This document shows positions 1 through 64,000 of a stretch of DNA of 64,000 nucleotides, piece by piece. The DNA comes from the human T2T-CHM13v2.0 reference genome, Homo sapiens: NCBI RefSeq assembly GCF_009914755.1, contig NC_060936.1; one strand, given 5' to 3'. The translations under genes and the position numbers were made by a program. The notes under the pieces are model-generated. The model had not been told where the DNA came from and did not search any database. It worked only from the letters and a program-made list of their open reading frames with translations. Each line of letters begins with the position of its first letter. The stretch's first letter is position 1.

Positions 1-270
1 CCAGATACCTAGCTGGTTCCTTTCTCCACACCAAGTTTCTGCTCAAATTTCCCTTCCTTAGAAAAAACTTCCATCACAATCCTGTCTACAAGTCTACTTT
101 CCATTTCTCTCAATCCCACAGCCTGCTTTATTTACCTTCATAGCACTCATCATTACATAAATGTGTATCATATACATAATTGCTAATGTGTGTTGCCTGT
201 CTCCCCTACTAGAATATAGGCTCTATGTGGTCAGGGACACACCTCATCATACACTGAGCTCCTAGTTGAA
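1..270 (+). mobile_element. L2 LINE 3' remnant
   Basis: Degenerate L2-like text (ctgcttta..ttcatagcact, gtctcccctactagaatataggctc). Confidence 0.55.
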
Positions 271-909
271 GCTGCCAACAACATAAGTACAGGCAGTGTC
301 ACTATAGAGTTTTGTACTTTTTAATATACCGTCTGTATAGCTTAGGAATATATTCTATAATGATAAAAACTCCAAATCACAATTCTTTAAATAAATGGAT
401 GTATTTGTCTCACATAACAAGAAGCCTAGGTAGACTGTTCCTGGCAGCAGAACTTCAGTGGGCCCTCAGGGACCTCAGCATTGTCCTTCTTTCTATTCCA
501 TTGTGCTGACAATGTTGGTTCTTGTCTGTGTGTTGCCCCACAGTAGCAAAGATGGCTGCCCCTCCTCAAGCCTCAATTTATACTCCAGGCAGGAAGAATA
601 AGGAAGTAGCAAAAAGCTGTAGGGCTTTTTGTTGGGTAGGATTTGAAGGTAAAGTGCCATAAGGTGAAAGATGACTGCAATTCATTGAACTTGTTGGAGT
701 CAGAGTCCACCTCAGGCTCCCAGTGTTCAGGGAGACTGGAGGGCTTGTTTCCTGAAGAAACTAGCAAAGTGAAGCTCAGTTGTCATGGCAACCCACCAAT
801 CAACTTTTGCTGCCCTTGCTTTTTATAATTACTTCTTAAAACTCTTCTTTGTATAAATTCCTATTTTTCAGGACAGTAATTAGCAAATGTTAAGAATATG
901 ATGAAAACA

Positions 910-1239
<330 letters not shown>

Positions 1240-1599
1240 TCATGAGAAAACTGAATATATTTTGTGTGCTTTGTAGCATGCAACAGCTGAGTAAATATAT
1301 TGATGTACTTGGGAACCAAGGTTCTCATTGTAGTTGCCAGTAATATCAATATATTTACTCATTTGTTTTATCCTACAAATATGTAAATTTAGAAAGACCA
1401 AAGCTAAGAAATTTTCCAGTAGGTTTTTTTTGAATTGTAGGTACCAATTTGAACTCAAATTTTTGAAAGTGTTCTCAATTACCAAATTAATTCATTGGAT
1501 TTTTTTAAAAGGAACCCAAGAGTCTACAAAGAGAATGGGGTGGGATGAAGTGCTGTTCAAACTTCATAACAGAATAACACCTTTCACATTCCTGTAAAA

Positions 1600-2110
1600 G
1601 GAATGATAGAATTCAAAATCACCATTTTTCAGTCTCCCATGTAAGCACTGATTTAGGCAAGGATCATCAATGGATACTAAAACCATTCTGCAGAACAGGA
1701 TATTCATCAATATTCTCCAAGTGTTATTTCACAGGTAATTATTTATTAATTTATTAGTACTATAAATTTCAAAGGTGAAATGTTACCCTTACTATGAAGA
1801 GATCTCTCCAGCACCACCCCAGTAAAGAAATCTAATGTAGAATAGATTTGTATTCTGCAACAGTAGCACACACTACCAATAATAGGACACACTGACATTA
1901 TGTACCTCTTAATGTAACAGAATAAGAAACACACAATCTCACCTAAGTATTCTCGCCAAAAATGTTTAACTTGAATTCCGAACACAATGAAACAATCAGA
2001 AAATTTAAATTGTGGGACATTCTATAAAGGAAGTGACCTGAATTTGCCAAAATGTCAATCTTATGGAAGATTATTTATTTAAAAAAAGAAAGATTGGAGG
2101 AATGTTCAAG
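1600..2110 (+). mobile_element. Old L1MC-like 3' fragment
   Basis: Degenerate similarity to L1MC 3' ends (aaaatgtttaacttgaat, tgtgggacattcta). Confidence 0.45.
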
Positions 2111-2113
2111 ATC

Positions 2114-3570
2114 AGCAGTTCTTAAAGTGTGATCTATAAATCCCTGGGGGTACTTGAGACTAAAAAAAACAGAAAGTCAAAACTATTTGTATAAAAAGGT
2201 TAATAGGTTATTTGCCTTTTTCACTGTGTGGACATTTGCAGCGATGGTACAGAAGCAATGGGAGTAAAATTGCTGGCATCTTAGCATGAACCAGGTCAAG
2301 ACCACGGCACCACACTGTACTAGTAGTCATTGTATTCTTTACCACCAGGCACTTTTCATGAATTCTGTTTTCATTTTTAATTTTTGTGAGTACATAGTAG
2401 GTATATGTGTTTATGGGGTACATGAGATGTTTCGATACAGACATGCAATGTGTAATAATCACTTCATGGAAAATAGGGTCTCCACCCCTCAAGCATTTAC
2501 CCTTTGTGTTACAAACAATCTGATTATAGTCTTTTCATTATTTTAAAGTGTACAATTAAATTACTACTGATGATAGGCACTCTGTTGTGCTATCAAATAC
2601 TAGGTCTTATTCATTCTTTCTAACTAAATTTTTTGTACCTATTAACCATCCCCACCCCCACTACCCCCACTACCTGCCCCCCTCCCACCCCCAACTAGCC
2701 TTCCCAGCCTCTGGTAACCATCCTTCTACTCTGTCTCCATGAGTTCAGTTGCTATGATTTTAGATCCTACAAATAAGTGAGAATATGCCATACTTGTCTT
2801 TCTATGCCTGGTTTATTTCACTTAACATGAAAGTGTGGTCTGTGGATCCCTGAGGGTCCTTGAAACTAGGGAGAACACAAGGTCAAAATTATTTATATAC
2901 TGAAGTTAAGTTTCTAACTCAAGCATACATATTTTTAACATTCTGTGTGGTAAAGTGGAAAGTACACATAAAGCACTTTTGCAAAGCAAAGAGCAATGGC
3001 TGTCCTAAGGAAAAGTACTTGTATAACCGAACTGCTGGCTGAGCCAGCCACTTGTATTCATGGAGCACAATTTTTATGTGAAAGAACTACTGACAAACAC
3101 ATGGTTTTTTGGACTGAGATATTTGGCAGACACTTTCTCAAAAATAAACAAACTAAGCCTGTCACCAAGGAAATCACTGACAGTGTTTATTGCCAATGAT
3201 AAAATTCTAGTTTTCAAGCAAAAATTAGAATTTTGGAAAAATCGCACTCATCCTCATATTTATTTGTATTCATCAGCTTTTCAATGCTTAAAGACTCTTA
3301 GTGAGATTGATGGTGATATCAATGCATGTGATTTTTTTATCTGGAATAATGAAAAGTGCTAACATTGCAAAAATCTGCACAATTCAGTCAACTGATATTT
3401 TCCAAATGGCTAACGCATGATGTTTTATCCATGCATGTATGAAAGCGGCACTCACAGTGCAAAATAACCAACGGTTTTTAATGTAACAGAGTATGAAAAG
3501 TTTATTAGTATGGTTTCAGATTCCATACTGCAGTTAACTTTTCAGTAACACTTTTTAACTTTTCAGTAAC
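2114..3570 (+). mobile_element. Charlie1-type hAT DNA transposon fossil interrupted by L1MA
   Basis: Charlie left end cagcagttcttaaagtgtg; ORF 3060-3362 resembles a decayed hAT transposase segment. Confidence 0.75.
2365..2829 (-). mobile_element. L1MA-type 3' end
   Basis: Antisense L1MA 3' UTR (tacatagtaggtatatgtgtttatggggtacatgag; cccagcctctggtaaccatcc). Confidence 0.85.
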
Positions 3571-3849
3571 CTTCACTAACATTTATGGAGTATTCACTAC
3601 ATACCAGACACTGTACAAGGTAGCTTACATACTGTGCCATAACAATTTAGATTTTTAACAAGCCTGTGATGGGATTCCACCTCAAAAACAACGGGAAAGA
3701 AGAGTAATATGGAGTTTGTTGAGAGAGGAGAGTCTTATTATGGGTTGAGAAATGCTTTAGATGCAAAGCAGAAAAAAGGAAAGGGTAAAAGAGTATAATA
3801 AGATGTTAAATTAAAATTTTTAACTGAGGCGCCAAAATATAATACTTAC

Positions 3850-3942
3850 CAGATTCTAACAGAGTGCAAGGCAAACCATAACAATGTGGCAATTTCAAAG
3901 AGTTGAAAGTGTACAGATGCAGAGGAAACCCTCAATGTATTT
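3850..3942 (-). other. Candidate 93-nt internal exon
   Basis: Minus strand: acceptor ttttttctccaaag|A and donor TG|GTAAGT, in unique sequence. Confidence 0.3.
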
Positions 3943-5631
3943 CTTTGGAGAAAAAACATTGGTGCATTTTGGCTCCCACCTTTATGGAGGAGGAATGCGT
4001 GCTCTTCCCTCAGCTCAAACCTAGGGCTAAAAGCTTCAACAGGATCACTTGGAGAACTTCCTATGTTCCTTGCAGTGGTGAGGGCAAAAGGGACTGTGCC
4101 TGACTCACAAGAGGGACAGCCAAAGTGGCCTGGCATACCAGAATGGAGGGCTATGTGGAAAGCAGCCTGATGCCTCGAAATTGGTCAGGGCAAGGGATGC
4201 AAGAATGCTTCCCAGGGACCAGATGCAAACCATGAGGAAGTGGGTGACCTGGAGTCACTTTGACTACTGCCTAAGAGGACAATGGGAATCCGACAGTGAA
4301 CATCTGTGCGGAAGAACCTGTCAGAAAAATGAAGGCCAAGGAAGAGAATTGTGGAAAAGAAAGTGAACACATCACCCATGCCAAAAAAGTTGTATTGGGA
4401 CAGTTGTAACCAAAAAAACCAGGAAGACACCCATAAGAATCAGTTTTAGACATCTGCCAAGGCCAGACAGTTCAAAGCCATCTTATGATAGTACCATCCA
4501 GGTAAGAGCTTCCTGCCTCCCTTTCGCTGCCCCCCTCCCCATGTTTTGGAAGGAGGTTACTGGAGGGAAAAGAGGCTAACTGCCTCACCCTCCCAGGAGC
4601 ACAGGTGCCTGTGCTGGGAAGGGAAAAGGGAGAGATTCTTATCTTTCGAAGTTTGCTTGATACACCGAACTTGACATCCTAATCTATGAATCTTCAGGAC
4701 TGTGAAGCCTTTTAGGATGTGAGCTTCAGGAAGAAATGCACAATGAAGTCCCGGGAGTTTCCAAATAACACCAAACTTTGCCAAGTAGTGAAGAGCTAGA
4801 CAGAAGGATGAGGACAGACCATGGAACAAGTCTGTAGGGAAAGGCGATACATTATGCTCAGGGTGGAAGACTCACTGGCCTAGAATTCTCTCCGGGATTT
4901 TTCTTGTAAACCCAGGTTTCCTGGAGCACTGGCATATGGCCCAATTTTGAGGAATGTTGCACTATCCACAGTCCTTTTCTTGGGGTTTTATAAGTGTTCA
5001 GAGGTGGCTTTATCATGTAACCCTGATAATATGGGCACAACTCACCAAAAAACAAACCAACGAACAAAGAAAAACACATCTGGCTCTTGACCAAAGATGC
5101 TCTAAAAAATTCAGAACCTCCCTCGTGGGAATTCTAAGGGCCTTCTAAATTAGAAAGCAATTCATCAATCAATTGTATCCTCTCCCCTGGGGTGCTTAAA
5201 CGGCAGAAATACAGAGGGTGTGGTCTGTGTATAGAGAGAGGAAGATGAAGAAATGTAGAGTAGAAAGGTAAATAGAAGGCATGACTTGGAGAGCCAGGTT
5301 TGGGCAATCCATTAGAAAGAAAAAGCGAAAGAAAGAGAATCCAAGTACTGAATCCAAGAAAAGTGACTTTTAAATCTGGGGTTGATCACCAGAATGACTA
5401 CCAGACTATTTGACCTGCCACTGCATTCTGAATGGTAGTAAATGAGGCTTCTATTGTCCTTAGGTGCAGGAGATTAGATTTTCTTTTCCCTTGACTTTCT
5501 TTCTCCATCAAGTCCTTCAATAAACCCCCATTGATTGAGGTCATTGTACTGCTGTTCCCAGTAACTGGGAAGAAATTGATACAATGATAGGTGAATTCCG
5601 CCAGGTGTAGATACTAAATGAAAGAAACCTG

Positions 5632-5948
<317 letters not shown>

Positions 5949-6153
5949 TTATTAAAACTTTCCCAATAGACTCCCTCTGGGATTCCCTAATTCAAAGCAA
6001 AGGTCAGCAAACTTTTCCTGTAAAGGGCCAAATAGTAAATATTTAGTCACTATGGGCAGTATCATCTCTGTTGTAACCAGTCAATTCTACCAGTAGCAAG
6101 AAAACAGTCATAGACAATACATAAACAAATAAACATGGTTATATTTCTTTCTG

Positions 6154-6463
6154 GTTTTTTTTTTTTTTTTTTTTTTTAAATGAGACAGAGTCTCACTCCG
6201 TTGCCCAGGCTGGAGTGCAATGGAGTGATCTCGGCTCACTGCAACCTCCGCCTTCTGGGTTCAAGTAATTCTCCTGCTTCAGCCTCCTGAGTAGCTGGGA
6301 TTTCAGGTGCCCACCACCACGCTCAGCTAATTTTTGTATTTTTAGTAGAAATGGGGTTTCGCAATGTTGGCCAGGCTGGTCTCGAACTCCTGACCTCAGG
6401 TGATCTGCCAACCTCAGCCTCACGAAGTGTTGGGATTATAGTCATGACCCACCACACCTATCC
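6154..6463 (-). mobile_element. Alu (AluS-type)
   Basis: Poly-T followed by reverse-complement Alu. Confidence 0.97.
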
Positions 6464-6609
6464 AGAGCATGGCTACAGTTCATAAAACTTTTTTTATGAA
6501 TACTGAAATTTGAACGTGTATACTTTTCACACATCACAGAATTTTTTTTCAGCCATTTAAAAAATGTTAAAGCCATTTTTAACTTTTGAGCCGCATAAAA
6601 ATAGGCAGT

Positions 6610-6911
<302 letters not shown>

Positions 6912-7598
6912 TGCAGTCAACTGTCTTTGGTCCCCAGGCCATAGTTTTTCCACCCCTGGCTTAACCCCAAGACCAAAAACAGAATCCTTAAATGATTGTA
7001 CAGCAGCATCAAGACTGCTAATTACAAACCTTGGCTTATTAGGGTGAAAACTCTGCCTCCCCATGAACAGATAAAAATTAAGAAGGAAACCAACGGAATA
7101 AAGTAGCGGGAGGGCATTGTATAAAAAGAAAAAAGAATCATTTACATTCATGACTTTAATTAATTGAAAAACTTAAAATCTTTATATGAAGAAATAAATA
7201 CATACTGTTTTTCTCTGTACTCCAGAAACCACAAGAGTGTGTTTTCTATAGAATTCTGCTAAAAACGCCTTATAAAAATGATAATTCACTTAAAAAAAAA
7301 AGAAAAAGAAAAAAATCAAAGAAGGAGTTTAAAACAAAGTAATTTATATTTTATCTTTGTGCACCTAAATGTCATTGTCATTGTCATTGTTGTTCTTTAA
7401 GTAGAATTAGCAGAGGCTGTGGAAGCAAGGTGGTGGCTCTGGAAGGAGATCAGCAAAACACCCAAGCCATCCTGTGAAAGCAAAGCAATACTACAGGTAT
7501 GGAACTGATATTTACGATGTTAAGGCCTAAGATTATATGTTATTTATACAGAGAAAAATTCCCACCCACAGAAATAGTTCTTTTTCATGTATGATTCA

Positions 7599-7949
<351 letters not shown>

Positions 7950-8619
7950 GAATCCATTTTGGGGTTCTCAAGTTGTATTTAACACTGGGTCAATGGAGTT
8001 CCATATCTACCCTTTTTAACAGAATGGCTCTCAATGATTTTGAACTGTGGATGTATTTGAATATTTTATGAAAACTATGGAACTTTCCTCTATAAAATAT
8101 GCCTATAGACAACATTTTGCATTCAATTTTATGGAATTCATGGTGCCCCTCAACTACCAGGACCCATATCTGAAAAAGCGTTCTAAAGCACGAAGTGTGA
8201 AGGCACTTGTCTTAGGGTTACTCCACCAGCCACACCTGATTTCACAGATACCACTTTCTTTTTCTTTTAACAGTTCACCTTTGCAATGTCTAATAATTAA
8301 GTTACATTAAAAGTGCTGAGGTATGAGATCTCTTCTTCAGCAACCATGTGGAAAAATCATGTGTCATTTAAAGAAGCTTCTAAAAGGATTACAGGCCTCT
8401 GGCTTCACCCTGGAGGTGTCCTGGCTGTAAATAATTTAAAGGATGTCTCTTATAGGAGAAGGAAGATGCTGAATGGGAATTGAATCTGTTCTTCCTTCTA
8501 CATTTTTCTCCTTCTCATCCTAACCTGGGGACTGCCCCTATCCAGTTCTTCATGCTTCCAGATGTCATCATCGAGTCACAGAACATTAGGTCTGGAAGGC
8601 CCATCTGAAATTGCCTAGT

Positions 8620-8795
8620 CCAGTGCTTCTCAAACTTTAGTGTGTGTCAGAATCACCAGAAGAGCTTATTAAAAGGTAGATTTCCTCCCACACCTCCCCA
8701 GGTCAGACAGAGTAGGTCTGAGTGGTGCCAGATGATTCTAACAAGCTCCCAGGTGATTCTTAGGTGGCCCTTTTTGGACTCACACTTTCAAAAGC
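8620..8795. mobile_element. MER5-type hAT MITE
   Basis: cagtgcttctcaaactttagtgtgtgtcagaatcacc ... ccaggtgattct ... cacactttcaaaa. Confidence 0.7.
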
Positions 8796-8833
8796 ATAGA
8801 TTTAGTCTTCTTTTATGAAGGAGGGACTGAGAC

Positions 8834-9269
8834 TGTGTTATGCCATTCTTGCATTGCTATAAGGAAATACCTGAGACTCGGTAATTTATAAAGAAAAGTG
8901 GTTTAATTGGCTTACTGTTCTGCAGGCTGTACGGGAAGCATGGTGCTGGTGTCTGCTCAGCTTCTGGTGAACCCTCAGGGAGCTCACAATCATGGCAGAA
9001 GGCAAAGGGGGAACAGGCACATCACATGGCAAAAGCAGGAGCAAGCGAGAGAGAGAGAGAGAGGAGGAAGAGGTGCCACACACTTTCAAATGACCAGATC
9101 TCATGTAAACTCAGAGTGAAAGCTCATTTATTACCAAAGGGATGGCCCAAGCCCTTCATGAGGGATCCACTCCCATAATCCAAACACCTCCCACCAGGCC
9201 CCACCTCCAACATTGGGAATTACATTTCAACATGAGAGTTAAGTGGGGACAAACATCCAAACTATGTCA
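8834..9269 (-). mobile_element. MST-type MaLR solo LTR
   Basis: cattcttgcattgctataaggaaatacctgaga ... ggggacaaacatccaaactatgtca. Confidence 0.9.
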
Positions 9270-9283
9270 GAGATCTTCCCCTC

Positions 9284-9714
9284 TGTGATGGTTAATACTG
9301 AGTGTCAACTTGATTGGATCGAAGGATGCAAAGTATTGATCCTAGCTGTGTCTATGAGGGTGTTGCCAAAGGAGATTAACATCTGAGTCAGTGGGCTGGG
9401 AAAGGCAGACCCACCCTTAATCTGGATGGGAAACATCTAATCAGCTGCCAGCACAGCCAGAATATAAAGCAAGCAAAAAACCGTGAAAAGGCTAGACTGG
9501 CTTGGCCTCCCAGCCTACATCTTTCTCCTGTGCTGCATGCTTCCTGCCCCTGAACGTTGGACTCCAAGTTCTTCAGCTTTGGGACTTGGACTGGATCCCT
9601 CACTCCTCAGCTTGCTGATGGCCTATTGTGGGACCTTGTGATTGTATGAGTTAATAAACTCCACTCTATATATATATATATGTTCTGTCCCTCTAGAGAA
9701 CCCTGACTAATATA
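9284..9714 (+). mobile_element. MLT2A-type (ERVL) solo LTR
   Basis: tgtgatggttaatactgagtgtcaacttgattgg ... gagaaccctgactaatata; 5-bp TSD ccctc. Confidence 0.92.
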
Positions 9715-10230
9715 CCCTCTTTCTGCCCTCCTTCCTTGTCTGTACCTTGAAGATGGTAGCCTAAAACTGTCTGGATCATCAAATGAGATAACGTTTGCCA
9801 ACACATCAAGCTCACTGCTGCCTCAAAACCTTTGGTGCTCCCTCTGTATTAAAAAATATATGTATCTTCTGCCCATATTTCTATGACTTGCTCCCTCCCA
9901 TCACTAGGTCTTTGCTCCAGTGTCCCTTCCTCAAGTTTTCCTGACCATCCTATGTAAAGTAAACAACCCTCCACCCTACCCGCATTGTCTCCATTCTTCT
10001 ACACTGTTTTCTTTTTCTTCATATAACTTACCCCTATCTGAATTATGTATGTATTTCTTTACAAGTTTACTAGCTATGACTGTGGTTTCATAGAGACAGC
10101 TTCTAGCACTGTGCCTGGGAAATAAGGGGCTCACAGTGAATGATAAACCAGTGAAAACATAAAGTTCTTATTTATACTTTATACTATTCCTTAAATTCAT
10201 AACCTTTTTATCTTCCCAGACACACAAAAA

Positions 10231-10306
10231 GGGGGAAATATTTATGTTCATCCACTGTTGACAGTGTTCCCACTGTCGACAGTGGATGAACATAAATATT
10301 TCCCCC
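10231..10306. repeat. Near-perfect inverted repeat (36-bp arms, 4-nt loop)
   Basis: Arms 10231-10266 and 10271-10306 are reverse complements with one mismatch. Confidence 0.98.
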
Positions 10307-10434
10307 ACAATGTTAGTCAATGTGATTGGGAGTGTATGGAAGCCAAGGTTGCCATAAGCGAGACGAGCATGCATACAGAATTATTATAATTAAGAGAGAA
10401 TTAAAGGAAATTGATTTGCCATGTGATTGCTTTT

Positions 10435-11495
10435 ATTCATTCAGTCTATAAATATTTGTTAAAAGCATCTGAGGGGCCAGACTAGGGATAAAACACAGAA
10501 CAAAGCCCTCACGGAGCTCACGCCCTTGGGGGAGGAAGGAACAGCACAGCTACACAATATCAATAAGTACATTATAGAGCAGACTGAAGGTGATTGGTGC
10601 TTTGGAGAAAAATTAAGAATGTTAGGGAAATGCAGAGTGTAGAGGGCTGCAATTTTAAATAGAATAGTCCAGGAAGGCCTCAATGAGAAGGTAACATTTG
10701 AGCAAAGACTTGACAGTGGTGAAGCAGAGAGCCACACAGGTTTTGAGGTAGGAGGCAAGACTGGACTCTGGAGGCAGGGCTCAGACACTGGACTAAATTG
10801 AGGACTAGCTAAAACAGGGGCAGGGTGAAAGAAGCTTTCCATAGGACATGCCCATCAGTGTGCCATGTCAGCTTACCATTGCCATGGCAACACCCAGAAA
10901 TTATCACCCCTTTCCATGGCAATCGCCTGACAACCCAGAAGTTACCACCTTATTTCTAGAAATTTCTTTGTAATCTGCCCCTTAATTTACATATAATTAA
11001 AGTAGATATAAAGATAACTGCAAAACTGCCTCAGAGCTGCTCCTCTGGATGCACTGCCTGGAAGGTTGCCCTGCTCTGTGAGGAACAGCACCTCTGCTGT
11101 TGCCGTGCACTGTCGCTTCAATACAAGTTGCTGTCTAACACCACCAGCTTGCCCCTAAATTATTTCCTGAGTGAAGCCAAAAAGATCTCCTGTACTAAGC
11201 CCCAATTTGGGGCTTCACCTGCCCTACATCAGTTTCTTGAGGAAGTGTGCTCCAGGCAGAGAAAACAGCAAGTGCAAAGGCCCTGGGGCTGGCCAATGCG
11301 AGTGAATAGGAGGAAGTTGAAGATGAGCTCAGAGCCGGTGGGGGACTGTGAGTCACGCAGGGCTCTACAGGCCCCTCCAAGAACCCTGGCTCTTCCTCTG
11401 AGTGACCTGGACCTCACTGGGAAGATCTGAGCAGAAAAATGACTTGATCTGACTTAGGCTTTCACAGGATCACACTGCCTGCTGTGTTGAAAAGA
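10435..11495 (-). mobile_element. L2 remnant interrupted by MER41-family LTR
   Basis: ttcattcagtc..., gaaggcctcaatgagaaggtaacatttgagcaaagacttga; resumes after 11235. Confidence 0.7.
10744..11231 (+). mobile_element. MER41-family (ERV1) solo LTR
   Basis: TG...CA ends, 4-bp TSD gttt, tgtcagcttaccattgccatggcaac motif. Confidence 0.8.
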
Positions 11496-11579
11496 GTGCT
11501 TGCCTCAGATCCAGCCACACACTTCCTGCTCAAAAAAGCACACTCCAGAGATGTTTTAAAACAAAACACAAATTGCTAA

Positions 11580-12443
11580 AAACAACCACAAATATATTTA
11601 AATGGGCAAAGGACTTAAAGAGTTTAATTCATTCTCCAAAGAAGATTCACAAATGGCCAATGAGCACATAAAAAGATGTTCAATATCACTAATTATTGGG
11701 GAACTCTAAAGAAAACCTCAATGAGATACCACCTCACACCCATTACAATGGCTATCAAAAAAAAAATGGAAAATGATGGCAAGAATATGGAGGAATTAGG
11801 ACCCTCGTGCATTGCTGGTGGAAATGTACAGGGATGCAGGCACTATGGAAAACAGTATGCAGGTGCTTCAGTAAGTTAAACAGAGTTATCAGAGGATTCA
11901 GCAACTGCACTTCTAGGTTATATACCCCCAGAAATTGAAATCAGGGGCTCAGATACTTGTATACCAATATTCATAGCAGTATTATTCACAGCAGCCAAAA
12001 TGTAGAAACAACTCGAGTGTCCATCAACAGATGAATGGATAAATAAAATGTGGTATATACATACAATGGAATATTGTTTGATCTTAAAATGGAATGAATT
12101 CTGATGCATGCTACGCCCTGGCAGAACCTTGGAAACATTATGCTAAGTGGAAATAAGCCAGACGCAAAAGAAGAACTATTGTATGATTCCACTTATGTGA
12201 GGTACCTAGAATAGGTGGATTCATAGAGACAGAAAGAGGACAGGTTGCCAGAGGCAGAGGGGAGGGAAGAAAGGGAAGTTCTCGTCTAATGAGTATAGAG
12301 TTTCAGTTTTGCAAGATGAAAATGTTCTGGAAATGGATGGTTATGATAGTAGCACAACAATGTAAATGCATTTAATGTCATTGAATTGTACACATAAAAA
12401 TGGTTACGATGGTAAATTATGTATATTTTATCCCAATTAAAAA
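11580..12443 (+). mobile_element. L1MB-type 3' fragment
   Basis: ORF2 C-terminal remnant and L1MB-like 3' UTR (gagtttcagttttgcaagatgaaaatgttctgg). Confidence 0.88.
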
Positions 12444-14354
12444 ATTTTCATTTTTCTAAGTTTCTAAGTTCTGTCTCAATGTACCTTTTCATTTAACAAA
12501 TATTTATTAAGCATCAACTATGAACCAAGCAATGTGGATAAAATTTTCCAAGTGAAAAAAGAGGGACAACCATCATTTGTTGAGTGCCTACTTGGGACAC
12601 ACTGGCTATTTTCTTTTCAGACCCTTTGTCTTCCTTGGGATTTTGAGATGTTAGAAGTCAAAAAATGTGCAAAAATAACATTGAGGACTTTGTAATGCAG
12701 GGTCCCAAAGGCACAGATAAAGCATTACTGGCTTTTTGAAGCGAGAAAGGTCACTTCTGACTGGGAGCTCCATCAAGTCTTCATGGAATGGCCAGCATGG
12801 GAACAGAGGCTGGGGCAGGGCAGATCCCAGGCACCAGCAGGAGGTCAACAGTGCTCAGGAGCAGAGGGGAACAAACGTGGTGGGCACATGGGATATATGA
12901 GGAGGAGAAAGGAAAGGCAGGAAGCCAGGGAGTTCGCAGGATCCAGATCCTCAAGGGGTCTTAAATTAGGCCAGTCATAGCCTTAGGGGTCAAAGAGCCA
13001 TTGAAGACGTTTAAGAAGGGGATGCCAAGGCAAAGCCATAGACACCTGCAGGTGGGGAAAGTAGGATACTGTGAGATGAGAGAACAGCAGGAGAAGGAAG
13101 GACAGAGTCACTGCCTATGGGGAACTCTCATCTGAAATGACTTCGTGTTGATGCAAAGCATTTCTTGCTAACTTCTAAGCATATGGAAAGTCTCATCTGC
13201 ACACTCCAACTTCTGCCTGGGGAGGGAGAGCCAAGTGAGAATTTTTTCCATTAAGACTGTGATGAAGGAAAAATTCCTTAGGGCAGACAATTATGTCAAC
13301 ATATTTTTCTAATTTATATTTTTAAATGTGCAAATGTTCCTAGAGGCCTGGTGGCAGACACAACTTTTATAAATATAAAAATGTCAATCTGCACACAACT
13401 GCTAGCCTGCTGAAGACACCCACCTCCTTCCAAATTTAACCAGTCTGATTTTTTTTAAGACAATTGTGTTTGGAAATTGTAAACATGCAGCTAATGAGTC
13501 TAAGGAAAAACAGAGTTTATCCAATAACATTGCACAAAGGCAAATTTCTCCCAAACCTTTTTTCTTCAGCATCAGAGTCTTTTTTCTTAAAATCAGAGCT
13601 AGGAGACTTGTTTGCATCACCAAGTATGTGATGAGAGGATGAAACATGATCACATGCAGGCAGATACAGTGGTGTGAAGCCATCAAGGGAGGCTGGAGTC
13701 TGCAGTCAGAGGGGCCAGGTACAAATCCCAGTCTCGCCCTTTCAAAGTGACATTGCCCTTGGCCAGATTACTTACCCCGCTTCCCAAGAGGAAGGTCAGT
13801 ATGGTGGCTGAGGGTCTGGACTCTGTAAACCAGACTTCCCCAGGCTTGACTCCCCCTCTGCCACCTCCTTGCTGGTAACCTCTCAATGGGGTGATAAGAA
13901 CAACAGTATCTGCCTCATGGCAGGATCATGAGGAGTAAATGAGTTAACATATGTAAAATCCCTAAGAGGGTACCTGTTATGTAAAGTGCTATGTATAAAT
14001 GCTTGCTCATTTGTTATCAGTTAAAACGAAAAACTGGATATAAGCCCTCACAAGGCATTCGTGACAATTAACTGAGATGGGGGTGGAGGCACACTCTATG
14101 CAGGTTCTAAACCTAAAATCCTAGCTCTACCACTCATTAGCCATATATTCTAAGTTCCTTTATCTTCCTGTATTTCATTTTGAGGTTGAACTTCGAATAG
14201 GCCCTTGCACACGGTGAGTAGACAGGAAATCTCATCAGCAACAAATATTAGTTTCCCCTGTCCTTCTCATTCTCATTCCAACATGTTTTCTCCTAAGAGG
14301 ACAAGATACTCTGGACTGTTGAAGTCCATTTAGGGTATTCTCCAGATGAGGGTT

Positions 14355-14764
14355 GTTGCAGGCTGAATTGTGTTCCCCAAAAATTCATGTGTTGAAGACT
14401 TAATTCACAGCACCTCATAATGTAACCATATTCACAATAAGATCTTTAAACAAGTGATTAAGTTAAAATTACACAATTGCAATTGGAGTAGGCCCTAATC
14501 CAATCTGATTGATGCTCTTACAAGAAAAGGAAATTTGGACACACAGAGAAACATCAGATGCATGCAAGCAGAGGAAAGACCAGGTGAGGATGCAGCGAAA
14601 TGCTGGCCATCTAGAAGCCAAGCAGAGAGGCCTCAGGAGAAACCAGCCCTGCCAACATCTCGATCTTGGACTTTCAGCCTCCAGAACTATAAGAAAATCC
14701 ATTCTGTTGTTTAAGCCATCTATTCTGTGGCATTTTGTTATGGCAGCTCTAAAAAACTAATACA
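14355..14764 (+). mobile_element. MLT1B/C-type MaLR LTR
   Basis: ggctgaattgtgttccccaaaaattcatg ... ggcagctctaaaaaactaataca. Confidence 0.85.
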
Positions 14765-15027
14765 GGGTATAAATGTTATTCTCCTACATATTTTTGAGAA
14801 AAGGATACTTCGTTTTTCAAAGTCCAAAGAGGGTGGCAATTTATTCAGCAAGCATTTGATGATTCCCTGATATGGAAGAGGATCACTTGAGATGGAAGTT
14901 GTCCTAGGGCTCCAAGTAACTTGATGTAGCACTGTGTGTCCTCAGGGAGCTCACAGTCCAGGGACTGACCCTGACAATTAAAGGAGGAATTGTAATTTGG
15001 GGTGATGGATGGTATAGTAGAGCCACA

Positions 15028-15420
15028 TGAGATATCGTTTGGACTGTGTCCCCACCCAAATCTCACGTTGAATTGTAATCCCCAATGTTGGAGGTGGGGC
15101 CTGGTGAGAGGTTATTGGATCATGGGGGTGATTTCTCATGGTTTAACACCATCCTCTTTGGTGCTGTTGAGTTCTTGTGAGATCCGGGTGTTTAAAAGTG
15201 GCACCTCCCCGCTCTCTCTCTCGCTCCTGCTCCAGCCACGTAAGACGTGCCTGCTTCCCCTTTGTCTTCCACCATGACTGTAAGTTTCCTGAGGCCTCCC
15301 AAGAAGCAGAAGCTGCTATGCTTTCTGTACAGCCTGCAGAACTATGAGCCCATGAAACCTCTTTTCTTTATAAATTACCCAGTCTCAGGTCTATATAGCA
15401 GTATAAGAACAGACTAATAC
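15028..15420 (+). mobile_element. MSTA-type MaLR LTR
   Basis: gtttggactgtgtccccacccaaatctc ... gaacagactaatac. Confidence 0.9.
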
Positions 15421-16446
15421 AACCCACAAGGTAAAGAATTGGCATAAAGGGGAGAGAGAACAACTCTGCCAGAGGGAGGAAAAGCCTTTTCCAGTGAGGA
15501 ACTGGTGAGCTGGGCATAAAGTGTGCAAGGAGTCTTCCAGGCAGGTACAAGTACAGAAAGCATTTTAGGCAGAGGGACAACATTTATAAAAGACTCTTCC
15601 CCTCCGGATGCTCACCATCTGTCCAGGGAGGTGGGTGGGTAAATGTTGTTGAGTGTACATACATTGGTGAAGGGATAAATACTCTGCTATGAGACTGAAG
15701 TCAGGAACATTTAACTGAGGCTGAGGAGACCAGGAAAGGTGCTACCTTAGCCAAGTTTTGAAGATTGTGTGAGTCACAGAAGGGCATTCCAGGCACAAGG
15801 GACAGCATGAAGGCTTGAGAAAGAATGTTGTATAAAGTAACTCAGAAGTGCAGGCATGTGGAACTCAAGACAGGATAAGAAGACTTGTATTGAGCAGGGT
15901 GCTACATGCTTTCATGCATTATCTCAGCTGATCCATTCTAACAACTCAATGGGGTAGTTTGTCATGGTTATTAATGCTGCCTAAATAGAAAAACCCTGAA
16001 ATTTCAGGGGCTTAATACAATAATGAAACTGAAAAATAACCCATTAAGTTCAATGAGGGTCAGGCAGTCTGCCTACCTCAACCAGCTATGCCATCCTGAA
16101 CATCTCCAAGGTGGTCACAGCAAGAAAAGAGAAAGATGATGGAAGGTCACAGGGCTCACATCAACTCCACTTCCAGTCAATTGGCCAGAAATAGCCACGT
16201 GACCCTGACTTAACTTCAGGAAAGGCTGAGAAATCTAGGGAAGTGTGTGGGTATTTGGTGACTAACTATTGCAGGTAGAAATCTTTATTATATTCTCATT
16301 CTGTCAGAAAAGTTAAGTTTTTTGCCCAAAGCCACACGACTAATGAGCAGTGTTGCCAAGAGTCTCATACAATTGACTCTTAAACCTACATCTGAGCCAC
16401 CATGGTGTATTGCCAGATCATACAGAGCTTTCTATTGTAAGACTGG

Positions 16447-16751
<305 letters not shown>

Positions 16752-17083
16752 GATTGGACATTACCCTATAGACAATGGGGAGCTAGCACAATCAGATTTT
16801 CCTTTTAGATAGACCACTTAGGCTGTGCTTTGAAGGATGGCTTTGAGAAAGCAAGGTTGGGTGCAAGAAAATCATTAGGGAGGCTATTGACATAGTTCAG
16901 ATGAGGGATGATGAAGGCTTCAAGCAGGACAATCGTAGGAGGAACAGAGAAGATGGACATATTGGAGAAGTTTTGGGGACATGGATAAAAGTAGCCAGAC
17001 TTATTGCTTTAGTATGAGATGAGGAAAGAGTATTCAAGAAAGATATCCTTGTATTTGTATCATGACCTAGACAGATGGTGTCA

Positions 17084-17363
17084 GGCCAGGCACGGCTGCT
17101 CACATCTGTAATCCCAGCACTTTGGGAGGCCGAGGCAGGAGGATCACTGGAGCCCAAGAGTTCAAAACCAATCTAGGAAACATGGCGAAACCCAGTCTCT
17201 ACAAAAAAAAAAATACAAAAATTAGCCAGGTGTGGTGGCATGCACCTATAGTCCCAGCTACTCAGGAGGCTGAAGTGAATCACTTGAGACCAGGAGGCGG
17301 AGGTTGCCGTGAACCAAGATTGCTCCACTCTGGCCTGGGTGACACAGCAAGACCCTGCCTCAA

Positions 17364-17399
<36 letters not shown>
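17084..17399 (+). mobile_element. Alu (AluJ-type)
   Basis: Full Alu; TSD agatggt(g/a)tca. Confidence 0.95.
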
Positions 17400-17861
17400 G
17401 ATGGTATCATTAATGAAAGAAAAATATAGAAGAAGGAGCAGAGAAAATGGTGAAGAAAACAATGATTTTAATTTTGGAAATGCTGTTTAAAAAACTTGGG
17501 AGACATCAAATGGCAATGCATACTCAACTGCTTATATAATCCCCAGCTTGGGAAAGAAGCTGGGGTAGGGAGTTACAAATATGTAGATGTTAGTTGAATA
17601 AAAGGAGAGTTGGAATCCTGTGGGAAACAATTATAAAAGTTCCCAAGAACAGATGGGAGAAAGTGACGGAAGCATCCAATGCAGATAGGCCAGCATAAAC
17701 AATATTACTTAGGTTTTGCCATTAGAAGTCATTGATGACCTCCATGGAAACAGCCTCAGTGGAGTGGGAAAGGGTGGGGCAGAGTGAAAACAAATGTAAA
17801 GTGCTACCACTCTTAATCCTCTAAATAAGGCAGTATTATGATCCCTACTTAATAATGAAGC

Positions 17862-18695
17862 TGTGATATTATAAAATATATTTAGCCTTTGTCCAGGTTT
17901 CCTGGCATGTAACTCCTTAAATCCTTGGACTCTCTGAAGTGGTAAGAGTGCTTTTTACATGCTAATGAGATGACTGGTGCCTGGCCATCCCTAGGTAGTT
18001 TCAGGATGGGGGCTGGCCACCAGAAAGACCAAATCATGATTAGAGGGTTGAGACTTTCAGCCTCACCCCCCAACCTGTAAGAGAGGGGAGAGGGACTGAA
18101 GGTTAAGTTGCTCACCAATAGCGAATGGTTTAATCAATTGTGTCTACATACTGAAGCCTCCATAAAAACCCAAAAAGACAGTTCAGATGAGCTTCCACAT
18201 AGCCAAGGCTCCTTCTCTGGTGGTGCACCCAGAGAAGGCGTGAAAGCTCTATTCTTCTTCCTTCCCCCACACATTGCCCTATCCATCTCTTCATCTGGTG
18301 CTCATCTGTATCCCTTGTAATATCCTTTATAATAAACCAGTAAAGATAAATGTGCACATCCCTCAGTTCTGTGAGCTGCTCTAGCAAATTAATCGAACCT
18401 GAGGAGGGGGTTGTGGAAACCCTGATTTATAGCTCTTTGATCAGAAGCACAGGTAAAACAACCTGGGGCTTGCAGTCAGCATCAGTGGTGGGAGCAGTCT
18501 TGTGGAGTGAGCCCTCAACCAGTGGGATCTGATGCTATCTCCAAGTAGATAGTGTCACAGTGAATTGATTTAGAGGACACCCAGCTAGTGTGCCCTGCAG
18601 AATTGATTGCTTGCTTAGTGTGTGGAGAAAAACCTACACATCATGATTGTTGAGTGAGAGTCTAAGTAAAACTGAGTTTGACCTGTTTCCCGATA
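17862..18695 (+). mobile_element. MER21-family LTR
   Basis: tgtgatattata..., ggggctggccaccagaaagacc, ctcagttctgtgagctgctctagcaaatta. Confidence 0.8.
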
Positions 18696-21017
18696 ACCTC
18701 AGAGCAGCTCAGAGTGGTGACTTACAATATCAAACAGTGGCAGAGAACCCAGACTCTGGAAGGCAGCCATCTGGACTGGGTTCCTTGGAATTAGACTCTG
18801 AGATGGATATTTGTACGCAGCTTTCCTTGGGAGCATTTTCAAAACCAATACCTGTAAGAAAATGAGAGAAGCAGGGTTGGGCAGAGGTGATGAAGGAGCT
18901 ACACAGGACGAATTTGATCTTGCAGAGAACCCTTGAGTTGGAAAGGGACTTCAAGTTGCCTCAAATATAGGCAAAGGGTTTTGACCAGGCCATTAGTCCA
19001 CACATTGACCAGATATTGGTTATGGGCTAACCCCAATAAAGGATCTAACTTTGGGCAAGGCAGCTCCCTTTGGTCAAGAACAATGTCCAGAGAGGGACAC
19101 ACCTGACAGCCACCAGGAGCCAGCTCTCCCAGAGGCTGAAGGAGTGAGCACTTCAGTTCTGAACAGGAAATCTGGGTGGCGCATGAGGCATCCATGACAC
19201 TGTCTGGTACCAAGGTCAGTTCAGCTACTTACTCGCTATGAGATCTTGGTTAGTTTCTTAATCCTTCTGTGCCTCAATTTCCTCAACCTTAAAGTGGGAA
19301 TAATAATGCACTTACCTCAAACAATTGTTATGAGAATTGGATGAGTTAAAACTGCTAGAAACACACCTGACACAGAGTCAAAACTTCATAAGAATAGAAG
19401 GTCGAAACCTCACGACAACCCAAGTCTTCTGATTTCCAGTCCTGTGCCATTTCTTCAAGTCATTCATTTCATCAAGGCTCCTCCATTCTCATTCTGTTTC
19501 CAGTGTATGTAGTACATGAGCATTGTGTGCTGCAATGTGCTACCCATAACTATGTTGCACCTTTACAAAAGTATGTATTAATTTCGTATGACCAAAACAA
19601 GGGTATTTAACAAAACAACCTGGAAATTTCAGTGGTTTGCAGCCATCTATTACTCACTCACTTACTGACTTGTAGGTTTGGCTAATCTGGGCTAGGCTTG
19701 GCTGGGCCTGACTCCTAACTCCATGGCTGGGCCCAGGCCTTTCCACGTCTCTTGTCTTTCTTAGATTAGCAGTACTCACAGCATATTCTGTTCATAGTGA
19801 AAGACAAGAGCTCAAGAGACCACACCTAAATATGCAAGCACATTCTAAGCTTCTGCTCACATCTGTGGTCATCCCATTGGCTAAGGCAATCCAGGTGGCT
19901 AAGCCCAAAGTCAAGCACGTGCACCAAGGAGAGAAGGTACCCATAGAGGTTGAGGCAAGGGAAGGACTGGAAATTTGCTGAAAAATAATCTTCCATACAG
20001 CCTGATGAACAAAGATTTTGTAATAGAAAAGAAGATACTCATGACCAGAATCTTAAGAAGAAAAAAAGCTGCAGGTGAAAGCCTTTACTAAATACTTATT
20101 ACTAGTATGTCTAGGCAGATCCTTCTAGCCTCTGTCTGACTCAGTCTCCTCATTTGCAAAACAGTTATAATGCTCCCCTTCTATTTAATTCATAGAAATG
20201 GGATATCATCATTCTCATCCACGCATCATACTTTTTTGTGGAATACTGCAGCAAGTCTTTGTAATAAGTTGGCATTCTCTGCCATCTAGCATGCTTATAA
20301 TTCTTTATTGAGCATTCCAGCATGGGACTGATCCCCCAGAACTGTCATAAAAAGGCATGAGAATTGCAGAATTACTTCAGTAGATAGGAGTGGCTAGAAT
20401 CTAATGTGCTATAGATTTTTTAAGCATTGGGTCTTCATCTCATAGACTTCTATCTACCCTGACAGCACTTGAGTATATATAAGCCCTCCATAAAATCTAG
20501 TTGAATTTTCTGTTTTCAAGGTCAGTTAAATAGAGGATGGTACCAACACTGCTGAGACACCAATCAGACAATGCGCTCTGCTAAAAGCCTAATGCAAGCC
20601 TCTTTGCCTGTGGTAGTTACTAAATACCCAGCTCAGCACTTTTGCTCCTTAATTCCAAAACCTTCTATTTGGGTACTACCTAGCAGCATCAAATTGTTTA
20701 AAATAAAATAAAAGAATGATGGCTCAGCAAACTGTAGCTTTTGGTCCAAAAATTTATATTTCTAATTCATTTAGTTACAGCAAGACAGATGCCAAACTTT
20801 TATGGCTTTTTAGTCTAATCAAATTTGTGTACACAAAGATGAAATCCTCCTCTCTCTACTTGCCAGGAATGAGGCATAATCTTTATTCTAATAAAAGCTT
20901 TATTGCTACAAGTATCACCTAGTTCTTTAAAGACCCTCTGAAATCATTTTGATCTCAGGAACACTTTTTCATACCTCTTCCAGATTGATCTTATAAAAGT
21001 ACCATAGGCAGATAAAT

Positions 21018-22053
21018 GAGGGTGGAGCCAAGATGGCCAAATAGGAACAGCTCCGATCTACAGCTCCCAGCGTGAGCGACGCAGAAGATGGGTGATTTCT
21101 GCATTTCCATCTGAGGTACCAGGTTCATCTCACTAGGGAGTGCCAGACAGTGGGTGCAGGACAGTGGGTGCAGTGCACCGTGCGTGAGCCGAAGCAGGAT
21201 GAGGCATTGCCTCACTCGGGAAGTTCAAGGGGTCAGGGAGTTCCCTTTCCTAGTCAAAGAAAGGGGTGACAGACTGCACCTGGAAAATCGGGTCACTCCC
21301 ACCCTAATACTGCGCTTTTCCAACGGGCTTAAAAAACGGCACACCAGGAGATTATATCCCGCACATGGCACAGAGGGTCCTACGCCCACGGAGTCTCCCT
21401 AATTGCTAGCATAGCAGTCTGAGATCAAACTGCAAAGCGGCAGCCAGGCTGGGGGAGGGGCGCCCGCCATTGCCCAGGCTTGCTTAGGTAAACAAAGCAG
21501 CCGGGAAGCTCGAACTGGGTGGAGCCCACCATAGCTCAAGGAGGCCTGCCTGCCTCTGTAGGCTCCACCTCTGGGGGCAGCGCACAGACAAACAAAAAGA
21601 CAGCAGTAACCTCTGCAGACTTAAATGTCCCTGTCTGACAGCTTTGAAGAGAGCAGTGGTTCTCCCAGCATGCAGCTGGAGATCTGAGAACGGGCAGACT
21701 GCCTCCTCAAGTGGGTCCCTGACCCCTGACCCCTAAGCAGCCTAACTGGGAGGCACCCCCCAGTAGGGGCAGACTGACACTTCACACGGCCGGGTACTCC
21801 TCTGAGACAAAACTTCCAGAGGAACGATCAGACAGCAGCATTTGCGGTTCACGAAAAACCACTGTTCTGCAAACACCGCTGCTGATACCCAGGCAAACAG
21901 GGTCTGGAGTGGACCTCTAGCAAACTCCAACAGACCTGCAGCTAAGGGTCCTGTCTCTTAGAAGGAAAACTAACAAACAGAAAGGACATCCACACCAAAA
22001 ACCCATCTGTATGTCACCATCATCAAAGACCAAAAGTAGATAAAACCACAAAG
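21018..22053 (+). promoter_or_regulatory. L1 5'UTR internal promoter (CpG-rich; sense and antisense promoter region)
   Basis: Complete L1PA 5'UTR; function inferred from the family. Confidence 0.8.
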
Positions 22054-23070
22054 ATGGGGAAAAAACAGAACAGAAAAACAGGAAACCCTAGAAAGCAGAG
22101 CACCTCTCTTCCTCCAAAGGAACACAGCTCCTCACCAGTAACAGAACAAAGCTGGACGGAGAATGACTTTGACGAGTTGAGAGAAGAAGGCTTCAGACGA
22201 TCAAACTACTCTGAGCTACAGGAGGAAATTCAAACCAATGGCAAAGAAGTTAAAAACTTTGAAAAAAAATTAGACGAATGGATAACTAGAATAACCAATG
22301 CAGAGAAGTCCTTAAAGGAGCTGATGGAGCTGAAAGCCAAGGTTCGAGAACTATGTGACGAATGCACAAGCCTCAGGAGCTGATGCGATCAACTGGAAGA
22401 AAGGGTATCAGTGATGGAAGACAAAATGAATGAAATGAAAGGAGAAGGGAAGTTTAGAGAAAAGAGAATAAAAAGAAATGAGCAAAGCCTCCAAGAAATA
22501 TGGGACTATGTGAAAAGACCAAATCTACGTCTCATTGGTGTACCTGAAAGTGATGGGGAGAATGGAACCAAGTTGGAAAACACTCTGCAGGATATTATGC
22601 AGGAGAACTTCCCCAATCTAGCAAGGCAGGCCAACATTCAGATTCAGGAAATACAGAGAACGCCACAAAGATACTCCTCGAGAAGAGCAACTCCCAGACA
22701 CATAATTGTCAGATTCACCAAAGTTGAAATGAAGGAAAAAATGTTAAGGGCAGCCAGAGAGAAAGGTCGGGTTACCCACAAAGGGAAGCCCATCAGACTA
22801 ACAGCAGATCTCTCGGCAGAAACTCTATAAGCCAGAAGAGAGTGGGGGCCAATATTCAACATTCTTAAAGAAAAGAATTTTCAACCCAGAATTTCATATC
22901 CAGCCAAACTAAGCTTCATAAGTGAAGGAGAAATAAAATACTTTACAGACAAGCAAATGCTGAGAGATTTTGTCACCACCAGGCCTGCCCTAAAAGAGCT
23001 CCTGAAGGAAGCACTAAACATGGAAAGGAACAACTGGTACCAGCCACTGCAAAAACATGCCAAAATGTAA
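22054..23070 (+). pseudogene. L1 ORF1p, disrupted
   Basis: MGKKQNRKTG...; premature stops at 22381 (TGA) and 22828 (TAA). Confidence 0.95.
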
Positions 23071-23118
23071 AGACCATCAAGGCTAGGAAGAAACTGCATC
23101 AACTAACGAGCAAAATGA

Positions 23119-26961
<3,843 letters not shown>

Positions 26962-27264
26962 ACAATGAGAACACATGGACACAGGAAGGGGAACATCACA
27001 ATCCGGGGACTGTTGTGGGGTGGGGGGAGGGGGAGGGATAGCATTAGGAGATATACCTAATGCTAAATGATGAGTTAATGGGTGCAGCACACCAACATGG
27101 CACGTGTATACATATGTAACAAACCTGCACATTGTGCACATGTACCTGAAAACTTAAAGTATGATAATAATAAAATTTAAAAATAATAATAATAAAACAA
27201 ATGCAGATAAATACAAAAAAAAAGTACCACAGGACTTCTAGAAAAAAAAAAAAAAAGAAAATCT

Positions 27265-27761
27265 TAGTGGTTTGGTGACTATTTGCTAAGGCTGCTAGAA
27301 TTAAGTACCACAAACTGAGGACTTAAATCACAGAAATGTATTATCTCACAGTTCTGGGGGCTGAAAGTCCAAGGTCAAAGTGTCAGCAGGGCTGTTCCCT
27401 CTGAGCGCTGTGAGAGAGAATCTGTTCCATGCTTCTCTCCTTCTCTAGTACTCTCCTGGCACTTTTGGCATTCCTCAGCTTGTAAATTATCACCCCAACT
27501 CTGCTTTTATGTTTACATGGCATTCTCCCTGTGTGTGTATCTGTCCTCAGATATACCCTTTACATAAGGACACCAGTCCTATTGGATTAGAACCCACCCC
27601 CAATAACCCCATTTTAACTTGATCATCTCTGTGAAGACCCTATTTCCAAACAAGGTCACATTCTAAGGTAGGGTTTACCTTACCTTACCTTAGGGCTTAT
27701 TGGGGGTTAGGGCTTCAACATATTAATTGGGGGGCAGGGGGAATACAATTCAACCCATAAC
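27265..27761 (-). mobile_element. MLT1B/C-type MaLR LTR
   Basis: aaggctgctagaattaagtaccacaaactg ... acaattcaacccataaca. Confidence 0.85.
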
Positions 27762-27769
27762 ACATTGAC

Positions 27770-29180
27770 CTTGTGTTACGCAAAGATTTCTCCCAAACTA
27801 TAAAAAGCACAAACTACAAAAGAAGAAAATTGTTAAACTGGTCATCATCAAAATTAAACACTACTACTATTTGAAAAACACTCTTAAGAAAATGAAAAGT
27901 TTTCCAGTCAGAAATGACAACCACAGATGGAATTAATCATACAGATAAATGACTGTATCAGGATTTCATTTGCTTGTTAGTCCACAGAGTTGCCCAGAAT
28001 CCTACATTTATTCATAAGAGAAAATATTGATTAATTATTGGTCATTCCTCATAAGTGTAGCTGTTGATGTGTGCATCTGATTATTACTTTTTTAATTTTA
28101 TGAAAATTGTGTAAAATTACATTTTTTTCCAGGGGAGAAAAAAACATCAAACAAAAAGAGAAACATCTAAATCATCCTTTCTGTTCTTTTTCAGTTTTTA
28201 ACCTCTTTTAGGTTTTCCCCTTGCAGAAACTACAGAAATATTCCCTTAGAATAAAATTGTATATTTGTAAAAAAAAAAAAAATGAAAAGACAAATCAGTT
28301 AGACTAGGTAAAAATATTTCCAAACACAAAAAAAGAGCTTGTATCTTGAATATATATTTAAAACTCTTACCCAATAATAACGACTCAATAATAAAAATAC
28401 AACTCATATTAAGACAAACAACCTAGTGAAAAATGAGCAAAAGATCTGGACACCTCATCAGAGACGATATACAAATGGCCAGCAAGCATGTGAAAAGATG
28501 CTCAAAATCATTACTCATCAGGAAAATGCAAACTGAAACTGCAAGGTACCTCTACATACCAATACAATACAAAATCAAAATGATCGACAACACCAAGTGT
28601 TGGCAAGGATACGGAGCAACTAGACCCTCATACAGTCACGTTGGAAAACAGTATGGAAGTTTCTAGTAAAAGTAATAATGCATCTACCATACAACACACC
28701 AATCCAAATCCTAGGTGTTTACACAAAAGAAACAAATACCTATGTTTACACAGAGGCCTCTACATGAACGTTCATAGCAGCTATATTGAGTAGTCAAAAA
28801 TAGGAAACAACCCAAATACCCAACTGGAGAACAGATAACCAAATAATGCTATATATGTACAATGGAATATTCCTCAGCAATAAAAAGAATGAATTACTAA
28901 CACATGTATGCAAAAATATACATATTCCACATTCCATCTATATAGCATTCTAGAAAAGACAGTGCTATAAGCATAGAAAACAGACTAGTGGTTGGCAGGC
29001 AGTGGTGGTAATGGATGGGAATGACTGAAAAGGAGTATACAGGAACTCTTGGGGGTGATGGACATTTCTGTATCTTGAGAGTAATGATGGTTAGATGACG
29101 ATACATTTGCCAGAACTCATTGAACTATACGCTTAAAAAGGAGAATTCATTTTAAGTAAATTATTCTGCAATATTTTTAA
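27770..29180 (+). mobile_element. Old L1M (L1MC/ME-like) 3' fragment hosting a retrocopy
   Basis: ORF2 C-terminal-like text is continuous across the insert at 27900-28282. Confidence 0.75.
27900..28282 (+). pseudogene. 5'-truncated processed retrocopy (3'-UTR-like fragment, parent unidentified)
   Basis: AATAAA 28250-28255, poly(A) 28269-28282, TSD aaaatgaaaag, TT|AAGA L1-endonuclease-like site. Confidence 0.8.
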
Positions 29181-29422
29181 AGTGCTACAGTATCCTTCAC
29201 TCTCTGCAGCATCTACAAGGGTTTCTGGAGTAGCCCAGCCTCACGTGCTAAGCACTGTGAAAATTCCCCAGCACGAAGTCTTTAAGGGCAGGGCTGTAGT
29301 TTACTCCTTTCAGCTCATTCCTAGAACCAGCTTCCCAATAGGAACATAATACATACTTGCTGGCTTTATTATTCTGCATCCAATCATTCTATGGGATAAG
29401 ATAAAAATGACAAACATACAGG

Positions 29423-29575
29423 TAAGTTTTCCCAACCCTTTTCCCTGTCTTTGTGGGGTATTGGGCAGAACTGCCCTGCATAGGAACTCCACATGGGATG
29501 GTGACAAATTGGTCAATTTGATCCTCTTTCTTAATAATAAATATGGATTTATTATTATAAGTTTTCCCAACCCTT
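29423..29575 (+). repeat. Insertion carrying an inverted copy of 31503-31607 between 18-bp direct repeats
   Basis: taagttttcccaaccctt at 29423-29440 and 29558-29575; 29446-29550 matches revcomp(31503-31607) at 101/105. Confidence 0.95.
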
Positions 29576-30248
29576 AACCCTGATAAATCAGGTTCTGATT
29601 CTGAAAACTGTTTAGTTCCTTCCCCTCTTCTCCTTCTGAACAAGATTAAGGTTCTTGGGAGGCAGAATGAGGAAAAGGCACTGAGGAATGAATGACCTAT
29701 TCTTGTGAAACTGGCAGTGAGGGTAAAGAGGGGCTTCTCTTCCCAGCAGGCATTGAGTGAAGAAGGATCCTACACCTGCAGACTATGGAGAGCCCAGGGC
29801 AGAGCTGGGAGAAGTCGGTTAGAGCTGGATGAGGAGTGGGCTGGAGAGAGACCGGGTGTGGGCCAAGGAGAGTGAGAGAGGGTCCTTCTGTGGAAGGAGA
29901 GTGACAGGCCTCAGGGTTGCCAGATGCTACAGAATATGAGAAAAAGGAGATCTTAGTAAAACTTGTCTTCAAGTTCTACATTTGATTTGTATATGATCTG
30001 AATTCCTGTTTGTACTATTCTTTGAATATGGCCCCACTGCTGAATGAACCATAAAAGTCTTGACTTCAAGATGATCATAAGTGCAACAAACACATATTAA
30101 ACACTTTCTTGGGCTCCTACATTTTACTGGCCACACAGGGGAGACAAAAATATATAAAAGACAATACTAGAGACACTTGATTAGGTAAGAGATGAAACAT
30201 AATCAATAACATTTGTAAAGTCATTAACTACTTTCAAAATCTTAGTAT

Positions 30249-30662
30249 GTGTATTAGTCCATTCTTGCTTTGCTATAAAGAAATACCTGAGACTGGGTAA
30301 TTTACAAAGAAAAGAGATTTAATTGGCTCACAGTTCTGCAGGCTGCATAGGAAGCAAGGTGCCAGCATCTGCTCAGTTTCTGGGAGGCCTCAGGGAGCTT
30401 TTACCTGTGGCAGAAGACAATGCAGGAGCAGACACATCACATAGCAAGAGGGGGAGCAAGGGAGAGAGAGGGGGGGTGAGGGGTGCCATACACTTTTACA
30501 TGACCAGATCTCACAAAAACTCACTCACTATCACAAGGATAGCACCAAGCCATGAGGCATCTGCCCCCATGACCCAAACACCTCCCACCAGGCCCTGGCT
30601 CCAGCATTGGGGATTACATTTCAACATGAGATTTGGGTGGGGACAAATATCCAGATTATATT
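30249..30662 (-). mobile_element. MSTB-type MaLR LTR
   Basis: tgtattagtccattcttgctttgctataaag ... ggggacaaatatccagattata. Confidence 0.9.
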
Positions 30663-31047
30663 GGTGTACTTGATACATTATGATTTTATTGAACCCTCTT
30701 AGGAACTCTAAAGTAGACAGGACAGGCCAATTCATTTTTATCTAAACTAAATGATCTGACAGTGGCTGACATTCAGCTCAGCAGCAAGAGTCAATCTGAA
30801 TCTAAGTCTTGAGAACTCCAAAGTCTGTTTTCTTTGTTCGCTCTGCAATTTCTTCTCTCTGGCATGAAAAGAAACATATAACACAAGACAGAGACCCAGA
30901 AGTCGAGGCCCAGTGTCTGATGTATAAAATGGCTTTTCAGGATTACAAGAGACATGCCCAGTTACTTTCAGTGCAAGGATATCTCACAAAAATTCAAGAG
31001 CATATTAAGTCTCAAGTCATCCATCTCCCTTCTGGCTAGACAGTCAC

Positions 31048-31398
31048 TGATATGGTCTGACTGTGTCCCCACCAATATAAATTTGAATTGTACCGCCCAG
31101 AACTCCCACATGTTGTGGGAGGGACCCAGGGGGAGGTAATTAAATCATGGGGGCTGGCCTTTCTCGTGCTATTCTCATGATAGTGAATAAGTCTGACGAG
31201 ATCTGATGGGTTTATCAGGGGTTTCCGCTTTTGCTTCTCTCTCATTTTCTCTTGCAGTCACCAGGTAGGAATGGCCTTTCGCCTCCCACCATGATTCTAA
31301 GGCCTCCCCAGCCAGGTGGAACTGTAAGTCCAATTAAATCTCTTTTCTTCCCAGTCTTGGGTATATCTTTATCAGCAGCATGAAAATGGACTAATACA
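31048..31398 (+). mobile_element. THE1-type MaLR solo LTR
   Basis: tgatatggtctgactgtgtccccacc ... aatggactaataca; TSD gtcac. Confidence 0.95.
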
Positions 31399-31494
31399 GT
31401 CACTCTTGGTCTCAAAGATTTGGCTACACCTCAGAGCTCATGGAACACTGCACATATCTCAGAAAATATTGGAGTGTAACTTCCATTTATGTGT

Positions 31495-31725
31495 ATATCT
31501 CAAAATCCATATTTATTATTAAGAAAGAGGATCAAATTGACAAATTTGTCACCATCCCATGTGGTGTTCCTATGCAGGGCAGTTCTGCCCAATACCCGAA
31601 AAAGACATCCGGCTTCCGTGGCTTTTTTAGAAGAGGGTTGTAGGTGTGGTAAGCAGTGGTGAGTGGGGAAGGCCTGTGACTTCAACGTGGATGATAAAAG
31701 TAATCCTGCTATTGTGCTATCTTTC
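31495..31725 (-). other. Candidate terminal exon (stop 31711-31709, poly(A) signal 31517-31512)
   Basis: Acceptor tatttgttatttcag|G; AATAAA on the minus strand ~210 nt later; 3' end approximate. Confidence 0.45.
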
Positions 31726-32904
31726 CTGAAATAACAAATATGCAGTCTTGTTATTTCCTTTGGCACAACGTAATCCTACTACCTCATGCGCTCTCACATT
31801 TTTGTCTTAAATCCTTTCAGGCACCATTGGATTTTTACAGTACTTATTTTTAATTCTCCTCACCCACCCACTATTCTTCACTTCATCCTCTCAGCTTTGA
31901 GAGTACGTTGATTTAAATTTAGTAGGGGAAGAAAAACATGCATGCTGTTATTTTTTAAATAACACTGAACCCCTTTCAAAGGCAGCATTCATGTGCAGGT
32001 ATCACTTATCATTAAGGGATTATAAAGGTTCTGAAAGAAATATTTTAAAAACTGACAAAAATTACTTGTGGGTTATATTATTTACTATATTTTAAAGTTT
32101 CATGATTTTTCATGAAACTATCTGGTTTGTAACTCAAAGGTTGAGTGTTATCAAGATTTAAAAATACATAATCTTTAATATAGTACAGACAAATGAAAAG
32201 TCATGCCTGCTGTATTCAGAGTAATTTAATATAATTCAATTCTGTAACACCATCATAAAGAAGGATTAACAGTTCAACAGCTGCACCGTAAATATAGCAA
32301 TTATTGTTGTTGAAATTCAGGATTCTATAAACTACCCCCTCACACTGAACTGTATCAAAGCAAATAGAGAACAGTTGTTGACTCAATACAGGATTAGGAA
32401 AGGATTTTTGCCATTACATCACTTAGATCATAATCCTTATAATAAAGTCAACCATTGCAGTGTTTGCAAACGATCATAGGACTGACCTTTTTACCTAAGA
32501 TGAAAGAACCCATCTGGAGAGATCACATTACAGCAGCAGCCTTTGTTGTCACTGTCATATCCCATCTCAGCATTTCATGGTAGGCATTCCCATCTTGTAT
32601 GAGTCAGTTTATCAGGGCTTACTAGGACTAGATTTAAGGGCTGAGAATTAGTAGGCAACCATTTACATTATGACTTGGAGGATTCCGGAAAGGATTTCCT
32701 TCACCAAACATATCTCCTCTATAGTCTATTAGGATATTTGAAATCCAGGCATTCTCAACTTTCTGACATTTGTATCGCTGAACAGGCTAGTTGGTTCTTT
32801 TTCCAAAGTACAAGACTTGCAGAGCTGGCCCCTGACATGTGATGAGGCCCCTAATCCAGTCATGTATGCCTTTTCTTTTTCTGCTACACAAAGGTGACAT
32901 ACTT

Positions 32905-33145
32905 AGAGAAAAAAGGCAAAGGAGCAGAAAAAAATGTGAATAATGACTGAAAACTTACATTTGATGAAAAACATTAATCTTCATGTCCAAGAAGCTCAAC
33001 ATCCAAGAAGCTCAACAATCTCTAAGTAGGATAAACTGAAACAGATCCACACCTAGGCACATCAAAATCAAACAAAGGATAAAGAGAAAACTCTAAATGT
33101 AGCAAGAAAAAAACAATTCTTCACCCAAGACCCACAATAAGATTA
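32905..33145 (+). mobile_element. Old L1M ORF1 fragment
   Basis: tccaagaagctcaac ... cacacctaggcacatc ... aaagagaaaa typical of L1M ORF1. Confidence 0.6.
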
Positions 33146-35133
33146 CCACGCTTTTTTTCACAAGATGGTGGATTACACCCTTTTAGCATGCCTCAGTCAC
33201 TTGGAAATAGCAAGATAGTGCATAAAGATCAACTCTGTGGCATTAATTCAAGAAGGAAAATGGGGATTCACCAGAATCATGAAGGACACCTCAGATCCCA
33301 GAGAGGAAAATGTGGGCAAACGGACCCCATGAAAGCATCTGGCTGAGAAAAGTGAGTGAAACCCCAGTATGTGAGACAGGCAGACAGCCTCCCTCTGTTA
33401 CTTACCTTTCCACTGGGGATCCGAGCAACCCAGGCCAAGGGAGGACACCTTGTTTATCCTAAGCCTTGCAGCCAACCTGGGGAGGAGCTTGGAGATGCTA
33501 TGAGAAAAAAGACACTGGGGAACACTACAGGCATTTTCCCAGACCTGGGACCAAAAGCAGGATGTGTTTTAACCCAGGGACATAAAGTCAGCCATTCTTT
33601 AGCAACCTGGCAGTGTAGCCATGCAGGCATTTTAGTCTCAGGTCAGAGACTGGAGTGCCTGCTCTAGAGTGGCATAGGGGTCTCCAGAGCTAGAACTATG
33701 AAAAGTACCTCAGCAGTAGGCACTGGAATTTTGTTATTCCCCATTGCAAGACTAGGATGGGATGGGAGCTGCTACCACTGCAGTTTCTCCTGAGCAGCAA
33801 GACTTGCAGCCAGGGTCAGCTTAGTGACTTGGAACCAGTCTGTGCACGCCATTTCTGGGTGCTCCATCCTGTTCCCCTGAGATCATGGTGCAGTGGGGCC
33901 CTATCCACTCTAGCCACAGGCAGAAATCCAGGCATTTGGAGTACCTGTTTGCCTGGACCAGCAGCCTGAGCTGCCCCACCCTTCATAGACATAGATCAAG
34001 ATATAGTGGGGCCTTTTCTGCTCCATGCCCAGGCAGATCTCCAGGCATTTGGAGGACCCATTTGCTTAGTTCAGCAGCTTGAGCCACCTCAACCTTCCTG
34101 AGTATAGATTGTGGTGAAACGGGGCTTTCTCTGCTCCACAATAGGCAGATCTCCAGGTATTCAAAGTACCCACTCACCTGGATTGGCATTCTGACCTATG
34201 CCATTCTTCCTATATAGAGATCCTGGTGAAGCAGGGACCTCTTCACTCCACACCCAGGCAGATCTCCAGGCACCTGGAGTGCCCCCTCTCCTGGATAAGG
34301 AGTTTAGGCCATCCCCCATCCCTGTGCAGTGAACTTGGGGCTAAAGAGGTTTCCCAGCTCCATGCCTAGGTGCACCTCTAGGTACTTGATGGCTGCTCAC
34401 TGGATTCTCCCTCAGCACTTGTGCTTGTCCCTGGAGCCTGTAGGCAGACTCGCCTGGTCCAGCTCCATCCATCATGTCCCCCACTCACCAGGGGCTAAAC
34501 AGGAAGCTCAGACCACTGTGCACTCCATGGATCAGCCCATTTACCTGAAGCAACAGGGAGCTTCTCCCAGTAAACAAAGGTCAAGTATATCCCCAAATTG
34601 GCTGCAACCAGCTCATACCTATAAGTGCCATCTACAGGCTTAGAGTTTGAACCGCACAGCCCAGTATAAAAGTTGCCATCAGAAGTGCATACAGCTATAG
34701 AAGCAAAGCCAAACAACTCTACTCAACATTCTCTATAGTTATACCTGCTGGGGAGATGGAAAAAAGGAAAGAGAAAGAAAAAATAATAATAATATAGAGA
34801 AAGAAATAAAAAGAAAATTTCTACCTGCTAGAAAATAAATACAAAATTATAAGTGTCAGCATCTCAGATGAGAAGGAACCAGGGCAAGAATTCTGGTACC
34901 ATGAAAAATATGAATGTAGTGATACCATCAAAGGATTGCACTAGCTCTCCAGCAATTGTTGCTAACCAAAATTGAAACTAAGAAATGACAGATAAAGTAT
35001 TCAAAGCATGGACTAGGAAAAAAAAAAACGCAATGATATCCAAGACAAGGTTAAAAATCAACACAAAGAAACTTCTAAAGCAATCTCTGGGAAATGAAGG
35101 AAGAGATAAACATCCTAAAAAGAAATTAATCAG

Positions 35134-35463
<330 letters not shown>

Positions 35464-36508
35464 TCAATCAGACCTTCTAGAATTGAAAAACTCACCTAAG
35501 GAGTTTCAAAGTACAATTAAAAGTTTTATCAATAGATTGGGCCAAGCAGAAGAAATTACAGAGCTTGAAGACCAGTCTTTCAAGCTAACCCAGCCAAACA
35601 AAAATAAAGGAAAGTGAATGTAAAAAAACGAACAGTCTTCAAGAAATTGTAATTACGTGAAGTGAAAAAACCTACAAATTATTAACATTCTTGAGAGGAA
35701 GAAAAAGTAAACAATCTGGTAAATATATTTTTGAGGGAATAACTCAAGAAAAGTTTCCTAATCTTGCTAGAGAGACAGACATCGAGATACAAGAAATCCA
35801 GAGAACATCTGCAAGATACTATACAAAACAACATCACCAAGGCATATAGTCACCAGACTGTCCAAAGTGAACACTAAAGAAAAAATCTTAAAGGCAGCTA
35901 GCAAAAAAAAAGGTCAGATCACATACAAAGGGAACTCCATTAGGCTAACAGCAGACATCTTAGCAGAAACCTTATAAGTCAGGAGAGATTGGGGGCCTAT
36001 TTTTAGCATTCTTTAAATTGCCAAAGCAATCCTAAGCAGAAGGAACAAAGCCAGAGGTATCACATTACCTGATTTCAAACTATACTATAAGGCTACAGTA
36101 ACCAAAACAGCATGGTATTGGTACAAAAACAGACACCTTAGACCAATGGAACAGAATAAAGAATGCAGAAATAAAGCCACACACCTACAGCCATCTGCTC
36201 TTCAACAAAGTTGACAAAAACAAGCAAAAGAGAAAAGACTCCCTATTCAATAAATTGTGCAGGATAGTTGGCTGGCCACATGCAGGAGAATAAAACATGA
36301 TCCCTACCCGTCACCATATACAAAAGTTAACTCAAGATTAATTAGAGATTTAAATGTAAGACCTCAAACTATAAAAATCCTAGAAGAAAACCTAGGAAAC
36401 ATCAGGCTTGGGAAATAAATTACAACTAAGACCACAAAAGCAACTGCAACCAAAAAATTAAAAAGCAGGAACTAATAAAACTAAAGAGCATAGTAAAAGA
36501 AACTATCA

Positions 36509-41261
<4,753 letters not shown>

Positions 41262-41959
41262 AAAAGAAACTGTCAACACAATAAACAACCTACAGAATGG
41301 GAGAAAATAGTCACAAATATTTGTCAGAAAAAAAATCTGACAAAGATCCAATATCCAGAATCTATAAGGAACTTAAACAACCCAACAAGCAAAAAAACAA
41401 ATAACCCTGTTAACAATTGGGCAAAAGACATGAACAGACACTTCTCAAAACAGACATACAAGCAGCTAACACATATACAAAAAATGTTGCACATCACTAA
41501 TTATCTGTGAAGTGCAAATGAAAACCACAGTGAGATAACATCTCACGCCAGTCAGAATGGCTATTATGAAAATGTTCAAAAACAACAGATACTGGCAAGA
41601 CCATGGAGAAAAGGGAATGCGTATACACTGTTGGTGGGAATGTAAATTAGTTCAACCACTGTGGAAAGCTGTTTGGAGATTTCTCAAAGAACTTAAAACA
41701 GAACTGCCATTTGATTCAGCAATCCTATTACTGGGTATATATATTCAAAAGAAAACAAGGCACTCACATGTTCATCACAGCAGTATTCATAATAGGAAAG
41801 ACATGGAATCAAACTAGGTGCCCACCAACAGTGGATTGAACAAAGAAAATGTAGTACATATACACCATAGAATATTACACAGCCATAAAAAGAATGAAAT
41901 CACATCCTTTGCAGCAACATGAACAGAGCTGGAGACCATAATCCTAAGCGAATTAATGC

Positions 41960-43024
41960 CAAAAGCAATTTCAACAAAAACAAAAATTGACAAATGAGAT
42001 CTAATTAAACTACAGAGCTTCTGCACAGCAAAAGAAACTATCAACAGAGTAAACAGACAACCTACAGGATGGGAACAAATCTTTGCAAACTATGCATCTG
42101 AAAAAGGTCTAATATCTAGCATCTATAAGGAACTTAAATTTACAAGAAAAAACAAACAATCTCATTAAAAAGTTGGCAAAGGACATGAACAGACACTGCT
42201 TAATAGAAAATATAAATGTGACAAACAAGCATATGAAACAAGCATATGAAAAAAATCTCAACATCACTGATCATTAGAGAAACGCAAATCAAAACCACAA
42301 TAAGATACTATCTCACACCAGTCAGAATGGCCATTATTCAAAAGTCAAAAAAGATGTTGGTGAGGTTGTGGAGAAAAAGGAAGATTTATACATTGTTAGT
42401 GGGCATGTAAATTACTTCAACCATTGCGGAAGATGGTGTGGTGATTCTTCAAAGGCCTAAAGACAGAAATACCAATGGGATGGACCCAGCAATTCCATTA
42501 CTGGTTATATACCCCAGGGAATATAAACCATTCTATTATAAAGACACATGGATGTGTATGTTCACTGTAGCACTATTCACAATAGTAAAGACATGGAATC
42601 AACTTAACTGCCTATCAATGATGGATTGGATAAAGAAAATGTAGTACATACACACCATGGAATACTATGCAGCCATAAAAAGGAACAAGTTCATGCTCTT
42701 TGCAGGGACATGGATGTAGCTGGAGGCCATTATCCTTAGCAAACTAACACAGGAACGGAAAACCAAACACCACATGTTCTCACTTAAAAGTGAAAGCTAA
42801 ATGATGAGAACTCATGGACACATGAGAGGGGAACAACACACACTGGGACCTAGTTGAGAGTGGAGGTTAGGAGGAGGGAGAGGATTGGGAAAAATAACTA
42901 ATGGGTACTAGGCTTAATACCTGGGTGATGAAACAATCGGTGCAACAAACCCACATGACACAAGTTTACCTATGCAACAAACCTGCACATATACCCCTAA
43001 ATTTAAAATAAAAGTTAAAAAACA
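41960..43024 (+). mobile_element. 5'-truncated L1 (L1PA13-like 3' end)
   Basis: aaaataactaatgggtactaggcttaatacctgggtgatgaaa 3'UTR. Confidence 0.85.
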
Positions 43025-43487
<463 letters not shown>

Positions 43488-44002
43488 TCAAATGACACTC
43501 CTGTTAGCAATAGAGCTTTTGATCTCATTTCTTGCAACAGTTAATACTATCTAATTACTTGGAATATTCAAGAATTCAGAGAATGTTGTTCATGTGAATT
43601 CTTCTTAAGAAAACTAGGGGAAAAACTAACCAATCATGAATGACCAGGGAAACCTCAACAAAAGGACTTCTCATGGGCATCAAATATATCTACCTGTAAG
43701 CTATAAGATGAAAACAATGGGGAAAATAAAGGTGACAGAATAGAATGAAAGTGATATAAGATTTGACGACATAAAACTTTTTTAAAAAGCAAAGATGGGG
43801 AAAGAAAAGGTGGAGGAAAGAATAAGCTCGCTAGTTGCTTTATCAATTATACCTGGCAAACAAGAGATAAATCAAGTTGAAAAATCAAGCTTTAGAAGTA
43901 TAGCATACTTAACAATACAAAAGTAAACACTAAGAAAGACAGTATTATCAACTAAAATTGTATATTTGAGGGGAGGGATGAAGAGGGAAGAAAAGAATAT
44001 AA

Positions 44003-44345
<343 letters not shown>

Positions 44346-44378
44346 AATTATAGATAATTCTAAAGAAAGAAGAGAATA

Positions 44379-44543
44379 GGCTGGATATGGTGGCATGCAT
44401 CTGTGGTCCTAGCTACTCAGAAGGCTGAGGTGTGAGGATCGCTCGAGCCCTCGAGGTCAAGGCCGCAGTGAGCCAAGATTGTGCCACTGCACTGCAGCCT
44501 GGGCAACAGAGCAAGACCCTGTCTCAAAAAAAAAAAAAAAAAA
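44379..44543 (+). mobile_element. Alu right monomer (FRAM/AluJ)
   Basis: Single right arm with A tail. Confidence 0.88.
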
Positions 44544-44662
44544 GAAAGAAAGAAGAAGAAGGAAGGAAGAAGGAAGAGGAGGAAGAGGAAGAAGAGAAGG
44601 AGAAGAAAGAAGAGGAAGAAGAAGACCACGATGAGGAGGAGGAGGAGGAGGAAGATGATGAT
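44526..44662 (+). repeat. Polypurine A/(GAA)/(GAG)/(GAT) low-complexity tract
   Basis: Directly visible, continuous with the Alu tail. Confidence 0.95.
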
Positions 44663-46315
44663 TATGGTGTAATATGCAGCCACTAGAACAAAAAAGAGAG
44701 AGAGAGACCACAAAGGAGAGACTTTTTAAATGTTACACATGTAAGACTATAGAACTATAATTGACCATACCAATGAATGTAGGTAAGTCTTTTACCTAGT
44801 AAAAGAAAAGACATTTTCAGATTGAGTCACAAATCTATGTCACAAACCCAATTCCTATGCTATTCACAAGTCAGGTTGATGTATTGTGCACTTAAAAATT
44901 TGTTGAGGGTAGATTTCATGTTAAACATTCATACAAAATCCACTAAAAAAAAGAGATAGGCACAAGGGAACTTTGAGGTGATAGAAATGTCTATTACCTT
45001 GATTGTGGTGGTGGTTTCATGGGTGTATGCATATGTACAAACTCATCAAATTGTATTTAAATATGTACAATTCTTTGTATATCATTTATATCACAATGAA
45101 GCTGTTTTTTAGAGTGGCACCTTGAAAGCAAAATTATTCAAAAAAGTTAAAAATAAAAAGATGAACCAAAACATATGAGAAAAGTGCAAAACAAAAAGAA
45201 AGTGGTGTTTATAATACAGCATGACAGAAGGCAGAATTCAAGCTAAAAAGATACCATAAATATATAAAGGCACTTTATAATGCTAATGAATACAAACCAA
45301 AACGAAGATATAACAGTGATAAATATCTCTATACTAAACAATGTGGCAGTGATGTTGATGAAACAGAAATCACGGGAGGCACAAGGAGAGACAGATGGAA
45401 ACAGCAGTAGGAGACTTTATTTCATTTCTCTCAGTCCAACTCAGACCAAATGGGCAAAAATAAGAACACACATAAAAAGACAAACAATATAATACATTAG
45501 GTATATTTCTGCTTCTGGACATGCTGGAATTCATAGCAGCAAACTGCTCACACTGAGAACAATTACAAAACCCTGATACATTTTTTTAAAATCATATTTT
45601 CTAATGTATCAGAGAACTGCAAAAGTAAATGATACTAGAGGGACTGAAATTCCAGGGACTAATTTTATAAATGAGTTGAGAATCTGCAGCTGCCTTCTCC
45701 AGGAGATATTTGCCAATTCTGGGCACTGGCTAGAGTCAGAGGATCTGGTCTTGGTCTGGACAGAGGGTCTCTGCTGGAGAGACATAAAAACTAACACAGC
45801 TTTGGGTGGTCATTTAAAACCTGGTTTGACAAAATTGGAAACCTGAGAGCTGGTCTCCCTTCTCAAGGCATTCAGCTAATTCCAAAGATGTACACAGTGG
45901 GAGATTAAAGTGTTAAGCTGAAAACCTCTGAAAGACAGGACAGAAATTCCCACAGTCCATTGGCGCTGAGACCACAAAGACCCACCTATCTCTGAACTAA
46001 AAACTCTGAAGGGACACACACTAGGTATTGGAGCACACACAGGATGAGCCATGAAATCTTTCCAAAACTGCCATTTAACCTCAACTCAGCTCAGTCCCTG
46101 ACTGGATTAAAATGAGTTTTCCCTTTCTTCTACTCTATTTCTTAGCAAAGAAAAACTTGAACTTTCTCTGTTGAATGGCATCATCAACAGGAACCTCTTT
46201 TTTTTTTTTTTTTTGAGCAATTTCCAGTATTGAATGAAAAATTACTGGCATGCAAAGATAAGAACTGTGTGACTAGTAACCAAGAAAAACAAACAGTACA
46301 AAAGGGCTTGTTACA

Positions 46316-46473
46316 ATTAGCCTGTCATGGTCATGTGTGCTTGTAATCCCAGCTACTCAGGAGGCTGAGGAGGAAGGATTACTTGAGCCCAGGAATTCGA
46401 GGTTGCAGTGAGCCATTATTATGGCACTGCACTCCCAACCTGGGTGACAGAATGAGACCCCATCTTAAAAAAG
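46316..46473 (+). mobile_element. Alu right monomer (FRAM/AluJ)
   Basis: tgtaatcccagctactcaggaggctgagg ... gagaccccatct. Confidence 0.88.
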
Positions 46474-47081
46474 GGAAAGGGGTGTTGTTAAGGAGGAGAT
46501 CTATGCAGAGTTTTCCCTAAATACATCTTGGAAATAGGGACAGAGGATGCAGACAAGCATTTGGCAGTTGACAGAGCTCCCGAATCCCCACCGCCAGCTT
46601 CCATCCTATCCTGCACCACCCTGAACTACCAGGAGTGCTGGCCACTTGTAGATTCCCACCTCCCAGGGACAAGACCCACTTTGCCCTTCTAAACTGCTTT
46701 CCCTCATAGCCTAGCAGAAGGGAAAAAAAATTGTATTCACAGTAGGAACTGATACAGGCTTAGAGACAAAAAAGAAGCCTAGTCCAAAATCCCATCCCCA
46801 CCCCTGTCAGCAGTTTCCCAGGCAACTAGTTTCAAAGTTTTTAACTTTCCTTTACCCATTGAGGAGACTTCTAAGTGCCCTCTTTTTCAATTCCTTCTTG
46901 ATTGTGGTTTTCTGAAAATGTTATAGCATAGCCTGAGGCACAGCTGCACTATTTTTCAAGAACAAAGCTCCCTTTGAAGAATAGAGCATTTTTATGAATA
47001 TAAAATAACATAGCTTGGGTTAAAAAATTAAGTAAAATAATTTTTGCATAACCACCCTCTTTTTCTTCTCTCCCTGTTTTT

Positions 47082-47785
47082 TTTTTTTTTTTTTCAACTT
47101 TTAAGTTCAGGAGTACATGTGCCAGGTGTGCAGGTTTCTTACACAGGTAAACCAGGGCCATGGTGGTTTCCTGCACAGATCATCCCGTCACCTAGGTATT
47201 AAGCCCAGCATCCATCAGCCATTCTTCCTGATGCTCTCCCTCCCCGACCCCTCCCTCCGACAGGCCCCAGTGTGTGTTGTTGCCTCCCTCATCATTCAAC
47301 TCCCACTTATAAGTGATAACATGCAGTGTTAGTTTTCTGTTCCTGCATTAGTTTGCTGAGGATAACGGCTTCCAACTCCATCCACGTCCCTGCAAAGGAC
47401 ATGATCTTATTCGTTTTTATGGCTGCATAGTATTCCATGGTGTATATGTACCACATTTTCTTTATCCAGTCTATCACTGATGGGTATTTGGGTTGATTCC
47501 ATGTCTTTGCTATTGTGAATAGTGCTGCAATGAGCATATGCGTGCATGTATCTTTATAAAGAATGATTTATGTTCCTTGAGGTATATACCCAGTAATGGT
47601 ATTGCTGGGTTGATCCCATTGGTATTTCTGTCTTTAGGTCTTTGAGGAATTGCCACACTGTCTTCCACAATGGCTGAACTAATTTACGCTCCCACCACCA
47701 GTGTAAAAGCGTTCCTTTTTCTCTGCAACCTCGCCAGCATCTGTTGTTTTTTGACATTTTAATAATAGCCATTCCGACTGGCATG
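47082..47785 (-). mobile_element. 5'-truncated L1 (L1PA10-12-like)
   Basis: Antisense L1 3' end; TSD ttctctccctgttttt at 47066-47081 and 47786-47801. Confidence 0.93.
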
Positions 47786-48199
47786 TTCTCTCCCTGTTTT
47801 TAATGCTAAATTACAAGGTAAAAAAGAAAAAAAAATCCTAAGAATAAAGACAATTTTCCTTTTACACAACGTCATGCTCACGATTAGAGGGTGTAACTCA
47901 CCAAGGCAGCCAGGTCTTCCTCTACAAATCCCTGTTCTATAGACAAAGAAACTCCTACCCAGTGTCAAAACGCAGAAACTCAGACTTCCTCAACTTCTGC
48001 TGTCTGAAAAATCACATTTTTTCTGCTAAACAGCTTTGTGTAATACTTAATTAGTAATATCTAATACTGAAAATAATATTCTATAAAACAGAGTCATTTT
48101 GTTATTGGCTCATCTTCTGAAAAAAGAATGTGAAACTGCACCTCAGTAGCACCATGACACTTTGGTTTAATTTCTTAAACCAAAAATATTATCACTTAC

Positions 48200-48298
48200 C
48201 TTTTCCTCTTTGGTTCTGATTTTCACGAAAATCAAAACATAGAAACTGGCAGTTTTCTAAGAGTCTCAATTCACAAAGTCCATCTGAAATTTTGGAAA
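48200..48298 (-). CDS. Candidate internal exon 3 of putative 115-aa spliced ORF
   Basis: Acceptor tctttattttag|T, donor AAG|GTAAGT; single open frame SKISDGLCELRLLENCQFLCFDFRENQNQRGK. Confidence 0.45.
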
Positions 48299-49213
48299 CT
48301 AAAATAAAGATAAGCAAATGATTGGTATCCTCAAGCTGTTTTTTTGAACTGCTCTGTCAGGCTGATAGCAGCCTTTAACTTCCAAAGCTATCAACCCCTC
48401 AAATACTTTTTTATGTCTAAAATATTTAAATTAAAAAATTCAAGTCACCTTGCAGCAGTCTTCCTAGCTTGCTCATTATGAACAAATTTCTTCCATCCCT
48501 TTTCTCTCCACTGCATTTTGAGTTCATAGAGTAAGGTGCGCTAACAAGTGGATGATTAAGTCAACTTCATTTTCTGCCCTTTGGGGCTGTAAGGATGATC
48601 TCCTATTGGCTATGTTCTATAGTTACTGAGAAAAGTGATAGATAATCAAGTCCGAAAATAACAAGTGCTGACTACAAGTGCTCACAAGTCCCACCTACTG
48701 TGTGTTCAGCACAAAGCAGAGCCCTGGGGCAAGGGTGGGTGGGGAGAAGCGCAAAGGAAAAATATGGCATCTCCGGCATCAGCCCCACCACAGTGACCAC
48801 CACCCCTACCTCCCAATATGCACATACACACAAAGCCTTCGGGAGTGTGTAGGTTAGGAGAGTTTTTCAGCAGAAGGATTTGACTTGTTCCCAGCCTTCC
48901 CAATGATGACAACATGACTTATGCCATTATCTGCTGTTTCCTCATCTACTCTTCTCCTTCTATCTGTTGCTTCTTTTATATCAGATAGTCAAAATACTCA
49001 GGGTGAACCAGACTAAGAACTATTCCATCTCTAAAATTCTAGTAGATATTTAATAAGTTTAGCATGTATAGCTAGTATGTTTCTAATATAAATTAAATTT
49101 TCAGATAGGAGTAAAAGGAAATAAAGAGATACTGAAAGAAAAATTAGAAAATGGAAGATAAATGAGAATGATAAAGTACAAAACCTTGTTAAAAATGGTA
49201 TCAATGACCTTTA

Positions 49214-49607
<394 letters not shown>

Positions 49608-49719
49608 TTAGTAACAGAGAATGAAGGTGGCCCCCGGCTGAAGACAAACAGCCCAGTCCCCCTCCCCTGCTTGCCCAGTGTGCACAGCCAAGGCAGAAGC
49701 TGGCCACGGCCCTGCTCAC

Positions 49720-49787
49720 GGTCATATTCTTCTGTGGTGACTTTTAGACGTCCTTTCTTCTCGATCTCTGGTGACTTCTGCACATTT
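49720..49787 (-). CDS. Candidate internal exon 2 of putative 115-aa spliced ORF
   Basis: Acceptor ttcctcttttgagagctgtag|A, donor ACC|GTGAGC; single open frame NVQKSPEIEKKGRLKVTTEEYD. Confidence 0.38.
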
Positions 49788-51458
49788 CTACAGCTCTCAA
49801 AAGAGGAAATTATGCAAAGGCAATTCACTCCATTTTTAAGACATTCTCTTTCATATATATATGTTTTTAAATTCTATACTTAAACTTTGCTTTAAAAGGG
49901 CCATAAATTAATACCCCAAGGACCATATTTACAATTGTGTAGAAAGCATGCAGTGGAAAATATATTCACCATAAAGAAATGCACTTTACAGCATTTAAAA
50001 AACATGTTTCCTTAAGATATACTGTTAATCATGATATAGTACAACTGGACCATGTTGATTTCATTCCCTTGCAAAATCTCTTAGAGGTTCTGTTAAACCT
50101 GATTGACAGCACAACCCATTACTCTAATTTACTGGTTCTCTGCATGGCAGAATAAAATTAACAGTGTCACCATTGCCAAGCCACAGCTCAACAGAAGATC
50201 TGAGGAGCCAAAAGCCTGTGTTATTATATGAGCAATTCTCTTCTTGTCTTTAAAGCCCACAGTGAATTCTAAACCCAGAAGTCTCTGAAAAGCAGATTTC
50301 TAAGTTGAATATAAACATGAGATGGCAAAAATCGAACCCAAGGGCAGAAGGCATGCCAGGCTTATGAATACTCCCAAATGATTCTGAGAAAGCTTTGCGG
50401 CAGTGCAAGTTTATCATGAACTTTAAACTGATCTATTGAACCGTCTCAGTTGCGTGACTTAGTAGAGCTGACCCACTGAGTAACAGACACATCCGTTACT
50501 ACAAATGAGCATATTAACAAGTATAACTCAAGATAATGCCTGAATATGTGAGAAATTCATTCAGCCACAGCTGCAAATGGGGTTTTATGACCATATAAAT
50601 ATAACCTATAAATTAGATCATGCCTTTTCATTTGTAGAAAGTTTTACATATTAAAAAAATAAAGCTGGCTAAAAATAAAAATGATAATCCCTGAGAACAA
50701 AGGCATAACATCTGTAAACAGATGCAAACTGAATCTAAGCTACAGATTGTCATATCTGTTTTTAAATGTAGCTTAGTTTGAAAGCAGACAACTGAGACCA
50801 TTTTAGGAAAACTCAGTTATCATATTCACTTTTGAATTTCACCCTATCATTGAATTTTGGGGTGAGGAGCGGTCTTGGAGATTGCCTAGTTCTGCTTCAT
50901 ATGAGATGTCTGCATTGCCTCTCCTGTGTTCTTGTATGGACAAGGCCTGATTGTTCTCCTAGCAGTTCAGTGTGCGTTGCCTTTATTTATATTGCAAAGC
51001 ATAGGAGAGTGTATGGGACCCTAGGTTAGAAGAAAGACACTATTTCAGATAACACAAACACTCCATTCTGTAGCCCCCAAATAAACAGAAGTAAAGGCTT
51101 CTGCCTCACTTGTCAAAATGAGAAATCAGTGTTTTCACACTCATGCTGGAAATCATGTTTATCCTTTGTTTTCTGTTCAATTTCTATTTTTAATGATCTT
51201 TCCCTTGCTCTCTTCTTCACTATGCTTTTACCCCAATATTTCTCATAGTTTCTACATTTTCACAAGTTACTAAATATTGGAGCTTTCTGAGCTTTGTGTG
51301 ATATTTTACCCCAAATAATAGCTTTTTAAAATGGAATATGTATCTTTAAGCAGGCCACTTCCAAAGATAAACAGCAACAAGAGATAGAAATGATGTTAGA
51401 AGGCATGTCAACTTTTATTTGCCGACAGACTTCTCCCTTAGAAAAGAGATGGGAAGCA

Positions 51459-51759
51459 GGCCGGGTGCGGTGGCTCAAACCTGTAATCTCAGCACTTTGG
51501 GAGGTCGAGGAAGGTGGATGGCCTGAGCTCAAGAGTTTGAGACCACCCAGGGCAACATGGTGAAACCCCGTCTCTACTAAAAATGCAAAAAAAATTAACC
51601 AAGTGTGGTGGTGCATGCCTCTATTCCCAGCTACTTGGGAGGCTGAGGCCAGAGAATCACTTGAGCCCCCAGAAGCAAAGGTTGCATGAACCGAGATCGT
51701 GCCACTGCACTCCAGCTTGGGCTACAGAGTGAGACACTGTCTCAAAAAAAAAAAGAAAA
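51459..51759 (+). mobile_element. Alu (AluS/J)
   Basis: Full Alu; TSD agaaaagaga(t/g)gggaa. Confidence 0.96.
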
Positions 51760-51883
51760 GAGAGGGGAAATTAAAAAGCTGTTTTTCATGAGCTGATTGA
51801 AACATCTGACTCCGAGACGATTTCTATACCCACAAGATGTATGATTTTAGAAGACTGTAAACTCTATCTTCCCAGGCTGCTCA

Positions 51884-52312
<429 letters not shown>

Positions 52313-53030
52313 CTATGGAGAAGCCCCCTACAAGCATCCATGTCTGCTTTCTTGGAACACAGTCATTGCCGGGTGAAGGAGTCCAGCCTAGCTTCCTTGA
52401 AGACGAATGTTCAAATAGAGAGGCCCAGCATGCAAGCTAAGCCCAGTCCTCCATCAACTTGCCAGGTGACTGCAGCCACATGAGTGACCACAGGCAAGCC
52501 CAGCAGCAGTATCCAACCAACCCACAAAACCCTAAGAAATAATAAATCGTTGTTTTAAGCCATAAATTTTGGAGTAGTTATGCAATAAAGGCTGAAATAG
52601 GGGTGGGGTGCTATTATACCAAACAAAAAAACTAAACATATGGTATCAGGTAACTATTAGAAACTGGAGAGAGGATGGCCCACATTCTGTAGGAGAGGAA
52701 AAATCGGTAAAACTGTTGCCCATGGTAACTCAGAAGGTTAAGAAATCCACCTAATAAACTTGTGAGTCTGGCAAAGGGGATTTAAAAGCAAAATTTGGGA
52801 GAATCAGTTGGCTTTTTTTTTTTTAAGCTGTGTATGATGCAGCATGGAAAGAAAAAGATAAACAAAAGAATTGTTCAGTTTGCAAGTCAAATTTAGAGAA
52901 AAAAGAGCTAGGGTGTTCTAGATCAGGAAAGAAAACTGTTCAGTATTTCTAATATCTCCAATCAGCAAAACATCATCAAAATAAGAGATGACCTTAGTGT
53001 TGAATTAAAGATGTGGCTGGTGGTAAGATC

Positions 53031-53340
53031 TTTTGTTGTTTTTTGTTTTTTGTTTTTTTTTGAGACAGAGTCTCGCTCTGTCGCCCAGGCTGGAGTGCAG
53101 TGGCGCAATCTCGGCTCCCTGCAAGCTCCGCCTCCTGGGTTCACGTCATTCTCCTGCCTCAGCCTCCTGAGTAGCTGGGACTACAGGTGCCCACCATCAC
53201 GCCCAGCTAATTTTTGTATTTTTAGTAGAGACGGGGTTTCACTGTGTTAGCCAGGATGGTCTCGATCTCCTGACCTTGTGATCCACCCGCCTCAGCCTCC
53301 ACAGTGCTGAGATTACAGGCATGAGCCACCATGCCCGGCC
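53031..53340 (-). mobile_element. Alu (AluY/Sc-like)
   Basis: Reverse Alu; TSD aagatctttttgtt. Confidence 0.96.
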
Positions 53341-54309
53341 AAGATCTTTTGTTAAGACATCAGATTTAAGGGAACACGTAGCAGACATTTCTCAGCAAGG
53401 TAAAAGGATTTCTAAGAACCTTAAAACATTGTCTCACCTGTGGGACAAATTAGAGAGGTTTGTCTCAAAAAGAATTATGGCTTTGGGGTATGGAGTAAAC
53501 CCCAATAAGACACGCAGCAAACCCACACAGTTTCTGAGATTATTATATTGGTGAGAGCACCACTGGTTTGAATTAGAAGGGACAAAGACCATTCACAATG
53601 AAGAGAGTTTGGGGCTAAATTTTTTATAGTTGGTAAACAAGCTGGGAAGTCTACTCAGCTACAAAGATGGGCCATTTTTATTGAAAAGGAAAAACATCTC
53701 GGAAGGCAGAACCCAAATATCACAGCAGAGCCAAAAGCTGGGAAAAAAAAAAAACAGGACTAGACAATCACTCCAAGGAAGCAAAGTGAGTTCTCATCAA
53801 GTATTCCCTGTCACCAAAGGAATGGGTCCTGGCAATGTGTGTCCAGATAGATTTCAAAATTCCTACAGGCTAATCATTGCTAAGTACCTTCCATTCCTCA
53901 CATTTTTAAAATGAGAATATCTATGTGAATATTCTCTCTCTGCCTCACCTTTGTGTGTTGGATGGAAGTGAGGAGGGCAGCAAACTTCTTTTAGTTCTCT
54001 GGTGTCTGCGTCAAGAAGAACACATACTGCTTTTGGACCTAATGCAGACAGATTATAAAATAATGGATTTTGAGTATGATGCCATAACTGGATGAGACTT
54101 TGGGAGTCTTGGGAAGGGACTTGAATTACTGGGAGAGAATGCAGATTGTGGTATATTTTTACTATAATGGCTCCCAATGAACTACAATATCCTGTGTCCA
54201 CCTGCTTTTGCAAAGTGACTTTGCCACCCCACCCATCAAGAGGTAGAATCTACTTCTCTACCCCTTTAATCTGAGCTGAACTTGTTTTATTATAATAGAA
54301 TTTAGCCTA

Positions 54310-54642
<333 letters not shown>

Positions 54643-55199
54643 CTAGACCATAACAAGTCAGGCAGCTTCTATTTACACTGTCTTGTGAAGTGGCCGTCAT
54701 CATGTGAAAAACTTTGGTCTTTCTCCTTGAGGATGAATGACTACATGGAGAGAGGGGCCTAGTTGACTCAGATGAGCCCAGCCCCAGGCAATCAAGCAGC
54801 TAAATGCAGCTGTGGGAGTGAACCCTGACAATGCCAAAAAAAAAAAAAAAAAAACACCTGATCAATCCACAGAACAGGGAAGGGGGAAAATTACTTTTTT
54901 TTAAGCCCGCAAATTTTGGGGTGATTTGTTATGCAGCAAAAGTGACTGAAACAGTACATAATGAAATGCCTGTTTAATAATAGGTGTCTAATTAATTTCA
55001 AATCCCTTTCTTAAATTGTCAGAAGGGCTAATTCCCAAATTTCTGCAGTCATAGTTAAGCCTTACATAGATACAGATAATCTGACCAGCTTTCTCAAGCT
55101 TCACAGTGCATAAAAAATTCCTCTTTAGAAACATAAAAAAGAAAAAAATGCTCCATCCTTTACCCTGCCTTATCTCCTCTCAAAGTGGGTTTATGAACG

Positions 55200-55683
55200 T
55201 GTATTAGTTATCCATACTAGCATAACAAATGGTCCCCAAATTTAGCAGCTCAAAACAATAATTATCTGACAGTTTCTGAGAGTCAGGAATCCAGCAGTGA
55301 CTTAGTTGGGCAATTATGACTCAGAGCCTTCATGAGGTGGTAGTCAAGCCAGGGCTAAGTTTATGAAGACTTGTCAAGGGTTGAAGCATCTACTTCCATG
55401 TTGACTCATATGTCTACTGGAAGGAGGCTTCAGTTCCAAATGATGTAGGCCTCTCCACAAAGCTGTTCATGACATGGCTTATGACCCATGACATTAGAGC
55501 AAATAGTATCAGATAAAGCACCCAAGAAGGAAATCAGTTTTTCATAACCTAATCTTGGAAGTGACATCCCATAACTTCTCCTGCATGCTTCTAAACTCAT
55601 AGTCCAACCATAGAACAATGTGAGGGAATTAGTCAAGAGATAGCAAGAATCACAGGGGGCCATCTGGGAGGCTGGATATCACA
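55200..55683 (-). mobile_element. MLT1F-like MaLR LTR
   Basis: tgtattagttatc...cccaaatttagcagctcaaaacaa ... ggggccatctgggaggctgg. Confidence 0.75.
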
Positions 55684-56267
55684 AGCAAAGAATAATTTAT
55701 CCGCAGTCACACATCTCTCTAGATGCAAAGTGCTAGTGTGTCTCCTACCTCAGTTAGCGTTCTACGTTCATTGTAAGCAACAGCAGCCAGCTCTAGCTAA
55801 TTTAAGTAGAAAAGGAACTCAATGAAAGGATCCTAGGTTCTCACAGAACTAAAAGGAAATCTTACAAACAAGGCTCAGAAACTGTCAGGATATTTGCTGA
55901 ATGATTAAAGAGATATTTGATAAATGAAAATATTACATTTATAATATTTTACATTTGTTTAGATACTATTATAAGAAGTACATTAAACAATCACAGCCTA
56001 AGGGATGTAATCAAAATGCAAATTTATTTTTGTTTTCTATTCTCTCTTTAAATTTTATCCACTGGAAAAAGTTTTTCTCTGCTTTTAGATAACAATCCCT
56101 AGCAGACCTGAGGATTTTCTGATCATGCTTAGGAAATAAGCCTCAAAATCACTTAATATTTGTAAAACATAATCTTGATTTAGAAATTTAAATGTCCAGC
56201 CCAAAATATTAATCAATACTTCAGTCTTCAAAGATGAGAATTCTCCTGCATCTGTCCTCCACCAGTC

Positions 56268-56797
56268 TGTATATTTACTTTCTATTGTTGCTGTAACAAA
56301 TTACCACTAACGTAATGGCTTACAACCTACAAATGTATCGTCTTACAGTTCTAGAGGTCAGCAGTCCTAGATGGGTCTCACTGGGCTAAAATGAAGGTGT
56401 TGGTAGGTCGACATTTCATCCTGGAGACTCTAGGAGACTGTTTCCTTGCCTTTTCCAGCTTCTAAAGGCTGCCTGCATTTGTTGGCTCACCGTGCCCTTC
56501 CTCCGTCTTCAAAATCAGCAATAATGGACTCAGTCCTCAAATCTTGTCACTCCAGCCTTCTCTTCTGCCTCCCTCTCCCACTTTTAAGAAACTCCATGAT
56601 TACATTGGGTGCATGTAGATAACCCAGGATACTCTCCCTGTTTTAAGATCAGCTGATTAGCAAACTGAATTCTATCTGGAATCTTAATTCCCCTTTGCCA
56701 TGTAAAGTTACATTTTTACAGTTTCCAAGGATTAGGACGTAGACATCTTTGCGTGTTTGGGGGTCGTGGTTCGGGAGTCACTATTCTGCTTACCGCA
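56268..56797 (-). mobile_element. MLT1D/E-like MaLR LTR
   Basis: ttctattgttgctgtaacaaattaccac ... ggattaggacgtagacatctttg. Confidence 0.8.
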
Positions 56798-57469
56798 GCC
56801 TATAATACAGCAGCCAATCACAGGACAACCACTGGTGAGGATTAACACAGTGTGGTGGGATCATGAAACAGCAGAAAGGGAAGTAGCACCACCTGGCAGT
56901 GGTGGCTAGTTAAGATTATTCCCTATTTATTAAACCTATGTTGAAAGAAGAGGCTAAAAGCCTAACAAGTGGAGTTATACTGAAAAAGTAAACGATCTGC
57001 TTATTTATTTCTGCCTTCAGAGAATCACTTGACTATACTGCCCAGCCACAACCCCATTAATGGTACTTGTGGTACCAAATGTAAAGAGTCTAAAACTTCA
57101 CTCATTGGAAATATGGTGCCTCACAGCAAAGGTTTCAAATGCAACCCATTTAACTACCAAAATGAAAATTGGTCTTATTCCCCCGAAGTACACAACACCC
57201 TCATGAAGAAATAAACACTTCTTGCTGGTACCTATTGATGTTAAATTTCTTGTTTTATTTGAAAATGCTACCAATCCTGACACCACCCAGCTGAGGGTTG
57301 TCTGACAGCAGCAGCTGCAAGGAGCTAAAAATTATGAAATTAAATTTGTAGTTTTGATTACTGCGATTGGCCAACACTGGGTTATCTGGTTTGGAAATCT
57401 GTGTGTAATACATACATACAACAAATTCTTTATTTTGAAAAAAGTACATAATTTGTATTAATAAAAAAA

Positions 57470-59280
57470 TCAGCTTCTTGCTAAATAGCAACACAAAAGC
57501 ATATGAAAGTATAAATCTCACTGCTAAGGGTAAATACATAGACAAATACAGAATAATGTAATATTGTAATGGTGGTGCATAAATCACTTTTAACCCCAGC
57601 ATAAAAGACAAAAGTATTAAGAATATAACCACAAAATATTGGTTAATGGATACACAACATAAAAAGCAAATTCTGACATCAATAACAAACTGGGGAATGG
57701 GAGAGTAAAAGTGTAGTTTTTGTATGTGATTGAAGTTATCAGCTCAAAATAGACTGGTACAATTCTAAGGAGGGTTATGCAAGCTTCACAGTAACTACAA
57801 AGAAAAAATCTTCAGCAGATACAAGAAAGGGAAAAGAATCCGAGTATATAACCATAAAAAATTATCAAATCACAAAGACAGCAAGAGGGGAAGAGAGGAA
57901 CAAAAGAACCACAAAACAGAAACCAATGAACAAAATGGCAGTAGTCAGTTCTTACCAATCAATAATTTCTTTAAATGTAAATGTATTAAATTCCCCAATC
58001 AAAGATACAGAGTAGCTGAATGGATTAAAAAGCAAGATCTAATTATAGGGTGTCTACAAAAGACTCACTTTAGCTTTAAGGACACACGTAGGCTGAAAGT
58101 GAAGGGATGAAACAAGATATATCATGCAAATGGTCACCAAAACAGAGCGTAAGCAGCTTTTCTTATATTAGACAAAAAGACTTCAAGTCAAAAACTGTCA
58201 CAAGAGACAAAGAAGGTCATTACATAATGATAAAAGGGTCAATTCAACAGGAAGACGTAACAATTATATATGCACCCAACATCAGAGCGCCTATATATAT
58301 AAAGCACACATTGATAAATATGAAGGGAGAAATAGGAGTAGAATGTATTAGGAGACTTCAATACCCCACTTTCAATAATAGTTCATCCAGACATTAGAGA
58401 AATAAAGAAACAGTGGTTTTGAATAACACTATAGGCCAAATGGAGCTAACAGACATGTACGGAACCTTCTACCTAACGGCAGCAGAATAAAAATTCCTCT
58501 CAACTGCACATGAAAGATTCTCCAAGATAGATTACATGCAAGGTCACAAAACAAGTTCTGACAAATTTAAGAAGACTGAAATAATTTCAATTATCTTTTT
58601 TGACTACAAAGAAATGAAACTAGAAATCAATAAAAGAAAACTGGAAAAATTCACAAATACATGGAAACTAAACAATATATTCAACCATTGGGTCAAAGAA
58701 GAAATTTTAAAAATTAGAAGATATTGTGAGACAAACAAAAACATAACATGCCAAAACTTATGGGAGGCGGCAAAAGCAGTGCTGAAATGGAAGTGTATAA
58801 ATGTCTACATTAAAAAAGTGTATAAATGTCTACATTAAAAAAGATCTCAAACAACCTAACATCATACCTGAAGGAACTAGAAAAAGAAATAAGCCCAAAA
58901 CTAGCAGAAAGAAGGAAATAATAAAGACTAGAGCAGAAATAAATGAAGACCAGAAAACAAAAGAAAAATCGACAAACTGAAAAGTTTTTTAAAAAAGATA
59001 ATCAAAATCAACAAACCCTTAACTAAACTAGGAAAAAATAAGATAAAATCAGAAATAGGAGATATAATCAATGCCAAAGAAATTTTTAAAAGGAACTAAT
59101 ATGAACAATTACATGTTAACACATTGGACAACCTAGAAGAAATGAGTAAATTCCTAGAAACATACAAGCTACCAAGATTGAATCAAGAAGAAATAGAAAG
59201 CCTGAACAGATCAATAACAAATAAGGAGACTGAATCAGTAATTTAAAACTTTCAATCAAAGAAAAGCCCAGGGACCAATT
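57470..59280 (+). mobile_element. Old L1M fragment (inter-ORF region and ORF2 endonuclease), decayed
   Basis: [17 protein letters not shown]-type ORF2 remnants (58107-58838). Confidence 0.88.
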
Positions 59281-59389
59281 GGAAGAAGAAACCACTGAAT
59301 TGGAGGCAGTGAAAAAAGGCAACTGGAGCGTACTTTCCAAGAAGTTGCACACAGTGAGATAGCTGAGGAAGGGCCAAATTACTTAGGGT

Positions 59390-59660
59390 GGCCAGGTGGC
59401 CTCACACTTCCAATTCCAGCTCTTTGTGAGGCCAGGGTGGAAAGATAGTTCAAGGCCAGGAGTTCGAGACAAGCCTGGGCAACATATTGAGTCCCTGTCT
59501 CTACAAAAAATTTAAAAAATAGCCAAGCATGGTGGTGCTTGCCTGTACTCCCAGCTACTCAGGAAGCTAATGTAGAATCACTCACTTGACCCCATGAAAT
59601 CAAGCTGCAGTGAATTGTGATCGCACCATTGCATTCCAGCCTGGGCAACAAAGTGAGACA
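59390..59660 (+). mobile_element. Degenerate AluJo-like
   Basis: aggccaggagttcgagacaagcctgggcaac ... cagcctgggcaacaaagtgaga. Confidence 0.85.
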
Positions 59661-60034
59661 GCCATAGTTGCCCTTTGTGCTTCTTCCTCAAACATAGTCT
59701 ATCTACAGAGTATAAGCCATCTCTTTATTTATTGATTTTGCAGCCTTTCTTGCTAGCAGACTGCCTAGAAATTTCCCAATCCACCCAGGCAGCATTTGTA
59801 CAGCAGTCTCAACGGAGAGAGTAAGGTGGAACAGAAAAGACTGCTATTTAAGGCTCATCTGGAATAATTTTTAATGCACGAAACATTCATGCATACACAC
59901 ACTTGCACGCACATGGTCCTAATACATGGCCAAGTTTCCCTTTTATGCCTGGATTATTCAGTCTCCCTTGCTAAACAGAAAACTGTACTATAATTCATTA
60001 TATTACTTAATGACAATTTAAAATAACTGTTTTC

Positions 60035-60307
60035 CTATCGCAAGAACAAAAAACCAAACACCGCATATTCTCACTCATAGCTGGGAATTGAACAATGAGA
60101 TCACATGGACACAGGAAGGGGAATATCACACTCTGGACTGTGGTGGGGTGGGGGGAGGGGGGAGGGATAGCATTGGGAGATATACCTAATGCTAGATGAC
60201 GAGTTAGTGAGTGCAGCGCACCAGCATGGCACATGTATACATATGTAACTAACCTGCACAATGTGCACATGTACCCTAAAACTTAAAGTATAATAAAAAA
60301 AATAAAT
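60035..60307 (+). mobile_element. Short L1PA2-like 3' end
   Basis: gcattgggagatatacctaatgctagatgacgag; perfect TSD aaataactgttttc at 60021-60034 and 60308-60321. Confidence 0.93.
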
Positions 60308-60373
60308 AAATAACTGTTTTCTTAGGAATCTTCACTGATTAACAATGTAATGGGTCTTACCATCATGCAAGTA

Positions 60374-61292
60374 CAAGTATGTGCCCCATGACCTTTCAGT
60401 CAATAATGGACTACATAAATGACAGTATGCACATAAGAGAATGGAGCTGGAGAATTCCTATCACCTAGTACTTACTATACTTGTTATTTTAGTGCATACT
60501 CCTACTTATTAAAAAAGTTAACTGTGAAACAGCCTCAGGTAGGTCCTTCAGTAGGTGTTCCAGAAAGAGGCATTGCTACATAGGAGATGACAGCTCCATA
60601 CATGTTACTGCCCCTTAAGACCTTCCAGGGGGACAAGATGTGGAGGTGGAAGACAGGGATATTGGTGATCCTGACTCTATGTAGGCCTATGCTAATGTGT
60701 GTCTTAGTCGCTAATAAAGTTTAAAAAGTAAACAAATTTTAAAAATAGAAAAAAGCTTATAGAATAAAGATATTTAAAAGGAAAATGTTTTTGTACAGCT
60801 GTACAATGTGATTTAAGCTAAGTGTTATTACAAAAGAGCTAAAAAGTTAAAAGTTCACAAGTTACAGTAAGCTAAGATTATTGAAGAAAATTGTTTTATA
60901 AATTTAGTGTAGCCTAAGTATACAGTTTTATAAAGTCTACAGTCGTGTGCAGCTGCAGCAATGTCCTAAACATTCATGTTCACTCACCACTCACTCGCTC
61001 AAAGCAGCTTTCAGTCCTGCAAGCTCCATTCATGCATTTTTAACTTTTATACCACATTTCTAGTGTACCTTTTGTGTTTAGATACATAATTACTTACCAT
61101 TGTGTTACAATTGCCTATAGTATTCAGTATAGTACAGTAACATGCTGTACAGGTTTGTAGTCAAGGAGCAATAGGCTATCCCACGTAGCCTAGGTGCGTA
61201 GTAAGCTACACCATCTAGGTTTGTGTAAGCAGACTCTAGGATGCTCACACAATAACAAAATGCCCATGAAGCATTTCTAAGAACATATCCAT
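60374..61292 (+). mobile_element. Tigger3-type (MER2 group) DNA transposon
   Basis: ggagctggagaattcctatcacctagt, caggtttgtagtcaaggagcaataggcta, catttctaagaacatatcc; right terminus appears missing. Confidence 0.82.
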
Positions 61293-61295
61293 TAC

Positions 61296-61459
61296 CGTAT
61301 TACCAGTCCAGTTTTGACCAGTAATAATTTGATAGTAGACCCATCAGAAAATTGCACCATTTTAGTGACATCTTCCTTTCCTTCGAGGTCCTGCTGTGGT
61401 TGAACGCCCTGTGCCTTTCCAGAGCTCCAACACTCTTCTGTGCGGACCTCCTGGTTCAT
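61296..61459 (-). CDS. Candidate first coding exon of putative 115-aa spliced ORF
   Basis: ATG at 61459, open frame MNQEVRTEECW...KTGLVIR, donor ACG|GTAATG; 5' exon boundary unresolved. Confidence 0.3.
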
Positions 61460-63522
61460 GAGATGGGCTTTCACTTCCTACTTCTCCCCATGTATTAGCT
61501 GTTCCTGATAAGCCCTGGTCACCCTCCCAGACCTACAGTCCACCTTGCTTCAGGTCCCCAGGTGTCAGGAAAACATACTGATGGGTTATTATCAACTGCT
61601 TAAAGCACCTCCACATTTCAGAAAACATTTCACACACAAAAGTTCAGAATCCTGGGAATCAGTCCGCATTTTATTTTATAGTACATTCATATAAGTTCCT
61701 GCATTTCCAAGGTAACCAGGTCACATTCAGGTTAGCACTGCTGGTAACAAAATCATACAACTACCCTGGCTTCAAAAACAAGATAGGGTAATGCACATTA
61801 ATATCTCTTTCCCTTTAATACTGCAGAAGACAATACATCACAAAATAAAATCTCAAAAATCACATGCCTTTTACAATCCAGTGTGAAGGCATATTATTTA
61901 TGTTAAAATTAGACCATGTGGAACATGAGAATAAAGAGTTTGAAAGCTCTCTAAAATTTCTCCCAATGCCATCTTTCGCTTCTAACTGCCAGTTGGCACA
62001 TTCAGCTTCAATGCCTTGGGAAGGGAGGAGCAGAGGAAAGCAGGGGGTCACTGAACTCCAAAACTCATGGTTTTCCAGGCTACTTCTATAGACATCACTT
62101 AACCTAAAATTCTAAAGAGTTAATATGCATGAGGGATGGTAATATAGGAAGCACCTGAAAAAAATTCCTCCAGTCACTGATGGGAAATTTAAGCTGTGAA
62201 TTTTTGTGAATTTTCAATTCCACAGAAAGCAAAATCTGTATCACATCCAGTAATATGTTAAGTTCTGAAGATACGTTTTCATTTTGCTGAATAAAAACCC
62301 TATGACCCATGTTCTGGTCTTGAACTAGGTCAGAAAAACACTGTAATCTCCATATGCAATATTTCCTATAGGCAACCTAAAAGTGCAGCTGCCCCAACCC
62401 TTGAAAAGTTTGAGAAGTCAAACTGAGCTATAATAAAGACACAAACAAATTAGGTAGGAGAAAATTCAAATAGGTGAGAAAGCAAGAAGTTAGATTTGTT
62501 TGGGTCTTTTTCCTAGATTAAAAAAAAATATTATAAAATGCTTTGGACCCTAGTCCAACATAGCTGGAATGATAAGTTATTTAAAATACAAGTCCCCATC
62601 CAGAAAGACAGTGTGCTTACGTAGCACCTGTCTCTTAGAAGTTCAATGTGCTTTAGGTATGATTATCAATTAATTGCATAATTACATTATTCAGAATATA
62701 CTCAGACTTACTGTTAACTCCAGTGACTAAAGAGCCCCTGCCACTTGCTGCCAAGAAAATGAGTCCTGAACTTACAAGGTTAGGAGTGAAACTGATATGT
62801 GTATTTGTTGACCCCAAAAGAAATACCACCCCTTTTCAAGGCAGAAAAAAATGAGAAGAGGGAGTAAGACACTTCTTTAAAAAGCCACAAAACATCTTAT
62901 GAAAAACCACAGCCAGTGCATATTTTATAATACAACCCCTGAAAAAAGCCCCCCAGCAGCAGGGTGAGCAGAGGGAGCCGTGAAGATTTTGAAACCAGAG
63001 TGACTTGCAGTAACTGCCTAACAATAAATTCACAGAGTAAAATGCAGAATAGTTGACATATAACCAAGGTTTATGTTGTATCTAGAAATATGTTTTATGC
63101 TTTAAAAAAAATTGCAATGCACTCCAAAAATTTTTTTCTGATAATTCATGTACAACAGAAGGCACTGTTATCCGCATAAATCCATTGATTCTGCATGGCA
63201 AAAACCTGAGACGTGCAAGTCTATCCAATCCTCTAAAACAACCTTGGGCATTCAGCCTTTGGAACATATGGGTTGTCCTTTTCCGTCCAATGATTGTTTT
63301 TCTTTCATTTCATACTTACAGTAGCTGTTTAAAATATATATTTCAGGGTGACAAAGGTCAAAGGGGAAAGAGTAGATAAAAGTGCTGCCTAATGCCAGAT
63401 GGTAACTGGCACAGCAGGAGGGCCCTAAAAGCAGCCCCTCATTTCATCCCCTTGACCCTCACACTCCTCTTGTGAAATAAAATGCAGCGATGACATTTGG
63501 TCAGCTGATGTTCTTTCCTTCA

Positions 63523-63627
<105 letters not shown>

Positions 63628-64000
63628 TCAAAAGAAAAGGGGAGAAGAAAAAAAAAGAATGCTTAAGGTGACAAAGTTGGAGATGACTCAAAGGAGCCAG
63701 ATTCTTTATATGCTTAGAACTGTGAAAGAATGTGACTGGTAGTATTAGTTATCCTGCCAAAGAATAACTAAGAATAACAGACCTATGTCAATAAGGTGGT
63801 ATGTTCACTACCATCGGAAAATCTGCAAAAAACGAGTGAAAAGAAAACACGTCTCAGAGGTGGATTCTACTTCACTGTCTCTACTGCTGAAAGGGGGCCC
63901 AGACTTCTCATATCAGGAAGGCTGACTGAGAATCTGCACAGAACTGAAAATCTAAGTCCATGCAGAAGAGCCAGCATTCTAAACTCTAGATGTCTAGTTT

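What the first reader, a model, noticed from the sequence alone, without database searches (positions are those of the whole stretch)
29423..31607. Local inverted copy of the candidate transcript's 3' end, with 18-bp TSD and fold-back junction
Seen: 29446-29550 is the reverse complement of 31503-31607 (105 bp, 4 mismatches). It sits between exact repeats taagttttcccaaccctt (29423-29440, 29558-29575). The copy stops 9 nt past the donor's AATAAA. Instead of poly(A), it carries attatta, forming the hairpin taataataaat-atgg-atttattatta, as if the 3' end folded back and self-extended. The left junction has filler ttccc, which repeats part of the TSD. Established: 7-20-bp TSDs typify L1-mediated reverse transcription, whereas snap-back and locally templated fillers typify polymerase-theta end joining. 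Inference: either a locally inserted micro-retrocopy of the neighbouring RNA (RNA-templated repair), or a DNA-templated insertion at a staggered break. The mix of signatures is unusual.
Basis: partly seen in the sequence, partly recalled or inferred. Interest (0 to 1): 0.8.

Follow-up and report, generated by a model that had tools for sequence, protein, structure and literature searches.

The report
Local inverted templated insertion, flank duplicated
A 105-base piece of unique human DNA was copied in reverse orientation into a site 2 kb away, most likely by a DNA polymerase that hopped between templates during replication or break repair, which is a known and fairly ordinary kind of mutation scar rather than a copy of an RNA.

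Summary
29446-29550 is the reverse complement of 31503-31607 (105 nt, 4 mismatches). Exact 18-mers flank it at 29423-29440 and 29558-29575. There is a 5-nt filler (29441-29445) and a 7-nt filler (29551-29557); the second completes an 11-bp hairpin. The refuting test fails: in the whole T2T genome the insert has only two places, itself and the donor, and the donor region and both target flanks are single copy.

Best reading (0.65): a DNA-templated, multi-step template-switch insertion of the MMBIR / Pol-theta kind. A + strand 3' end at 29440 copied the donor's + strand, snapped back for 7 nt, then rejoined 18 nt back.

Supports:
- the template lies 2 kb away and is inverted;
- there is no poly(A);
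- the primer end matches the donor flank 10 of 11 (chance about 0.9%);
- all 4 mismatches are transversions, which looks like synthesis error.

The RNA micro-retrocopy version fails on poly(A), on the nick site at its priming end, and on proximity. An L1-endonuclease-like CCTT/AA site at the other junction keeps a hybrid reading open. No primate genomes or 3'-end data were on hand, so age and empty site remain untested.

The parts
29423..29440 (.). Left copy of the 18-bp flank duplication. Its 3' end on the + strand (..CCCAACCCTT) is the inferred primer.
   Evidence: Exact repeat of 29558-29575. In the pre-insertion sequence the + strand reads ACCCTT|AACCCT here.
29441..29445 (+). 5-nt filler ttccc, with three competing parses. 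(a) Copied from 29429-29433 with TT microhomology. (b) Part of a 25-nt imperfect duplication. (c) Its first 3 nt copied from the donor flank 31632-31630.
   Evidence: (D1).
29446..29550 (+). Inverted copy of 31503-31607: 105 nt, 4 mismatches, all transversions.
   Evidence: Only two places genome-wide.
29551..29557 (+). 7-nt snap-back filler attatta, the reverse complement of 29532-29538.
29532..29557 (+). Hairpin with an 11-bp stem and 4-nt loop, left by the fold-back of the nascent 3' end.
   Evidence: -5.9 kcal/mol, z -4.5, 0 of 200 shuffles as good.
29558..29575 (.). Right copy of the 18-bp flank duplication.
31503..31607 (-). Donor (template): single-copy DNA continuous with its flanks, in the first intron of the listed XR_007083400.1 transcript of LOC105369719.
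   Evidence: Annotation table supplied with the finding.
31608..31629 (-). 22 nt of donor flank that lie between the microhomeology block and the start of the copied tract. They are absent from the copy.
   Evidence: Alignment A1.
31630..31640 (-). CAACCCTCTTC: a 10-of-11 match (7 exact) to the primer end plus filler, 29433-29443. A possible annealing site for the first template switch.
   Evidence: Chance 0.85-0.9% in random 60-mers of the window; the test was chosen post hoc.

Best explanation
This is a one-off, DNA-templated insertion made by serial template switching. It is the kind called microhomology-mediated templated insertion (MMBIR/FoSTeS) when the main step is replicative, and Pol-theta-type primer-template switching for the short fillers.

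Inferred steps:
1. A free + strand 3' end arose at ..CCCAACCCTT (29440). It could have been a stalled nascent strand, a break end or a nicked strand; which one is not known.
2. It left its template and, possibly after a 5-nt local slip, annealed by microhomology to the + strand of the same chromosome about 2 kb ahead. It copied that strand from 31607 back to 31503 with a low-fidelity polymerase.
3. It came off in an A+T-rich stretch, folded back on itself (attt on aaat) and added 7 nt.
4. It rejoined the original duplex 18 nt behind its point of departure, or at the other end of an 18-nt staggered break whose overhangs were filled in. Either route gives the 18-bp flank duplication.

Shown: the anatomy, the uniqueness of the pair, and the hairpin. 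Inferred: the polarity, the order of steps, the enzymes, and DNA rather than RNA as template.
For: - Only two places genome-wide for the insert, and single-copy donor and flanks. So it is a local duplication, not a dispersed repeat.
- The template is 1952 nt away and inverted. [quoted passage not shown] About 100 germline events per person were reported, with up to five templates and imperfect microhomology tolerated at the 3' end (PMC8421209, passages).
- There are three separately templated segments of 5, 105 and 7 nt.
- The snap-back hairpin is far better than shuffles. It requires a DNA strand of + polarity with a free 3' end at 29550, so synthesis ran from left to right.
- The primer end plus filler matches the donor flank 10 of 11, with 7 exact. 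This occurs in 0.85% of 20,000 random 60-mers of the window. A 7-mer ending within 2 nt of the primer end is found in 0.9% of 200,000.
- No poly(A).
- All 4 mismatches are transversions, and 2 of them lie in the first 10 nt (P 0.048). With transitions at about two thirds of neutral substitutions (recalled figure), 4 of 4 transversions has a chance near 1%. The rate of 4 in 105 resembles the roughly 1 in 30 error rate reported for Pol-theta templated inserts (PMC5068794, passages).
- Flank duplications arise without L1 when overhangs of staggered breaks are filled in (PMC8355091, abstract).
Against: - 105 nt copied from 2 kb away is outside the usual Pol-theta range. In C. elegans, inserts are mostly under 25 bp and about 85% are primed within 10 bp of the break (PMC5068794). 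It is also outside the 100-bp template search used for MMB-TI (PMC8421209, section 5).
- At the exact junctions, microhomology is only 0-2 nt. The 10-of-11 match sits 22 nt away from where copying starts and needs an unexplained skip.
- The left junction has three competing parses, in a low-complexity C/T context that inflates chance matches.
- The + strand site CCTT/AA at the primer end resembles the L1 endonuclease site. TT|AA occurs at 0.59% of window positions.
- The copy ends 9 nt after an AATAAA. Only 2.4% of - strand positions lie 5-30 nt after AATAAA or ATTAAA.
- All the significance tests were chosen after seeing the data.
- No empty site was seen, because no primate genome was on hand.
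Confidence: 0.65

Rival explanations
1. L1 ORF2p-initiated hybrid. The L1 endonuclease nicked the + strand at CCTT/AA, and an 18-nt staggered second break gave the duplication as in target-primed reverse transcription. The freed 3' end was then extended, not on a polyadenylated RNA, but on a local template annealed by microhomology. That template was either nearby single-stranded DNA or a + strand RNA, for instance a read-out from the + oriented LTR that ends 105 nt before the donor.
For: - The nick context ACCCTT|AACCCT sits on the strand and side that TPRT geometry requires for left-to-right synthesis. TT|AA occurs at 0.59% of positions and YYTT|AA at 0.21%.
- 18 bp lies within the usual L1 duplication range (established knowledge; TSIP class 1 definition, PMC5110952).
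- A + oriented MaLR-type LTR lies at about 31049-31398 (the family name is recalled).
Against: - Only 2 of the 4 consensus T's are present.
- ORF2p makes little or no TPRT product with tails of 15 A or fewer, or with non-A tails, and poly(A) is required for L1 and Alu mobility (PMC10830416, passages).
- No + strand transcript is listed in the RefSeq table given with the finding.
- In the cited experiments the locally templated pieces accompanied L1 or cDNA inserts, and none is present here.
Confidence: 0.15
2. One reading: a micro-retrocopy of the last 105 nt of a - strand transcript that ends at 31503 after AATAAA, inserted by L1 machinery or captured as cDNA at a break.
For: - AATAAA lies 9 nt before the end of the copy, and only 2.4% of - strand positions lie 5-30 nt after such a hexamer.
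- There is an 18-bp duplication.
- A plausible 3' splice site (a pyrimidine run then AG) lies near 31727 on the - strand, upstream of the donor.
- Class 1 TSIPs do arise from intronic and unannotated RNA (PMC5110952).
Against: - No poly(A) at all. Class 1 TSIPs carry 10-40 A.
- The nick site at the AATAAA end is AACTTA|CCTGTA.
- attatta cannot be templated by that RNA, because its complement is absent from it (reading).
- 9 nt falls just short of the usual 10-30 nt from signal to cleavage (abstract).
- No RefSeq exon lies there.
- The source is 2 kb away, whereas trans retrocopies land anywhere in 3.1 Gb.
Confidence: 0.05
3. RNA-templated break repair without L1. A nascent or chromatin-bound RNA from the locus served as the template for a repair polymerase with reverse-transcriptase activity at a nearby break.
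For: - Proximity is expected if a tethered nascent RNA is used.
- TSI patches at induced breaks fell more than three-fold with RT inhibitors (PMC5110952).
- The locus lies inside a lncRNA gene.
Against: - The polarity inferred from the hairpin and the left-junction match needs a + strand RNA, antisense to the only annotated gene.
- Nothing in the 105 nt (no splice junction, no tail) marks an RNA origin.
- DNA explains the same facts with fewer assumptions.
Confidence: 0.07
4. A multi-step history or an artefact. Examples: an older 18-bp tandem duplication later hit by an unrelated insertion; a larger inverted duplication trimmed by deletions; or an assembly error.
For: None specific. The 22-nt gap between the microhomeology block and the copy could be a later deletion or insertion.
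Against: - The insert sits exactly between the two 18-mers with clean single-copy flanks.
- The arms differ at 4 sites, so this is not a collapsed or mirrored read.
- The inverted LTR pair between them is centred about 300 bp away from the centre of this pair and is only 78% alike, so there is no shared palindrome.
Confidence: 0.08

Closest known systems
MMBIR-linked templated insertions (MMB-TI) in human germline and cancer genomes (Osia et al. 2021, PMC8421209)
   Same: The insertion lies near its template and in inverted orientation. There are several template switches in one event. Microhomology or imperfect 'microhomeology' is present at the priming end. It is fixed as a harmless germline variant in non-coding DNA.
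   Different: Their search looked for templates within 100 bp and used short reads. Here the template is 1952 nt away and the insert is 117 nt in all. The best microhomology is offset by 22 nt from the start of copying. An 18-bp flank duplication accompanies the insert.
Polymerase-theta-mediated end joining with templated inserts and snap-back synthesis (PMC4912351, abstract from the search listing; PMC5068794, passages)
   Same: The short locally templated fillers (5 and 7 nt), the fold-back extension of a 3' end, repeated priming-extension-dissociation, and a high error rate.
   Different: Typical inserts are under 25 bp, are primed within 10 bp of the break, and come with deletions. Here there is a 105-nt tract from 2 kb away and a duplication instead of a deletion.
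Short-range template switch mutations (four-point model; Loytynoja and Goldman 2017, PMC5453318; Walker et al. 2021, PMC7954356; both seen as search-listing abstracts only)
   Same: A transient switch to the opposite strand nearby creates an inverted copy, and thereby a hairpin-capable repeat.
   Different: Those events are described as short range and usually replace sequence. This one spans 2 kb, adds sequence, and returns behind its departure point.
Class 1 templated sequence insertion polymorphisms and L1-mediated processed retrocopies (PMC5110952)
   Same: A flank duplication of L1-like length, an AATAAA near one end of the insert, and a unique non-repeat donor.
   Different: There is no poly(A). 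The endonuclease-like site is on the wrong side for the AATAAA end. The donor is local rather than distant.
Small tandem duplications from fill-in of staggered break ends (Schimmel et al. 2021, PMC8355091, abstract)
   Same: It gives an L1-independent origin for a short direct duplication of the flank at a break with overhangs.
   Different: Those products are plain tandem duplications. Here 117 nt of templated DNA lies between the two copies.

Membership tests
L1-mediated retrocopy / class 1 TSIP | Target-site duplication of at least 5 bp | tested here: met
   Exact 18-mers at 29423-29440 and 29558-29575.
L1-mediated retrocopy / class 1 TSIP | Non-templated poly(A) of 10-40 A at the 3' end of the insert | tested here: not met
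   The insert ends ..atggattt + attatta, then the duplication. There is no A run on either strand at either junction.
L1-mediated retrocopy / class 1 TSIP | Polyadenylation signal 10-30 nt upstream of the tail | tested here: inconclusive
   AATAAA lies at 29536-29541 and the homology ends 9 nt later, but there is no tail to measure from.
L1-mediated retrocopy / class 1 TSIP | Insertion at a TTTT/A-type endonuclease site on the strand that primes at the RNA 3' end | tested here: not met
   At the AATAAA end the site is AACTTA|CCTGTA. The L1-like ACCCTT|AACCCT is at the opposite junction.
L1-mediated retrocopy / class 1 TSIP | Donor is transcribed and ends at a used cleavage site | not testable with these tools
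   No expression or 3'-end data were on hand. The RefSeq table given with the finding lists no exon ending near 31503.
Class 2 TSIP (patch at a double-strand break) | No target-site duplication; microdeletion, microhomology or untemplated bases at the junctions; distant donor | tested here: not met
   An 18-bp duplication is present, the donor is 2 kb away, and both fillers can be templated locally.
MMBIR/FoSTeS-type templated insertion (MMB-TI) | Insert lies near its template and in inverted orientation | tested here: met
   1952 nt apart, reverse complement, and the only two places in the genome.
MMBIR/FoSTeS-type templated insertion (MMB-TI) | Microhomology or microhomeology at the switch junctions | tested here: inconclusive
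   At the exact junctions, 0-2 nt. There is a 10-of-11 match of the primer end to the donor flank, but offset by 22 nt. The snap-back seed is 4 nt.
MMBIR/FoSTeS-type templated insertion (MMB-TI) | More than one template switch in one event | tested here: met
   Three segments with different templates: 29441-29445, 29446-29550 and 29551-29557. That they arose in one event is inferred.
MMBIR/FoSTeS-type templated insertion (MMB-TI) | Dependence on replication or break-induced replication factors | not testable with these tools
   This needs experiments.
Pol-theta end joining (TMEJ) templated insert | Short insert (mostly under 25 bp) templated within about 10 bp of the break, usually with a deletion | tested here: not met
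   The main tract is 105 nt from 2 kb away, with a duplication and no deletion. The two short fillers alone do fit.
Pol-theta end joining (TMEJ) templated insert | Snap-back (reverse-complement, same-end) templating | tested here: met
   attatta completes an 11-bp hairpin; 0 of 200 shuffles fold as well.

The most novel reading that the evidence does not exclude
The event is a hybrid of retrotransposon and repair chemistry. An L1 ORF2p endonuclease nick at CCTT/AA, with an L1-type 18-nt stagger, freed a 3' end. That end was extended without any poly(A) template, on locally available nucleic acid annealed by microhomology: single-stranded DNA at the fork, or a + strand RNA read out of the adjoining LTR. 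If so, 'orphan' L1 endonuclease scars with locally templated fillers would be a hidden class of germline variant that neither retrotransposon callers nor template-switch callers are built to find.
Probability: 0.15. Interest if true: 0.6.

Novelty: new member of a known kind. Interest (0 to 1): 0.3.

Why it matters
By itself it is a neutral scar in an intron of an uncharacterised lncRNA. Its value is as a clean, fully resolved example of a germline templated insertion that is larger and farther from its template than current callers look for. MMBSearch searches within 100 bp, and the template-switch models are short range. It also shows that an 18-bp 'target-site duplication' and a nearby AATAAA are not enough to call retrotransposition.

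It raises one testable question: do such poly(A)-less local inserts start at L1 endonuclease nicks?

A side effect: any - strand pre-RNA of LOC105369719 would carry two arms able to form a 105-bp duplex (-174.5 kcal/mol). That is a possible editing or processing substrate. This is speculation.

Tried and rejected
- Dispersed-repeat explanation: rejected. The first look found 2 candidates and both were scored, namely self and donor. The donor region 31399-31800 gave the same 2. Each flank gave 1. The tool warns that its counts are lower bounds and that very common words are skipped.
- Larger palindrome that includes the two LTR pieces between the arms: rejected. The LTR pieces are only 78% alike over 91 nt and are centred about 300 bp from the centre of the 105-nt pair.
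- Known structured RNA: 0 Rfam matches at gathering score in 29000-32000.
- Empty site in other primates, polymorphism in human haplotypes, and poly(A)-site or strand-specific RNA data: not available with these tools, so dating and RNA usage were not tested.
- Dating from arm divergence (3.8%): set aside. The 4-of-4 transversion pattern and the clustering near the start suggest that at least some differences are synthesis errors.
- Right-to-left polarity (- strand primer ..ACTTA extended first by taataat): considered less likely. It needs a strand switch inside the donor's quasi-palindrome before the long copy, and no microhomology beyond AAAA was seen by eye at that end.
- Three paper calls failed on term format (two find look-ups, one search). 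Searches were re-sent with corrected terms. After, only the outline of that paper was read.
Full report
**What is there**

- 29446-29550 is the reverse complement of 31503-31607: 105 nt with 4 mismatches, 1952 nt apart (pair I1; 96.19% identity, E 1.6e-45).
- The insert sits between two exact copies of an 18-mer, at 29423-29440 and 29558-29575.
- Between the left 18-mer and the copy lie 5 nt, ttccc. They repeat 29429-29433 inside the 18-mer.
- Between the copy and the right 18-mer lie 7 nt, attatta. They are the reverse complement of 29532-29538.
- As a result, 29532-29542 and 29547-29557 form an 11-bp hairpin with the loop atgg. As DNA it folds at -5.9 kcal/mol (z -4.5); 0 of 200 shuffles fold as well.
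- The copy ends 9 nt after an AATAAA.
- In the 64-kb window only 2 inverted pairs reach 90% identity over 60 nt or more. This is the better one; the other is a 307-nt pair.

**Is it a dispersed repeat?**

No.
- The window's own assembly (3.1 Gb, 24 contigs) could be searched. The 117-nt insert has two places, itself and the donor (2 candidates, both scored).
- The donor region 31399-31800 finds only itself and the copy.
- The 241 nt left and the 243 nt right of the insert are each single copy.
- The tool warns that its counts are lower bounds and that it skips very common words. Even so, nothing suggests a repeat family.
- The donor is continuous with its flanks, and the copy is bracketed by the duplication. 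So the direction is donor 31503-31607 to copy 29446-29550.

**Surroundings**

Both arms lie in the intron between exons 18726-18851 and 32487-34823 of the - strand lncRNA LOC105369719, according to the annotation supplied with the finding. The donor is about 880-985 nt downstream of the 5' splice site at 32487. No listed exon ends near 31503, so the 'candidate transcript' is not annotated. A pyrimidine run plus AG near 31727 on the - strand could serve as an acceptor.

Between the arms lie two LTR-like pieces in opposite orientation: 30250-30659 (- sense) and about 31049-31398 (+ sense). They have relatives at 8834-9265 and 15047-15421. I recall them as MaLR (THE1/MST-type) LTRs; no tool named them. 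They are only 78% alike over 91 nt, and their centre is about 300 bp from the centre of the 105-nt pair. They are therefore not part of one palindrome with it. No Rfam family matches 29000-32000.

**Polarity**

The hairpin filler means that a DNA strand of + polarity had a free 3' end at 29550, folded back on aaat/attt and added 7 nt. This places the start of synthesis at the left junction. The primer was the + strand end ..CCCAACCCTT (29440), and the template was the + strand of the donor, read from 31607 to 31503.

The alignment of the two regions adds a second pointer to the same polarity.
- On the - strand the donor flank reads CAACCCTCTTC at 31640-31630.
- This matches the primer end plus the first filler bases, CAACCCTTTTC at 29433-29443, at 10 of 11 positions with 7 exact.
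- 22 nt (31629-31608) are then skipped before the copied tract starts.
- A match this good occurs in 0.85% of 20,000 random 60-mers of the window.
- A 7-mer ending within 2 nt of the primer's 3' end occurs in 0.9% of 200,000.
- I chose this test after seeing the match, and the context is low-complexity C/T sequence, so it is suggestive only.

The left junction has three parses that I cannot separate:
- (a) an 18-nt duplication plus ttccc copied from inside it, with TT microhomology;
- (b) a 25-nt duplication with two adjacent errors (TT for AA) and TG shared with the donor (D1);
- (c) annealing at the donor flank, with a 22-nt skip.

All three are template-switch readings. The opposite polarity is formally possible, if a strand switch occurred inside the donor's quasi-palindrome. 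It needs more steps.

**RNA or DNA?**

Against it:
- There is no poly(A) there.
- The nick site at that end would be AACTTA|CCTGTA.
- attatta has no template in a - strand RNA.
- The class 1 TSIP definition asks for 10-40 A, a signal 10-30 nt upstream, and a TTTT/A site (PMC5110952; abstract and two of four parts read).
- Purified ORF2p makes little or no product on templates with 15 A or fewer, or with a non-A tail (PMC10830416, passages).
- A trans retrocopy has no reason to land 2 kb from its source. Local templating is what replication and repair template switching gives.

In favour of RNA there is only the AATAAA position. 2.4% of - strand positions in the window lie 5-30 nt after AATAAA or ATTAAA. 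That hexamer is itself part of the A+T-rich palindromic stretch where the nascent strand came off and folded back.

**The mismatches**

All four are transversions: copy G, G, T, G against donor T, C, A, T at 29453, 29455, 29488 and 29511. Two of them lie in the first 10 nt (P 0.048). With transitions at about two thirds of neutral substitutions (a recalled general figure), 4 of 4 transversions has a chance near 1%. Four in 105 is close to the roughly 1 in 30 error rate reported for Pol-theta templated inserts in C. elegans (PMC5068794, passages). I therefore read at least some of them as synthesis errors, and I do not date the event from the 3.8% divergence. Without an outgroup they cannot be polarised.

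**Mechanism**

Most likely (0.65) this is a DNA-templated, multi-step template-switch insertion.

It matches the published signature of MMBIR-linked templated insertions: near the template, inverted, with microhomology or imperfect microhomology, and with several templates. These occur as germline variants at about 100 per person (PMC8421209, passages and section 5).

The two short fillers and the snap-back match Pol-theta behaviour (PMC4912351, abstract in the listing; PMC5068794).

The event differs by size and distance. That Pol-theta work describes inserts mostly under 25 bp, primed within 10 bp. The MMB-TI caller looked only within 100 bp.

The 18-bp duplication needs no L1. It follows either from a return 18 nt behind the departure point, or from fill-in of an 18-nt staggered break (PMC8355091, abstract).

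A fork model fits the strand use. A nascent + strand stalled at 29440 switches to the + strand, which is the lagging-strand template of a rightward fork, 2 kb ahead. This is inference.

**What keeps a bolder reading alive**

In the pre-insertion sequence the + strand reads ACCCTT|AACCCT exactly at the primer end. That is CCTT/AA on the strand and side that target-primed synthesis requires. TT|AA occurs at 0.59% of window positions and YYTT|AA at 0.21%. Cells expressing L1 gave three L1 insertions with extra sequence templated from DNA near the site, and breaks at ORF2p sites without inserts (PMC11702581, preprint, passages).

An L1-endonuclease-initiated, poly(A)-independent local templated insertion is therefore possible (0.15). 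A + strand RNA read out of the + oriented LTR that ends 105 nt before the donor would be a conceivable template. Nothing shows that such an RNA exists.

**Verdict**

It is a new, unusually large and distant member of a known kind of germline mutation scar. Age, empty site, polymorphism and transcript usage remain untested, because no primate genomes, human haplotypes or expression data were on hand.

Noticed in passing
window 29431-29447 and 29566-29585: The target site is a degenerate telomere-repeat-like tract (CCCAACCCTTAACCCTGA; on the other strand GGG-TTAA-GGG-TT-GGG). This low-complexity context inflates chance microhomologies at the left junction. Whether it favours stalling or breakage is unknown.
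   Followed up: no
window 30250-30659 (- sense) and about 31049-31398 (+ sense): Two LTR-like repeat pieces in inverted orientation lie between copy and donor. They are 78% alike over 91 nt at their outer ends. Relatives lie at 8834-9265 and 15047-15421. I recall them as MaLR THE1/MST-type; no tool named them. The + oriented one ends 105 nt before the donor.
   Followed up: partly
window 31727-31740, - strand: A pyrimidine run followed by AG (ttgttatttcag|G) lies upstream of the donor and of the AATAAA at 31512-31517. It is a possible unannotated terminal exon of about 225 nt. No RefSeq exon is listed there.
   Followed up: no
window 29446-29550 with 31503-31607, as - strand RNA: In an unspliced LOC105369719 transcript the two arms could pair into a 105-bp duplex with 4 mismatches (-174.5 kcal/mol), with a 1952-nt loop. 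That would be a possible substrate for RNA editing or processing. Untested.
   Followed up: partly
window 43025-43331 and 53036-53340: The only other inverted pair in the window with at least 90% identity: 307 nt at 91.2%, 9.7 kb apart. It has the length typical of Alu elements and falls in stretches listed as masked repeats.
   Followed up: no
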